Source of the DNA: Octopus sinensis
Taxonomy: Eukaryota
Direction: 5' to 3'
NCBI RefSeq assembly: GCF_006345805.1
Contig: NC_043022.1
Location: 9,362,001-9,426,000 of the forward strand
Length of the DNA: 64,000 bases
Shown here: piece by piece, positions 1 through 64,000 of the stretch
Numbering within the stretch: position 1 is the stretch's first letter
How the letters are laid out: every line of letters begins with the position of its first letter
Translations under genes and position numbers: made by a program
The notes under the pieces: model-generated
What the model was told of the DNA's origin: nothing
What the model saw: the letters and a program-made list of their open reading frames with translations, nothing else
Databases searched by the model: none

Positions 1-69
1 TACTACTACTTCTAATAACACCACTACTTATACAGCCACCTCTACCACCACCACCAACTACTACCATAC

Positions 70-105
<36 letters not shown>

Positions 106-400
106 CACCACTACAGATCTTTAATTTCACTGTTATTCACTTTGGTTGAATTTCATTCCCAACCTTCCAACTTTGTTATATTTATTTAATTTTTCTTTTT
201 TTAATCTTTTATAGTTTCTTTTTCTTTTCATAGCTTTTTTTTATTTTAAGGGGGCACTTTTTTTATTTCTGATTCCTCCCTTCCTCTCCCTTCTCCCCAC
301 CCTCTCACCCCTATTTTTCTCACACTTTGCCTACCTATCGAGTTTCAATTTGGCTGAGGTTCAAGGCTTTCTTTGCAGGGGCTGTGTGCCCTAGTCGTAG

Positions 401-432
<32 letters not shown>

Positions 433-934
433 GTATTCAAGCTAATTATTATAATTATCATCATCATCATCTTCTTCACTTTTTAATAACCATTTTAAGT
501 GTGTTAACGTGGGTTGGATAGATCTGCCGTGCAACTAAATTGCTACTGTTTTGGGCTCTTTCACCTGCCCACCCCCTCAAATTTGGAACTGCCTCACTAT
601 CTTGTTACATATTTGTTCTAAACAGCAACAGAGGCATCATTTATCCTTCTCCTCCTCATCATTATTTTTCATTATTTATCATCATCAACATCTCCATCTT
701 CAAGTTTATCTTTACATCCATCAACACCATCATCATCATCATCATCATATTCTTTATTTTCACCATCATTATCGTAATCATCTTAATCATAATCAACATT
801 ATCATATCATAATCATCATTATCACCAGAACCACCATTTTCATCTTCAACTTTATGTTTATATTCATTATTATCATCATCATCATCATCATTTTCAGCAT
901 CAGCATCATCATCTATTTTACTACATCAACATGG

Positions 935-1099
935 ACATCATTTACATATTGACGGATTTTGTCCTCATCTTGTTTGTTGTTAACACATCATTTCGGCTGA
1001 TATACCCTCCAGCCTTCATCAGGTGTCTTGGGGAAATCCGTCAAAATGTAAATAATGTAAACAATGTACATAATTCCTCATCTCTTAAATATAGAACTG
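935..1099 (-). mobile_element. Short Penelope-like (pLTR) insertion carrying a hammerhead motif, with 13-bp TSD
   Basis: Flanked by identical TACATCAACATGG at 922-934 and 1100-1112; internal inverted repeat 940-959/1034-1053; hammerhead core on - strand at 982-1027; diverged copy at ~32590-32720. Penelope assignment is inference. Confidence 0.65.
982..1027 (-). ncRNA. Minimal type I hammerhead ribozyme motif, stem III degenerate
   Basis: GACAC-CTGATGA-A-GGCTG(10 nt)CAGCC-GAA-ATGAT-GTGTT: stem I GACAC/GTGTT, core and stem II present; stem III and the cleavage triplet are mutated. Confidence 0.6.
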
Positions 1100-2200
1100 T
1101 ACATCAACATGGGTTTGATAGATCTGTAATAAAGAGTTAGATCTTCTCTAATAATCATTCTTTTCAGTCCACTCAGCTAGCAAAAAAAAACAAATGAGTA
1201 ATCCTGCAAAGGGCTGGCTTCCCATCTAGGTGGTGAGTACATATTCGCCATGGAAACCAGAAAACTGGCCCTTATGAGTTGGTATGGCCTGAGGAGGAAA
1301 ATTTTACTTGTTTTACATTGTTTCTCACGTCTATCATAAATTGTCATTCTAAAAATATACAGTGAGATACTGTGAATAAATAAACATACTTAACAGAATA
1401 ATCTGAAAGCTGAAGGTTTCAAGGGTCGTGGACACACTGATTGTTAAATAGGGCTGGGGGTCAACTCAATCAGAATTGTATATGTATGTGTGTGAGTGTA
1501 TGTATGTGTATATATATATATATATATCATCATCATCATCGTTTAACGTCTGTTTTCCGCGCTAGCACGGGTTGGACAGTTCGACCGGGGTCTGGGGAGA
1601 CAGGGGCTGCACCAGGCTCCAGTCTGGTCTGGCAGTGTTTCTACAGCTGGATGCCCTTCCTAACGCCAACCACTCCGCAAGTGTAGTGGGTGCTTTTTAC
1701 GTGCCACCTGCACAGGTGCCAGAGGGGTCTGGCATAGGCCACGATCATATATCATCATCATTTAATATTTGTTTTCCATGGTGGCTGGCATGGGTTTCAC
1801 GATTTGACAGGAGCTGGGAAGCCAGAGAGCTGCACTAGGCCCCAATCAACTGTTTTGGCTCAGTTTAAGATGCCCTTCCTAATGCCAGCCACTCTACAGA
1901 GTGTACTGGGTGTCTTTTACCTGTCACTTGCACAGGTGCCCCTTATGTGTCACCCGTGTCACCCACTTGCTTGTTGGACCAAACTTCTGAGTTCTATTAC
2001 AGGGTTTAGTAAAACTGAAGGACTGTTGCGATAAGTGTGTGAATCTGGGAGGGGAATATGTTGAATAAAATCATAATTAACTGATCCTCCTGTATTTTCT
2101 TTTACCCAAAGCTAGAAACTTTACAGCATCCCTCCTCATATGTATGTATGTGTATGTATACACGAGGGGATGCTGAAAAGTTCCTGGTTTTATATATATG

Positions 2201-2237
<37 letters not shown>

Positions 2238-2847
2238 GAGGGGATGCTGAAAAGTTATAGAGAAAGGCCTGGTTGGAGGCCCAACCTTCTGAGATCTTTT
2301 TACTGGGCTTACAAAAACTGAAGGACCACTGCAATAAGTGAGTGAATCTGAGAGGAGAATATGTTTTCAGCATCCCCTCATATATATATATATATATGAC
2401 CAGCTTCTGCCAGTTTCCATCTACCAAATCCATTCACACGGCTTTGGTCTGTTTGAGGCTATAGCAGAAATGCCACACAATGGGATTGAACCCGGAACCA
2501 TGTGGTTAGGAAGCAAACTCCTTACCACACGGCCACACCTGCACCTGTTAGCTTTTTATTTATTTATCTACTACAGTTTACTTTCTCTTTTTATTTTCAG
2601 TTTTCCTCTCTTTTCTTTCAGTTCCTGCCTTAACGCCCCTACCCCCCACAAAACAGCACCACCTTACAACCATTAACCCCGCCCCCGGCACACACACACA
2701 CACACACATACACAGCCATCTCCCTCACCGCCACCACCTTTTCCCCATTCTGGTTTTTACTGTAATATTTCTATTAACATCATGATGGAAATATAATCGC
2801 CATAATTAGAACAAATTTGGTTAGGATTATAGGTTGTTGGTGGGTAA

Positions 2848-2887
<40 letters not shown>

Positions 2888-3916
2888 TGTTTATGTATTT
2901 GTGTGCGCATCTCAGTTCTATGTACATATGTCTATATCTCTGTGTGTTCATGTATTGGTGTGTACACCTGGTTTTTGTGTAAGTGCATGTGTATGTGTTT
3001 ATATTTTGGTGTGTGTAGCTCATTTCTGTGTGCATGCGTGTGTACTGGTATGTGCATCTTATTTCTGTATATGTGTGTGTGTGTTTATATATGTGTGTGT
3101 ATGTGTTTATATACACAAACACACATACACGTGTGTGTGTGTGTGTGTGTGTGTTTTGGCATATGTTAATACATGTGTTTGGGAATTTGCTTGTGCATGT
3201 ATCCGATATTGGTGTTCATGCATTTGTAGATATTCAAGTTGGTCTCTGTTAACATGTGGTTATGCATTTGATTGGACATGTGTCGGAGGTGATAGCGATG
3301 GTGGTGGTGTTGATGTTGATGGAGGATATGCCAATGCATAAGGTTTGTGAGTGTTGTGTATCTTGTATATGTATATGTGGTTAGAGTGTGTGAATGCAAA
3401 TATAAGGTTGTCCCAAAAGTTCGAAGAAAGTCTTGGAAAATAATGGTCTTTATTTTGAGGAATAATTTTTGTTGTTTTTGTTAGTACTTGGCGAGTAAAA
3501 ATTCAATTTTCACAAGTGTTTACGAACTTTTGGGACAACCTAATAGATATACATATATATCTATTTGTGAAAGCGCATGGCTTAGTGGTCAGGGGCATTC
3601 GGCTCATAAGGGTTGGCCTTGTCACACTCTGTGTCACGCTGAATCTCCTTGAGAACTATGTTAGGGGTACACGTGTCTGTAGATTGCTCAGTAACTTGCA
3701 GGTTAATTTCACGAGCTGGCTGTTCCGTTGATCATATCAGCTGGGACCCTTGTTGTCATAACCGACGGAGTGCTCCTACTCCAATATATATATATACTCC
3801 TGCACCTTTTATTTATATGTTTTTATTTAATTGATTTATAATATGTTAATTATAATTTGGAAGATTACTAATTTGATTTCCCAATTAAATGTCATTTTTT
3901 TCCTATCATGTTGCAG

Positions 3917-4029
3917 CAGCTGCCCCAGTGGTCTGACTTCATATATTGCACGTTGCGCCTGTGATGAGATGCTAAAGAAAGACCTTAGTCATTTGTATAG
4001 GATCCCCACAGAAAATAACAAACCTCAGG
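3917..4029 (+). CDS. PPM1E: PPM1E/PPM1F-type phosphatase, internal coding exon (N-terminal region)
   Basis: Pyrimidine tract plus TGCAGCAG acceptor (start 3917 or 3920), GTAAGT donor at 4030. SCPSGLTSYIARCACDEMLKKDLS resembles human PPM1E [23 protein letters not shown] (recalled). Phase-1 end joins exon 23731 in frame. Confidence 0.85.
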
Positions 4030-4368
4030 GTAAGTCTGCTTCTTCCTCATATCTACTCTCCCTCTTCTTAACAATAATCTTATTACTGTTTTATTAATAT
4101 AAAGGCACATAGCTTGGTGGTTAGGGTGTGCACTCGTGATTGCAAGATTCATCATCATCATCATTTAACGTCCATTGTCCATGCTTGCATGGGTTCGATG
4201 GTTTGACCAGAGCTGACAAGCTGGGGAGCTGCACCAGGCTCCAGTCTGATTTAGCATGGTTTCTACAGCTGGATGCCCTTCTTAACACCAACACTTTACA
4301 GAGTGTGCTTGTTGGTTGCACTTTAATTTCTGACTTGTATGGAGGTCTCTTGCATGTTTCCAACATTA

Positions 4369-4586
4369 CAAGGGGATGCTGGAAAGTTCCTGGCTTTAAG
4401 GGTCTAGCGAAAGGTATGGTTGGAGGTCCAACCCTCCAAGTTCTTTTACAGGGCTGCGAAAAACTGATTGGACTGCTGCAATAAGTGTGTGAATCTGGGA
4501 AGGGAATATGTTGAATAAATTCATAATTAACTGATCCTCCTGTATTTTCTTTTACCCAAAGCAAGGAACTTTTCAGCACCCCCTCA
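4369..4586. mobile_element. Mariner-derived MITE
   Basis: Terminal inverted repeats CAAGGGGATGCTGGAAAGTTCC / GGAACTTTTCAGCACCCCCTCA, TA at left end; related copies at ~2000-2140 and ~2237-2380. Confidence 0.65.
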
Positions 4587-4922
4587 TTTAAGAGAGAGGC
4601 ACTTGTTCTTTGTGTGGTATAGATGCCAAAGCATGGCCATATTCAAGCTAGTCATCCAAACATAGATATAGATCAACTCAAGAGAGTCACTGGATACCTC
4701 TCTGAAGAATTTCCTCAACTAATGCAAGACCAAGATGTGTGACTTGTGGATTGAAAATGTCTGAGCAAGTTCAACCAGATGACGATGACCGATATATAGG
4801 GCAATTCAGAAATCCTTTTAGCATTTAAATGTCATATAAAATCTTTGCTTTTATATTGTTACAATTTTGTCATTATATACTTTCAATACTATTTTTAATA
4901 CTATTGAACACTCTCTCTCTCT

Positions 4923-5138
4923 CTTTACTCTTTTACTCTTTTACTTGTTTCAGTCATTTGACTGCGGCCATGCTGGAGCACCGCCTTTAATTGAGCAACT
5001 CGACCCCGGGACTTATTCTTTTGTAAGCCCAGTACTTATTCTATCGGTCTCTTTTGCCGAACTGCTAAGTAACAGGGACATAAACACACCAGCATCAGTT
5101 GTCAAGCAATGCTAGGGGGAAAAAACACAGACACACAA

Positions 5139-5193
<55 letters not shown>

Positions 5194-5358
5194 TATGACG
5201 GGCTTCTTTCAGTTTCCGTCTACCAAATCCACTCATAAGGCTTTGGTCGGCCCGAGGCTATAGTAGAAGACACTTGCCGAAGGTGCCACGCAGTGGGACT
5301 GAACCCGGAACCATGTGGTTGGTAAACAAGCTACTTACCACACAGCCACTCCTGCGCC
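4923..5358 (-). mobile_element. tRNA-derived SINE family A (most abundant family), full-length copy
   Basis: Head GGCGCAGGAGTGGCTGTGTGG (A box) and GGTTCAGTCCC (B box), internal (TA)n/(TG)n, tail GACTGAAACAAGTAAAAGAG. Other copies at about 8622-8980, 13239-13642, 13655-13982, 15737-16154, 17275-17678, 25171-25560, 33197-33570, 38349-38738, 45430-45876, 50875-51248, 52674-53047, 62151-62576, 63651-64000. Confidence 0.9.
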
Positions 5359-5944
5359 TAAATTTTTTGTGAATATTTTCTGATACATGTTGTTATTATA
5401 ATTTGTTTTCCAATGTTAGAATTCAAAGTAAATAAATTTATAAAGCATTTTTGATAGAAAATGTCGAAAACTCCCTGTGTTTTAAATATTTTAAAGAAAA
5501 TGCTATCAAAATAAAGGGTACAGTCATTGTCCTAAAAATGGCAATTCACTGTAAATGTAACTGTAGTCAAAATTCATGGTGTGGGGCTCAGAAACACAAT
5601 ATGTTGACCCCTAACATTTAAACGTAAACCAATATGTGCTTGATAAATACTGATCGACACAGACATTTGCATTACCCCCTTTATCCTCCTCTCCCATTCA
5701 CCAATCCTCTTGTCCTTGTTTCTTCCTCCATCGCCTCTATTCGCATCTACCTTGGCCTTGCCTCCTCATCCCAGTTACTTTTATCCTTCCTCTGCACATG
5801 ACTCAGTCATTTCATCCCATTTCTCTTAACATCCACTCTTAGTTCTATTTACCATCATCCTCTGCAACAGTTTCTCTTTGTTATTCTCATACCTGTTAAG
5901 TCATATAAAGCTAGTATTTGGAACAAGATTTTTATATAAATGGA

Positions 5945-6300
5945 TGGAAGCACTCCGTCGGTTACGACGACGAGGGTTCCGGTTGATCCGATCAACGGAA
6001 CAGCCTGCTCGTGAAATTAACGTGTAAGTGGCTGAGCACTCCACAGACACGTGTACCCTTAACACAGTTCTTGGGGATATTCAGCGTGACAAGGCCGGCC
6101 CTTTGAAATACAGGTACAACAGAAACAGGAAGTAAGAGTGAGAGAAAGTTGTGGTGAAAGAGTACAGCAGGGATCACCACCATCCCTGCCGGAGCCTCGT
6201 GGAGCTTTAGGTGTTTTCACTCAATAAACACTCACAACACCCGGTCTGAGAATCGAAACCGCGAGTCCGCTGCCCTAACCACTGGGCCATTGCGCCTCCA
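5945..6300 (-). mobile_element. tRNA-derived SINE family C
   Basis: Head TGGAGGCGCAATGGCCCAGTGGTTAGGGCAGCGGACTCGCGG with A/B-box-like motifs; related copies at ~26395-26700 and ~60560-60815. Confidence 0.75.
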
Positions 6301-6816
6301 CTTTTATATAAATCAAACTACTATGATTGGAAGTTTTAATTTATATATACATGGAAACATAGTTGTGGCGATGATGATGGTGGAGAGAGAAGCATTGTAT
6401 AATGTGACCTAGGACGGCGAACTGGCAGAAACGTTAGCATGCCGGGCGAAATGCGTAGCTGTATTTCGTCTGGCATTACGTTCTGAGTTCAAATTCCGCC
6501 GAGGTCGACTTTACCTTTCATCCTTTCGGGGTCGATTAAATAAGTACCAGTCAATCACTGGGGTCGATATAATCTACTTAATCCTCTTGTCTGTCCCCTC
6601 TGTGTTTAGCCCCCTGTGGGCAATAAAAAAATGTTTTTGTGCATTCAGAAACCTTGCCATTATGGGCATTCCTTGATATAAAAAAAAAAGCAGAAAAAAA
6701 ACAATGAAGAGATGGGTGGTCAAGATACCCTGTTATAAGCCTACTGCAGCTTTATCTAAAGGTATTCTGCCTAATAATAGTAAAGTGTTAACATACCTTG
6801 ATATTGAGAACCCTTC

Positions 6817-7125
6817 TCAAAAGGTGTGCACAGATATATAGGCAGAATAGTTAGTAGAGGTTCGTTTTCCATGGGTCTGCCAATGAGATTTGAGCCCAGC
6901 AAAAGAAAGGCATGGTCTGTCACAAACAGTATGCACAAAAAGGTCGTTGTGATTCACTTTCTTGATCGTAATATTCTTCTTTCGATATTTCTTGAGTTTT
7001 CCATGCGTTATCCTGGCCTCTTCAAATACTTTCACTACACTCCACACTTTTGTTCACCATCCAGCTCAATCTGAAGCAAGAGTTTCTATGTCCTCTGGAT
7101 CCGTTCCAAGTGACTTCATGGTAGT
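6817..7125 (-). mobile_element. 5'-truncated RTE-clade LINE, degenerate ORF C-terminus
   Basis: ...VKVFEEARITH...CDRPCLSFAGLKSHWQTH resembles the terminal zinc-finger-like motif of RTE ORFs; in-frame stops upstream. Confidence 0.65.
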
Positions 7126-8568
7126 CCTTATACATACACACACACATGCACACACACACAATCATCCTCATCATCGTTTAATGTCCGTTCTCCATGCTAG
7201 CATGGGTTGGACAGTTCGACCAGGGGTCTGGGAAGCCAGAAGGCTGCAACAGGCTCCAGTCTGATCTGGCAGTGTTTCTACAGCTGGATGCCCTTCCTAA
7301 CGCCAACCACTCCGTGAGTGTAGTGGGTGCTTTTTACGTGCCACCGGCACAGGTTCCAGGTGAGGCTAGCAACGGCCACGGTCGGATTGGTGCTTTTTAC
7401 GTGCCACTGGCACGGAAGCCAGTCAAGGCGACGCTGGCATCGGCCACGTTCGGATGGTGCTTTTTACGTGCCACCGGCACTAGTTTTTGTTTACCAACTC
7501 CACTCAGAACGCTTTGGTCAGCCCAAGGCTATAGCAGGAGACACTTGCCGAAGGTGCCATACAGTGGGAGTGAACCCCAGAACCACATGGTTGGTAAGCA
7601 AACTGTGCCAATATAAGCTGGTGTTTGAAACAAAAATAAACATGAATTTTTAATACAAGTTTCTATCACAGAGCCAAGGGCAGTTTTAGGCAGAATGGTA
7701 TCTAAGAGGGTTAAGATTACACTGGAGCTGAAGGACAAAGGAAATTGTCTAAAACTACCCTCCAGAGTTCAATCAACCAATTTATCAATGAAAATAATAA
7801 ATGCATTAATGTCATACAAAAAAAAAAAAGATCAATTCCATTAACTAAACATACCCTTTCCCTCCCACTGCAGAGCGTGGTCTTGCTTGTGCTTGACTCA
7901 AAAGAAATAAGTAGTTCTGTCTGTATGCTTTTAGATGTTAATGTGTTTGAAGTTGTTGATACATGCTTTGTAGTGGTGTATTGAATTGCATGTATGATGA
8001 GTGGCAAGGTAGGTAGGCAGGTAGGAAGGAAGGTAGGTAGGTAGGTTGGTAGAATTTTTGAATAGCTGTTGGTACCTGCAATTGATCCTGTATAATGAAT
8101 GGTCTGTCAGCTGCAGACTGGCTAAGCAAATTAGTCAGACTGCTGATGAACATGGAAAGGCACCATTAATGAGGAACATAGGCATGTTTGACTTCATATA
8201 GAGTATTATATTTGCAGTATTCATAGGCACATACATACTCTATCACACACACGTATAAGCACGTGGACTCATGTTATCTTTATCGTCTTGTACACGTGTA
8301 ACTCTGTGAATATAAATGTACAAACAGTTGTATTTGTGTGTGTGCTACATAAATATATATATATATAAAAAAAATTATATATATATTGTATATTATATTA
8401 ATTATATTTATATTATTTGTTATTTATGTATTGGTTTATGTCTATCACTGTTTGAGTTGCCTAATAGTGGTTTTATCTTTAATTCATATTTTATATATTT
8501 ATACTGTGAAATTTGATTTAATAATAAATCTAATTTTTCCCTGTAAATTTGGAGCCATACTCCCTAAT

Positions 8569-8624
<56 letters not shown>

Positions 8625-9476
8625 AGTGACTGTGTGATAAGTAGCTTGCTTACCAACCACATGGTTCTGGGTTCAGCCCCACTGCATGGCACCTTGGGCA
8701 AGTGTCTTCTACTATAGCATCGGGCCGACCAAAGCCTTGTGAGTGGATTTGGTAGATGGAAACTGAAAGAAGCCCGTCGTATATATTTATGTGTTTGTGG
8801 GTCTGTGTTTGTCTCCCCATCATCACTTGACAACCAATGTTGGTGTGTTTGCGTCCCCATAACTTAGCAGTTCAGCTAAAAGTACTAGGCTTACAAAGAA
8901 TAAGTCGTGGGGTTGATTTATTCAACTAAAGGTGGTGCTCCAGCATGGCTGCAGTCAAATGACTGAAACAAATAAAAGAATATATATATAGAGAAGGCTT
9001 GTGGGCATGGCTGTTGGTACTCATGATTGCTAGATCATGCATTCAATTCTCAGATTGGGCAACTTGTTCTGTTCTTGAGCAAATCACTTCATTTCACATT
9101 GCTCCAGTAACCCTTTTCAATCAGGTGGGGGTGGAAGAGAAATGTTGGCCTGTTTGCCTAGCCAGTGTCATGGTCTCATTTGAAAGATAAAACAATGCAA
9201 AGTGCATTGTGACCAGCAGTGTGTAACAATATCTGATAGTCTGGTCAGTCGTGTGATCACGTATATTCTTGCATTCTTTAAATGTTTCAGTCATTTGATT
9301 GCAGCCATGCTGGAGCACCACCTTAAAGGGTTTTAGTTGAAGAAATCAACCCTGGGACTTATTTTTTGTAAGCCTAGTACTTATTCGATTACTGTCTTTT
9401 GTCAAACTGCCAAGGTATGGGGGACATAAACACACCAGCATAAGTTGTCAAAGACACACACACATGAATATATATA

Positions 9477-9556
<80 letters not shown>

Positions 9557-9983
9557 ACAGACCAATAGATTGATAGGTAGGTAGGTAGATAGATAGATAG
9601 ATAGGTAGGTAGATAGATAGATAGATAGGTAGGTAGATAGATAGATAGATAGATAGGTAGGTAGGTAGGTAGATAGATAGATATGCATGCATGCATATAG
9701 TACCACGCTATGAAATGATGAGAAATTGCCTGATCAACACCAACATTTTATCTACCCTACCACGTGCAGTATCCAATGTAAACTGATGTCGCTGAATATA
9801 TATAATATATATGTATTATATATATATATATATATAATACGCACACATACATGTGTATATTAACACAATATGTGCATCAAAGCATAGCAATGCAAGTTTA
9901 TAATTTATAAAATTCTAATTTACACACAGACATTCTTGTCTCAGTGTTTTACTTCATAAATTCTTTCTTATTTTTCAAAATAG

Positions 9984-10016
<33 letters not shown>

Positions 10017-10393
10017 TCATGTGTAGTTTAATGTTTATCAATCTACCCAATTTGTTATGCCAAGTTGATCTTCAATACATCAATCAAGACCATCCGGCTT
10101 CAAAAGATGTTTCATCTTTCTACTGTGACAGCCAACCTATTGCCGTTTCCGATACGCACACATACAAGCACGCGTACTCTGACATTGGACTCTGCTCTCT
10201 GACTGAGCCAAGTTCAGCAAGCACTGAATTTCACCAATTATTCAAGACATTGCTTTGGCTGCCGTTGCTGCTGATGCTGCTGCAGCGAAGCACACCAACA
10301 GCAGCAGCAGCAGTCGTTCTACTACCACACATTGATTGCCAAGTGCTGTCTTGCTATGTTAATAAACTAACAATATTCTAATATTCCAATATC

Positions 10394-10432
<39 letters not shown>

Positions 10433-10793
10433 CTCTGCTGACTTTGATGACGAGAACTCTTGTCTTATATGTTTGCTGCCATATTTTCCCTTGCTTACTC
10501 TTCCCTGCCCACCCACCTTTCTCTCTCTCTCTCTCTTTCTCTCTCTCCTTCTCTCTCTCTCCTTCTCTCTCACACACATTCATCCACTCTGTCTCACACA
10601 TTTTTTTTCAATATGCAAAATGTAAACATCTATGTTTATGTAAATACATGCATGCATATGCACATTACACATGCAAATATCCATATATGTATATGTGCAT
10701 ACATGTATGTATGGGTTTGGTGATGCAAACAGGAAAAATAGAACTTAAAACATGTGTAAATACATACATACATATATATGTAATATGTATATG

Positions 10794-10853
<60 letters not shown>

Positions 10854-10946
10854 ATATATACTTTTTATTAAAATTTGCTAAGTGCTAATCCACGAAACTC
10901 TTGTCCCTTGGGTCACTCTGTTGCTTCTGCTAAATATTAACAATAT

Positions 10947-10996
<50 letters not shown>

Positions 10997-11164
10997 ATAT
11001 ATATACATACATACATACATATATACACATACATATAATGCAAGTATGTGTGTGTGTATATCTATCTATTTATATACATATATATACGCACACATGTATG
11101 TGTATAAGTATCTATAAATATATAAATGTATAAATATATATATATGTATAAGTATCTATAAGTG

Positions 11165-11201
<37 letters not shown>

Positions 11202-11599
11202 TATGTATACACGTGTGTGTGTGTATACACATGCAAACACACCATAAGCTAATGTAGGAAACAAATATCTCCTACACACACACATACACACACAAACGTG
11301 TATACACAGACACACTAAAGTGCCCTTGTGCATTTGTTATACATGCATAACTTTTTGTTGTTTCTCTCATCCATCCATTCACCCACCCCAACACTTGGTG
11401 AGTTCGACTTTACCTTTCATCTATGTAGGGGTCGATATAATAAGTACCAATAAAATACAAAGTGGGGTGACGGTGGTGGTGGTGGTGGTGGCATAAGTGC
11501 AGCAGCTGTGAGAATTGTGTTGGGTATTACCCTTCTCCCATAAAAAAAATATTGGTTTTGTGCCGCCTTCATCAAAAACCTTTGTTGTTGTTGCTGGTT

Positions 11600-12290
11600 G
11601 TTGGTGGTGGTGCTGCTGGTGATGATGATGATGGTCGTGGCAGTGAAAATGATGGTGATAATGATGTAGTTTTGGTAGTAGTGTTGGTGGTGTGGTGCTT
11701 TCGGTGGTGGCGACGGTGGTCTTGGTAGTTGCATTATTTATGTTGGTGGTGGCAGTAGCAGTGCTGGTGGTAGTGTTGGTGGTGGTGGTTGTTGAGGTAG
11801 TTGCGGTGTGTGTGTGGTGGTGGTGGAGGTGGTGGCGGCGGCGGTAGTGGTGGTGGAAGCAGCGGTGGAGGTAGTTGCTGTGTTTATGTTGGTGGTGGTG
11901 GTAGAAGTGGTAGCAGTGCTGGTCATAGTGTTGGTGGTGATGGTTGTTTTGGTACTTGCAGTGTGTGTGGTGGTAGTGGTGGTGGCAGCGGCAACAGCAG
12001 TGGTGGTAGTTGCAGTGTTTATATTGGTAGTTGGTGGCAGTGGCAGCAGTGCTGGTGGTAGTGTTGGTGGTGATGGTTCTTTTGGTAGTTGCAGTGTGTG
12101 TGGTGGTGGCAGTGGTACGGTGGTGATGCTCTTGGTCGGTTGTGGTCTATGCATGTTGGTAATGCTGCTGTTACTGTTGATGATGGTGATGGTGGTGGTC
12201 ATGTTGGTAGTGCTGCTGCAGATGATGATTGCTGTCGTTGTTGGTGGTTTTGGTAGTTTCCTGCTAGTAGTGATGGTGGTGGTAGTGACA
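11600..12290. repeat. (GGT/GGTAGT)n low-complexity tract with higher-order repeats
   Basis: Recurrent GGTAGTTGCAGTGTGTGTGGTGG units; source of the spurious poly-V/poly-T ORFs. Confidence 0.85.
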
Positions 12291-12294
12291 GTAA

Positions 12295-12529
12295 AAGGCG
12301 GCGAGCTGGCAGAGTCGTTAGCACGGCGGGCGAAATGCGTAGCCGTATTTCGTCTGTCGCTACGTTCCGAGTTCAAATTCCGCCGAGGTCGACTTTGCCT
12401 TTCATCCTTTCGGGGTCGATTAAATAAGTACCAGTTACGCACTGGGGTCGATATATAATCGATTTAATCCCTTTGTCTGTCCTTGTTTGTCCCCTCTGTG
12501 TTTAGCCCCTTGTGGGTAGTAAAGAAATA
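12295..12529 (+). mobile_element. tRNA-derived SINE family B, copy with 14-bp TSD
   Basis: GGCGGCGAGCTGGCAGA head, GAGTTCAAATTCC B box, central GCCTTTCATCCTTTCGGGGTCGA; TSD GGTAGTGACAGTAA at 12281-12294 and 12530-12543. Other copies at ~6413-6630, ~22255-22460, ~37030-37680. Confidence 0.85.
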
Positions 12530-13179
12530 GGTAGTGACAGTAATGGCAGCAGTGATGGCAGCAGTGATGATGCTACTTATATTGTTTTTAGAGGAAGAGG
12601 AGGAGGAGGAGGAGGAAGAGGAGGTGTGGCTATAACAGTTAAACAACAGATCAAATAATTCATATTTTTGTTATTTGATCTTTTATTTTCCTTGTTTTTC
12701 TTTTTGCTACCCCTTTGTCTAAAATTCCACTGGGAGAGATTCATTGGGGTTCACTTTTGCCTATGGCCCCTCTAATAGAGCAGGACTCAATAAATTGATG
12801 CTGGTTGTTATTATTGTTGTTTAACCCCAGGCTAGTTTCAATCAAACAAACCCATAATGACCTTTATCTCTTGCTCCGCCTGTCCCCTTTTTTTTCTTTA
12901 TTGAGCTATATATCTTTTAGCATTTAGTTTTTGTTTCAATCATTGTGCTGTGCCCATGCTGGAGCACAGCCTAGAAGGGTTTTAGTTAAACAAATCACCT
13001 CTTGTACTTAGGTTGCTTTTTTTGTTTCTTTTCTTAATCTGGTACATACTCTGATGATCTCTCTTGCCAAACAGCTAAGTTATGGGGATGTAAACAAACC
13101 AACACCAGTTGATACACAGTGGCAGAGTGTGGTTGACAAACAGAGACACAAAGATAGACATATGTGTGTGTTTGTGTAT

Positions 13180-13240
<61 letters not shown>

Positions 13241-14798
13241 CGCTGGAGTGGCTGTGTGGTAAGTAGCTTGTTTACCAACCACATGGTTTTGGGTTCAGTT
13301 CCACAGCATAGCATCTTGGGCAAGTATCTTCTACTATAGCCTCGGTCTGACCAAAGCCTTGTGAGTGGATTTAGTAGACGGAAACTGAAAGAAGCCTGTC
13401 GTATATATGTATATGTATATGTGTGTGTGTGTATATGTTTGTATGTCTGTGTTTGTCCCTCTAGCATTGCTTGACAACCGATGCTGGTGTGTTTACGTCC
13501 CCGTCACTTAGCGGTTCGGCAAAAGAGACCGATAGAATAAGTACTGGGCTTACAAAGAATAAGTCCCGGGGTCGATTTGCCAATCGACTAAAGGTGGTGC
13601 TCCAGCATGGCCGCAGTCAAATGACTGAAACAAGTAAAAGAGTATATATGTATACGCAGGAGTGGCTGTGTGGTAAGTAGCTTGCTTACCAACCACATGG
13701 TTCTGGGTTCAGTCCCACTGCGTGGCATCTTGGGCAAGTGTCTTCTACTACATCCTCAGTCTGACCAAAGCCTTGCGAGTGGATTTGGTGAATGGAAACT
13801 GAAACTTGACAACCGATGCTGGTATGTTTACATCCCTATAACTTAGCAGTTCAGCAAAAGAGATCAATAGAATAAGTACTAGGCTTACAAAGAATAAGTT
13901 CTGGGGTCAGTTTGCTTGTCTAAAGGCGGTGCTCCAGCATGGTCGCAGTCAAATGACTGAAACAAACAGAGAAATAAAAGAATATATATGTATGTATATG
14001 TGCATGTATATGTACACACACACACACACCACACACACACACACAGTGGGATTCCACACAGTTTCTGTCTACCAAATGCACTTTTTAAATCTTTGGTCAG
14101 TCTGGAGCTAGAGTGAAAATATACAAAAAAAAAACAACCTTTCCTGAGATGTCGTGCAGTGGGACAGAACCTGAAACTATGTGGTTGGGAAGCAAACGCT
14201 TTTTACACCTGTACATGTGCATGTGTGTGTGTATGGAGCCATGGGGTCTTTGCATAGGTACCATCTGATCAGCTGTGACATTTTTTTTTGTTTTTGTTTT
14301 TTCATGTCCCACAATATTTTTCAAGCTGTTTCCACGTGTAAAGAAAGACTAAAGAAATAAAATATCACATTTGAAAAACGATTGAGGGTTGGTGGCAGGA
14401 GTCGAATGCATCCAACTAGAGAATGCCACTGCCTCATTAAGTCTCTTACCATCCATGCCAGCATAGAAAGAGTGAGCATAAAAACATGACAATGATGGAT
14501 GGTGATGATGATGAAGACGATGATGGCGACAATGTTAGTATCAGTAGTAGTGATGGCGGCAGCAGTAGCTGTAGAAGCAGCAGCAGCAGCCGTTCAAGAA
14601 TTTGGACCTGGAGATCTCCATTTCCAGCAACTTCGAGGGCCACCTCCCAGTGGTGTCAGGTGTCAACGAAGAGCCCTCAACTACAAGACAACCAAAATAT
14701 TTTTTTCCCAAGGTCTGGGGTCTCCCGCCCCTAAGCCCTTGACCATCACCTAATCACCCTTATCCGCCTTGTTGCTTAACAACAACAGCAGCAGCAGC

Positions 14799-14832
<34 letters not shown>

Positions 14833-15271
14833 ATGGTAATAGTAGTGATTGTAGTAGTACTGATTATGGTCATGGTAGTAGTAGAGTTGGTTGTGATTGT
14901 AGTGGTGGTAATGATCATGGCTATAGTTGTGGTGATTGCAGCACTAGTATTGGTGGTGGTGGTAGTCTGAATGCAAGTACCTGGTTGGCAGGTAGGACAA
15001 GACAACTGTGGATGATCAAAACACTAAAATCTTCATCGATCCTCATAAGGTCAACTGAATCAGGGCTGGCCAGGGGTTAAACAACCACAATGATATTATT
15101 TAGCAAGGTATGCCAGGAAGAGGTGAGGGGAAAAGGTGTGGGGGTCAGCAAATATGTAAACAAAATGACCTCCGCTCCCAATAGTTCACATCCTGTAAGC
15201 AAGACAGGAAGGACTGATTGAAGTGATAGCTTCCTGTTTACTTCATCTGATTCTGTCTGTATAGGTGCCTG

Positions 15272-15304
<33 letters not shown>

Positions 15305-15519
15305 ATATGCATGTAAATATGTGTGTTTTGGAGATGTTCATCTGAATTCTTTCAGTTTTCATTTATAGCTGCGGGCATGGCTAATGTAGTAAGAAGCTTG
15401 CTTCCTAACTACATGGTTCTGGGTTCAGTGGCACCTTGGGCAAATATCTTCAACTATAGCCTTGGGCCAACCAAGCCTTGTCAGCGCGTTTGGTAAATGG
15501 AAACCGAAAAAAGCCAGTC

Positions 15520-15556
<37 letters not shown>

Positions 15557-16239
15557 TAAATTAGAGATAAAACCACTATTAGGCAAATCAATCAGTGAAA
15601 AACATAAACCAAAACATAAAAATAAAAATAATTAATATAATATACAAAATATATAAAATTTTATAATTTAAATTATTTAAATTTAAAATTAAAATTATTA
15701 ATTTATATTTATAAATATATATATATATATATATATTTTCTCTTTTCTCTTTCTCTTTTGCTTGTTTCAGTCATTTGACTGCGGCCATGCTGGAGCACCG
15801 CCTTTTTTTTTAGTCGAGCAAATCGACCCCGGGACTTATTCTTTGTAAGCCCAGTACTTATTGTATCGGTCTCTTTTGCCAAACCGCTAAGTGACGGGGA
15901 CGTAAACACACCAGCATCGGTTGTCAAGCAATGCTAGGGGGACAAACACAGACATACAAACACATACACACACATACATATATATACATATATACGACGG
16001 GCTTCTTTCAGTTTCCGTCTACCAAATCCACTCACAAGGCATTGGTCGGCCCGGGGCTATAGCAGAAGACACTTGCCCAAGATGCCACGCAGTAGGACTG
16101 AACCCGGAACCATGTGGTTGGTTAGCAAGCTACTTACCACACAGCCACTCCTGCTATATATATAATATAATTAAAAAAATTTTTTTATTAAATATATAAC
16201 TATCAAAAAGTGTTAAAAAGTTTAATAATAAGATAAAAA

Positions 16240-16295
<56 letters not shown>

Positions 16296-16344
16296 ACATA
16301 TATATATATATATATATATAATATATATATATACATATATATAT

Positions 16345-16623
16345 AAGTGGTCTGATCAATAAGTATCTAGACTGTTGCCATAGTAATGAAGCTAAAGCAT
16401 GCTAAGTGAAGCTGCTTGACAGATTGGCCTTGAACTCTGTTGTGCATGTGCACTAAGTATTAAAGTTCTAGTTCACTTCCGCTGTTTACAGCAGTGCATA
16501 GACAGAAGGTGTGTAATGTGTGATTGCTGCATTGACCATGACAGAGAAAGTTGAGCAGAGAATCTGCATCAAATTTTGCCAACAGCTTGGTGATACCTGC
16601 TCAGAGGCCTATGCGGAGTTGCA
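16345..16623 (+). mobile_element. Mariner transposon 5' fragment (TIR plus transposase N-terminus)
   Basis: ATG at 16538 reads MTEKVEQRICIKFCQQLGDTCSEAYAEL, a typical mariner N-terminal helix-turn-helix start; truncated by a SINE fragment. Confidence 0.7.
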
Positions 16624-19600
16624 AGTGGCCGAGCATCGACAGACATGTGTACCCTTAACCTAATTCTCGGGGAAATTCAGCATGACACAGAATGTTACAA
16701 ACTTGGCTCTTTGAGAATTACAGATACTACTTATTTTTGCCAGGTGAGTGGACTGGAGCAATGTGAAGTAAAGTGTCTTGCTCAAGGGCACAACATGCTG
16801 CCAGGAATTGAACTCATGACCTTTTAATCATGAGCCAAATACCCCTAACCACTGAGCCACGCATCTTCACACATCGTTATTGTACGTATTGAATAAAGAC
16901 CCCTTCAGTCCTGAATGACCATGGGATTGCACCTAGGAAGTTCCCCTGTAAGGCACATGTCATGGCAAGGTTGTTTATGGAAAACCAGCAGTCGCCCATG
17001 CATATCAGCCTCCCCTCTCCATCTTTATCTTCCACCTAGCTTTTATAATGTGGAGTAACCATCTATCTCCTCTATAGCAAGACACCTAAGCTTGTCATGC
17101 TATCATATCTTAGCCTCTTAACACCTAGCATAAAGCCACCTCCTTCTCTCAAACACTCACCCTCCCTATTTAGCGGAGGTGGTTTTTGTTTTCGTTTTCC
17201 TTGTCTTGCAAGTTACACGGCAACCTCTCTAGTGCCGGCGTCACAAAAGAAAGCATCCAGTACACGCTTTACTCCTTTTACTCTTTTACTTGTTTCAGTC
17301 ATTTGACTGCGGCCATGCTGGAGCACTTCTTTTAGTCAAGCAAATCAACCCCGGGACTTATTCTTTGTAAGCCCAGTACTTATTCTATCGGTCTCTTTTG
17401 CTGAACCGCTAAGTGACAGGGACATAAACACACCAGCATCGGTTGTCAAGCAATACTAAAAGGACAAACACTGACACACAAACATATACACACTCACACA
17501 CACATATATATACATATATACGACAGGCTTCTTTCAGTTTCCGTCTACCAAATCCACTCACAAGGCTTTGGTCGGCCCGAGGCTATAGCAGAAGACACTT
17601 GCCCAAGATGCCACACAGTGGGTCTGAACCCGGGACCATGTGGTTGGTTAGCAAGCTACTTACCACAGAGCCACTCCTGTAAACTTGTTGGTATTAGGCA
17701 GGCTATTCAGCCATAGAAACCGTACCAAGGCTGACATGGGAGCTCAAGGCAGACCTGCAACCCACCAGATCCTGTGAGACTATCCAGCCCATGCCAACAT
17801 GGAAAATGAATATTCGTTTCACATTTTTGAAAAAGGCCAATGATTTCAGGTGGTGGGGAGGGTCAATCAATTACATTGACCCTAAAAGGATGAAAGGCAA
17901 AGTCGAAAGCCACTAAGCATTTTCCAACTTAGAAAATTAATATGGGTTGTGGGAGTGGGTAAGCTGATTACATTGTCCCCAGTGCTCAACTGGTACTTGT
18001 GTTATTGACCCTGAAAAGATGAAAAAGCAAAGTCAACTTTGCCAGACTTTGAACCCAGAACCTAAAGACCCACAAAATACCACTAAGCATTTTAGCACAG
18101 TATGCTAATGACTCTGCCACTACCAACACCAACACAACCACCAACACCACCAACACCACCAACACCACCACAGCCACCAAAACCACCACCACCACCACAA
18201 CCCCCACACCCACTCCCTACCTAAGCCTAATCCATATTAGAAACAACAGCTGGATATTTCACACAGTCTGGGGAGGATGGGATTTCCGCTTCACTGATTC
18301 ATTGTGATAAAAAGTCTCAGCTTAAGCAGTCTTTTCTTCTTCTTCTTCCGCCTCCTCTTCTTCTTCATCAGGTTCCATTACTCCTTCCTCTCTTCCTTTT
18401 CCTCCTCCTACACTTTCTTCATCTTCCTCCATTATTTCTTCCTCTTCATTTTCTGCCTCCTCCTCCTTTGTGCCATATATTTTGACTTTTCCACTTTATG
18501 TGGTTCTGGATAATCTGTCTGTAAATGTAGGCGATGTTGGTGGTTCTGTTTATGTGCATGTGTTATCTAGATAATATGCTTATGTTTGTGTATATGTTTG
18601 CATGCATAAATAACCTTACACACACACACACACTCACACAAACTGCTTCTGTCTATCTTTCTTTCTCTTTCCCCCCTTCCTCCTATATATCACCGCCATC
18701 ATTTAATGTGTTTACCGTGCTGGCATGGGTTGGACAGTTTGACAGGATCTCGCAAGATGCAGGGCTGCGTGAGCTCCAACATCGTTTTGGTTTCTGCAGC
18801 TGGATGCCTTTTTCTAACCCCAACCACTATAACATATTGCCAACCACTTTACAATGTGTTTGCATGCATGCACAGACAGACAGACAGATAGATAGATAGA
18901 TGGTAAGATAGATAGACAGACAGACAGATAGATAGATAGATAGATGGTAAGATAGATAGACAGACAGACAGATAGATAGACAGACAGACAGATAGATAGA
19001 TACTTCCATTGCGAGCTTATATGCCAGACTATTTTCTTCAGTCAATACAAAGTGATTGCTTATGAGCTTTAAGCTTATAAAATATTATTATTATTGTTTA
19101 GAGAATTGTAAAAATTAGCACCACTTACCAAATCATCACAGAAAACACACATGTTTGTTGGTGTGTATGTATGTATGTATATATGTGTATATATATATAT
19201 ATAATCATCATCATCATCATCGTTTAATGTCCGCTTTCCATGCTAGCATGGGTTGGGTGATTTGACTGAGGACTGGCGAACCAGATGGCTGCACCAGGCT
19301 CCAATCTGATCTGGCAGAGTTTCTACAGCTGGATGCCCTTCCTAACGTCAACCATTCTGAGAGTGTAGTGGGTGCTTTTATGTGCCACCGGCACGAGGGC
19401 CAGTCAGTCGGTACTGACAACAACCACGCTTGAATGTTTATTCACATGCCACCAGCACAAGTGCCAGTAAGGCGTCGCAGGTAACAATCACACTCGAATG
19501 GTGCTTTTTACGTGCCACCGGCACATATATATATATATATATATAGTTGAAATTTACAGAAAAACAAAAGACAAAGACAGGTGTATGAACAAGCAGGTGT

Positions 19601-19631
19601 ATTAATTTGATGCTCAGGAAAGTGAGAAAGT

Positions 19632-19667
19632 CTTTTACGTTTCAAGCCTGTGCTCTTCAACAGAAAG
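19632..19667 (-). ncRNA. Minimal hammerhead variant with core substitution
   Basis: CTTT-CTGTTGA-A-GAGC(ACAG)GCTT-GAAAC-GTA-AAAG: stem I CTTT/AAAG, stem II GAGC/GCTT, palindromic ACGT stem III, GUA triplet; A6 replaced by U. Confidence 0.55.
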
Positions 19668-19890
19668 TAATAAGAGAAAATAAACAGAGAGAGAATAAAA
19701 AAACTTGTGGATATGTGTGTGTATATATATAGGCCCGAAACATATGTACCGCTGAATCCTTGGCATCTGTCTAATAAAGGCCCAAAACATATGTACCGCT
19801 GAATCCTTGGCATCATGTTTTTATTTTGATCAATTTACTCCACCACCTACACCACCAAACGGTATACACAGGTGCTTATAATTACCCCGA

Positions 19891-19933
<43 letters not shown>

Positions 19934-20217
19934 CAACAATTGAGGGTAAAATTAATTAATTATTAATCAATTTCACCAAGTATTCGGTATGTAAAGGGAC
20001 CATTTAAGGCGAATTCAAATTATTACATTATATAAAAGGGCTTAGTAAAATAAATTACTTTGCCACATACTGAACTCATTAGAAATAGTAGCTAAAAAAA
20101 CTTTTTTAAAACTATTTCTAATACTTAAAGAAAATCTCTCTCATATAGTGTTTGCTCAATTCAACTCACGAAAGTATGGGGGTAAAGACATTAAAAAAAT
20201 CAAATGCAAAGGTTATT

Positions 20218-20269
20218 TGAGAACGTACGTTTCAAGATTAGTCAACTCGACATTTCTATCATCAGCTCA
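20218..20269 (-). ncRNA. Minimal type I hammerhead ribozyme motif
   Basis: TGAG-CTGATGA-TAGA...TCTT-GAA-AC-GTAC-GT-T-CTCA: stem I TGAG/CTCA, intact core, palindromic ACGTACGT stem III, GUU triplet; stem II closing pair mismatched. Lies in a ~520-bp element (19930-20453) bounded by (TA)n. Confidence 0.7.
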
Positions 20270-20451
20270 GAACTCCTTGGTTTGGATTTGAAAACACTGA
20301 AAGTGGGAGCTTTTGGCTTCTTATCGCTTCTGAAGATCTGCTCGAAACTAACAGTGCCAGCAAACCCAAAATATGCAAGCGAAGAATTTCTGCTCTCCCC
20401 TTTCCACCAGCGTGGGTTAAAATCAGTAAACACTATGCTTTTTCAATAAAT

Positions 20452-20486
<35 letters not shown>

Positions 20487-21844
20487 TTGCTATTATGCAA
20501 AAGTGTCGTAAGTCCAAAACGTTGCTTTTCAGAAAATGAAAGAAAATAGCTTCACCATTCCATTTCTTTTGACATTAGCAACAGTTTCAACTTAACAATA
20601 TTTTTTGGGGTGCATAAAATTGTAACTCCATGCATGTATGATATTTTCAGTCAGAAATATTTTGGCAAAACTGTCTTATGTGGGACTTGCTACACTTTTG
20701 GAAAATGCTAAACCGTTGTACTTCTACACTTTGACAGTTTTCATCTGAAGCAGCTGGAGATACGATAGTTAGACCTAAAGAACCAGGTATTGCAAGCAAA
20801 ATTAAATATTGAAAAAAGAATGCATTTGGCCAAATTTGGACATATGACAGTTTAACATAGTAGCAATGATATATATGTATGTCCAAGCTCCTCTCAAGTG
20901 TTGGGCCTCGGAGGCAATGACCAAGACCTTTGGCATTATGTTGTGCTTGAGAAGAAGATCAATCAAGCTGAGCAAAATCGCAGTCATGGCAGATACTGGT
21001 GTCATGCAAATGGCACCCATGCCGGTGGCACATAAAAGCACCCATTACACTGTCAGAGCAGTTGGCATTAGGAAGGGCATCCAGCTGTAGAAAACCATGT
21101 CAAATCAGACTGGAGACTTGTGCAGCCTTCCAGCATGCCAGCCCTTGTCAAACTGTCCAACCCATGCCAGCATGGACAACAAATGTTAAATGATGATGAT
21201 GATGATATATAGATAGATAGATAGTTATAGCTATAGATATATTTCAAATTATATCTTCAGCGAGTTAATTTTGGGATTCCTTAACGACAGTGTAACCTTC
21301 CTCTAATTAAGATATCTTCAGTTTTAAGAGTAGCTCAGTGAACACCCCTCATTGAGTAATTATTACATCAGAGAATCTGTGAGCTAGGAAACATATGTAG
21401 CCTGGATTTTACCTGCTTCATTCCCTCAGTTTGGATTTTTATTTGCATTCATAGCAACTCAAGTTGCTAACCGTGACCTATAAAAAAATCTTTTCAGCTT
21501 ATCAAACTTTGATATGGGAAAAGCCTACAACCTTCACCAATAAATTATTATTGCTCCATCAATGTTGTTTTTTTTTTATACCTACCACGGACTGCTTGAA
21601 GCTTACAAACTTCCTATACTTAGATCCTTGGATCTTATAATTACATACGTATATACAAACAGACAGACATACAGACAGATTAAAAGCACCCAGCACACTC
21701 TGTAAAATAGTTAGTGTTGGGAAGAGCATCCACTTACAGAAACCATGCCAGATCAGACTGGAGTCTGATGCAGCTCCCCAGCTTGCCAGCTCTGGTCAAA
21801 CTGACCAACCCATGCCAGCATGGACAATGGGCGCTAAATGATGA

Positions 21845-21899
<55 letters not shown>

Positions 21900-22124
21900 A
21901 TTTAATAATTAAAATATATGCATACATACATACATATATGTACGTACCTACATCTATATGTATATATACATGCATATATATATATATATATATATATATG
22001 AGTACAGGACACCACAAATAAACGTAGAACACAACGAGAAACCAAAACATAAAAACAAACTAGGAAACGGACTTTTTTTAACAACGAAAAAACAGAGTAC
22101 AAGAAAAACAATACAAGGAATATT

Positions 22125-22171
22125 CCCCTTCATCAGCTGTCCCTAGTTCGACTCAATGCATGTTTCGAAGG
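22125..22171 (-). ncRNA. Degenerate hammerhead-like motif, permuted (type II) order
   Basis: CCTTC-GAAAC-ATGC-ATT-GAGTC...GACAG-CTGATGA-AGGGG: GAAA precedes CTGATGA and the ends could form stem II; stem III looks CpG-decayed. Confidence 0.4.
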
Positions 22172-22899
22172 TAAGATATATGGATAGATAGATAAGATAG
22201 ATGCATATGTATATCAGCAGTGGTAGCAGGGTAATAATAATAATATTTTTTTCTACTCTAAGCACAAGGCCTGATATTTTGTGGGAGGGGGCCAGTTGAT
22301 TAGATCGACCCCAGTACGCAACTGGTACTTAATTTATTGACCCTGAAAGAATGAAAGGCAAAGTCAACCTCAAGAGAATTTGGACTCAGAACGTAAAGAC
22401 AGACGAAATACCGCTAACCATTTCACCCAGTGTGCTAACATTTCTGCCAGTTTGCCACCTTGTAATGCTAATTAATCTTAAACGAGCAATGAAAACTGCT
22501 AAATTTATGGCTGATAATTGGAAGAATTGATAATAAAAAGTTGAATGGCTGTTATATTGTAAATTCAGAATTCATATCTGTATGTGAAATGCCAAAGATG
22601 TCAGGTGGCAGCATAATTATAAGTTAATTTAAATGTAAGTAATTTAGATGTTGAGTTGGTGAGTTAAGATAATGTGTATATCATTAAATATTATTGGCTT
22701 TAATATAATTATATTACGGTGTTCTTAACTTATATAGCTCTAGGTAGGAATAGAATATATATACACACATACACACATGCCCCATGTCTCAATCAATTAG
22801 TAATTATAATTATGATAAGAAAGTATTTTGTAAGTTTTTGAAATATGGCCAGGTGTATGTATGTGTATATACATACACACACATACATACATAGTATCA

Positions 22900-22931
<32 letters not shown>

Positions 22932-23730
22932 ATGCTCATATTGAGTGGTATGTATACATATATACCTGTGTGTATGACAGCTCTACTTCTTTTATTTCTT
23001 TACTTGTTTCAGTCATTAGACTGTGGCCATGCTGGGGCACTGTCTTGCAGAACTTTAGCTGAAAAAAATTGACCCCAACACCTATTTTTTTTCTTCTAAG
23101 GCCTGTTACTTATTTTATCAGTTTCTTTTGCTGAACTTGTTTACAAGTAAAGTGATACTTCCCAATGTCCAGACATGTTTCTGCACAATATTGGTAGTGA
23201 AGGACACTGCTTGCATGACAGTGACACTCATTTACAACCATCATGCAATGTAAAAGACAAGGATACACAGACACACACATTCACACAAAAACACATACAT
23301 TTACACAAACACACACACAAACACATGCATACATTCTCATACAAACACACAGACACACATATACAAACAAACACACATTCACACAAAAACACATACATTT
23401 ACACAAACACACACACACACACACACAAACTCATGCATACATTCTCATACATACACACAGACACACATATACAAACAAACAAACATTCACGCAAAAACAC
23501 ATACATTTACACACACACACACAAACTCATGCATACATTCTCATACAAACACACAGACACACATATACAAACAAACAAACACACACACACGCATAACGTT
23601 GTGATGTCGGTCACTTGCACACCATGGAAACCAGACGACTGACCCTATGAGTCCCAGGACTCAAGACAGTTCTTATTTTTTTTTCATAACAGAAGCTAAT
23701 CTAACCTCATTTCTCTCCGTATATTTCCAG

Positions 23731-23930
23731 AAATTGATGCCCGTGCTCTGCTCAAAGAAGTCATTGCCCAAGTACACGAAGTCTGCCTACTGATGCAAGG
23801 TAGCTTACCGAAATTCAAAGTGCCTGATTGTAATTATAGAGTCAGTGTGTCGGCTATTCGGAACTTCCGGCGGAAGATGGAAGACCGACACATCGTTCTT
23901 CCCGATCTAAATAGTCTTTTTGCCTTAAAA
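23731..23930 (+). CDS. PPM1E: PPM1E/F exon, start of PP2C catalytic domain
   Basis: TTTCCAG acceptor, GTACGT donor. Encodes EIDARALLKEV...VSAIRNFRRKMEDRHIVLPDLNSLFALK (PP2C motif 1; human PPM1F AIRNTRRKMEDRH). Confidence 0.95.
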
Positions 23931-24439
23931 GTACGTAAACGTTTTTTTTTACTTTTTGACTCTGTCTATTATTGTTACATACATCACCGTTGTTGTCGGC
24001 GTCATCATAAGTATAGTCATGATCAAAAATATAATCATGATCAAAATCATCATCATCATCATGAACCTCACCATCATTGTTTATGTCATCGTCACCACTA
24101 TTCTCATCATCATCATTAACATCATCATTATAATTATCTCAACATTGTCATCAATACCACCATTTTGATCATCATCACCATTATACCCTTCGCCACCATC
24201 ATCCCCATCACCACCACTGTCCTATTCACCATCATCATCCTCATCATTACCATTGCCACCATCACCATCATCTCCATCACTACCATTGCCACCATCATCC
24301 CCATCATCACTGCCATTGTCCCCCCTCACTGCCATCACTACCATTGCTTCCATCATCCCCATCACTTCCATCGCCCCATCACTACTATCACTACTATTGC
24401 CTCCATCACTACCTTCAAAACCACTGCCACCATCGTCCC

Positions 24440-24719
24440 CATCACCACCACCATCGTCCCATCCTCACCACCATCGTCCCATCCTCACCACCATCATCCC
24501 ATCCTCACCCCATCATCCCATCCTCACCACCATCGTCCCATCCTCACCACCACTGTCCCATCCTCACCTCCATGTCTCATCCTCACCACCATCATCCCAT
24601 CCTCACCACCATCGTACCATCCTCACCATCATTGCCCCATCCTCACCACCATCGTCCCATCCTCACCACCATCGTCCCATCCTCACCACCATCACCCCAT
24701 CCTCACCACCACCACCATC
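24440..24719. repeat. 20-bp minisatellite (CCATCCTCACCACCATCGTC)n
   Basis: About a dozen diverged tandem units within a longer (CAT/CAC)n tract starting ~24040. Confidence 0.85.
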
Positions 24720-24745
24720 TGATCTTGTATTATTATTTGTTGCAG

Positions 24746-24934
24746 GGTTACCCTAACCAGTCCTACTATGCTGTTTATGATGGTCACTCTGGTGTGGAGG
24801 CAGCTGTTTATACAATGACCCATCTGCACTGCAACATGGTTCACAACCCATATTTCTCCTCCGATGCCCCATGTGCCCTTAAATACAGTTACAAACTCAC
24901 CGACAAACATTTCCTGGAAAAATCTAAACGAGAG
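24746..24934 (+). CDS. PPM1E: PPM1E/F exon, metal-binding DGH motif
   Basis: TTGCAG acceptor, GTAAAA donor, 63 codons in phase 0: GYPNQSYYAVYDGHSGVEAA...TDKHFLEKSKRE. Confidence 0.95.
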
Positions 24935-26190
24935 GTAAAATATATTCTTTTACTTGTTTTAGTCATTTGACTGCAGCCATGCTGGAGCACTGCCTTAAAG
25001 GGTTTTGGTCAAAGAAATCAACCCTAGGATCTATTCTTTGTAAGCCTAGTGTTTATTCTATTGGACTCTTTTGCTGAACTGCTAAGTTACAGGGACATAA
25101 ACACACCAGCATCGGTTGTCAAACAATGGCAGGGGTAACATACACATAGACATATATATATAATATATATACTCTTTTACTTGTTTCAGTCATTTGGCTG
25201 CGGCCATGCTGGAGCACCGCCTTTAGCCGAGCAAATCGACCCTGGGACTTATTCTTTGTAAGCCTAGTACTTATTCTATCGGTCTCCTTTGTCGAACCGC
25301 TAAGTTACGGGGACGTAAACACACCAGCATCAGTTGTCAAGCGATGTTGGGGGAACAAACACAGACACACAAACATGTACACACACATACATATATAAGA
25401 CGGGCTTCTTTCAGTTTCCATCTACCAAATCCACTCACAAGGCTTTGGTCAGCTCGAGGCTATAGTCGAAGACACTTGCCCAAAGTGTCACGCAGTGGGA
25501 CTGAACCCGGAACTATGTGGTTGGTAAGCAAGCTACTTACCACACAGCCACTCCTGCGCCTACATATATATATATATGTATATATACGATGGGCTTTCAG
25601 TTTCCATCTACCAAATCCACTCACAAGGTTTTGGTCGGCTTGAGGCTATAATAGAAGACACTTATCCAAGGGACCATGCAGTGGGATTGAACCTGGAACC
25701 ATGTGTGTGTGTGTGTGTGTGTAAAAAAATGTGTACCATATCTGATGTCATGTAAGATATGCTTTTTGTCTCAAAAAATCATCCCAGGTCCTGTATGCGA
25801 AGTTGGGCCTCCCATAAGGTTTACTGTGGAGGACGGGTGAGTGAGCAGAAGGGAGAGGGAGTGACATCATGAAGGGACCAGAAGAGTGAAGGATAACAAG
25901 AGGTCATTCAGGAAGCAACAGGTTAAAGATGGCCTCCTGCTTATGGGGTCTGTGGCAGGGTCAAGTGTGCAGGGAGTGGTTGTAGTGTAATAGCTGTGAG
26001 GCTGGTTTTCCTCGTGATCTGACACATGGAGGGATTGCCGCCAATTGTAATTTGAGGTAAGAGCAACTTTAATTCGTGCCTTACAATAACATCTACTGCA
26101 CGAAAGACTCTTGAAAATGCACTGCTAAAATTGGGGTGGGTCTAATATGCTTGCGTATATCTATTATGTCATCAAATACAGTGTGTATGC

Positions 26191-26223
<33 letters not shown>

Positions 26224-26750
26224 TAAGGGAGCAAGTGGGATGTATATATGAAGAGTGATTTAGAGAGAAAGAGAGCAATTCTTACGTTCTAACATCACTT
26301 TTATTGTTCTAAATTTGTTTGTATGTCAACCTGATTGTGTGGGTGTGTATATATGAGGGTACAACTGTTTAGACAACATGTGTATATATATACATCACGT
26401 GATCACGTGACCGACCAGACCATCAGATGTTGTTACACATCGCTGGTCACAATGCGCTTCACATTGTTTTTTTTTAGCTTTTGAATGACGCCACCCCGCT
26501 GGCTAAGCGAGCAGGCCAACAGAAGAAAGAGAGAAAGAGCGATGAAAGAGTACATCAGGGATCACCACCCCCTGCCGGAGCCTCGTGGAGCTTTTAGGTG
26601 TTTTCGCTCAATAAACACACACAACGCCCGGTCTGGGAATCGAAACTGCAATCCTATGACCGCGAGTCCGCTGCCCTAACCACTGGGCCATTGCGCCTCC
26701 ATATATATATACATATCATATAAAATCAAAAACAGAACACAAAGGATGTA

Positions 26751-26841
26751 GCGGTACACGTGTTTCAAGCTTTATAAACGACCTGTTCTTTCATCAGCGT
26801 ATAATAGATATAAAAGATGGTTTAAAGCTCTCTTCAGCCGC
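26751..26841 (-). ncRNA. Type I hammerhead ribozyme, apparently intact
   Basis: GCGG-CTGAAGA-GAGCTTTA(long insert)TAAAGCTT-GAA-AC-ACGT-GT-A-CCGC: full CUGANGA/GAAA/NUH core, stem I GCGG/CCGC, 8-bp stem II, palindromic stem III; predicted cleavage between 26755 and 26754. Confidence 0.8.
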
Positions 26842-28346
26842 ATGCATTGTTATTCCAAAAAGTTACATCACACTATGAAAAATATGAAAAGTAAATATAG
26901 TATTATCCATAATAATAGGTATATCATATCTCCCTGAGAAAGTGTATTTGTAAAATTTCACAACCAAATAGGCGTGTAGGGTATCATTGGATTTCGAAAA
27001 TATATATATATATATATATATATGAGGATGTATATGTATATGTATGAATGTGTGTGTGTGTATTTCCATAATTCTGTAGGTTTTTTTTTACCCGATTCTA
27101 TGTTTCCACTTGATACCAGATGTGTCTTGCTTTTGATTATCCCTGAATAATACCAGTAGGGTGAGGCAAGACTATGAGTTGTGGTGTTGTATACAGGACC
27201 CTCTGAAGGTACTTGCAACTCAGACAGTTACCCAAGATGTCATGTGTTTGGAGGTACCATATTATATCATGGGATTGCACCTAGAAAGTTACCCTCCAAG
27301 GTACATGTCCAGGTAAGGTTGTTTTTATGGAACACCAGCAATCACCCATGCATACAAGCCGCCCCTCTCCAAGCCACCAGTGTTGTCCAAGGGAAAAATA
27401 AAGGCCGATACAGCTTGGCACCAGCTGAGTGAACTGGAGCAACATGAAATAAAATGTCTTGCTCAAGAACATGACACACAACCCGGTACGAGAATCAAAC
27501 TCACAACTCCGTGCTTGTAAGCCCTACACACTAACCACTGAGCCGTGTGTGATAAGGAGTGTTCTGCACAGTTTCTGTTAAACAAAGCAAACTTCACTCA
27601 CAAGTCATTGGCCATCCATCGGTCAGCTATAGCAGAAGACACTTCCCACATTTGCTTACTTGCTACTACACACTCACATCCAGCTCAAACCCAAAGCCAC
27701 ATGCTTAACATGTGCTTATTATTAATCTCACTTGTTATATTTATCTAAGTAACGACACATTCTAGACACACTAAAAGCAATACTTAATAAATTATCGCTG
27801 TCCACATATAATCTTCTGAATAACTTGGTTATGCTGTCCCAGTTTTTTACTTCTTATTTTTATTCTAACATCAGCAGTTTTGCATGTCTTAACATATTTA
27901 GGACTGCAGACATTAAAAATATTGCTGGAAATAATTATAACTTTTATTTTTGCTCTCTCACTTGCTTCAGTCATTAGATTGCAGCCATGCTGGGGCATTC
28001 CCTTTGAGTGGTTTAGAGCAGTGGTTCTCAACTCTTTTTTGCTTATGGTCCTTTTTCTGATACCTATTTTACTCTACTGGACCCGTATAGTTAGTCAATG
28101 TTTAAAAAACAACTTTTCGGTGATTTGTTGCCGTTATTGTTGTTAAAATAGGTGTTTTTGCTTTACATATCATCATCATCATCGTTTAACGTCCACATTC
28201 TATGCTAGCATGGGTTGGACGAATGACTGAGAGCTAGTGAACCAGATGGCTGCACCAGGCTTCAATCTTGATCTGGCAGAGTTTCTACAGCTGGATGCCC
28301 TTCCTAACGCCAACCACTCCAAGTGTAGTGGGTGCTTTTACGTGCC

Positions 28347-28388
<42 letters not shown>

Positions 28389-28583
28389 GTGGGGTAATGG
28401 TCTCAATAAGACCCAAAGGTGTCAGGTAATGCTGAGTAAGTGCTATGGACAGACTATAGTTAAGCTCCAGGTTCGGTGGTTATGCGAATGCGGAGTCCAA
28501 CGTAGTTCATATATAAAAAATATTTTCAGAATGAGATAAAAATCCAAGGCTCTGAAAGATTTTAGAACATTTATAGATAGAAG

Positions 28584-28631
28584 GTCTTACAGCTGTTTCC
28601 AGGATATTTTATATATCCCTTCATCGGAAAC
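28584..28631 (-). ncRNA. Minimal type I hammerhead motif with one core change
   Basis: GTTT-CCGATGA-A-GGGATAT(ATAAA)ATATCCT-G-GAA-AC-AGCT-GT-A-AGAC: stems I-III present, palindromic ACAGCTGT, GUA triplet; U4 replaced by C. Confidence 0.7.
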
Positions 28632-29535
28632 GATGTGAGAAAATGGTTAAGCAATAGTTATTTTGGATAAGATATGAAATAGAGAGTGAAGTGGAGGAAT
28701 GAAAATAGATGTGAGATATGCAGGGATATTGCATCTGTAGATCCATTATTTAGGCAGAATGGTATACATATAAGATTCCAGTACCTTGTAAGTTCCAATA
28801 GTATTTGAAATTGGTCATTCCAAGTATAGAGTTTGTACACGGTGTTAGTGTTATCGAGGGTTTTATTTAAAGTGACTTAAAAGTAGGGAATGTATTTGCA
28901 AGGCCAAATCGAAAACAGGAAGAGAGGAACAAAGAAAAGAAAAAAGAAAAGCGGGGAGAGAGATAATAAAGAGATGAAGAGAGGGTAAGTGGACTGGTTA
29001 GTGGTCAGTCAAGATAAATTGGTAGAAGGAATGGGATGGTGAGGATGATAGAAAGATATGAGAATGTAAAAAGATGATAGGGTAAGGATTAAAGGAGTAT
29101 CAGATAGAAGGAATGGCATTCTACCTGGGCGGCTCTTGTCAAACTATCCAACCCATGCCAGCATGGGATGTAGATGTTAAATGATGATGATGATGCCCTT
29201 CCTAACACCAACCACCCCACAGAGTGAACTGAGTGCTTTTTATATGGCACAAGCACAGGTGAGATCCGTTTTGGCATGGTTTTTATACAGCTTTATCCCT
29301 TCCAAATGCCAACCACTTCACAATGTGGACTGGATGCTTTTTACGTGGCACCAGCACCAACAGGGTCACCAAGTAATTTTGCAAGACAAGGAATTTTGAG
29401 AGAGGTGGGGTCATTGGAGGAGGTGATCTTCTATCAGATGATGAAAGATTAGAGTGTGAAAAAGAGGCAGAAATATGTTTATATTGTTGTTGTTGTTGTC
29501 GTAAATAACTTGATGATAATAATTTATATTTACAG

Positions 29536-29679
29536 AAGCTGAAAAGTGGCACCACAGGTATAACAGCACTGATCCGGGGATCAACCATCCATGTCAGCTG
29601 GTTGGGTGACTCTCAAGCTGTGCTGGTACGCAACAGTCAGGTGATAGACATGACAATGCCCCACACACCAGCCAGGCAG
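29536..29679 (+). CDS. PPM1E: PPM1E/F exon (SGTT and GDS motifs)
   Basis: TTTACAG acceptor, GTAAGA donor, 48 codons: KLKSGTTGITALIRGSTIHVSWLGDSQAVLVRNSQVIDMTMPHTPARQ. Missing from the ORF track. Confidence 0.95.
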
Positions 29680-29720
29680 GTAAGACTAGTAGCAACTATA
29701 ATATATACGATCTATTATAA

Positions 29721-30144
29721 GGATCTTTTCGGTTTGAACGGCAGTTTTTTCTAGCGGTGTCATATGAAATTGTCACCCATAATTATGACCCTAGTATTGA
29801 TCTATTGCATTTCAATCTATTTTAGGTTTGGGGTTAGGGTTACGGGTGGGGGGAAGGGTATCTTTTTTTTCTTCACAAATGTAAATAAACCCAATCTGTT
29901 TCTTAAACGAGGTACATATTCATACGGCACAGAATGTTGTTTACCTCAATAGATGTCAGTGATTGGTTGAAATTGCAGAAATTGAAGCAAAAAAAAAACA
30001 AATATCTTACAAACTATAGAATTTTCTCAATAAAGCCAAGAGAAAAAGATGTTTTATAAACACATTCTACCAGAATGCGAAGTTTAAAAGTGTTTAGTTA
30101 CCTAGAAATTATGTTAAAAACTGCCGTTCAAACCGAAAAGATCC
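29721..30144. mobile_element. MITE with ~29-bp TIRs and 8-bp TSD (Merlin- or hAT-like)
   Basis: TIR GGATCTTTTCGGTTTGAACGGCAGTTTTT at both ends; TSD TATTATAA at 29713-29720 and 30145-30152. Confidence 0.9.
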
Positions 30145-31146
30145 TATTATAACTACTCGTTAGTATCATTAGCATACTGGGCGAAATGATTTGAGGCATT
30201 TCTCCTGTACTTATGTTCAGAGTTAAAATTCCACTGAGTCAGACTTTCTCTTTATTCCTTTCGGTGTCAATAAAATAAGTACCAGTAGAGTACTGGGGGT
30301 CAGTGTAATCGACTTAACCACCCCTAGTTATCATTTATCTTTTATATTTTACTCGTTTCAGTCATTCGACTGTGGCCATGCTGGGGCAACATCTTGAAGA
30401 ATTTTCAGTTGAATGAATTGACACCCAGTATTTTAAAATTTTTTAAAAGCCTGGTACTTATTCTATCAGTCTCTTTTGTCAGACCACTAAGTTATGGGGA
30501 TGTAAACACACCAAACACTGGTTGTCATGTGGTAGCAGGGGACAAACAAAGACACACACACATGCATATAAGACAGGCTTCTTTCAGTTTCCATCTACTA
30601 AATCCACTCACAAGGCTTTGGTTCGTACAAGCCTAGAGTAGAAGACACATACCCAAGGTCCCATGCAGTGGGACTGAACCTGGAAGCATGTGGTTGAGAA
30701 TCTAGCTCCTTACCACACAGCCACACCGTGCCTATGAGTATAAAAAAAAAACTGCATCCTTCTCCCATCAGTCACCATTAGCCATCATCAGTCTTCATGA
30801 GTCATCAGTCTTAGTCATTTTCAGACTCTAGCAACTTTCTATGGTTCTATTTTATCTGTTACCTCTTTCAGTCATTAGACTGTGGCCATGCTGGGGCATC
30901 ACTTTGAAGAATTTTTAGTCAAAGGCTTCTTTCAGTTTCCATCTACCAAATCCACTCACAAGGCTTTGGTCAGCTTCAAGCTATAATAGGAGACACTTGC
31001 CCAATGTTCCATGCAGTGAGAGTGAACCAGGAACCATCTGGTTGGGAGGCAAACCTCTTACCGCACAGCTACTTCTTACCATGTGCCTTATGTCTCTAAT
31101 TGATAATTTTCCTTTTTTTTAATAATATATATAAATGTCTTTTCAG

Positions 31147-31243
31147 GACGAAAAGAAACGAATTGAAGATCTTGGTGGCATTGTACTCCTCGTAAGTGGT
31201 ATCAGCCGTGTTAATGGTAACATCTCCGTATCAAGGGCAATTG
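31147..31243 (+). CDS. PPM1E: PPM1E/F exon (flap region, RVNG and SRAIG)
   Basis: TTTCAG acceptor, GTAGGT donor, phase-1 end: DEKKRIEDLGGIVLLVSGISRVNGNISVSRAIG. Confidence 0.95.
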
Positions 31244-31465
31244 GTAGGTTGATATTTTTTCTTAAACCCATCTATTTCATCATCATCGTTATCATCATCA
31301 TCATCTCTCCTTTTACACTTCACCATGCTCGCATGGGTCGGGCAGACTATTGTTGAGGTTGATGGATTTTCTACAGCCAGATGCCCTTCCTGTTGCCAAC
31401 CCTTCCCTGTTTCCAAGCAAGTTAATGTTTCCCTATCACCAGACATATTTTCACAGGAAGATTGG

Positions 31466-31702
31466 AAATTTATATTATTTAGTCTCAACTAAAGCAAGGT
31501 TTGATAACCTCACTACCTCCTCCTGGTCCAAAAAAAGTGTGGAGGGGGTCTCTAACAAAAAGTTGGGGTTTTTTTGACCAGGAGGAGGTAGTGAGGCTAT
31601 AGAGCCTTGTTTCGGTTGAGAGCAAATAATATAAATTTGTCCTATTGTAAAAAATTTGTCCTATTTTACAATAGGACAAATTTGTATTATTTAATCTCAA
31701 CC
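31466..31702. repeat. Overlapping inverted repeats (palindromic MITE-like)
   Basis: Arm 31466-31530 pairs with 31570-31638 (CCTCACTACCTCCTCCTGGTC / GACCAGGAGGAGGTAGTGAGG); a second palindrome spans 31614-31702. Confidence 0.8.
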
Positions 31703-31781
31703 AACCAATTGCAGGACAGTGGCATTCATTTACAACTGTCACATGAAGTCAAAGCAAAGAGACAGTGTGTGTGTATGTATC

Positions 31782-31817
<36 letters not shown>

Positions 31818-33158
31818 GGCATGGCTGTGTTGTAAGAAGCTTGATTCCCAACTGCATGGTTCCCGATTAAGTTTTATTTGTTAAATACAGTTGGTTTGAA
31901 TTTGTTTTAGAAAGCGGTCTGTGGCCTGGCTGTCAAAGGGCCAGCAGCTCGAAAAAGTTTGGGAACCATTGCTTTAGCATTTAAACTGGCCATGTCTGAC
32001 CTGAATATTATACCTGTTTTATGTTCAAGCCAACCAGATCCTGCCTCTCACACCTACCCTACAATGTTACTTTAAAAATAAGCAATCACATCATTGAAAT
32101 CTCAAAGCTCTGAGATAAGACATGATTAACTGAAAGCAGTATGAATAAATAAGCATTACATTTGAAAGAGTAATCTGAACACCAAATATTTTATTATTAT
32201 TTATAGAATTGTCGTTCATCACCACTTCTCCATTTATCGCATAAAACGCATCATCATTTAATGTCCGTTTTTCAATGCTGGCATGGGTTGGACGGTTTGA
32301 CAGGAGCTGCCTGCCAGAGTGCTTCATCAGGTTCCCATCTGATAAGGCTTGGTTTCTACTGTTGGATGCCCTTCCTAATGCCAACCACTTTACAGAGTGT
32401 GCTAGATGCCCTTGTTTATGTGCCTCCAGCATGGTTGCAATTATGTGGCGCCATGTTGTGTACTGAGTTCAATCACAGGCCGGGACTTGGCAAATAACAT
32501 CAACAACAAACAAAACAGCATCAGCAAAAAAGAATACCTTAGGAATGAGAACAGAGTACCCCATTAGTAATAATAAAGGGTTGGGTTCGAAATTCCACCA
32601 GAACACCTGATGAACACTAGAGAGCACATCGGCCAAAACTTTGTGGTAACAACAAGCAAGGTGAGGACGCCTGTCCATCCATTGTCAATGATTTACATAA
32701 TTCTTCATCTCAGAAATATAGGTTAGTACTGGAACCATGTCGGGAAGCAAGCTACTTACCACACATTCACTCCTGAACATTTTTCCTTATTAATTTCTAG
32801 AAAAAAAATTATTAATATGCTTTCCATTATCAGCATGCAAAACCACATTAAAGTAGATTTTTTTAAATCCTGGTGAAAATTTGACATCTTTCAAGTGGTT
32901 GGAACAATTTTCGAAAGGGTCCATCTCCAGTGTAGCTTACCTGATTCTCATGCTTTCTTACCTACTACTGTCTGTATATACTGTATACACTACGGTGTGC
33001 CGATTACTTCGACAATTAATGCTATAACCATTGGTGGTGTCTTTTTGAGGCAAGGGACATAACTCTGCTTGCTTTAGTAATTTTTTTTTTCAATTATTAG
33101 CTATTAGCGGTGGAAGATAACACTTACAAAGTGATATATATGTGTGTGTGTATATATA

Positions 33159-33197
<39 letters not shown>

Positions 33198-33665
33198 GGT
33201 GCAGGAGTGGCTGTGTGGTAAGTGGTTTATTTACCAACCACACAATTCCGGGTTCAGTCCCACTGAGTGGCACCTTGGGCAAGTGTCTTCTACTATAGCC
33301 TTGGGCCGACCAAAGCTTTGTGAGTGGATTTGGTAGAAGGAAACTGAAAGAAGCTCATCATATATATATATATATGTGTGTCTGTTCCCCCCACCATCGC
33401 TAGACAACCAATGTTGGTGTGTTTACATACCCGTAACTTAGCAGTTTGGCAAAAGAGACCAATAGAATAAGTACTAGGCTTACAGAGAATAAGTCCTAAG
33501 GTCGATTTGTTCAACTAAAGGTGGTTTTCCAGCATGGCTGCAGTCAAATGACTGAAACAAATAAAAGAATGTTGATATTTCCTTTTTCTAAAGATTTTCC
33601 CTCAACACTTTGTTTTTTTTTTTAATTTTGTGATAAACTTACGTCATTTTTCTTCTTTAACACAG

Positions 33666-35041
33666 GTGATGCTGACCAGAAGCCGTGTATTAGCAGTGAT
33701 GCTGATGTGGTTACATATGAAATGAATGGGTCTGAAGATTACTTGATGCTGGCGTGCGATGGTGCATGGGATTACCTTGAAAAACAGAAGCTGCCCTACC
33801 TGGTCTACAATCACGTGCAAAAGAACAACGGTCAGTTCTCGACCGTGGCAGAGAGCTTGATCAAGTCTGCAAGGGAGAACGGCTCCAAAGACAACATATC
33901 GGTGATCGTGGTGTTCTTCAAGGAAGAGCTGTCCGACCCACATTCTGACTTCAATCATGCTGTTAGGGAAAACGGGGAGAATCAGAAGCACGACGAAAAC
34001 CCGAATGACTCCCCAATGTGGAGCAGCAACCAAAATAGCAACAGCAACTGCGACGCATCAGCTGCTTCGTCTTCTCCGCAACAACAGCAGAGGCAGCAAC
34101 ATCAGCAGCACGGGAATCCCACGGATTCTAACAGCTGCATGACTCACGAATTGGAATCAAAATACGACAGCAATAGTAAGGTGGTAGTGAGTCACTCGCA
34201 GAGTGAAAGTACTGCCGGTTCTTCCGATGGCAAACACGAGAAAACTTTCGAGAATTCAGCAGAACTTGCAGATTCTTCGGAAAGTTCCAGTTTATGTTCG
34301 TCTCTGATGCAGTTCTCCAATCAGCAGCCAGTCTGCAGTTGTTTGAAGAGTCACGGGGGAAATAATAGTCTACTGAGGTGTCGAATGTCCGGTGAAGTTT
34401 GCTTGGGCACCTGTTCAAAATCAAACCTCCGACACTCAAGTTCCATATATTCAAATGGTTATGTTTCTCTGAGGAATCCCCTCAGCCGATGGTGGGACGA
34501 TGTTGCTTTGTGGCGGAACATTCAGCTTTCGTATCGTTGCCTAGCTTTTGCTCAGAAACACAACCTTTTAAGGTCTTCTTTTCTCTCCGAAGAGAATTTC
34601 CATCTGAAACTTCCTGACTGTCTAACTTCTTTGTTAAAATTGCCTAACCTCCGCAATATATGTTCTCTGTGTTTGATGGAAACTTTGGTTGCTGGCAGAG
34701 GGAAAACTGTGCTGGCTTTGGGCCAACACCCATCATCACTACTGCTTTCAGAAATATACCCACAACCAGCTACCGCTGCTGCTACTAGTACTACTACTCC
34801 ATTCGATTATCATGTGCTCTGCCGTAAACACCACCAAACAGTAGGGTCCAGTGCTTTGTCTAGTGATGCTGTCAAACGCCTCCTCCTGAAATTTTCTCCG
34901 GATGCTGTTGTTGCTGCTGCTGCTGTGGCATTGCAGATGCAAACTGCCATGTCGCAAATGTTACCCACTCCCTGTTGTACGTCGACTAATATACCACGTT
35001 TGTCCAGCATCGGACCCACTCTTCTCTCAATAGCATCGTGA
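33666..35041 (+). CDS. PPM1E: PPM1E/F last coding exon: end of PP2C domain plus ~370-aa tail
   Basis: ACACAG acceptor in phase 1; GDADQKPCISSDAD...EDYLMLACDG...GSKDNISVIVVFF (DG and DN motifs); frame open to TGA at 35039-35041. Confidence 0.92.
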
Positions 35042-35925
35042 CAAATTGCTTTCAACTGTGGCATATAAACATCTCGCTCCCCCATTAAACACAAGTTCAA
35101 ATCCATCCTCAACCAAGAGTGGAGAGAGACAAACAGACAGACAGAAACTATGATTTCTTTTGTTTTCGTTTTTTTTGTGTGTTGTTTTGTTTGTTGTTGT
35201 TTTTTCTATTTTCTATTTGTTTTTTCTTTGTTAACATACTAATTAGCATATCCATTGATGAAGGAAGGTGTGAACAGGTTGTATGGATGCTAGGCAGGGG
35301 GAAGGAGCTGGAAGATTTTTTTTTTATCATGTTGCAATGTTTCTTTTTAATCTTTAATGTTTTTGTTGTTGTTTTTTCTCAAATCAAATTAATCAAAAAA
35401 AAAACATTTTTTAAATTTCTTTTTTTTTTCTTTGGTAACTTAAAACTTTGAGCATTTATATTTGTTCTTCTACCAAAAATTACTTACGTCAGTAAGTTTG
35501 TGGGAGCACTGCATAGAGTTGTTGATTAACGAGTGTTTTATTGATGGACGGACACCACAGTACTGATTTCCAGTCCTACCGTGGCTTGTTAGGAGAACAG
35601 AAGACACCATCAGTAGGCAGGCTGCCATGCTGTCTTACCCTAGAACAGTCATGGACAACCCATGGATAACCCCTAGCCTGTGGGACTTTCTGAATGGTAC
35701 GCCTAATGAAAAATTACTTTCAATTTTTTCTGTAGTGTGACTTGCCTGATGATGAACCATGTCTCACGTGGCCCCCACTTCTCATAAAAGATTGCCCATG
35801 CCTGCCCTGGGAAAGTATTGCACAGTGGACCTTAACCCTTTTTTATAGTACCTCTTTTTAAGTAGTTGTTATGCCTAACACCCATCTAAGTGGTGAGTGA
35901 GGTATCATAACTAAACCAAACTTAA

Positions 35926-36145
35926 CCCTTTCGTTACTGTATTTATTTTGAGATGCTGTGTGTTTCTTTCAATTACTTTAAATATAACAAAGAATTTAGT
36001 AAAATAACTTAGTTATCATTCAGCTAGTTTTAGGAACATAAATTGTGACAAAGGTTTGGTGGAAGTTTTTAATTCAAAACTTATGAAAACAAGATATTTG
36101 TACTCAGAGCCAGAGGCGGTTACAGTCGGGTTGGTAATGAAAGGG
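35926..36145. mobile_element. piggyBac-like MITE
   Basis: TTAA-CCCTTTCGTTAC...GTAATGAAAGGG-TTAA; opposite-orientation copy at 52365-52585. Confidence 0.85.
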
Positions 36146-39100
36146 TTAACATGGATGATAATTTATAAATTTTCCTCTGAAAATGGTTTGTATAAGCTCT
36201 TAACAGTGAAATGATAAAAAAAACTAATTAAGACAAAAGTTGTTAATTTACTTCATACATTGCAGGTAAATAACTTCCCTATGCTTGATGAGATCTCATT
36301 TTATTTTAATAACCATTAACAGCTTTATCATGTATAATATAATTACTGCTATAGGTAAAATTTAGTATATTAATCATGTTACTACACCTGAGAGGTGAGT
36401 GAGGTGTCATGTTTAAACTAAATTAACATAGATGATAATTTTACTCAAAAACTGGACAGTTTAAGATTTTAACAGAGAAATGATTAAAAAAATTAATTAA
36501 GACAAAGGTTGTAAATTTATTTCATATATTGCAAGTTAATGACTTCGCTGGTGAGATCTAGCTAAATTTTCTAGATCAGGTTCGATGTTAGTCAAAATAA
36601 GTCGTAGGTAGGTAACTCATCAAGAGATTGTTCCAATGATGCAGTGGATTAGAGAAATATCCAAGTGTGTCCCAATCACCTTATAAAGTAATGGTTAATC
36701 TTTGAGAGAGTGAGCCAATAAAATTAATTAATTCAACATCACTACTAATCATTTATAATGACAAAAAAATGTTTCTAAATTTGGAATAAATGATATTTTT
36801 TAAGGGAGAGTGAAGAGAGAGTTAAGAGACTGGTGACTTTACAACAATGAAAGGGTGCCATTATTTAAAAATTATATCTTCACATGTGAGATGTCTTCAG
36901 GGAGCTGGTCATTAATTACCATTGTTACTATTAATGTTTATATTAGCCTTTCACTGCCCTCACCTCACCCCATAACTTTTGGTCTCCTGCCTGTGTTAAA
37001 ATTTATTATTATTATTATTATTATTAAATGGGTGGAGAGCTGGCAGAACCATTAGCATGCCATGCAAAATGCTTAGCGGCATTTCATCCGTCTTTACATT
37101 CTGAGTTCAAACTCCGCTGAGGTCAACTTTGCCTTTCATCTTTTCAGAGGTGATAAAATGAGAATCAATTGAACACCAGAGTCTTTGTAACTAACTGACC
37201 CCCCTTCCCCCAAACTTGCTGGCCTTGTGCCAAAATTTGAAATCATTACTGTTAGTATTATTGTTATTTTAGTAAGGCGGCAAGCTGGCAGAAACGTTAG
37301 CACGCCGGGCGAAATGCTTTGCGGTATTTCGTCTGCCGTTACGTTCTGAGTTCAAATTCCGCCAAGGTCGACTTTGCCTTTCATCCTTTCGGGGTCGATA
37401 AATTAAAGTACCAGTTACGCACTGGGGTCGATGTAATCGACTTAATACCTATGTCTGTCCTTGTTTGTCCCCTCTATGTTTAGCCCCTTGTGGGTAATAA
37501 AGAAATAGGTATTTTGTCTGTCTTTATGTTCTGAGTTCAAATTCCGCCTAGGTCGACTTTGCTTTTCATCCTTTCAGGGTTGATAAATTAAGTACCAGTT
37601 GCATACTGGGGTCAATCTAATCTACTAGCCCCCTCCCCCAAAATTTTGGGCCTTGTGCCTAGAGAAGAAAAGATTTTTATTATTTTAGCTTCTCTCACCT
37701 CTACCTCCATTCTTCAACATCTTCTTCTTCTGTGTTTTTTACACCTCTTTCTTACCAGTCTCTGATATTCCCTTTTTAAATCTCTTTTGTAACCTTTTTA
37801 ATCTGTCTTCTCCTTGTCCCCTTTCTATGTCAGTTTACCTTGTCTCTTTTCCATCAATTCCTCCCTCCGTCTCTCTCTCACCTCTTGATTATATCTTGTC
37901 TTTCTCACATCCCTTTCTCATCAGTAGCAGAACCCTTTTCTATTTCTCCTTTATCGCTGTTTTCCCACTGTTTAGCTACATATTAAAACTACTATGAACC
38001 CACCATCCATTCATATAAAGCAAACACATACAAATTAATCTGAACATACACACAGTCAAATACATACAAACAGCATACATGTGTGTGTGTCTATAAACAT
38101 ATACATACATTCACACATTCACTCTCACACATATACATTAGCAAACTGCAATGTAATATTGTGCGCAAAAACATTTGTTGGTTTTTAAAATAGATGTGTG
38201 TGTGTGTGTGTTCATTTAATGTCGACTATCACAAAAACAGAGTTGTCGATACCATGATATTTTATGAAGGCCCTGCACACTCTCAGGTGAAACTCAGAGT
38301 AGCAAGAGCCTGATTCTTCCAAAATTATATATATATATATGTATCATAGGCATAGGAGTGGCTGTGTGGTAAGTAGCTTGCTTACCAACCACATGGTTCT
38401 GGGTTCAGTCCCACTGCATGGAACTTTGGGCAAGTGTCTTCTACTATAACCTCAGGTTGACCAAGGTCTCGTGAGTGGATTTGATAGGTGGAAACTGAAA
38501 GAAGCCCATCGTATATATATATATGTATGTGTGTGTCTGTGTTTGTCCCCCCAATATCACTTGAAAACCGATGCTGGTGAGTTTATGTCTCCGTAACTTA
38601 GCAGTTCGGTAAAAGAAAATGATAGAATAAGTACTGGGTTTGCAAAGGCTGAGTCCTGGGGTCGATTTGCTCGACTAAAGGTGGTGCTCCAGCATAGCCG
38701 CAGTCAAATGACTGAAACAAGTAAAAAAAATAAAAGAATATATATATATATAATTTAGGTTAAAATACGTTTGCGACATATTTCAACTGCTAAAAAGCAA
38801 ATTCACATACTATGGAGAAAATATCTCTCTTGCAACACATGGCAACATACACAATAGTCAATTCCTAAGCATGACAGAATGTGTGAATTATTCTCAGCAG
38901 TCAGAACAGAGCATCAACACAATACCTCAAATAATAATAGAATGATGTTTTTGCCAATTAAACTTTGAATGAAGTATGAGCCATTTGAAAAATTTTCACT
39001 GACTGTTGCAATTGGTTGATATGGTACCAATCAACTAATTGGACCAATATATTGCAATTAAGTTTTCATTAATTAATTTTTTACAACCCTTGTTCCTAAC

Positions 39101-40373
39101 CACATAGCTCCAGGTTCAGTCCCACTCCATGGCACCTTGGGCAAGTGTTTTCTACTATAGCCTCATGTCAACCAAAGCCTTGTAAGTGAATCTGGCAGAC
39201 TGAAACTGAAAGAAGCCTGTCGTATATATATATATATATATATATATTTATGTGTTTGTGTCGGTGTTTATCCCCACTACAATCATTTGACAACTGATGT
39301 TAGTGTGTTTATGTCCCCGAAACCTAGCAGTTTCGCAAAAGTGATCAATAGAATCAGTAATAGGCTTACGAAAAATAAGTCCTGGGGTCGATTTCTTAGA
39401 CTAAAATCCTTTAATCTGGTGCTCCAATATGGCCACAGTCAAATGACTGGAATGTGTAAAAAAAAAATTAATAAAATAAAATAAACAAAAAAAGAATGTA
39501 TGTAACAGACACACACACACACAAGCTTATCCATACATACACACTAACCTAACAATTTGAGGGCATTTTGGTGGTGGCGGAGTGGTGTTGATAATTCTTT
39601 ATATAGCATGTGCGACTGTTACATCTGTTCTTACTTCTCTTCCTTGTTCTCCCACAAATACATCAATAAATACATTTTTTTTTTTAAAAAACCTCTCAGG
39701 GATTTTCAGTGTTTGTATTAAAATAACCCTGGAATGTCCTTTTGTTGTTGTTTTTGTTGTTGCTGTTGTTGTAATATGAATTTTTGATGAAATTTTTTTT
39801 TCTTTTCTTGGGCATGTGTGTATGCGTCTGTGTGTGATAGAGAGAGAGAATAATTTTATTTGGAATATAAAAATAGAAAATAGTTGTTTTTCTTTAATAA
39901 TTGTTTTCCAAAATCTATATATATATTATATACATTTACATACATATATTGTGTTTATATGTATTTTATATATATAAAATATATGTATTATATTATATAT
40001 ATATTATATATAAATTTCTATTATATTATACAGTAATTCGTAAGAAGTTGTTTCTCAAGCAAAATACATTGTGTAGACTGAATATATTCATCATAATATA
40101 GTAAAATAAATACAACTACTTCATAAGATGGATGTGATTCAAGAGAGAGAAAACCCAACACTCAAATCATTTCCATCTGAAGACTGACTGGTCTGTTTGC
40201 CCTAAAACTTTGGCATGGAACAGTTATATTTATCTGCTATATGATATATATATATATATATATTTGATAGTTTTCTTTGATAATTTTTCTTTTACTTACC
40301 TATCCACCTTCCCTCAGCAACCTTGGATTCTGGAAATTATTTTTATCCATGCATCTATTTATATGTGTGATAT

Positions 40374-40416
<43 letters not shown>

Positions 40417-40441
40417 CATACATATTTATACATACATACAC

Positions 40442-40482
<41 letters not shown>

Positions 40483-40906
40483 TGTATGTATATATATATA
40501 TACACACATATACGCATGCATATATATATATGTGCATATACATAAATATATATATGTGTGTGTTTGTATATATATATATGCATATACATATATATAGATG
40601 CATATATATACATATACATATATATACACACACATACATACACACACACACATGCACATATGCAGGGTGTCAATGTATTACCTTTACAATTTCAAAACTT
40701 CAGGAAAGAAAAAATGAAAAATAAGGATAAAACTCAGCAAAGTTTATTGAAAAATACTGGCAAACAAATAGTTTTGCTAGAAACATCGGAACATTCCTAC
40801 GTGGGTTCCATTGGTTGCACAAGCAACACATCTAGACAATACAAATAATGCAATGCAACAAACTGGGGAAGTTGTAAAGATAATTTATGAACACCTTGTG
40901 TGCACG

Positions 40907-41120
<214 letters not shown>

Positions 41121-41529
41121 ACGAAATGCATACTTATGGAGATTTTTGAATTTTTTTCCTTTTACTTTTTTTCAATTTTAAAAATATTATATAAAACAAA
41201 AATTAAAGAAAAAAAAATAGAAACAAAGTGAAAAATATAAAATGTTTCAGAAAATTATTTTTTCTTTTTCTTTTTAATTTTCTTATTCCATGTTTGTTTG
41301 TTGTTTTTTGTTTTTCTATACAATACATTATTAAACTAAAAACAATAAAATAGTATATCTATGTATATGTGAGTGGTCTTGTGTTCAAGGGAACATATTT
41401 GCAGGAAGTCTGAATCCCCTGATTTTACTATTATTATTATTATCGATATGATTATTATTATTATTATTATTATTATTGTCGTTGTTATTATTATTATTAT
41501 TATCGTTGTTATTATTATTATCATCATCA

Positions 41530-42105
41530 TTGACCTGTTGGGGCAAGTGAAATCGGAATCGAAATTGAACCAATTCTATGACTGGCACCCGGCAGCTGCC
41601 AGGGCCGCTGGACTGACTCCTGTACAGGTGGCAAGTAAAGAAACACCGTTTCGACCCTGTGCTTGAGGAGATCCATTGAGTCAAGTACACCAACATCAAA
41701 AATCAATGGAAACTGCAGTTGTGATCCCCGTGCCGGTGGCACATAAAAAGCAACATTCGAACGTGGCCGATGCCAGCGCCGCCTAGACTGGCTTCCGTGC
41801 CGGTGGCACGTAAAAAGCACCATCCGAACGTGGCCGATGCCAGTGCCGCCTTGACTGGCTTCCGTGCGAGTGGCACGTAAAAAGCACCAATCTGATCGTG
41901 GCCGATGCCAGCCTCGCCTGGCACGTAAAAAGCACCCACTACACTCACGGAGTGGTTGGCGTTAGGAAGGGCATCCAGCTGTAGAAACACTGCCAGATCA
42001 GACTAGAGCCTGGTGCAGCCAGATCCCCGATTGAACCATCCAACCCACGCTAGCATGGAGAATGGACGTTAAATGATGAAGGTGATGATGATGATGATGA
42101 TGATG
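41530..42105 (+). mobile_element. SINE-like family D with internal ~60-bp tandem units and (GAT)n tail
   Basis: Repeated GCCGGTGGCACGTAAAAAGCAC units, then GGAAGGGCATCCAGCTGTAGAAAC...GGACGTTAAATGATGA. Copies at ~1528-1745, ~7160-7480, ~19205-19520, ~20900-21205, ~57995-58632. Confidence 0.8.
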
Positions 42106-42139
42106 ATTATTATTATTATTATTATTATCATCATTATCA

Positions 42140-43173
42140 AGGCAGCCCAGTGTGCTGGCAGAATCGTTAGCACACCGGGTGAAATGCTTGGCGGTATTTT
42201 GCCTGTTGCTACATCCTGAGTTCAAATTCTGACGAGGTCGACTTCACCTTTCATCCTTTTGGGGTCAATAAATTAAGAACCAGTTGAGTACTTGGGCCGA
42301 TGTCGTCGACCATCCCCCTCCCCAAAATTTCAGGCCTTGTGCCTATAGTAGAAAGGATTATTATTATTATTATTATTATTAAGGCGGCAAGCTGGCAGAA
42401 TCATTAGCACTCTGGACGAAATGCTTAGCAGTATTTTGCCTGTCGATATGTTCCTAGTTCAAATTCTGACGAGGTCAACTTTGCTTTTCATCCTTTCAGG
42501 GTCGATAAATTAAGTACCAGTAAAGCACTGAGGTTAATGTAATCTACTAGTCCCCTCCAGCAAAATTTCAAGCCTTGCACCTTTAGTAGAAAGGACTATT
42601 ATTAAGGCAGTGAGCTGGCAGAATTGTTAGCATGCTGGACGAAATCCTTAGCGGTATTTCGCCTGTCGATACGTTCTGAGTTCAAATTCTACTGAGGTTG
42701 ACAACCCGTGAAACACTGGGGTCAATGTAATCAACTACTCCCTTTCCCCAAATTTCAGGCCTTGTGCCTTTAGCAGAAAGGATTATTATTATTATTATTA
42801 TCATTATCATCATTATCAAGGCAGCAAGATGGCAGAATCCTTATTGCACCAGACAAAATGCTTAGCAGCATTTCATCCATCTTTACATTCTGAGATCAAA
42901 TTCCATCAGGGTAAACCTTTACCTTTCACCCTTTCAGGGTCAGCAAGCAGGTAGAATTCTTAGCACACTGGACACAGTGCTAAGTGCACATATTCTGAGT
43001 TCAAATTCCGCTAAGGCCGACTTTGCCTTTCATCCTTTCAGGGTCCATGAAACAAGTACCAGTTATGCACTGGGGTCAATGTAATCGATTCGCCTTCCTT
43101 CTCCAAAATTTCAGCTCTTGTGCCTATAGTAGAGAGGATTATTATTGTCGCTGCCACTGCTGCTGCTGCTGCC

Positions 43174-43211
<38 letters not shown>

Positions 43212-43400
43212 CACCACCACTACTACTACTGCTGCTGCTGCTACTACTACTTCAGTGGTGAATTCACAGAATCATTAGTGTCAGACAAAATACCTTGCGG
43301 CATTTAGTTACAGAACTGTACATACTGAGTTCAAATCCTGCCATAGTCAGTTTTGCATTTCCTCTTTCCAGCACTTAATTTTATCATCATCTTTCAGAAG
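42140..43400 (+). mobile_element. Head-to-tail cluster of family B SINEs
   Basis: At least five copies (starts ~42140, 42382, 42605, 42819, 42940) separated by (ATT)n tails. Confidence 0.8.
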
Positions 43401-43517
43401 TTGATAAACCAATAGAACAAAATCTGGGATTTGTACAGGATGCAAGAGGTGTTTGAGAATATACTTAGTAACTTAATAAAAATGACTCTAATGTAGCAAA
43501 GACCAAATGCATCTTAA

Positions 43518-43984
43518 CCCCTTACCCAGCAAAGACAAGTTAACTCATCTTCATCCAATTTGTCTTTTTCAGAGGGCGACAAGTAAACTCATCCAAAACA
43601 TATAATTTCAAAAACAGCCACAGACGAGTTTATATGTCAATTTTCAGCATTTCTTGGTTTTTTGGGTATTTAATTTTTTTTTTTTTTACAAATTACACCC
43701 AGATGTCAAGTTCAGAAAAAAAAATATATAAAAAAAAGATTTTTGAGAGGACATGCTAAAAAAAAGAGTAAAATCAATGTGTAATTCCCCTTTACTTTTG
43801 ATGATAAACTTGGGGGAAAAAAGTAATAAATATAAAAAATATGGGAAGATGAGTTATCTTGTTTTTGCCAAAAATGGTATCTTCAAAATAAAATTTGTAG
43901 TAAAATATTATAAATAGATAAAAACAATAAAAAATTCATCTGAAAATGAAATGTTTTCAACCAAAAAATTCGCCGGGAAAGGGG
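43518..43984. mobile_element. piggyBac-like MITE, second family
   Basis: TTAA-CCCCTTACCCAGC...GCCGGGAAAGGGG-TTAA. Confidence 0.75.
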
Positions 43985-44079
43985 TTAATAGAGATTGTGC
44001 ACATGTTCTCAATAAGCCCGAGAACTCACTTTCATTTTTGAAATGAAATGAATCCACTTTTATTTTTGATAACTGCTTC

Positions 44080-44900
44080 AATCCTGGACTGGAATTATTG
44101 ACATACCTGCTTGTCAAAATGGTCCATATTTAATTCAAATATCATATGGACAAAGGCAGCTTCAAGTGAAGCTATGAGGACATCAATTAGTCTTCCTTTC
44201 AGCAACACTCCAAATGTAGACTTCTTTTTGCAAACAACTTGCAGATGCAAGTGCTACCAGTTGAAAGCTCTGCATACCAGATGCTAGCAAGTGCATGGGG
44301 TCATCAGGAGAGAATGCATGCCATTTCAGAGATTTAAATCTGGCAAATTTGGTGTTACCTGATTTTAGAAACGGTCTGATGTCCATTTTGGCATTACATA
44401 GGCTTTGTGAGAAGGTGCTGATTCTTGTTAAACACATATGGTCTTCTACTGCATACTTCATTCATCCAGGCATTAACAACTGTCTCCAGCAGACCTGTAG
44501 AAAGATGTGAGGCGGCACGACATGACCTTCATTTCTCACCACTCTTAAAACCATCACAGTTACTGAAAACTTAGTGTGCATCACTCTGGGGACATCAGAT
44601 GGATCTGCACATATCCATCTGTCATTTCTCCCGTTAGACTTTTGGTCTTGGTCAAATATTTTCTCACAAGTGAAGAACAAAAGCATACCATGTTCATGAA
44701 GATTTATAACCTTATTAAGTAACTGCTTAGCATGGACCAAACAGTTTTCCTATGTTGCTTTGCAAACATGAATTGGCTTCCCCTCAGTATATAGGGCTTC
44801 TATTAAAAGTCCTTGTGCACCCGTTCCAACAGTCCATTCTGACACCTGAAGTTCTTTGGTGATAGCCCTCATGGATTTTCCAAGCTCATCATCGATAATG
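44080..44900 (-). mobile_element. Decayed Tc1/mariner (maT-like) transposase
   Basis: FFTCEKIFDQDQKSNGRNDRW...VPRVMHTKFSVTVMV...EGHVVPPHIF and YIWSVAERKTN; frameshifts and stops. Confidence 0.8.
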
Positions 44901-45339
44901 TTTTAAACACCAAGGCAGATTCTTTTATAGCCAAATATCCTTCCTGTCACCAATCCTCACCAATTTCCAAGCAAGGTGATATTTCCTCAATGGCCAAACA
45001 TATTTTTCACAGAAGACTAGAAACAAACAACACTACATATATGACAATGATGCTCATTTACAACCACCACGTGATATCTAGACATGGGTACACACACATT
45101 CAATAGGCTTCTTTCAGTTTCCATCTCTAAAATCCACCCGAAAGGCATTGGTCAGACCTCATTTTCAATTTTTAGTCATGTACCAGTCTTCATTATCATC
45201 ATCATTTTTACATCTGTTTTTTTTTTTATTGCGGACATGGGTTAAACAGGAATTTTTGAGAAAATATTTCATACTCAGATTGTTCTACTTAACACTGATT
45301 CACTGAGTTACCTATTATGAGTCGTGGAGATATAGTGTA

Positions 45340-45660
45340 CAGTAATCCCTCGACTATTGCGGGTGTTGATTTCAAAAACCCCGCCACGATTTGTGAAAAT
45401 CTGCAAAGTAGAAACAGTACTGTACTGTATTCTTTTGTTCTTTTACTTGTTTCAGTCATTTGACTGTGGCCATGCTGGAGCACTGCCTTTAGTCAAACAA
45501 ATTGACCCCAGCACTTATTCTTTGGAAGCCTAGTACTTATTCAATCAGCGTCTTTTGCTGAACCGCTAAGTTACGAGGACGTAAACACACCAGCATCGAT
45601 TGTCAAGCGATGGTGGGGGAAACAAACACAGACACAGACACAATATATATACATACATAC

Positions 45661-45701
<41 letters not shown>

Positions 45702-46000
45702 CATATATATATACGACAGGCTTCTTCCAGTTTCCGTCTACCAAATCCACTCGCAAGGCTTTGGTCGACCCGAGACTATTGTAGGAGACATTGCCCAAGG
45801 TGCCACGCAGTGAGGTGGAACCCGGAACCATGTAGATGGAAAGCAAGGTTCTGACCACACAGCCACTCCTGCGCCTATCTGTATATTTTTTTATTATTTT
45901 ATAATTTGTATATATTTATTTTATTACAAATGCAAAACAACACCACAGAGGAATCGACGTAAGCTTAAATAATAAACCGCGATATGGCGAGCTGTTACTG
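45340..46000. mobile_element. Tigger/pogo-like MITE interrupted by a family A SINE
   Basis: TA-flanked imperfect TIRs CAGTAATCCCTCGACTATTGCGG / CCGCGATATGGCGAGCTGTTACTG; SINE nested at ~45430-45876. Confidence 0.6.
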
Positions 46001-46819
46001 TACTTATTCTATAAAAAAAAAACGGATACATGTGTAGCCGGAATATTCAACAATCGTCCGATATCACGATTCGCTAGAATATTGTCCACATGGTCGACAA
46101 AATCAAGCCGATCACGACTGTGGTGTATGCGAGAGAATCGAAATAAAGGCATCTACCTTCTCTTCGCTCTGATGGAGACCCTTCAACGGTAATGGATCCT
46201 TCAACACAGCCCGACCCGAACGCTAGAAATAGCAGCTGCTTCTCCCAACCTTAACAACGTGCTGGCGTCATCCCACAACGACTTCGCGTCAAATAGGCTC
46301 CAGCGACGATCTTTTCTTTGAGCACGCTTCCTTCTGAGCCTATCGACCAGTTTTTAAATTCAGTTTGTCGGGATCACTAGACGGAGAGCTTTGGGGTGCA
46401 ACAGAGAGAGCATTGACAGACACTAGGAGTTGACCAACAGCGTACAACACAAGGCCATGAGCAAGTTGGAGGATGAGCGAGAGAAGTCAGCAGACGATAA
46501 GCAACTAACACTTTATCTGCTGCTACAACTACACCAAGAATAAAAACTCGACGTTTTATCGTTCATGGTAACAACATTCATTTTTTGTGTAGGAAAAGAA
46601 TAAAATTTTGTTTAGCAAAATCCCAGCAGACTCCAGTGTTCTTTTCTGTACACATGTCAAACCATCCAAGTGAGAAAGTTGGTGGATGAACATACTGACA
46701 AACATCACAATTTTTTCAAACTTTCAAGTTTCATTTTAGAGCACCAATTGCTCTTTTCTTTTTTTTCTATTCCCCCACCCACCAATATAATCATAATCTA
46801 CACCGTCTGAAAGATATTT

Positions 46820-47212
46820 GTAGAAAATTCCATTAAAAATTATCCATTTTTCCGAAAGTTATCAAGAAACAAAGTCGGTGGGGCACGATTATATATATAT
46901 ACAGTGAAGGGGCCTACGTAAAGCCGTCTTGTCGGCTGGTGAAGAAAAATGCATATATTAATCAAATGCGGCGATTGTCTAAATACACTCACGTTTGGTT
47001 GCAATTCAGTAGAAAATTCCATTAAAAATTATCCATTTTCCGAAAGTTATGAAGAAACAAAGCCCCATTTTCCCCACCGAGTGCGGATCTAGATATTAAC
47101 CGAATTGTATATGTATACAATGAAGGGACCTGCATAAAGCCGTCTTGTCGGCTGGTGAAGAAAAATGTATATATTAATAAAATGTGGCGATTGTATATAT
47201 ACACTCACGTCT
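46820..47212. repeat. Tandem duplication of a ~190-bp unit
   Basis: GTAGAAAATTCCATTAAAAATTATCCATTTT and AAAGCCGTCTTGTCGGCTGGTGAAGAAAAATG occur in both units (starts 46820 and 47009). Confidence 0.85.
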
Positions 47213-47644
47213 TATTGCCATTCAGTAACTGTTATATACAATATATTTATACAAAAAATAATATAATTGACAGAAGCAATAAGATGAAGAAAAAACAAAA
47301 TCAAAATAGAAGAGAGCAGAGCAGAAATTATATCTGAAGCAAAAGGAGACTGATGTAGACCCCAGAAATATACGGTTTGCGTGAGAAAGTTGTATAAAGT
47401 TTTATATTTTAGTTAAGAAAAATTGATTTACCTTATTCAGGCCTTTGTGGAAACACGGGAAGGTTACATTCTTTATTGAGATTTTTTCTCTTAATTTTGA
47501 ATGATATATCAATGAACTGTGAGAGAGGGAAAGTAAAAATTTTAAACGTCTCAAGGCACATAACTCTCTGTCTTGGTATTAAATTATTGGATAGAGGGAG
47601 ACAATTCTTGTAATCCTATTAGTAACTTCATCGCTAGCAGCAAT

Positions 47645-48068
47645 CAATAATAATGAAATTATTGTATACAGTGCTCAGATGCACCACAACTTGTCAGAAA
47701 GTGCGTATAAATCATATGCAGTAATGTACAAATGTCTGGAAAGCGAACAATGTATGAGTCAGCTACATGCTTGTGTGTGTATGGAGGGGAGAAAATCAGG
47801 TGTAGTGTTGGCGAATCTCAGGAAGCATGGAAGTTTTGAAGGATGCAGGGCTCCGACAACTAACAACTGATGCCGGCAGTTTGCTCCATGCTTCAGCACC
47901 TCTTTGTGTGAAAAAATGTTTCCTAAAGTCATGGAAAGAGCTGTGCTGTTTTCTGACTTTGTAAATATGTCCACGGGTGTTAGACGGGTGGAGTTTAAAA
48001 AGGTGCTCAGAGTTATTGTTTGTAAGATGGTTAATAATTTTATGCGTGTCTGGCAAGTCAGCTGCCAA
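47645..48068 (-). mobile_element. 5'-truncated CR1-clade LINE 3' end
   Basis: LFKLHPSNTRGHIYKV...RKHFFTQRGAEAWSKLPASVV...SFK matches the CR1 ORF2 C-terminal pattern (TRGH, FF.R, W..LP..VV, FK), then a short UTR and ATT-like tail. Confidence 0.85.
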
Positions 48069-48846
48069 TATAAATTATTGTAGAATATTATAGATAAGGG
48101 GTAGAATAGATTTGTGTTCTAAAAACTTATTATAGAATATACCTAGCTTATTTATATTAATAGGTGAGGTAAGCTGTTATAAGAAAATCTCTTATAATTT
48201 TATAATTTCTAGATTAAAATTAATATTTACTTATCATGGGAATTGGCATAAATAGCTAGTGTTTAATACCGGATAAAGAAATGATCAAGCTATTGTGTTA
48301 AAGTTATATTATTAATAAGGCTTATATAAAATACTAAATTTAAATGTTTCTTATTTTAGAAACTTACGTCTTTGTTACCTCCCTTGCACTATGTCTTAAA
48401 GATTTTGACCTGCGTGCCAACTAATACCTTATTTACTAGGAATATCCTCATAAAAAGTTCTTCTAAATCCCCTTAATTAATATTCAAAACCTGATAAAGA
48501 ATAGATAATAATATCTAAGTTACTTGGTCTCTATTTCTCTAAAACACCCCCACCCTCATGATCTTTGTATGTATTAGAAAGCTTTATAAATAAAGAAGAA
48601 GATAACATTTTATAATTACCAATTAATAAATATAAATTAATATATAAGGAATAATAAAAACTTTTTCTTGAATCTATAATAGGACCCAAAATTTTACAAA
48701 AAATTCACAAAAAAGTCACTTCTATTGATTTTTTAATGGCTTTGCGGGGTGACTGGGGAAATGTAAAGATGTGCACGACCACCCTTGGACGGTTTTGAAT
48801 GACCATAGAAAGTGCGAGCCCTCTAACTGAAAAATTTATATATATA

Positions 48847-49204
48847 CTAGCAGTATCGCCTGGCGTTGCTCGGGTTTGTTTCGACCCGCTGGAATTGTAA
48901 TTTTGAAAAGTAAAAATTTTGTGAACATTTTTCTGGTCAAAATATACCGAAAAGTGGCGACACAGCAGTGAAAAAATCATAAAAAATAGGCATTTTCATA
49001 GAAAAAAGCAGCTTTTTGATGTAAATAATTTTTGGTGTTAACATGGTCCGATTTGAATTTTATGTTCTACGGAAGGAAGAGCAACCCTTCTTCTATCATA
49101 CTCTCAATTTTGGTCAACTTGCGCCGCAGGGTCTCGGAGGAGATAGTGTTAGTTGAAGGTTACCAAACGTGGCGCACACAGACAACTTCAGCTTTATATA
49201 GAGA
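48847..49204 (-). mobile_element. Non-autonomous Helitron-like element
   Basis: On - strand: A|TCTCTATATAAAG 5' end, subterminal GC-rich hairpin CCCGAGCAACGCCAGG and CTAG|T 3' end; AT target, no TSD. A second TC-type end lies at ~50350. Confidence 0.7.
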
Positions 49205-51718
49205 TAACACACACACATTAATACACATACATAGACACACACACACATGTATGTATGGATGTATATATGTACATCTGTCCACTTCTTGCAATATTTTTAT
49301 CCTTCATTTCCTACACACACACACACACACACCTTATTAGCTTACAATTTCTTTCTGTCAACAATTGACAACAGAAGTACGCTCGCCAATTAATACTACC
49401 AAAATTTAACGACAGAAAGTAAATTAAAAACCAATTTACCTTTTCTGTATTGTTATGGCAATCCGACCGTCGGTGTGTTTTTGCAAATGTGTTCGAATGA
49501 GAAGTGAGTTGTGTTTGGCGTCTTTTTTACTAATAACAAACACACACGTGTGTGTGTTTGAGTGTTTGTATGTAGTTGTTTGAAACGTTTGTGTTTGTCA
49601 CTGTCATATATGTATGTGTATGCGTGTGTGTGAGGAATGGCAAACCAGATAGATAGCGTGCGAAGTTCTTTTGAAGTTCGCGTGTCACACACGCACACAC
49701 ACACACACACACACGCACCCTCACACACACACACACGCACACACATACCACACGCACACACACACACGTTAGCTTACAATTTTATTTATATATTTGCGTG
49801 TCTATGTGTGTAAAGAGGAAGTGGGAATGCAGAGTGAAAGAGTGAAATGGTAAAATATTTATTTTTCTCGAATTTTTTCTGAAATGGGGGTGAAATTAAA
49901 AGAAATTTTGTATGCCATGACCGAATGGAAGTACTTTGAAAAATCATAGGTAAACTCTAATTGAAGAAATTGTGTGAGGAGTAAATCGTTATGTATTTAT
50001 TTGTTTCTGTTTGCTGTGTTGTTTTTTTTTTTGAGTAGTGGTTTAAGGTACACTTGCAAAGAGAAAGTGGGAGAAATTAGGGTGATAGCATCAGTGAAGC
50101 AGTTCGCTCCATTTGTGTGTGTGTGTGCTGTAGTCCACACTAAGAAAAGCACTTCACTTACACACCACAATGTGAGTTTTCTCTAAATTTTGCTTAATTG
50201 GGGTTGAAATTTTAAAAACCGGACCTGGCACGACCCGATGCATTCTACTCTTAAAAATGCTAGGTAAATTGTAATTGAAGAAATCCTATATTGTAGATTT
50301 CTATAAGAGACAAAGGGAGGCAGATAAAATCTGCCTTTTATAATAAGAGATATATATATCTGACACCTGTGCCAGTGGCACGTAAAAAGTACTATCTGAA
50401 CGTGATCGATGCCAGGGCTGCCTGACTGGCTCCTGTACTGGTGGTGCGTAAAAAACACCCACTACTCACTACACTCTCAGAGTGGTTGGCATTAGGAAGG
50501 GAATCGAGCTGTAGAAACATTGCCAGATCAGATTGGAGCTTGGTGCAGCCTTCTGGCTTTCCAGACCTCAGTTAAACCATCCAACTCATGCCAGCATTGA
50601 AAATGGACGTTATAAATGATGATGATGATATATATGTATTCTGGTTTTGTGTTTGCTTGTCGCCACCTCTGCTTGATAACTGATGTTGCTGCATTTACGT
50701 TCAAATAATTTGGTGGTTCAGTAAAAGGGCCCTATAAAAAACCAAATGAAGGGCAACTTTTCACTCCTGATTCCAAAAATGGTATTATATGTCTATGTAG
50801 AGAAAATATAGACTGAGATACAGGGGTCCCAGACAGACATATAGAATTTTAGTTTTATTAATATAGATTGTAGGTGCAAGAGTAGCTTTGTAGGACTGAA
50901 CCCGGAACCATGTGGTTCCGGGTTCAGTCCCACTGCATGGCACCTTGGGCAAGTGTCTTCTACTATAGCCTCGGGCCGACCAAAGCCTTGTGAGTGGATT
51001 TGGTAGACGGAAACTGAAAGAAGCTCGTTGTATATATGTATGTGTGTGTGTGTGTGTGTTTGTCCCCCCAACATCGCTTGACAACCAATGCTGGTGTGTT
51101 TGCGTCCCCATAACTTAGTGGTTCAGCAAAAGAGACCGATAGAATAAGTACTAGGCTTACAAAGAATAAGTCCTGGGGTCGATTTGCTCGTCTAAAGGCC
51201 ATGCTCCAGCATGGCCGCATTCAAATGACTAAAACAAGTAAAAGAGTAGAGTTACTAGTATTCAATATTTTCAAAATAATGATTAATACATAAGTTTTTA
51301 ATTTAGCAGGGTTATGAAGAAAAGCATCTTGTTTTGTTCATTATCCTTTAAATCAGTGTTTCTAAACCATTTCTTACCTATGGACCCCTTAGCTTCCTGT
51401 TTTACTCAGGTGGACCCTGTAGTCGTTTAGTGTTTAAAAAATCCTATTAAATTTTTTTTATAACTGACACTCCCTCACTTACAGGGTTCCAGTTGAACCA
51501 ATCAAAGGAACAGCTTGCTCATAAGATTAACATCCAAGTGGCTGAGCACTCTACAGACATGTGTACCCTTAACATAGTTCTCAAGGAGATTCAGCACGAC
51601 ACAGAGTGTGACAACACTAGCCCCTTGTTATTGATCTGAGGGACATATATCTCGGATGTAAACAGTTGTCAGTGATCAATTCGCATGCATGCACTCTGGA
51701 AGAAAATTTTAATTTAAG

Positions 51719-52136
51719 CGATCTTTTCGGTTTGAACGGCAGTTTTTTCTAACGGTATCATATGAAATTGTCACCCATAATTATGACCCTAGTATCGATC
51801 TATTGCATTTCTATCTGTTTTAGGGTTAGGGTTAGGGGTGGGGGAAAGAGTATCTTTTTTCTTCACAAATGTAAATAAACCCAATCTGTTTCTTAAACGA
51901 GGGACATATTCATACAGCACAGAATGTTGTTTACCTCAATGGACATCAGTGATTGGTTGAAATTGCAGAAATTGAAGAAAAAAAAACCAACAAATATCTT
52001 ACAAACTATAGAATTTTCTCAATAAAGCCAAGAGAAAAAGATGTTTTATAAACACATTCTACCAGTATACGAAGTTTAAAATTTTTTAGTTACCTAGAAA
52101 TTATGTTAAAAACTGCCGTTCAAACCAAAAAGATCC
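51719..52136. mobile_element. 8-bp-TSD MITE, copy 2
   Basis: Same TIRs as 29721-30144; TSD AATTTAAG/AGTTTAAG; internal TTAGGG repeats. Confidence 0.9.
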
Positions 52137-54289
52137 AGTTTAAGCAATAAACCTTTGATACTAACCTGCTGGAGACCATTCCTGGTCCTCTGACACAAAA
52201 TTCAGGTTTAAAATAGTCTAAATTAAAATCTTCATATTAGTTTAAGCTCCAAATTGGCACGCTGTCAGTTACAACAATGGTTCCAATTGATCTGATCAAT
52301 GGAATAACCTTCTCATCAAATTAACATGCAAGTGGTTGAGAACTCCACAGACGTGTACCCATAACCCTTTTGTGACCAACCTGGCTGAAACCGGCTCTGG
52401 TTCTGAGTACAAATGGCTTGTTTTCATAAGTTTTGAATTAAAATCTTCCACCAAACCTTAGTCACAATTTATGTTCCTAACACTAGCTTAATGATAACTA
52501 AGTTATTTTACTAAATTCTGTGTTATATTTTAAAATAATTGAAAGAAACACAGAGCATCTCAAAATAAATACAGTAACGAAAGGGTTAACATAGTTTTCA
52601 GGGAGATTCGGCATGACACAGAGTGTGACAAGGCTGGCCCCTTATTGATCTAAAGACATATGTCATATACATGGGCGCAGGAGTGGTTGTGAGGCAAGAA
52701 GCTTGTTTCCCAACCTCATGGTTCCAGGTTCATTCCCACTGTGTCTTCTACTATAGCCTCGGGCCAACGAAAACCTTGTGAGTAGATTAGGTAGACGGAA
52801 ACTGAAAGAAGCCCGTTGTATATGTATATATATGTGTGTATTCATGTGTCTATATTTGTCCCCCCCACCATCACTTGGCAACCAATGTCGGTGTCTTTAC
52901 TGCCCTGTGACTTAGCGGTTCGGCAAAAGAGACTGATAGAATAAGTACTAGGCTTACACAGAATAAGTCTTAGAGTCGATTTGTTTGACTAAAGGTGGTG
53001 CTCCAGCTTGGCCACAGTCAAATGACTGAAACAGGTAAAAGAATAAAAGCACTCTTGGAGAAAATATCAATTTAAGCAATAATCCTTTTGATACTAACCT
53101 TCCTGAGACCATCCCTGGTTCTGTGACATTAAATTCAGGTTTTAAAATAATCTGAATTAAAAGCTTCATTCAAAATGTCATATTTTAAGTTCCAAGGAAA
53201 CTAACTGGCACAGTCAGTTAGGACAACTTGGGTTCCAGTTGATCTGATCGATGGAACAGCCTGCTTGTGAAATTAACATGCAAGTGGCTGAGCACTCCAC
53301 AGACACATAGTTCTCAGGGAGATTCAGCATGACACAGAGTGTGACAAAGCTGGCCCTTTGAAATACAGGTACTATTCATTTTTGCCAGCTGAGTCTACTG
53401 GAGTGATGTAAAATAAAGTGTCTTGCTCAAGGAGACAACACGTCACTGAGGACTGAACTCTCAACCTTACAATTGTGAGCCAAATACCCTAACCATTAAA
53501 CCATGTACCTTCATATTTTTCATACTTAAATATTATTGGGAATTGTATGAAAAATGATAAAATATTTTGTGTATTACAGAGACAAGCAATTTATTGCAGA
53601 TAAATTTTAACGGTAAAATCTTATATGGACTCTCACGGTTGAGAACCACTCTGCTGGGCAGTTTGGTGTTAGGAAGGGCATCCAGCTGTAAAAACCATGC
53701 CAAAACTGACCTTGCCTGTGTTGATGCCACGTAAAAAACACAAGGTAAATCTGCAAGGCAAATGAAAGTACAGGGTACTTGTGGCTTTGAACTGCAGAGT
53801 GGTTGGTATTAGGAAGGGTATCCAGCTGTAAAAACCATTCCAAAACTGACCTCACTTGAGCTGATGTCACATAAAAATCACTAAGTCCACTCTGTGGAGT
53901 GGTTGGTGTAAGGAAGGGCATCCAGTTGTAAAAACTGTGCCAAAACAGACACAAAAGTCTGGTGCAGGCTCCTGTCTGGTCAGCACCTGTCAAACCATCC
54001 CACCCATGTCAGCATGGAAGGCAGACATTAAACAATGATGATGATGATGATTTTCATTTGTAGCATATGCATTAAGGAGTTACATTCTTTCCCCAGGGAC
54101 CCAAGTTCAGCCATACTTTGCTCCAAGCAGGTTGGTTCATATCTTGTAACTCCAATAAAAAAAAAAGATCTAAGATGAAACTGAAAGTGTATCTTGGGTA
54201 AAAAAAAAGTACAAAAGAAAGTACACAAAAGTAAAAGCTAAAAAATTAAAATAAAATAACAACAATGTATTTCTTATTTCAGAAACAAA

Positions 54290-54295
54290 TTTATT
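54290..54295 (-). terminator. Candidate XBP1 polyadenylation signal
   Basis: AATAAA on - strand followed by a T/GT-rich tract, ~1.9 kb past the XBP1s stop; other hexamers exist. Confidence 0.35.
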
Positions 54296-56155
54296 AAACA
54301 ACCTAGATTTAGGTTTTCAAACCTCATGATTATTTGAAGAAAACAGATTTTGGAGTTTTGCTTTTGTTTTACAATTGCAAAGAGTATGACATGGAATTAT
54401 AAAATCATTTTTCATATGAATAACAATGTTATTTACAGTGACTCAGTTGAAAACAGTGCTCTTGGATATAAGAATATTCTAGAAATAATACTATTGACAG
54501 CTATTTTACATTAGATATGAAAGAAGTATTTTGATAGAAGGGGAAAAAAAACAAGACAAACTTTTGATAAATAAACCGTAATAAAATAAATATATTTTTA
54601 AATCATAAGAGCTAAATATATGAAACGAATTATGATATCGAGATGACTATAAAAAAATAAATCATATTTTCATAATATACATAAACATATAGACAGATAG
54701 ATAGACAGACATACATCTATATCTGTTCCGGAACCTTTTATCATTTGAGGTACATGTATATTCTTTTCAAAATTCAGTGGCACACCTGAACTAAAAATGT
54801 AACTAAATGTATAGGGGAAAAAATTATATTCAGGTTACACTCCGACACTCCTAGCATCGTCTCATGACACACCAGTGTGTGTTGCAGCACAACACCTGCA
54901 GAGCACTGATCTATCTATCTATATATATATATGATATAAGCCCATGAAATTGAAGGCCATTTTTGCTGTAAAGTAATTTCTACTTTTCGCACAAGTCTAG
55001 AGATAGGGGAAGGGTGGAAGGGGCAATGAAAGGAAAACCTGATTGTATCAGTTTCCAAGGACTTGAGTATCTTATTTTATTGACCATGGACAGGATTGGA
55101 ACTCAGAACATAACTGGAGACATAACTAAATACTGCAAAGCATTTGTCAAGGCCACGCTATGGATTCTACCAATCTGTCTCAAGTAACAAGAAAAAGTAA
55201 AAATAGAAACAAAAACAGTACCACTAATGTCAAGGAATGTAAGATGAAAGGGAAACGGACTCCATCTTGAACTAAAGAGACAAATATATATATATATATA
55301 TATTGATATATGTGCATTGATATGGCTGTAGTGATATGCTAAGTTTAATTTTTTAACCTAAGTATTAAATGTAAACTTTCAATGATAGTGATTAGAGAAG
55401 GTGCAAGAGGTAAGAAGAAATAATAGAAAAGGAAAAACAAAATGAATAAATGTAAAGGAGGTTATAAAGAGGTCAAATTATATTTGCTCTTTTGTGTGAG
55501 TGTGAGAAAATTTGAAATTACTCTCATAGGATATATCTAAATTCCAGAAATTGTTGATGTCAGACGAGTTTTTGAGATTTTAGCTTAATATTTTAACTAC
55601 TTGACTACTTCAACTACCGAGAATGTCATGGTGGAAGTGATGGTGGTGACTGCTGAAAGGCATAGGGCTACAGTGAGAACCACTTGCACCCCCATGTATG
55701 TAAAATAAGAGACTCATCTCATTCCAAACAATGCACCAGGATGCTGCAAGTCTTAGGAAATGAAGAGATAGGCTGATTGCATCAAAAGGCCAAGCTTCAA
55801 TAATTTATGATACAGCTTTGTGAATACGAGATAGTTCTAAACATGATTAGGTCAGTAATAACTTCACTAAGTCTTAGTACTTGGTGTAAAGTAGTATCTA
55901 AGATGATGCTTAACAACTTAACAGAGAAGTGGTTAGCAAAAGATAAGCTGACTGCCTCAGTTGGCTAAGCTATTAGTACAGCTTAATCAGCACTAGATGT
56001 GATTAAGTAATTAATATCGCTCAGTTCTGCTTCAGCTTTAGTTCTTGGAGAACACAGCTCAAAGGGGAACCGGTCAGAATAATTCAGCCACTCACAAGCA
56101 ATGGCTCAATCAAAAGGAAAAGATGGAAAGAAGAGAGAGAAAGAGATATCACCGC

Positions 56156-57010
56156 TCAAACGAGACAAGGAAATATCTCTGGCAACAAGCAGTCATCCAT
56201 GGGATCCATGTCATTAAAAGGGATTGTCATCAACTGATCCTGGTAAGGGGACCCAGGATTGCTAGGCTCACTATTTATACCAGAGTCACTGGCAGAGTCA
56301 CTGAATTGATCCATATAAGTTGTTTCCATGGGAATTTTCATTTCGCTTTCTGTAGAGTCACAGGATTTCCTCAGTTTTGTATCAAGCATAAGGGAGGTGA
56401 TGGGGTTGTTTTCTTCAGCGAGATCAGAAGTATCAAGATGCTCTAAATCTGCCAGTTGTAGAATATCATATGTTTCTTTGCCTTCTCGGCTGCCAACCGA
56501 CTCTTGCAGGATATCTTGCAGCAAAGCCAGGGGGTCAAAATCATAACTACCATCATCGCTGTCGCTGCTGCTGTTGTCGTTATCAACACAGTTGTCAGTG
56601 ATGTCATCAATGTCTTTGATATCATCATATTCTTGTGTAGCAATGTTAGAAATGTCAGGAACAACTACATTGGAGCTGACTGTTGGCACTATTGTTTCCT
56701 CATCTACAAACACACCTTCATCAGCAGCATCACATGGCAAGATATCACAGACTTCCATCAGGGACTTTGGTCCACTGTCAGAAGCTGGAGACAGAGACGG
56801 GGAAGGCTTGACATAGAAATGCTCAGATTTTATAAGTTCATTGAGGGAGTCCAGTTGTGTTGTTGCGGTCCCCACCATGGAATTGGAATCCTCTTTTGCG
56901 AGAAGCTCAGCAGCTCCAAAACACGAAGAATCTGTAACTGATTGTGAAGAGATTGGGTTTTTAGATTCTGAATTGCAGACTTCATCCAGAAATTTCCACA
57001 ACTTGCTAGG
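56156..57010 (-). CDS. XBP1: XBP1 last exon, spliced-form (XBP1s) transactivation domain
   Basis: Poly-T TTCCAG acceptor; acidic frame with DSLNELIKSEHFYVKP (human EAINELIRFDHIYTKP) and terminal EIFPCLV* (human ELFPQLISV); in frame only after removal of the 20-nt IRE1 intron. Confidence 0.93.
   Translation of the reverse strand, partial: PSKLWKFLDEVCNSESKNPISSQSVTDSSCFGAAELLAKEDSNSMVGTATTQLDSLNELIKSEHFYVKPSPSLSPASDSGPKSLMEVCDILPCDAADEGVFVDEETIVPTVSSNVVVPDISNIATQEYDDIKDIDDITDNCVDNDNSSSDSDDGSYDFDPLALLQDILQESVGSREGKETYDILQLADLEHLDTSDLAEENNPITSLMLDTKLRKSCDSTESEMKIPMETTYMDQFSDSASDSGINSEPSNPGSPYQDQLMTIPFNDMDPMDDCLLPEIFPCLV
56830..57010 (-). CDS. XBP1: XBP1 last exon, unspliced-form (XBP1u) overlapping frame
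   Basis: AA|C junction gives NLASCGNFW...IPWWGPQQHNWTPSMNL*, matching the human HR2 end (SLISCWAFW) and pausing peptide (QWGRHQPSWKPLMN). Confidence 0.88.
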
Positions 57011-58720
57011 CTGGAAAAAAAAAGAAGAAAAATAACAATTAAACTTAGCCAAAAGATCGTTATCAGGTTATTATAGACTGTTTTAGAAATCGAAAAATAA
57101 ACAATCACAACATCAAAATCTCTAAGCATGATCAATCTAAGACAATAAGAGACATTACATTTGACAGAGTAATCAGATTGCTAAAGGGTTAATCAAGTCT
57201 TTGGAGTCTACAAAACATATCAACCCACATCAAGTGTTTAACTCACTAAAAAACATTTTTTTGCCATCATATTGAGGTCTCTTTTCTCCATGCTGGCAGG
57301 AGTTGGACAAAAACTTATTTTCAAGTAGAGTATTTTATCTCTTTTGCATTCGGATAACTCACTCAAACGTAATGCTTATTCATTCTTTAATCACATTATT
57401 TTGAATTAATCATGCATTATCTTGTATCTAAGAGATTTTCATTATGTCATTGCTTATATTTAGAATGACACTGCAGGATAGGTGTGAGAGGCCAGATCTG
57501 ACCTCTCTGAACACAAAACTGGCAGAATATTTAGGCTGGACACGGCCAGTTTAACCCTTTTGCATTTAAAATGGCCACATCCGGCCCAAATATTTTACCT
57601 GTAATATGTCCCCTACCACCACGTGGCAAACAGTGTTGGTGTGTTTACATCCCTGTAACTTAGCAGTTCAGCAAAAGAGCTTGACAGAGTAAGTACTAGG
57701 CACAAAAAAATAAATCTTGGGGTCAATTCAAGGCGGTGCCCCAGCATGGCCACAGTCAAATGACTGAAATAAGTAAAGGATGAAAGATAAAAGAAATACT
57801 GGAGTTGATTTCTTTGATTAAAACCTTTCAAAGCAGTGCCCCAGCATGGCCACAGTCCAGTATTTAAACTTGCCATATCCAACCTGCTTTTTTGTTCAAA
57901 CTGGCTACATCAGGCTTCTCACACCTACCCCACAATGTCACTCTAAAAATAATGACATTGAAATCTTGAAGCTATGAGATAATGCATGGTAAATTCAGCC
58001 AAGTGAAACTCTAGTTGTGGCCGATGATGGTATCCTGTAACTGTCACCTGTGCTGATGGCACGTAAAAAACACCTTTTGAGCATTGGGCCTCACAACGAC
58101 AATGTGGCCAATGCCGGTGGCACATAAAAAGCACTTTTAGAGCGTTGGGCCTCACGGACGCATGTGGTTGATGCCGGTGGCACGTAAAATGCACCTTTTG
58201 AGTGTGGGTCTCACGGAGGCATGTGGCTGATGCCGGTGGCACATAAAAAGCACTTTTAGAGCGTTGGGCCTCACGGACGCATGTGGTTGATCCCAGTGGC
58301 ACGTAAAAAGCACCTTTCAAGTGTTGGGCCTCACAAGGGCAATGACAAATGATAAAGACCTTTGGTTATATACCGTGATGGAGAAGACCCATCAAGCCAA
58401 GTGAAATTGTAGTCATGGTAGATACTGGTGTCATGCAACTGGCCCCTGTGCTGATGGGACATAAAAGCATCAATTACACTCTCAGAGTGGTTGGTGTTAG
58501 GAAGGGCATCCAGCTGTAGAAACCCTGCCAGATCAGACTGGAGGCTGGTGGTGCAGTCCATCAGCTTACCAGCCCTGGTCAAACTGTCTAACCCATGCCA
58601 GCATGGAAAACGGACGTTAAATGATGATGATGTGAATAAATAAGCATTACATTTGACAGAGTAATTTGAATGCTTAAGGGCTAAAGATTAAAAAGACAAA
58701 AGACGAAAGATTAAACTTAC

Positions 58721-59218
58721 TTCATCATTACTGCCAAAAAGCTGCAACGTATCATCAAGTGAAACAGCATCAAAATGTGTTTCTGCGGCAGAGAAACAAT
58801 TGGTGCTGCGGACCGTAGGCATTTTGATTCTGTCTTCACTGGCGATGATAAGCTTTCACTCTTGCAGAGACTACTGTTAGCAATGCTGTTGTTGTTGTTG
58901 CTGCTGTAGTTAGATGTGCTGGATGATAATGATGATGATGATGATAATGGTGATGATGTGGATGTTGTTCTTGACGATGTTGTCGTAGTTGTTGCTGTGG
59001 ACAAGTGGTCGCATTCTCCGTTATTTAACTGGCCCAACCTCTCGCGGAGCTCAGCATTCTCGCAGATCAGTGTCTTGGTCTTTTTCTGTAGCATCTGGTT
59101 CTGCTGAAGCAATTTTTTGTTTTCAGTCTGTAGTTTATCGATGGCTATTTCCATGTCAGACATCTGTGCTTTCTTCCGATCACGGGCTGTTTGGGCTGCA
59201 ACTCTGTTCTTTAATTTC
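58721..59218 (-). CDS. XBP1: XBP1 bZIP exon containing the IRE1 splice site
   Basis: TTTTAG acceptor at 59220-59219, GTAAGT donor at 58720; (R)KLKNRVAAQTARDRKKAQM basic region and leucine zipper (human KLKNRVAAQTARDRKKARM). Exon 1 not found within the window. Confidence 0.96.
58789..58808 (-). other. XBP1: 20-nt unconventional (IRE1/RtcB) intron
   Basis: CCG^CAGC and CTG^CCGC 7-nt loops (CNG^CNGN) on stems GGT/ACC and TGTTTCT/AGAAACA; removing CAGCACCAATTGTTTCTCTG shifts into the XBP1s frame. Confidence 0.93.
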
Positions 59219-59301
59219 CTAAAAGATAAAAATATTAATTAGAAATATTGAATTTCTAAGCGTCTCAAAGAGACATGAGTGGTGGTGGAGCGATAGAGTG
59301 G

Positions 59302-59593
59302 TTGTATAATGTCAACATAACGTGACAGTCCCGTAAAGGGAATTACAGCACCGCTGTTTAGCCCTAGGAAGCATTGACACTTCCTGTCGGCTTTGACACA
59401 TTTCCTGTATCCTTATATTTGCAAAAGGGGGCCAAGCTAGTCTAGCTGGTGAGGGTGCTTGCGTCCCCCTTTGCAAATATAAGGACACAGGAAATGTGTC
59501 AAAGCTGACAGGAAGCGTTGATGCTTCCTAGGGCTATATAGCGGTGGGGTGATTCCCTTTATGGGACTGTCACGTTAAGTTGACAATATACAA
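59302..59593. repeat. Long inverted repeat (foldback MITE-like), ~135-bp arms
   Basis: For example GACACATTTCCTGTATCCTTATATTTGCAA / TTGCAAATATAAGGACACAGGAAATGTGTC; short central loop near 59438-59456. Confidence 0.9.
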
Positions 59594-59722
59594 AAATATT
59601 AATATTTAAAATATAATAACAATACTTTCATATTTTTCCACAAGGGCAGCAATTTTGGAGAACAGGATAAGTTGATTACATCAACCTCAGTGTTTCACTG
59701 ATACTTGACTGACATTTAACTC

Positions 59723-60104
59723 GGATCTTTTCGGTTTGACCGGCAGTTTTTTAAAATAATTTCCACGTAACTAAACACTTTTAAACTTCGCATACTGGCT
59801 TTATTGAGAAAACTCTATGGTTTGTAAGATATTTGTTGTTTTTTTTCTTCAATTTCTGCAATTTCAACCACTCAATGACGTCTATTGAGGTGAAAACATT
59901 CTGTGCCGTATGAATATGTCCGTCGTTTAAGAAACAGATTGGGTTTATTTACATTTCTGAAGAAAAAAAGATACCCTTCCCCTACCCCTAACCCTAACCC
60001 TAAAACAGATTGAAATGCAATAGATCGATACTAGGGTCATAATTATGGGTGACAATTTCATATGACACCGCTATAAAAAACTGCCATTCAAACTGAAAAG
60101 ATCC
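59723..60104. mobile_element. 8-bp-TSD MITE, copy 3 (opposite orientation)
   Basis: Same TIRs; perfect TSD TTTAACTC at 59715-59722 and 60105-60112. Confidence 0.9.
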
Positions 60105-60815
60105 TTTAACTCTTAAAAGTAGATAGTTTTTATTCATTTTAATTAAAGAATTTGGAACCCACATATTCTTTTCCATGTGTATATACCTATGTAGGTGTGT
60201 TTGTGTATGCTTATGTATACACACACACATAAAAGCACTGGTGATGGTGCTATGTAAAAAGCACCCAGTACACTCTGTAAAGTAATCGGCATTAGGAAGG
60301 ACATCCAGCCATAGAAACCAAGTCAAAACGGATTATGGAACCTGATGCAGCCACCTGACCTTGCCAGTGTCTTTCAAGCCGTCCAACCCATGCCAGCACG
60401 GAAAACGGATGTTAAATGATGATGGTAATTATTATCATGAATATTATTATCACAAGATGCCAAAGTGCATGAGTATCAAACCCTCTGAAGTTACCTATCG
60501 TAATTCTTTGAACCAACCATCATGAAAGTTGATGCTGGTCAGGATATATATATAAATATATCACGCGATCACATGACCGACCAGACCATCAGATGTTTTA
60601 CACATCGCTGGTCACAATGTGTTCGCATTGTTTTAGCTTTTGAATGGCGCCACCCCGCTGGCTAAGTGAGCAGGCCAACAGAAGAGTGAGAGAAAGAGTG
60701 GTGAAAGAGTACAGCAGGGATCACCACCTCCTGTGGAGCTTTTAGGTGTTTCCGCTCAATAAACACTCATAACGCCCGGTCTGGGAATCGAAACCGCGAT
60801 CCTACGATCCTCCAC

Positions 60816-60861
<46 letters not shown>

Positions 60862-60972
60862 AAACACACAGATACACACACACACAAGAACACACATTAC
60901 ATATACAAGGTGCCAAAGTGCATTAGAACCAACCATCACAAAAGTTGACATTAGTCAGGAGACACACACACA

Positions 60973-61034
<62 letters not shown>

Positions 61035-61053
61035 TAAATATATATATATAAAT

Positions 61054-61090
<37 letters not shown>

Positions 61091-62328
61091 ATATATATAT
61101 AAATATATATATATATTGAATAAAAATAAACAGATCACTGTAAAAGGGTGGAATAAATAGCTTGGCTGTCTTAACTGACCAAAGTATAGACCTATGTTTA
61201 TTATTTTTATCAGGTTGAAATAATATAAAGAAGATAATTGATGAAGAAGACCAATCGATAGTGGTTTTTATCCTCTGGGTGAGCTAGTTTGTTTTGAGCG
61301 AGTTAAATTTAGCAAGTTACTTGAGGTTTCTGTTTTGAATAGGAGTGAGAGAGTGTTGGAGTGAAGATGAGAGACAGGAAAACTGTGTTTGAGTGGATGT
61401 GATAAAGAGAGGGTGAAAGAGAGTGTACTGGAGTGAGGTTTAGAGGGGTGGTGGGAGAAAGTGTGTATGAGAGGCAAACAGTGGGAGAGAGAGAAAAAAG
61501 AATGTATGTGTAATAGAAAGGATCGAGAAGAATGCGTGATAGAAATGAGAGAAAGAAAGACAGAATGATGGACGAAACAGAGAAAGAGAGAGGAAGAAAG
61601 GAATAAGGAGAGAGAGAGAGAGAGAAAGGGGTGAAAAGAAAGGGCAAGTGAAGAAGAAAATGTGCAACAGAAATAGAATTTGAGCGAGGAGTAAGGGAAA
61701 GAAAGACAAAAATGAAGCATGAAAGAGAGAGGGAGATGTAGAAGGAAAGGGTAAAAGAAAATATGGGAGGAAGGGAGAGAAATCGAGAGAAAACAGATGA
61801 GAGAGAAAGAAGAAGGTTGCGTGAGAGAAAACAAGAAGAGACAGGTGGGAAGAAAAACATGAGAAAGAGAGAAAACTCAAGAGAGATGGGAAGAGACTAC
61901 TCTGACCAGCTGCAAAAACCAGTAGAAGCTTGATAAGTGCACACATTTCTGCCTCTCTTAGACAACAAAGACTTGTTCACATAGATTTTATGGCGATGAC
62001 CTAGATTCAAGATCATTGACCTTTCCTAAAATAAGTTCTTTGAACATCTTCCAATATGCATTCTGGGATAAACAAACGTTAATATAGAGAGAAAGGGGAT
62101 CGTATTATAAATGGAAAGCAACAGAGACCTGTTGTAAAAAAAAAAAAAAAGGCGCAGGAGTGGTTGTGTGGTAAGTAGCTTGCTAACCAGCCACATGGTT
62201 CTGGGTTCAGTCTCACTGTGTGGCATCTTGGGCAAGTGTCAAGTGTCTTCTGCTATAGCCTCGGGCCGACCAAAGCCTTGTGAGTGGATTTGGTAGACGG
62301 AAACTGAAAGAAGCCTGTCGTATATATG

Positions 62329-62361
<33 letters not shown>

Positions 62362-62784
62362 ATATGTTTGTGTGTCTGTGTTTGTTCCTCTAGCATTGCT
62401 TGACAACCAATGCTGATGTGTTTACGTCCCCGTTACTTAACGGTTCGGCAAAAGAGACTGATAGAATAAGTACTGGGCTTACAAAGAATAAGTCCCAGGG
62501 TTGATTTGCTTGACTAAAGGCGGTGCTCCAGCATGGCTGCAGTCAAATGACTGAAACATGTAAAAGAGTAAAAAGAGAGAGAGTATCCATCACTTAACAT
62601 CTGTCTTCCATATTAATTTCAAATTTTTCAGCACAAGGCCAGCAATTTTGAAGAAGGGGATAAGTCGATTACATCAACTCCAATACTTAACTTCAAATGC
62701 CGACCTTGGCAGCATTTGAACTCAGAACGTAAAGACGGATGAAATGTTGCTAAGCATTTTGCCTGAAGTTCCAAGTGTTATGCA

Positions 62785-63230
62785 TATAAAATTTCCTGCA
62801 ACTGTCATGGTTTTAAGGGTTACCAACAATGAAGAACTTGTGATGCCTCCTTACTTCTTTCCACAGAGTTAACTCTGTCACCTACATTGAGGTCCTGGAA
62901 ACAATTGTTAAGCCCTGGATAGACAGTGTATGCAATGGAAGGCTATATGTGTTTCAGTAAGACTCTACACTATCACACATGGCTCTAGTAACACAGGAAT
63001 GAATGGCTGAAAATTTTCCTGATCACATAACCCCTAACGTTTGGCCTCCTAATTCCCCAAATCTCAATCCATTGGACTGTTACATGTGGAGCATTGTTGA
63101 GAGGTCAATGAACAAAGATTCTTTGAAAGCTGCCACAATCAGAGTAATGTCCAAAATGAACCAGGACCACTTGATTCAAGCATGTAGATGATTTTGATCT
63201 CATATAGAAGCAGTTGTTGAAGCTATCCTC
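62785..63230 (+). mobile_element. Decayed Tc1/mariner (maT-like) transposase C-terminal fragment
   Basis: KFPATVMV...VMPPYFF...IVKPWI...WPPNSPNLNPLDCYMWSIVE; internal stops. Confidence 0.8.
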
Positions 63231-63547
63231 ATAGCATTTTTTGATACATAAAGTACTTATCTGTTATTATATATGTTTTTTATAAAAATTATTGTCCCCA
63301 AATATCTTATGCACCCTCTCCCTCTATATATATATATATATGTATGTATATATTCTTTTATTCCTTTACTTGTTTCAGTCATCTGACTGTGGCCATGCTG
63401 GAGCACCACTTTTAGTTGAACGAATTGATCCCAGGACTTTTCTTTGTAAGCTTAGTACTTATTCTATTGGTGTCTGTGGCCGAACTGCTAAGTTACAGGG
63501 ATATAAACACACCAATATCGGTTGTCAATTGCTGGTGGGAGGAACAA

Positions 63548-63652
<105 letters not shown>

Positions 63653-64000
63653 GCATGGGAGTGGCTGTGTGGTAAGAAGCTTGCTTACCAACCACATGGT
63701 CCGGGTTCAGTCCCACTGCATGGCACCTTGAGCAAGTGTCTCCTCCTATAGCCATGAGGTGATGAAAGCCTTGTGAGCGGATTTGATAGACAGAAACTGA
63801 AAGAATCCCGATGTATATATATAATATATATATATATGTATGTATGTATGTATGTGTTTGTCTCCCCACCATCGCTTGACAACCGACGTTGGTGTGTTTA
63901 CGTCCCTGTAACTTAGCAGTTTGGCAAAAGAGACCGATAGCATAAGTACTAGGCTTACAAAGAATAAGTCCTGGGGTCTATTTGCTCGAGTGAAGGCGGT

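Follow-up and report, generated by a model that had tools for sequence, protein, structure and literature searches.

The hammerhead motif on the minus strand of the window (the whole 64-kb stretch of Octopus sinensis DNA analysed here) at 26841-26751 belongs to a Penelope-like element (PLE) and is not a host ribozyme. The explanation that we consider probable as a whole is that the motif lies in a truncated, likely inert pseudo-LTR of the Hydra clade, that the hammerhead of this element acts only as a dimer, and that its long stem II houses a poly(A) signal. The single copy in the window is of little importance in itself; the ribozyme variant and its link to the poly(A) signal carry the interest.

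Hammerhead motif in the window

The window sequence showed a type I hammerhead with CUGANGA, GAAA, the UH position, three stems and both ends joined in stem I. Stem I is formed by GCGG (26838-26841) and CCGC (26751-26754), both present in the sequence and in the descriptor scan. The core CUGAAGA (C3-A9) was located at 26831-26837 and the core GAAA (G12-A15.1) at 26763-26766, with a spacing of 64 nt between them. The proximal helix of stem II has 8 bp with a closing pair G10.1-U11.1; its 5' strand (26823-26830) was supported by sequence, scan and fold and its 3' strand (26767-26774) by sequence and scan. Between the two strands is an extension of 48 nt (26775-26822) which forms an imperfect rod with a distal hairpin in the folds and in the comparison of copies. 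Stem III is the palindrome ACACGUGU (26756-26763), for which duplex and dimer fold energies predicted intermolecular pairing. By the hammerhead consensus, cleavage is predicted after the A of GUA (26755), at 26754-26755. All of the parts listed in an earlier note on this DNA, from GCGG/CCGC and CUGAAGA to the G-U-closed stem II, the 48-nt insert, GAAA and GUA, were thereby recovered on the minus strand. The core was also intact as described there, with no difference from the commonest letters of the other copies.

The motif was the sole match of the descriptor scan on both strands of the 64-kb window, and 100 block shuffles of the window produced a mean of 0.02 loose matches and 0 strict matches. 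The 106-nt window monomer folded no better than its shuffles (z 0.28), while the stem II region had a z of -1.5 in the window copy and -3.6 in a typical family-A copy. The check by hammerhead models that had been proposed failed, as the Rfam search with the motif gave nothing at gathering thresholds and no hammerhead family up to E 10, a miss that is likely due to the 48-nt insert.

Two further claims on the insert held in part. The pairing described within it is part of the minimum-energy fold of the window copy but is specific to this copy. A second CUGAUGA does exist at 26797-26791 but is created by the base change at 26791, one of two private changes in the stem II extension (26798 and 26791), and visual inspection found it in 2 of the 64 distinct sequences of family A. 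A nested second hammerhead in the insert was ruled out, since this CUGAUGA is one private base change.

Window copy and host intron

The hammerhead lies in a copy of a Hydra-clade Penelope-like element, here named family A, of which 5' truncation has left the 3' end (part of the pseudo-LTR). The copy occupies 26701-27001 on the minus strand and is 84-95% identical to other genomic copies. This copy of 300 bp ends approximately 40 nt past the cut site and is without the 70-nt tail found in other copies. A (TA)n run was present at the truncated end (27000-27023, no strand assigned) and TA-rich sequence was also present at the other end (26701-26721). These flanking runs are likely the insertion target; Hydra elements are described as inserting in (TA)n (PMC8557442).

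The copy is located within an intron of PPM1E on the plus strand (24935-29535; exon map by tblastn, GT/AG ends). The last exon of the host gene had 98% and 91% identity to proteins annotated as protein phosphatase 1E in two Octopus species, so the antisense position in a PPM1E/F intron proposed in the earlier note stands, with relatives named PPM1E. As PPM1E is on the plus strand, its pre-mRNA carries the reverse complement of the hammerhead. In addition, the element was the only family-A copy in the 64-kb window and had no partner copy there. The window copy therefore likely does nothing in the intron, being on the opposite strand to the PPM1E pre-mRNA and partnerless in the window. Overall, it is almost certainly an ordinary remnant fragment of a Hydra-type pseudo-LTR, and very likely inert.

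Other features were observed around the copy. A repeat at 26480-26700 (minus strand), presumably SINE-like with a tRNA-like head, adjoins its 3' end. A tiny 5'-truncated copy of the sister family B was found at 19731-19880 (plus strand, sense to PPM1E); it has stem III and the tail, is without the CUGAAGA half and has an internal stretch duplicated. At 28480-29100 (minus strand, core at 28627) is a further 3' end, likely from a different Penelope-like family. Its short hammerhead has a palindromic stem III ACAGCUGU and a core that is CCGAUGA at this position and CUGAUGA in another locus (L139). Finally, a bZIP gene (Pfam bZIP_1), which resembles XBP1, was found at 56156-59238 (minus strand); it is on the same strand as the hammerhead and ends approximately 29 kb upstream of it.

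Family A copies in the genome

A genome search with family A produced 43 matches at 88-100% identity, with 40 of 931 candidates scored, and a 24-mer spanning parts of stem II, the core and stem III had 250 exact matches in the genome compared to 0 for the control. The search for family copies suggested in the earlier note thus returned hundreds of dispersed copies. The copies share a common 3' end and have variable 5' ends, several of them being arranged as inverted pairs or partial tandems. The 70-nt tail was present in 14 of the first 30 loci and absent in 16, the window copy being among the latter. All aligned copies extended past the cut site, and the stems varied little within the family.

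Compared to the commonest letters of 35 aligned copies, the window copy differed at 12 of 301 positions (4%). Its changes numbered 0 in 42 core and stem positions and 11 in 243 insert and flank positions. The absence of core and stem changes is unremarkable, since approximately 1.9 would be expected and an intact copy had been selected to begin with; core and stems were equally intact in 9 of 34 other full-motif copies. This comparison of core and stems with insert and flanks did not show selection on the window copy.

Parent element and Hydra clade assignment

Two upstream walks from family-A copies crossed a long non-coding region of low complexity and reached a GIY-YIG endonuclease and a reverse transcriptase (RT), which bears out the Penelope-like origin that had been proposed. 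The element has RT followed by GIY-YIG in one frame and the hammerhead in the pseudo-LTR, in family A in broken copies. Partial tandems, 5' inversions and an optional tail corresponding to the 5' start of the element were also present. One near-full family-A copy (G000:C28, L088-L089), interrupted by stops and frameshifts, starts with the tail sequence; none of the fetched family-A copies had an open frame. Among those fetched, an open frame of 842 aa was found in sister family B and frames of up to 1124 aa in families C-E.

The endonuclease has a CxC-X5-C linker, CxxC and CxH and no CCHH, which are the features given for the Hydra clade in PMC8557442, and insertion in (TA)n was likewise found. 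The RT has DKT in family B, DKI in two family-A copies and R-W-A in place of the RWK of Hydra. Pfam and PDB sequence searches recognised neither the RT nor the endonuclease, and the assignment of the RT to Hydra was made on motifs compared by eye with the Hydra proteins in the supplement of PMC8557442.

In the RT protein search of the genome the best 150 of 11085 candidates were listed. Further protein searches led to families F and G, and a motif search led to a family H of the Hydra-1_Obim type, which had 15 exact motif matches in the genome and an endonuclease 23-33% identical to that of family B. In an RT tree made by a quick method from genome copies and database homologs only, with no published Hydra RTs, A+B and C/D/E were sisters, G was a separate branch, both grouped with Argonauta proteins, and F was outside.

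A long Asn-rich low-complexity stretch of variable length was observed between the RT thumb and the endonuclease (L088:6200-7100, L130, L131), resulting in frames of 842-1124 aa compared to approximately 700 aa in most homologs. Hydra-type elements were abundant, with more than 11000 first-look candidates in each of three RT searches. Copies of family F were 98-100% identical in the RT, with frames of up to 766 aa, and families B and D have copies with identical motifs and open frames. The Hydra-type elements of the octopus genome are apparently young.

Long stem II, covariation and dimer fold

The spacing from CUGANGA to GAAA was 51-65 nt in 22 of 23 representatives of families A-E and G and 36 nt in the other, in a hand-picked set from which one further representative was left unparsed. 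The stem II arms of these families had fold z values from -1.1 to -4.6. The spacing was 10 nt in family F and 23 nt in family H. Metagenome relatives, found by an alignment-based scan after a scan with a single protein found none, had spacings of 10-25 nt in all 53 loci with a motif out of 78; the other 25 (many on contigs that end at the frame) were left out of the counts as having no motif in the scan. For the 25 published Hydra families, loop 2 is given as 3-10 nt in PMC8557442. The long stem II is thus a conserved, family-wide trait of most Hydra families sampled in this genome.

Ten C/D/E sequences showed pairing in 93.8% of cells and double changes in 6 of 22 pairs. None of 500 shuffles had as many cells paired, a test in which related sequences can beat shuffles, and slid controls reached 31-51%. 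Twelve sequences of group G showed changes on both sides in 7 of 18 predicted pairs. RNAalifold did not recover stems I and II from the C/D/E alignment because this alignment was not structure-aware. The structure of the distal hairpin was conserved in C/D/E and in G. In sequence, the stem II arms of A/B, C/D/E and G resembled each other no more than shuffles (z under 2). The stem III palindromes of the families were ACACGUGU, ACAUAUGU, ACGAUCGU and ACAAUUGU, with palindromy kept through four sequences. Stem covariation, one of the checks named in the earlier note, was therefore found as double changes in the sister families C/D/E and G, with the stem III palindromes maintained.

Stem III had an energy of 0.0 as monomer and about -10 kcal/mol as duplex (-10.3 for the window copy). 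The best fold of the window-copy dimer was a double hammerhead at -42.1 kcal/mol compared to 2 × -15.2 kcal/mol. The double-hammerhead pattern, with the core free and stem III intermolecular, came out as the best dimer fold for 9 of 18 representatives with flanks of 4 or 10 nt and for 4 of 18 with flanks of 20 nt, at which the window copy fails. The proposed dimer type, with a palindromic stem III, agrees with these values: the monomer is unstable while duplex and dimer folds are favourable. On these predicted folds, the element family quite likely cleaves as dimers. The literature describes the G-U closing pair of stem II also in Penelope-13_HM (PMC8557442) and even U-U as tolerated at the base of stem II (PMC3088659). 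PLE hammerheads are described as cleaving poorly in vitro (PMC4209133), with one that needed a protein for cleavage and for which cleavage was dispensable for insertion in vitro (PMC11167929).

Poly(A)-type hexamer and cut site

The metagenome relatives were grouped into 30 clusters with 29 testable representatives, and 11 of these had an AAUAAA or AUUAAA starting between -1 and +10 relative to the cut. The count expected from each locus's own flanks was 0.51 and 0 of 200000 simulations reached 11, for an interval of positions that was chosen after seeing the data. In one representative (L207) the cut was placed 3 nt off, which did not affect the count. The 23 other sense intervals of 12 nt within 145 nt gave at most 1.0 each and the antisense strand at -1 to +10 gave 0. 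The strict hexamer was absent at these positions in the remaining 18 of 29 clusters. By eye, the hexamer was at the cut in 3 of 25 published Hydra families, and CAUAAA or UAUAAA in several more (PMC8557442). Many of the metagenome Hydra-like loci (L196-L273) also had a common GCTC motif 35-55 nt past the cut, which possibly marks the 5' start or tail of the element.

In octopus families A-E the hexamer was inside the long stem II in all 16 parsed representatives, which stand for two deep lineages only, at -22/-23 or -30 to -32. The 3' side of the arm carried UAUAAA, AAUAAA or AUUAAA, with 16-17 nt (A, B) or 24-26 nt (C-E) from the end of the hexamer to the cut and a U/GU-rich tract past the cut. 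Family A had UAUAAA, a weaker poly(A) signal than the AAUAAA type, at -22 in 5 of 5 representatives, and family B had AAUAAA at -22/-23 in 4 of 4. In the window copy the UAUAAA is at 26771-26776 (minus strand) with 16 nt from its end to the cut, a position where a poly(A) signal function may be proposed, and the U/GU-rich tract at 26720-26743 (minus strand) begins 11 nt past the cut and would fit a downstream poly(A) element. No AAUAAA, AUUAAA, UAUAAA or AGUAAA was found within 45 nt past the cut in A-E. In group G, AGUAAA or AAUAAA was at +3 to +6 in 7 of 7 representatives, outside the long arm, and in families F and H the hexamer was 30-31 nt past the cut.

At poly(A) sites a hexamer generally lies 10-30 nt before the cleavage point and a U/GU-rich tract follows, and the A-E arms have this spacing. 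A top-three hexamer occurred somewhere in 21-42% of shuffled family-A inserts. As the arms of A/B and C/D/E are no more alike than shuffles, the hexamer has outlasted its surroundings, though in two deep lineages only. The signal does not explain the length of the arm, because in group G stem II is long as well but does not contain the hexamer. The predicted folds did not mask the hexamer consistently, with 0 to 5 of its 6 bases paired among the representatives. Overall, the positional tie between hexamer and cut is a well-supported pattern, and from it we infer that ribozyme and poly(A) site may be coupled. The stem II hexamer is reasonably likely to be the poly(A) signal of the element.

In contigs of runs guessed to be RNA (four runs for family A) the family sequence was present and the cut site was bridged. 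Among the matches listed from these contigs, with repeats skipped, no poly(A) loose ends were found on the family A and D pseudo-LTRs. Genomic copies ending in 12 A past the motif numbered 0 (control 6), and such copies need not exist. In a separate observation on the family D stem II (L134:5308-5316), three contigs of one run (X5) differed from the genomic sequence of the hexamer region only by clustered A-to-G changes that would destroy AAUAAA. This is a weak hint of A-to-I editing of the family D hexamer, from one run with no matched DNA.

Comparison with known systems

Minimal dimer-type hammerheads of metazoan PLEs were reportedly described by Lunse et al. in 2017. The octopus elements share with the Hydra clade, including Hydra-1_Obim (Craig et al. 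2021, PMC8557442), the C-terminal GIY-YIG, a DKT-type motif in family B, (TA)n targets and a type I hammerhead in the pseudo-LTR. They differ in the Asn-rich stretch, the long 3' non-coding region and the 51-65 nt in stem II; in addition, published Hydra elements are generally below 3 kb, whereas the octopus units are 4.3-5.3 kb (D, B) or more. The minimal metazoan PLE hammerheads (Cervera and de la Pena 2014, PMC4209133) are likewise type I with a short stem I, a palindromic stem III and predicted dimers, and are mostly single motifs from truncated copies, as here. However, their helix II has at most 7-8 bp and a short loop, in contrast to the octopus rod of 50-65 nt with internal loops. The published hammerhead descriptors have spacers of 7-17 nt, shorter than the octopus stem II.

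Two other ribozymes with an enlarged stem or insertion are comparable. The discontinuous mammalian Clec2 hammerhead (PMC6765202) likewise has a large insertion and cuts beside a poly(A) signal, which is removed; it is encoded in a host 3' UTR and its insertion spans several hundred nt, whereas the octopus hammerhead is in a mobile element, has a dimer-type core and in A-E has the signal before the cut. The Selaginella PLE-X hammerheads (PMC8557442) are likewise Penelope-like with a loop 2 of about 30-35 nt, but come from a plant, an endonuclease-less element and another clade, are marked non-canonical and are shown in that text with no palindromic dimer stem III. No literature was found on long-stem-II hammerheads in octopus Penelope elements or on a poly(A) signal tied to a PLE hammerhead, in a search with most subscription papers and Repbase outside its scope; the supplements of PMC4209133 and bioRxiv 10.64898/2026.07.22.740005 may list such motifs. 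The accessible part of PMC2377424 does not mention polyadenylation or AATAAA. Both the ribozyme variant and its poly(A) link appear to be novel.

Alternative explanations

The alternative with the most weight, which we regard as unlikely, accepts the same element and dimer ribozyme but holds that the long stem II is unrelated to polyadenylation, being a protein-binding, tertiary-contact or tolerated arm, with the hexamer near the ribozyme only since both are at the 3' end of a short pseudo-LTR. It would accommodate the long arm of group G with the hexamer outside, the hexamers of families F and H well past the cut, the metagenome clusters with none at the cut and the conserved distal hairpin of C/D/E and G, and the protein-assisted PLE hammerhead of PMC11167929 also agrees with it. 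Against this alternative, the hexamer is concentrated in the 12-nt interval at the cut instead of being distributed along the pseudo-LTR, and it is kept inside the otherwise unrelated arms of A/B and C/D/E.

Two other readings concern what the window copy is. The earlier note had suggested a possibly active ribozyme in the intron, and an active or host-used ribozyme on the PPM1E or an antisense transcript could draw on the unchanged core and stems and on the family sequence in the four runs guessed to be RNA. This suggestion is very improbable: the copy is one of hundreds of dispersed ones, chosen for an intactness that is close to expectation and equalled in 9 of 34 others, it is antisense to the pre-mRNA and partnerless in the window, and its own changes weaken the arm. 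A non-LTR retrozyme, in which short non-coding units in tandem contain a type I hammerhead and give rise to circular RNA, has even less to recommend it and is largely excluded. The window copy is indeed 300 bp and non-coding, and retrozymes are proposed to derive from PLE pseudo-LTRs (bioRxiv 10.64898/2026.07.22.740005), but the copies have a common 3' end and variable 5' ends that extend into the RT-endonuclease frame. Among the loci fetched, the tandems were long partial ones and arrays of short units did not occur, and the contig matches listed contained no back-joint, which is a weak point against it. The remnant of a Hydra-type pseudo-LTR is thus the preferred reading of the window copy.

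Proposed mechanism and significance

Under the Hydra-clade explanation, two copies in a tandem transcript would pair via stem III and swap stem I strands, and each would cut the other after GUA. Transcripts that start in the upstream pseudo-LTR of a tandem, as known for Drosophila Penelope (PMC6765202), would meet the ribozyme and the poly(A) signal twice. In most Hydra-like elements with the hexamer, this is located at or just past the cut, where cutting would split it or part it from the upstream RNA. In A-E, the position of the hexamer in stem II would direct the poly(A) machinery to roughly the bond that the ribozyme cuts, and cleavage within an upstream pseudo-LTR would free the downstream ORF RNA of that signal. 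All copies examined run past the cut, so only read-through RNA that has escaped cutting can serve as the template of new insertions; such copies would be expected from internal initiation in the tail (PMC11167929). Cutting, polyadenylation and read-through may thus be alternative fates decided at the hammerhead structure.

That the ribozyme regulates the use of the poly(A) signal is a tentative idea. An equally speculative extension is that the hammerhead is half of a 3'-end switch, its cut being tied to the poly(A) signal, and that A-E have relocated this signal to the long stem II, with the ribozyme and the poly(A) machinery then in competition for bonds that nearly coincide. Dimer cutting, polyadenylation and read-through might then sort transcripts into mRNA and insertion template, and the balance might shift with A-to-I editing of the hexamer.

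Neither Rfam nor the published descriptors detect long-stem-II hammerheads, so that abundant and apparently young families are invisible to standard ribozyme scans. The octopus families also offer a natural pair of arrangements, with the signal after the cut in G and inside stem II in A-E. Finally, the role of hammerheads in Penelope-like elements is stated as unclear in PMC8557442, and a tie between cut site and poly(A) signal would give PLE hammerheads a concrete, testable role.
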